A DNA stretch of 64,000 bases, taken from contig CM000151.3 in assembly GCA_000004695.1 (NCBI GenBank), forward strand, positions 7,936,001-8,000,000, read 5' to 3'. The notes below the pieces were generated by a model, which worked only from the letters and a program-made list of their open reading frames with translations, ran no database searches and was not told the origin of the DNA. A program made the translations under genes and the position numbers. The DNA comes from Dictyostelium discoideum (taxonomy: Eukaryota). Below, piece by piece: positions 1-64,000 of the stretch. Each line of letters starts with the position of its first letter. The first letter of the stretch is position 1.

Positions 1-49967: not shown

Positions 49968-50251
49968 ATGAAACAATACCCAATAAAGATTTATCCAGAA
50001 AATACATTAACAATATTATTATTTAAAAATGTAACAAATACAAATGAAATTAAAGATGGTTTACAAAATGGGTTATGGGATTGGTCAGTTGCAAATTGTA
50101 AACCAATTTTTGATGATCAACAAATTTTAATTGCTGCAACTAAATCAATATCTGCATTTTCAGAATCAAAAAAACCAGAATCATTTAATGAAATAAAGAT
50201 ATAATTAATAGATTATCACCATCTGGAAATGTAAGAGTTTTTATTTTTTGG

Positions 50252-50306
<55 letters not shown>

Positions 50307-50733
50307 ATATTAATTCAAATAAATTAATGATTGATATGTTTATTTTTAAAAATATAAATATAAATAGTTTGCAGATTCTTTAACAAATTTTGGATTAAAT
50401 GGTGATGACAGTGAATTTTTTGTATTTTTAATGAACGCTACACAAGAAAAGATTGATCAAGTTAAAAATAATATTAAAGGTGAAGAGGTTGATATTAGTA
50501 ATGAATCAAAAAATATTTATTTTAATCCAGATTTCGCTAAAAAGGTAATACACTCTTTTTTTATTTCATTATATTTTTTTATTTTATTAATTATTTTTTT
50601 AATTATTATTCAGGTTTATAAAATTAGTGATATAGAATTACCAAATGAACTTTCAACATCAAATAATGAATTATATTTAGAAAAATTAAAAGGATTAATA
50701 ATAAATAATATGGCTGTTAAAGGTTTATTATAG
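49968..50733 (+). CDS. Cgi121/TPRKB (KEOPS complex subunit) ortholog, three exons, with an apparent 1-nt frameshift in exon 1
   Basis: Exons are 49968..50230, 50368..50544 and 50614..50733. Introns are GTAAGA...AAATAG and a 69-nt GTAATA...TTCAG. LTILLFKNVTN..DDQQILIAATKSI, LSPSGN-FADSLTNFGLNGDDSEFFVFL and FAKKVYKISD align with TPRKB. Within exon 1 the frame changes near 50190..50198, by a TAA at 50202 in one frame and a TGA at 50189 in the other. Adding one A to the GAAATAAAG run gives a continuous ...ESFNENKDIINRLSPSGN. Confidence 0.6.
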
Positions 50734-50924
50734 TTTTGAAATAAAAAAAAAAAAAAAGTTTTGCACAGAGGCAAATTTTTTTTTTTTTTTTTTTTTTTTG
50801 GATATTAAAATATTATTTACTTATCATTCATTACTTTATTTATACAAAAGAAAATTATTTATAACGAATAAAAAATTAAATAATAATTTTATTGTTTCAA
50901 ATTATATTTTTTATTATTTATTTT

Positions 50925-51640
50925 AACATGTTCATAGGATATTATTAAAGAGGAATATGTTGACATAAATTTTAAAAAATTTTTTTTTTTTTTTTCCTTT
51001 TCTTTTCGTTTGATTTTTGGAAAGTTTTAATTTTTTTTTTTTTTTTTTTGTTATGAAAATCTGATTTTTAATTTTTGATGATTTATGATTCACTTGAATT
51101 TTTTTATTTTATTATTATTTTATTTAAATTTAACATTCTCTTAGGATATTACTAAAGAGGAATATGTTGGTATAAATTTTAAAATTTTTTTTTTTTTTTT
51201 CCTTTTCTTTTCGTTTGATTTTTGGAAAGTTTTAATTTTTTTTTAATTTTTTTTTTTTTTAAGTAAATAAAATTAAAAAAAAAAAAATTTGAAAATTAAA
51301 ACAATAGTCAGAAAATAAAAATTTGACCCAGATATTTTCTTAAATTATTTTTTTTTGAACCATGACTTTTAAATTTTTGTCAAAAGCCATGATTCAAAAA
51401 AAAAAAAAGGCGACAAACCAACTCAAAACCACCTTAATCCTTAAATTTTTTTAAATAAAATTTTTTTTATTATTTTTGATAGGAAATCTGTATCAGATGG
51501 TATGATTGGTGTTTGGGAATAATGATGTTGAATGGTCCAGAGTTTAAAAGAGGAATGTGTTGAAATAGATTTTAAAAAATTTTTTTTTTTTTTTTTCTTT
51601 TAATTTCATTGGATTTTTAAATAGTTTTTTTAACTTTTTT
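50925..51640. repeat. tandem/dispersed ~200-bp repeat family (2 good copies and 1 diverged copy) with associated hairpin-like TGAACC...GGTTCA motifs
   Basis: The core GGATATTAYTAAAGAGGAATATGTTG..TAAATTTTAAAA..T-run..CCTTTTCTTTTCGTTTGATTTTTGGAAAGTTTTAATTTTT occurs at about 50936..51060 and 51141..51250, with a diverged copy at 51541..51620. Related TGAACCATGACTTTTAAATTTTTGTCAAAAGCCATGATTCA (51358..51400) and TGAACCTTAACTTTTAAATTTTTGTCAGGGACGTGGTTCA (51791..51830) elements lie nearby. Confidence 0.6.
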
Positions 51641-52275
51641 TTTAGGGTTGTGATTGATGGTTTCTTAATTTTTTATTTATTTTTTTTAAATTTTAATATT
51701 CAATGTTTATTTTGAACAGTTTATGATTCAATTGAATTTTAAATTTTTTTTTTTTTTTTAATTATTTTTTTTTTTTTTTTTTTTTTTTTTGAACCTTAAC
51801 TTTTAAATTTTTGTCAGGGACGTGGTTCAAAAAAAAAAAAAAAAAAAATTACATATTTAATTTTAAATTGGGTATCTTCTCGCATTTTTCCAACCAGAAA
51901 ACCTGTTGTAATTTTAAGGATCACAAAAAAAGTAAGATTCTTTTTAAAAATTTTAATCAATTCACCAAAATCTTAAGTGAAAAAAAAGAAAAATAAATTT
52001 ATTTTAATTGAAATTTAAATGGGTCATTTAATTATAATAAAAATCAATTCCAAAATAAAATTTAAAATTAATTAAATTTATTTAATTTGAAAATTTTAAT
52101 TTCAATATAAAAATAAATTTTTTTTTTCAATTTATTTAAAAAAAAAAACAAACAATTAAATCATTTAAATTAGTAAATCAATAAACAAATAAATGTAGGT
52201 GTTAAATTATATTTTTTTTTTTTAAAAAAAAGTTTTATTCTAATATTTTTTTTATTTTTTAATAAACATTAAAAG

Positions 52276-52674
52276 ATGTCAGAACAATCAGAACAAGCAG
52301 AACAAGCAGAATCACCAATACATACTGTTTATTTAATCAATCCAACTAATAGTGTTGAAAATGACACATTTAGAATTTCCTTTTTTGATGGTGTATTATA
52401 TTGGGCCCATTCAACAAATTTTATTGGTTTCCATGGAGGTTATCAAACAGTAAGTACTACTGGCATTAATTACCGTTTCCATGGCAATGATGATCACTAC
52501 CAGGTTGAGTATATTTGTAAGAATACTCCTTCAAGTGTTTTTAAATATCTCAGAGAAGAAATCCAATCCTTAGATGGATTCCACCAACATGTTCTTCCAA
52601 CTGGCACCGGTACTATCATTTTGAAATCTGAAATCAGCGCATTGCGTTTAAGAGTTGTTGCCCGAAATATTTAA
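52276..52674 (+). CDS. small hypothetical protein (132 aa), compositionally atypical
   Basis: Genuine ATG. Not low-complexity. GC/C-ending codon content is higher than in neighbouring genes. No recognised family. Confidence 0.4.
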   Translation: MSEQSEQAEQAESPIHTVYLINPTNSVENDTFRISFFDGVLYWAHSTNFIGFHGGYQTVSTTGINYRFHGNDDHYQVEYICKNTPSSVFKYLREEIQSLDGFHQHVLPTGTGTIILKSEISALRLRVVARNI

Positions 52675-53158
52675 AAAAATAAAAAAAAATGGTTTAATTT
52701 TTCCAAAAATATTAATTTCTTAAAAATTTAAAAAAACTGGAAAATATTTCCTTTTTAAAATATAATTTTTGTTGAATTTTATTTTTTCTTTTTTTTGATA
52801 ACTTTTGAATATAAAAAAAAAAATGGCGAATTTGTTGTTCTGTTTAAAAAAAAAAAATTAAAAAAAAAAATAAAAAAAAAATAAATTTTGTTGATTTTTT
52901 TTTTTTTTTTTTTGAAAAGAAAAAAAAAAAAAAAAAAAAAAAAAAAACATAATTTGGTTTGTCGGTCGCATATGTGCTGTTGAATTAAATAAAGCGCACA
53001 TCACCTATCAATACGCACATATTAATTATATAATCATTTTATTTCATTCTATTTATTTATTTATTTCAATTTTTTATTTTTTTTTTTAACATAAATTTTA
53101 TAATAATAACAATAATAAAACGAAGCCATTATTAATGTTTTAATTAGTACACTAAAAG

Positions 53159-56100
53159 ATGTCATCATCATTATCATTAGCATATAATAATAATAGTAGT
53201 ATACCATCATCTGTATTATTACAACAACAACAACAACAACAGCAACAACAACAACAGCAACAACAACAACCAACTTCATCAGGATATTCACAACAATGTC
53301 TAGTACCAGATATATTCAAATTTTCAGCTAAAGTACAATTAGCTGAAACCATCAGTTACTTAACACCAGTACCGGTTGAAAGTGTTGAAATTTTAATTAA
53401 ATCATGTTGTTCATTATTACCAAATAAACAATATATTGATATTCAACAAAACGATCCATCAATTAAAAGAATTTTCGATTTAAATCCATCATTATTTTCA
53501 ACAATGATTGTAAGTTTTTAAATAAATAAATGTATTATTATTTAAATAATCAAATTTACTAATTTTCATTATTATGACTATTAAAGAGTATTCGAGCACA
53601 AGAATCAGTTATTGCACTATCACATTTTTATAAATGTTCAAATGGTAATGCAGATAAGAGAATTTTACCAATTTTAAAATCATTTTTAGTGTATTTAACA
53701 TATTTTGGTAATAATAGTGGTAGTAGTGGTAATCAATTGAACCAATCTTCACAATCAAATAGTAGTGTAACTCAACAATCACAAATATTTTCACAATCTA
53801 ATGGATTATCAGTACCAGTTGGTATTCATCAAAATGATATTCAAAATTCACAAAATTTCACCTATTATCTATTGAATCAATTAGCAATATTATCCCATAT
53901 TTCCACTGAAGCTAGTGATGAAATTGTACCAGTTTTCTTGGATTTCTTTAATCAAATTATAAAGAATGAGCAAGTTTCAATCATCTATGGTACACTTCAT
54001 GCATTGGCTGATAAAAATAATACTTTTAATTTCAATAATGATCAATTATCAAAAGTAATTAATTCAATTGAATTAATTGTTGAAAATAATTCAAATACAA
54101 AATATAATCAAAAAAAAGTTTGTATTATTAAAATATATTATTATTTTTTATTTTGAATATAAAATATTAATTTTTTTTTTTTTTTTTTTTTTTCCCTTCC
54201 CTTTAGATTCTTTTATTAGTTTGTCAAGCATTTGAAAGAATTACATATTTAAATGAATTAGAAAAGGATGTAACTAGAATTTATAGAAATGTATTCCCAT
54301 TCACTACATCTTCAATTGCATCAACTGATAATGAAGCATTTGTATCTATTATTGTAAGTATTCTCTTACTTTTCCCCACACACCAGTTTCATAATAGTAA
54401 TAATTATTTTTTTTATTTTTTAGAATGTTATTAGAAGATGTGGTATTTTAGAAGAAAATATTGGTAAAGAAGTTTTAGATTATTGTATTAGATTTATTTC
54501 AGAGATAAAGAGTTTAACTGATAGTGAATGTTCAGTATTATTAAGTAAACCATTCACAGAACAACTTTATCAATCAATTTTTACATCATTGGTTGAAATG
54601 ACAGATAAGTATCCTGAAAAGTTATTAAAGGTAATTGAAGTATTAAAAGATTTCCTTTGTGTTTCACCAGTGATTAAGAATAGTGAAGAGACTAGAAATT
54701 CATTATTCACTTGTATTTGCAACATTTTAACAAATGAATATAAAAAAGAAAGAGGTGTTGAAAATTGTAAATCAATCGTTACATCATTCTTAAATACATT
54801 ACATACATTATATACAGGTTATTTAAATGATAATCTCAATAGTAATGGCATAACACAACAAATTTCATCAACAAATACAACACCATCATCCTCATCAACT
54901 TTAACAACATCAAATAGTAATAATAATACAAATTCAAAATCACCAAATTTAAATAGTGCAAATATAAATTCAAATAATAATAATAATAATAATGGTATTC
55001 AAATTCAATCATTAAAAAATATAATAATTATAATTGGTAAAATTACATGTTCATTAAATGATTTAGGTATTATTGAAATTACGAAATCAAATTTCATTAG
55101 TAGATTAGCTTTTCCACCAAGTGAAATTGATAATTTAATATTATTTCAATTGACAGATATTGGTTTATTGGAACATCCAATTATAACAGATTCAATTGTT
55201 GCAATGATTACAAGTTTATTTAAAAAGATTTGTAAAGATTCTAATCAAGGTTTAATTACAAATATTACCGATATAGCATTACAAAAATTGGCAAAACATT
55301 TAGTTAATGAGAAATTACGTCTAGATTTATGTAGAAAGATTTTAAAACTTTTCCAACAGCTAGGTAAAAGTTTTAGAAGGGGTGATAATAGTAATTTTTC
55401 AAATACAAATGGTGGTGGTGGTGGAGGTGGTGGTAATTTCAATAGTAATTATAATAATATGGATCCAAATTATTTATCATCACCAATTTTAAAAGGTATG
55501 GGATTCTTATTACCAACAATAGCAGAGTTAATTAGAACTATACCAATTAGAACATTGGATAGTTCAAATTCTGTGGTTTTTAATGCAGTTGTACCACCTA
55601 CTGGAATCAATAGTGATGGAGAGGAGTTGTTCAATTTAAATAGTGCCTCTGATGTTAAGCTTTATAGATCGGTTTGGTTCTATTGTGTTTTCTTTAAATT
55701 CTCAATTCAAGGTATATGGAGAAGTGATTGGTGGCTAAGTGTTCAAATGATAGCTGCACATTTATCACCATTGATTTCAAATAAACCTCATAACTACTTG
55801 GAAATGGAGGTTGAATTGGATAGTATTATTAAACAAGGCCTTGAAAAGGACTACTTTTACAATGTTAAACAATCATTGGTTGAACAATTACCAAACTATA
55901 CTGCCTATATAAAGAATTTAACATTGGCTCAATTGGGATTCATTCATTCGGTTTACATATTGGAGACTATGAGATTCGCTGTGTCTGGCTCATTCGAATT
56001 GGCATTTGGTTATTTGGAAGATCAAGGTATTGAAAACATTAATGTATCATCTTGTATTCGTGCAATTGTCGATAAGGTATTCGCAGATTTCCTAACTGGC

Positions 56101-59100
56101 TACGCTCCAATCTCGACAACACCAATCGCAGAATATGAGTTATCACTCCATGCCGCTTTCCTTTTGGTCAAATTTTGTTATCCACACGAACCAGTGCGTA
56201 AGGCTGCCGATGATTATATCTCAACATTGGTCACTAAATTCCCACAAGTTTTATGGAGTAAACATTGTCTTTCAACACTATTGGATCTAATTGAAGCCAT
56301 TGGTAAAGGCGCAAAAGCAAAACCAATGGATATGATTTCAGTTAGATTAACTCATTCACATCTATTGATTGAATTACCCGATGAAACACCAGTTCGTCAA
56401 CGTCTTTTACAAGATATCATAGCTTTGGGTAACATTTGGTTAAAGAGTGGTACCAATGCAGCACCCTCTGAAATCCAAGAATTACTTCAAGAGTATATGC
56501 AAAGATTTAATCAATTAAAACATCAACATATGGGTCTATCATTAGCCGTTGAAATTGGTTCGAATGCTGATTTAGCAGCCGATAAATTAATCTCAAATCA
56601 TGGTGCTGAAATTTTAACAAATCAAGCTGCAATCAATAATCAATCACAATTTAACAATCAATCTGGTGGTTTGGCAAGTTGTACAACTAGTAATGCTGCA
56701 AACTTTGTAAATTCATTACAATTAAAAGTACTCTATGGTGGTGAAATTAAAGGTATGTTACATATGATGAATGTTATGGATGAACGTGTTCAACAAAAGA
56801 AATTATTACAACAACAACAAAAACAACTTAATGGTGAAGACAATGATGATGACGACGACGACGATGATGAAGAAATTTCAGAAGAAATTGAAGATAGAGC
56901 ATATGATATTTTAGTTAAAGAATTTGAAAATTTAATTTCAAATGTTCATAAAAGTAATCATCCAGCAAATAATATGGCATTCATTTCAATTATGTATAGA
57001 TCATGTGCATTTTTAATTAATCATTACTTTGGTTCAAATGTACGTTTAATTCATATGATTTGTTATGCACCTGCTTATATTTTCACAAAAGAATCAATGG
57101 AGATTGGTGTTGGCTGTTGGAAATGGTTATTAGCTGAAAGACCTGATCTTTCAAAATTCATTATGACTTCAATTAGTGATATTTGGACATGGACAGTTAA
57201 TCAAAGAATTGGTCTTTTTGCAAATAATGAAAGAGAACCATCACCATTATCTATCTCTAGTCAACAAACTTCAATGGATAATAAACAAGTTAATGAAATT
57301 TTATCAACTTCACCAAATAATAATAATAATAATAATAATACCAATAATAATACCAATAATAATAATCCAATTATTAATGATCCTGAAGCAAGTACAACTG
57401 GTGGTTTTAATAAAGAAGATGAAAGAAATAAATATATTAGACAATTTAAACCACCAAAATCAATTGATAAAACTAGTGATGTTCCTCATAAGATTTGGTT
57501 AGATTTCTTAGAAGAAAGATTCACTGTCTCTAGATATAGCTCACAAGATCAAATGGATATTATTGTTGGTATCATTCAAAAATCAGTTATGGATCCAGAT
57601 GGTCTTAGTGTTTCACCAAAGAGTTTAGGTTCACGTTTCAAATTATTGTTATTGGCAATGAAGTTAATTCAAGGTGATTTTGTTCGTGATGCTTTTAATA
57701 CTCGTTTAATGCGTGAAAGAGTTTATTTAGCTTCCCTAAGTTGGTTTTATTTAGCACCAGTTTGGTATGGTCCTGCTGAAGCTGGCTCACAAGCTCAATT
57801 AGAAATTGATACAAAAACATTGATTGAATATTGTAAGACACTTCAAGCTGAAACTATCTTTCAATTTATGGATAAACGTTATACATTCATTCAAAGTACT
57901 GGTAGTGGTAGTGGTAGTACAACTGGTAGTTTAAGAAGTGGTGTTAGTGGTGTTGGTGGTGGTGTTGGTGGTAATAGTGGTATTTCAAATGGTGGTATTG
58001 CAAATGGTGTTTCAACCAATAATAATGTTGGTAATATTAATAATAATAATAGTAATTTAAATCTTGGATCAAATTCAGTATTACTACCAAATGGTAATTA
58101 TCAACCATCAACCTATGCAACTATTAGAGGTAGTAAAATGTTACAACAATTAGCTAATGGTAGTATTGGTATTCCAATGGATCAATCAAATGGTTCAATA
58201 TCATCTTCATCATCAGTAAGTGGTTTAACACAAAGTTTATCATCAACCTCGTTATATGGTGGATTTAGTATGCATAATTATGGTAGTGGTATTGGTGTTG
58301 GTATAAGTCCAAATAATTTCGCACCAACAACATCAAATAATCCTTACTCTTCAGTGGTTCGTAATTCATCAACATTAAAACAAATTAATGAATCATCATC
58401 AGTATCATCATTTGATTTAATGAATTATGGTGGTGGTGGATTGGAAAGTACAAGAAGTATGTTAGATATTGCAGGTGGTGGTGTTGGTACAATGACATCA
58501 GTTGCAGGTCAACAAATTTCTCAAGCATTATTATTGGATTCAATAGCAGGTGGTAATTTAAATAAACCAGTTGTAAGTGAAGCACATTTAATTGAGTTAA
58601 GAAAGAGAAGAAATTTAATACTTTTATTGGTTGGTAATGAATTGGAGAGAATGTCAGCATGGAATTCACCAGTTAGTCGTATCTCTACACAAATTCCAGA
58701 ACAAACTAAATTTGTCTATGAAAATTTACCAAAATCAATGAAATTGAAATGGAAAGATTATTTAATCTCTGCATGGAAAATCAATCCAAAATTGGCCATT
58801 CATTTTAGTTCTCGTTTCCCTCATTCAAAGATTAAGAGTTTATTAAGTGAAATGGTGGTAAAGAATACTAAAGCAGTTTTAGACATTCCAGAGGCATTAC
58901 CATTTTTAGTGACTGAAGAGAATGTCAAGGCCAATATACCAGAGTTAAAGTATCTTTTATATTGGGAAACTGTTACACCACCTATGGCAATTTCATTATT
59001 GGGAAAACAATATCATTCTCATCCATTGGTTTCACAGTATGCATGTCGTGTACTTCGTTCATTCCCACCTGAAACCATCATGTTTTACATTCCACAATTA

Positions 59101-60777
59101 ACTCAAGCATTACGTTACGATAGATCGGGTCAAGTTGAGAACTATTTGGTTCAAGCATCTAAAACCTCTGAACTTTTAGCTCATCAAATCATTTGGAATG
59201 TTCAAACCTACACTGAAAGCGATCCAAATGGTCGTATGGCACCTATCGATGATCCAATCATTCAAAATGTTGCAAAACGTTTGAAAGATCGTGTCATTGA
59301 AGAAATGCAAACTCAAGATAAAGTCTATCAAAATTATCGTGAAGAATTTGAATTCTTTGAATCATTCACTTCAATCTCTGGTCGTTTACTTCAACTTAAA
59401 GATCCATCAAAGAGAAAAGGTCAATTGAGAGATGAATTGAAAATGTTATCAGTTTCAAGTAATCATTCACCATTGTATATGCCAACCAATCCAAAATCAT
59501 TAGTTGTTGGTTTAGAAGTTGATTCTGCAATGACACTTCAATCCGCTGCAAAAGTACCAATTCTTGTAAACTTTAAAGTCATTGAAAGAAATTTACCAAC
59601 TCCTTCATCAAGTATCTCAAATGTTAAATCACCACCACCAAGTAGTTCACCAATTGAAACAACTTCATCAGTTGCTCCAACTGGTACTTCATCAATTCAT
59701 TCTTCATCATCTTCAACTTTATTACCAATACCATTACCAATTAATGGTAGTAGTAATAATATTATTAATAGTAGTAATAATAATAATAAAAATATTACTG
59801 TATCACCATTAAAATCATCAAGTGGATCTGCAATGGGACCACCACCATCACAACAACAACAACCACCATTATTAGGTAGTACAAATCCATTATTAAGAGA
59901 AAGTACAAGACAACTTAGAAAGAATGTAAATAAAAAACCACAAGAAAATAAGGATACTGAAGCAAATAATAATAAAGTTCATATTCAAGGTTGTATCTTT
60001 AAATCTGGTGATGATATTAGACAAGATATGTTGGCACTTCAAATCATTGATATCTTTAAACGTATTTTCAAATATGTTGGATTGGATCTATATTTATTCC
60101 CATACAAAGTAATTGCAACTAAACCAGGTTGTGGTATGATTGAATTGGTACCTAATACAATGTCACGTGATCAAATTGGTAAAAAAGTTAATGGTAATCT
60201 TTACAATTATTTCATTAGTAAATATGGTAATAAAAATTCAATCGGTTTCCAAAATGCTCGTAGAAATTTCATTAAATCGATGGCTGCCTATTCTGTGGTA
60301 AGTTATATCCTTCAAATTAAAGATCGTCACAATGCAAACATTTTAGTCGACGAGGAGGGTCATATCGTTCATATCGATTTCGGTTTCATTTTCGATATCT
60401 CTCCAGGTGGTGAATTGTTAACATTTGAAGCTTCCCCATTCAAGATGAATCAAGAAATGATCGATATTATGGGTGGTAAACCAAATGCTGAACAATTTGT
60501 TTGGTTTATGGAACAATCAGTACGTGCTTTCTTGGCTGCTAGACAACATATGGATAGTATCATCACCTTGGTCGAACTAATGTTGGATACCAAATTACCA
60601 TGTTTCCGTGAACAAACCATTTATAATCTTCGTCAAAGATTCTGTCCAAATAAGAGTGAAACTATTGCTGCTAAATTTATGAGTAAAATCGTTTTAGATT
60701 CTTTCTCAACAATTAGTACTTTCTCTACATATTTCTATGATGTTTTCCAATATTATGATAATGGTATTGAAATGTAA
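53159..60777 (+). CDS. phosphatidylinositol 4-kinase III alpha (PI4KA/Stt4-like), four exons, about 2460 aa
   Basis: Exons are 53159..53509, 53587..54117, 54207..54353 and 54424..60777. Introns are GTAAGT...AAAG, GTTTGT...TTTAG (weak donor) and GTAAGT...TTTTAG, all phase 0. The C-terminal PI3K/PI4K catalytic domain carries GDDIRQDMLALQII, IKDRHNANILVDEEGHIVHIDFGFIF and FKMNQEMIDIMGG. The upstream accessory region, LLYWETVTPPMAISLL...VLRSFPPETIMFYIPQLTQALRYD..ENYLVQASKTSELLAHQIIWNVQTYT, matches PI4KA. More 5' exons cannot be excluded. Confidence 0.85.
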
Positions 60778-60970
60778 TAAAATAATAATAATAATAAAAA
60801 TAATGAAAATAAAAAATAAAAAATAAAATAAATATAAATATAATAACAAAAAAATATAAAATATAAAATTTCTTTTTTTTTTTTAAACACTTTAATTTAT
60901 TTTTTATTATTTATTATTTATTATATTCAGATATTTGTACAAATTTTAAAAAAAGAAGAAACTAATTTAG

Positions 60971-61588
60971 CTAATTTATATTAATTTTAATTGTATTTGA
61001 ATAATGTAATTTCTTATTGATTGTAATTGTTAATAAACCATTTTCAAATTGAGTATTGATTGAATTTAAATCTAATTGATATAAAAATTTAGTTAAATCT
61101 AAATATCTCTTAAAATTACCAAATGATCTTTCTGAAATAAACTTTTTTTCAGTTGATTTTGATTTGTTTTCATCTTTTTTATTCTCTTTAGAGTTGGATA
61201 AGGTACTAGTAGTTTCTGTTGATTTTGGTTTAATATCATCTTCATCAAACTCTTCAATTGATGCTTCATCTTCTTTGGTATCTAATAATGATGGTGATGA
61301 TGATGATTTTTCAATAATTAATTGTTTATTTAAATTCTTTTTCTTTTCACCTTGAATTGTGAGTATCGAATCATTAATACTAATTTCAATATCATCTTTT
61401 GAAATGCCTGCTAACTCTGTTTCAATGATTAATTTATCATTTGTCATAGTTACATCCATTGGTGGTAGTATATCAATAATGGTTTTGTTTGTTTTATTAT
61501 TTGTGCGTTGTCTTTTACAACTTTCAAAATAATTTTTATTGTTATTATTATTATTAAGGGTATTTAAAATATCAAAAATAGTAGCCAT
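60971..61588 (-). CDS. small heat-shock protein (HSP20/alpha-crystallin domain; Dictyostelium hspG-like)
   Basis: ATG at 61588. [42 protein letters not shown] ... [13 protein letters not shown] ... [10 protein letters not shown] follows the alpha-crystallin domain pattern, with a K/E/S-rich insert. Confidence 0.7.
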
Positions 61589-62659
61589 TTTTTTAATTTA
61601 TTTTTTATTATTTATGATTTATAAACTTTTTAATTTATTAATTTTGTAATATTATTCTTTATGTTGAGTGTTTATTTGTTTTAGAATTTGGTTTAATGAA
61701 GAAAATAAAAAAAATTTATAGTTTTTTTTTTTAAAGTTATAAAAATTTCACATTGGAATTAAGTCATATTAAAATATTTACAAGAAGATTTTATGGATCA
61801 TTGTCATTTTTTTAAATTAAATTGCAATAATTGTTGTTGAGGAAATCAGTAAAAAACAGTTGAAAAATAATTGAAATTTAAAAAAAAAAAAAAAAAAATT
61901 TTTGCTGATTTCCCACAAAGTCCAAAATAATTAAAAAAAAACAATAATAAAAATATAAAATATAAAAAATAAAAAAATAAAAAAATACATCCTACAATTC
62001 TACACATTTATTCTGGGTTAGCAAGTGATCATCACAATTAAAATTAAATGCAAATAATCCGTGGATTAAAGTTGAAGCTGGTCAAAGATTAATCTTTATT
62101 TATTAATTAACAATATTGAATAAATTAAAAATAAAAGTTTTAAAATTAAATTTAAAAAATTTGAAAAAAAAAAAAAATTTAATAAATAATCTTGATTTAA
62201 TATTTTCTTAATTAATTATTTTATTAATTCATTTGTTCTTTATTTATTTTTTATTTTTATGAAAAAAAAAAACAAAAAAAAAATTAGAGGGTTAGCATAA
62301 ATGTCAATATCAAGTTTTTTTTCATTTCAATTTAAATTTATTATAATATTTTATATTTATTTTATATTTATTTTATATTTTTTTTATATTTATTTTATTT
62401 TTTTATAATCCCTATTTTAGTTTATTAATTTTCTGATTCAAATTTATATTTTAATTATTTTTTTTTTATTTTTTATAATTTGTTTATAATTAATTGTTTT
62501 TTTTTTATTTTATTTTTTTTTTTCTAATTTTTAAATATTTCTTTATGAATGTATTTACTTTTACATGTATAATTTTAAAAAAAAAATAAAAAAATAAAAA
62601 ATTTTAATTTTTCAAAAGAAAAAAAAAAAAAAAAAAAAAAATTAAATGTAAAAAAAATA

Positions 62660-63988
62660 ATGCCAATATCAATTGAATGTATATTAGAATCTGCAGTTTT
62701 TTTTCCAGGTGATACAATATTTTGTAGAATATTTATTTCAAATTTAGGAGGATTTAATAACAATGATATTGAAAATGTTACAAGTAGTAAACAAACTCAA
62801 AGAGAACAATCTATATCATGGATAACAGCACAAGTTTATGGTAATTTAATGGTAGAATCTTCATTTATTAAATTAAATTCTTCAAATAAATCAAATAAAA
62901 ATAAAACTAAACAGCAACAACAACCACAACCACAACAATCATCTTCACAAGAAAATAAAAATAATCAACAGCAACCACAACAACAACCACAACAACAGCA
63001 ACAACAACAACAACAACAATTCAAATTAAACCCAAAACAATCATTAACTAGTGGTAAAAAATTTACAGCTGGTGTTTCTAGTGCCACATCATTACCAAAT
63101 TTATCAGAAATTGGAGAAAATGGCAAACCAATATTTACTTCACCAACAACTTTTTTAGCATCAGAATTATATATACCACCTGGTCAAACTAAATCTTGTA
63201 TGTTATTTATTTATTATAATTTTCATGATGATAATAATTAGTAGATTTATTACTAATAATAATAATATATATATCATTTAGTTATTTATTATTTAACATT
63301 ACCATCACCATTACCACCATCATTTAAAGGAACAAGTTTAAAATATAGTTATTTTTTATCAATTGCATCACAAGTTTATACGAATCCAGCACAAATTTTA
63401 ACAGTACCAATTAGGATATTAACACCAGCATCAGCGTTAAGATCAATTAAATTTAAGAGTAATATGATGTTTGATTTTGAAGAAGGATCAGCAGAAACTA
63501 CTCAAGAATATAGTAGAAATAATTTAGAGGTAGTTTCGAAATGGCCCATTTCACCATTCAAGAAATCCCAATACTTTCCATTACCTTATCCACAAAATCT
63601 ATCACAATATGATTCAAACAATACAAAGAAATCTGTAATTGATATTCTAAATAAACATTCAACACCAGTTTCAATCGTAATTTCAAAGGGTACTGATAAA
63701 TTGGCAACTTTTTCAATTTGTAAAACAGCTTTTAGTTTAGGTGATTCAGTTCATGGTACTTTTGATTTCTCAATTGCAACCATACCATGTTTTAAAATCC
63801 TAATTAAATTGGAATGTGAAGAAATCATTGACTCTAAATATCTTCAATCAACTCGTGGTTCAAATAAACCAATTAGAAAATTATATGGTGAACTTCATGA
63901 ATTCACCACTAATTTAAGACAAACTCATTTTATTTTTCATATACCTGTTGAAGCTTCTCCTGAATTTTCTACAAAATATGGTTTGTAA
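62660..63988 (+). CDS. RGP1 (retrograde Golgi transport protein / Rab6 GEF subunit) homolog, at least two exons
   Basis: Exons are 62660..63197 and 63282..63988, with a phase-1 intron (GTATGT...ATTTAG). ILESAVFFPGDTIFCRIFISN, SWITAQVYGNLMVES, PPGQTKS-FIYYLTLPSPLPPSFKGTSLKYSYFL and ATFSICKTAFSLGDSVHGTFDF align with human RGP1. A poly-Q insert is present. The TAA at 63986 may be a real stop, or a GTAATT donor may continue the gene beyond the window. Confidence 0.7.
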
Positions 63989-64000
63989 TTTTATTTTAAA

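Follow-up and report, generated by a model that had tools for sequence, protein, structure and literature searches.

Cgi121, represented in human by TPRKB, is an accessory subunit of the KEOPS/EKC complex. In this family, the surface that binds Bud32 lies mainly on helix alpha8, and the CCA tail of tRNA is contacted by helices alpha1, alpha3 and alpha4 (PMC8565320). A yeast strain deleted for CGI121 is viable, and the deletion was recovered as a suppressor of cdc13 (PMC8565320). A second point of comparison is offered by the frameshift artefacts of Sanger and draft references, in which a unique, derived, frame-breaking allele recorded at low coverage is contradicted by a high-coverage assembly of a near-isogenic genome, against a background of discrepancies far higher than biology would supply. 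The locus described here, a Dictyostelium discoideum cgi121 gene that changes frame within its first exon, resembles such artefacts in these respects. It differs from their commonest type, the homopolymer miscount, in that two bases are replaced by one in coding sequence of ordinary complexity.

Gene structure and identity of the product

The gene was analysed in a window of 64,000 nucleotides from D. discoideum chromosome 2 (CM000151.3, positions 7,936,001 to 8,000,000), which has a G+C content of 22%. From the ATG at 49968, frame 0 reads MKQYP...KKPESFNEIKI and ends at the TAA at 50202..50204. The -1/+2 frame is closed by a TAA (50186..50188) and a TGA (50189..50191), after which it reads NKDIINRLSPSGN as far as the GTAAGA donor at 50231, and from there it joins exon 2 (FADSLTNFG, start at 50368) and exon 3 in frame. 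The change of frame within exon 1 thus falls between 50189 and 50204. The reading frames, stops and exon joins of the original prediction were all confirmed by translation, and its net -1 frameshift in exon 1 was seen again in the three-frame translation. The features of the locus are as follows.

49822..49853, + strand: extra 5' exon of the annotated gene DDB_G0277509, MEICVCKYLLV, 11 codons (match to XP_642600.1)
49854..49963, + strand: first intron of the DDB_G0277509 model (match to XP_642600.1)
49968..50733, + strand: three-exon cgi121/TPRKB gene (frame translation and splice model)
49968..50230, + strand: exon 1, broken by the frame change (three-frame translation; base-for-base alignment to exon 1 of four other assemblies)
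50189..50191, + strand: TGA, final stop of the -1 frame ahead of the open Cgi121 frame downstream (three-frame translation)
50190..50190, + strand: the lesion, a single G against AT in relatives, in the ATA codon for Ile75 (pairwise and five-way alignment)
50202..50204, + strand: TAA, the end of frame 0 and of the 90-aa protein annotated for AX4 (translation and annotation match)
50231..50367, + strand: intron 1, GTAAGA...AATAG (splice model, giving an in-frame 186-aa product)
50252..50304, + strand: 53-nt poly(A) tract within intron 1 (41 nt in GCA_054883475.1)
50368..50544, + strand: exon 2, FADSLTNFG...DFAKK (coding sequence without difference from that of GCA_054883475.1)
50545..50613, + strand: intron 2, GTAATA...ATTCAG (splice model)
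50614..50733, + strand: exon 3, VYKISDIEL...AVKGLL, then TAG (splice model)

Both halves of the interrupted gene were matched by the Pfam profile CGI-121 (PF08617). The N-terminal half (78 aa) covered profile positions 1-51 with 26 bits and the C-terminal half (111 aa) positions 59-159 with 56 bits, while the joined and repaired protein covered positions 1-159 of 159 with 88.4 bits (E 6.9e-25), well above the gathering cut-off of 25. The intact protein of GCA_054883475.1 (P0007) matched the human TPRKB structures 3ENP, 6WQX and 7SZA with E values of about 2e-17 and the yeast Cgi121 structures 4WW5 and 4WW7 with 1e-11. This alignment covers residues 5-155 and runs unbroken across the lesion site, and with 186 aa the protein is close in length to the TPRKB and Cgi121 chains of known structure (177-188 aa). 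By these profile and structure matches, the gene is the ortholog of the KEOPS/EKC subunit Cgi121/TPRKB, in agreement with what had been proposed for it. In contrast to other members of the family, the open reading frame in the window is broken after codon 74 and encodes the first third of the domain only. An uninterrupted frame for the whole CGI-121 domain is absent from the window, the remaining two thirds being encoded in the -1 frame.

Joining 49822..49853 to 49964..50204 reproduces exactly the 90-aa protein annotated for AX4 (P0010; XP_642600.1, EAL68717.1, UniProt Q54ZP2). At this locus, then, the sequence with the frameshift is that of the AX4 chromosome 2 reference as deposited. The model for DDB_G0277509, labelled 'hypothetical protein', ends at the TAA made by the frameshift and omits exons 2 and 3. 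Its extra 5' exon is probably a gene-finder artefact, judging from the gene called in GCA_054883475.1 (locus L001), which starts, at L001 position 10001, at the base aligned to the MKQYP ATG at window position 49968. A literature search returned no paper naming DDB_G0277509, the gene is not mentioned in two supplementary files of Bloomfield et al. 2015, and a search for literature on the curation of sequencing errors at dictyBase gave nothing relevant.

Nature and distribution of the lesion

At the site of the break, the window reads TTTAAT G AAATAAAG, whereas all four other assemblies compared as DNA read TTTAAT AT AAATAAAG. These four, namely the near-isogenic L001 and three further assemblies (L002-L004), share the intact codons AAT ATA AAT AAA, and the proteins of four further species agree with them. 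Given as alleles, the window carries TTTAATGAAATAAAG and the intact form is TTTAATATAAATAAAG; in longer context, the two alleles are CCAGAATCATTTAATGAAATAAAGATATAATT and CCAGAATCATTTAATATAAATAAAGATATAATT. The lesion is accordingly a substitution combined with the loss of one nucleotide, in which a G takes the place of AT, with which an ATA isoleucine codon begins, giving a net change of -1. It lies outside any homopolymer, and a change in homopolymer length is the wrong description of it. Replacing the G at 50190 by AT turns the coding sequence of the window into the 186-aa protein of GCA_054883475.1, residue for residue.

The original prediction had placed the fault in one missing A of GAAATAAAG and attributed it to a homopolymer error, which is contradicted by the AT found at this position in the orthologous DNA. 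Adding one A does restore the frame, but it produces SFNENKD, with Glu-Asn in place of the Ile-Asn of the relatives. The full-length relatives have ...KKPESFNINKDIINRLSPSGN... at the site, SFNINKD is encoded in seven other Dictyostelium assemblies, and the shorter motif NINKD is present in D. citrinum, D. dimigraforme, D. firmibasis and D. purpureum. Neither the exact 78-aa open reading frame nor a first repaired form of the protein was found in a collection of 15 billion proteins, and no Logan or transcript-derived fragments were among the matches of the repaired protein in this collection. Since AT is common to all relatives compared, the allele of the window is unique and derived. Outside 50190 the coding sequence is identical to that of the putative AX2 genome described below, with no second lesion or further decay, which is compatible with an error as well as with a very recent mutation.

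When searched against the large protein collection, the repaired protein retrieved one cluster at 90% identity and the D. purpureum ortholog. Members of 186 aa in this cluster came from D. firmibasis, D. citrinum (two assemblies), D. dimigraforme, D. cf. discoideum and three D. discoideum assemblies, and the cluster also includes the 90-aa AX4 protein EAL68717.1. All nine orthologs found use a single frame, and they are intact at 186 or 183 aa. KAM9946496.1 (ACTFIT_004811, GCA_054883475.1) and the other Dictyostelium orthologs share the locus, the neighbours and the three-exon structure of the window gene and differ from it in being intact; they are labelled 'hypothetical protein' or, by UniRef, cgi121. 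The gene directly upstream, which encodes an SGL domain (PF08450, window 49180..49785), is syntenic in all four other assemblies. The check for a second cgi121 copy that had been called for was run as a protein similarity search, which a very divergent or unannotated copy could escape, and it returned none: AX4 is represented by the 90-aa fragment only, and AX2 by one copy on one contig.

Holland et al. (2025, PNAS) sequenced ten genomes with Nanopore and Illumina, in which D. discoideum is represented by AX2-214, CR116C and OT3A, the latter two being diverged tropical isolates (PMC12745789). The accession series and the species list of the assemblies compared here fit this genome set. Contig JBTAPE010000033.1 of GCA_054883475.1 (L001) aligned to window positions 39953..60744 with four mismatches and 11 gap openings over 20.8 kb, and is 99.98% identical to the window when substitutions are counted. 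Besides the lesion, the two sequences differ by three substitutions, by one unit of a TAT microsatellite and in the lengths of homopolymers. The two other D. discoideum assemblies are about 90-97% identical to the window, so that among the genomes of Holland et al. the near-identity fits AX2-214 only. On the strength of this near-identity and of the project content, we take GCA_054883475.1 to be the laboratory strain AX2-214. Extant Ax2 and AX4 carry an identical deletion-insertion at axeB (PMC4374526), indicating a recent axenic ancestor of the two. The coverage listed for the AX2 genome is 79x, and for the AX4 reference 8x (PMC12745789).

Several further observations were made in the comparison of the two laboratory-strain assemblies. 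A second locus of the putative AX2 genome (L005) spans window positions 1..16029, bringing the total compared to 36.8 kb. The same contig spans the 100-N gap at window 16030..16129 (L005 16785..20952) and places about 4.17 kb between its edges, in which no open reading frame of at least 80 aa is present; judged by this sequence, the gap stands for some 4 kb of repetitive or non-coding DNA. A terpene-synthase-like gene (PF19086, 335 aa) is located at window 4048..5055. Five substitutions relative to AX2 (three G/T and two T/A) are clustered in 80 bp at 7204..7282, just upstream of a gene with an SLBP_RNA_bind domain, and this cluster gives the impression of poor local quality in one of the two assemblies. 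Long A/T runs (50252..50304, 48452, 48620, 52911, 52920 and 8920) differ in length between the window and AX2 almost always, and the long homopolymers are usually longer in the window, by 1-12 nt. One extra TAT unit in the window at 42968..42970 falls within a large gene on the minus strand (AX2 product 1171 aa) and represents either an in-frame difference in repeat length or an assembly difference.

Downstream of cgi121, a direct repeat of ~105 nt is present in three copies (50947..51054, 51152..51259 and 51547..51654) that are 80-81% identical. Each copy reads AAAGAGGAAT(A/G)TGTTG...ATTTTAAAA followed by a T-run, and the repeat has the look of a short coding segment present several times (..KEEYVDINFKKFFF). 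Positions 51547 and 51611, where AX2 and the reference differ by substitution, both lie within the third copy.

Origin of the frame break

We consider it highly probable (about 85%) that the frameshift is a base-call or assembly error in the Sanger-sequenced AX4 reference, which has given rise to a wrong gene model. On this reading, the DNA of AX4 itself would be free of the lesion. The sequence of events would be simple: the 8x Sanger shotgun assembly of AX4 chromosome 2 would have recorded the AT at 50190 as a single G, the miscalled G would artificially split a normal three-exon, 186-aa Cgi121/TPRKB gene, and automatic annotation would then have produced the truncated 90-aa DDB_G0277509 together with an invented 5' exon.

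One argument comes from the number of discrepancies in relation to the supply of mutations. The putative AX2 sequence differs from the window at no fewer than 11 non-homopolymer positions in the 36.8 kb compared, the cluster at 7204..7282 included, or about 3e-4 per base. Against the reference, resequenced AX4 mutation-accumulation lines showed 1,917 candidate differences, 1,916 of them common to the lines, which is a discrepancy of similar order; Saxer et al. (2012) ascribe the common differences to reference errors, differences of the ancestor clone, or mutations during growth before the lines were established (PMC3466296). The mutation rate measured in that study was 2.9e-11 per site per generation (PMC3466296). 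At this rate, 1e5 generations of separation would still leave no more than about 0.1 true differences in 36.8 kb. The discrepancies are thus far above the mutational supply, and nearly all of them must be errors of the reference or the assembly. At 44922, as at the lesion, the window stands alone against AX2 and three outgroup assemblies, and at 51611 it does so against AX2 and the paralogous repeat copies only. At 51547 it is the putative AX2 assembly that may be the odd one out, in which case the long-read assembly is not error-free either.

The surroundings of the lesion offer a possible source of the miscall. A T5/T6 difference (50243) is 53 nt away from the lesion, and the poly(A) tract of differing length 62 nt. 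Sanger reads that cross long homopolymer tracts lose phase and degrade, and the nearby homopolymers are a plausible cause. It speaks against an error that the site is in coding sequence of ordinary complexity, where Sanger errors are rarer than in AT-rich spacers; the spacers contain most of the other discrepancies. In the ranking of causes that had been proposed from the sequence, the first place of a sequencing error and the last place of programmed frameshifting were upheld, while the homopolymer miscount was not.

An unlikely alternative is that AT was truly replaced by G, through a loss-of-function mutation in the AX3/AX4 laboratory lineage after the split from AX2. The reference strain would then have a very young cgi121 pseudogene, and its KEOPS complex would lack Cgi121 or contain a 78-aa stub. 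The deposited sequence and the annotated protein do contain the lesion, the G allele is unique to the assembly of the window, and AX4 has other changes specific to its lineage, the duplication on chromosome 2 being one example (PMC12745789). Yeast tolerates the deletion of cgi121 (PMC8565320), making a real mutation in a laboratory strain biologically possible. The same finding indicates that 'essential', as the subunit had been called, is too strong, and that essentiality is no argument against a real mutation.

Numbers and mutation type weigh on the other side. Real point differences between AX2 and AX4 are expected to be about ten genome-wide, against reference discrepancies of about 1e-4 per base, giving prior odds of roughly 1:100 that any one of them is real. 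A substitution coupled to a 1-nt deletion is, moreover, an unusual spontaneous event. Nitrosoguanidine mutagenesis (AX3 lineage) is expected to yield G:C>A:T transitions, and none of the reference-unique alleles nearby is of this type. The truncated product, which retains PF08617 positions 1-51 of 159 only, should lack the Bud32-binding helix alpha8, judged by sequence position, and would be expected to be inactive. If the mutation were real, AX4 would be a natural cgi121 null, or a carrier of the 78-aa stub, that grows and develops almost normally. AX2 and AX4 would then form an isogenic pair for probing the role of Cgi121 in t6A synthesis and telomere biology in an amoebozoan, and a laboratory strain without a KEOPS accessory subunit would be a modest curiosity.

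Restoration of full-length Cgi121 by programmed -1 ribosomal frameshifting, transcriptional slippage or other recoding is extremely improbable. The two frames overlap by just 10 nt (50192..50201), and the A-AAG in this region could in principle permit slippage of a single Lys tRNA. The shift is, however, confined to GAA ATA AAG ATA, from which an X XXY YYZ heptamer is absent, and the sole heptamer of the exon, found at 50168 (A AAA AAA), precedes two stops in the -1 frame. No homopolymer at the site exceeds 3 nt. Folding of the 99 nt of spliced mRNA downstream gave -14.1 kcal/mol, and shuffled sequences averaged the same -14.1 (z = 0.02). A conserved recoding signal is lacking, since a single frame encodes the protein in the near-isogenic strain and in every relative. 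With no heptamer in the overlap, no stimulatory structure and no conservation, programmed frameshifting was rejected. An Rfam scan of 48.5-53 kb gave only sub-threshold, miRNA-like chance matches.

A cryptic or non-canonical intron that removes the frame-breaking bases has in its favour only that short AT-rich introns are abundant in the D. discoideum genome, and it is refuted by the colinear alignment of the orthologous DNA, in which the window has no insertion, together with the lack of GT. In 50090-50240, GT dinucleotides occur solely at 50098, 50231 and 50237; none lies between the points of the frame break, so an intron cannot bridge the shift, as had been argued from the sequence, and in the intact orthologs the homology to TPRKB passes through the site without a break.

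Meaning for the reference and for the organism

Most likely, the frameshift is a fault of an old reference without biological meaning. The model of DDB_G0277509 needs to be rebuilt as a cgi121 gene of three exons and 186 aa, in which the G at 50190 is replaced by AT. In its present form, the AX4 reference proteome has a 90-aa 'uncharacterized' fragment in place of the KEOPS subunit Cgi121, and this proteome underlies almost all comparative and proteomic work on Dictyostelium. Surveys of orthologs can consequently score Cgi121 wrongly as missing or truncated in this organism. The chromosome 2 reference shows about 1-3 point discrepancies per 10 kb relative to a modern assembly of a sister laboratory strain, and at this rate other 'pseudogenes' in the AX4 reference need to be read with caution. 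The real organism most likely makes a full-length Cgi121, which would serve as the KEOPS subunit for binding of Bud32 and the tRNA CCA end.
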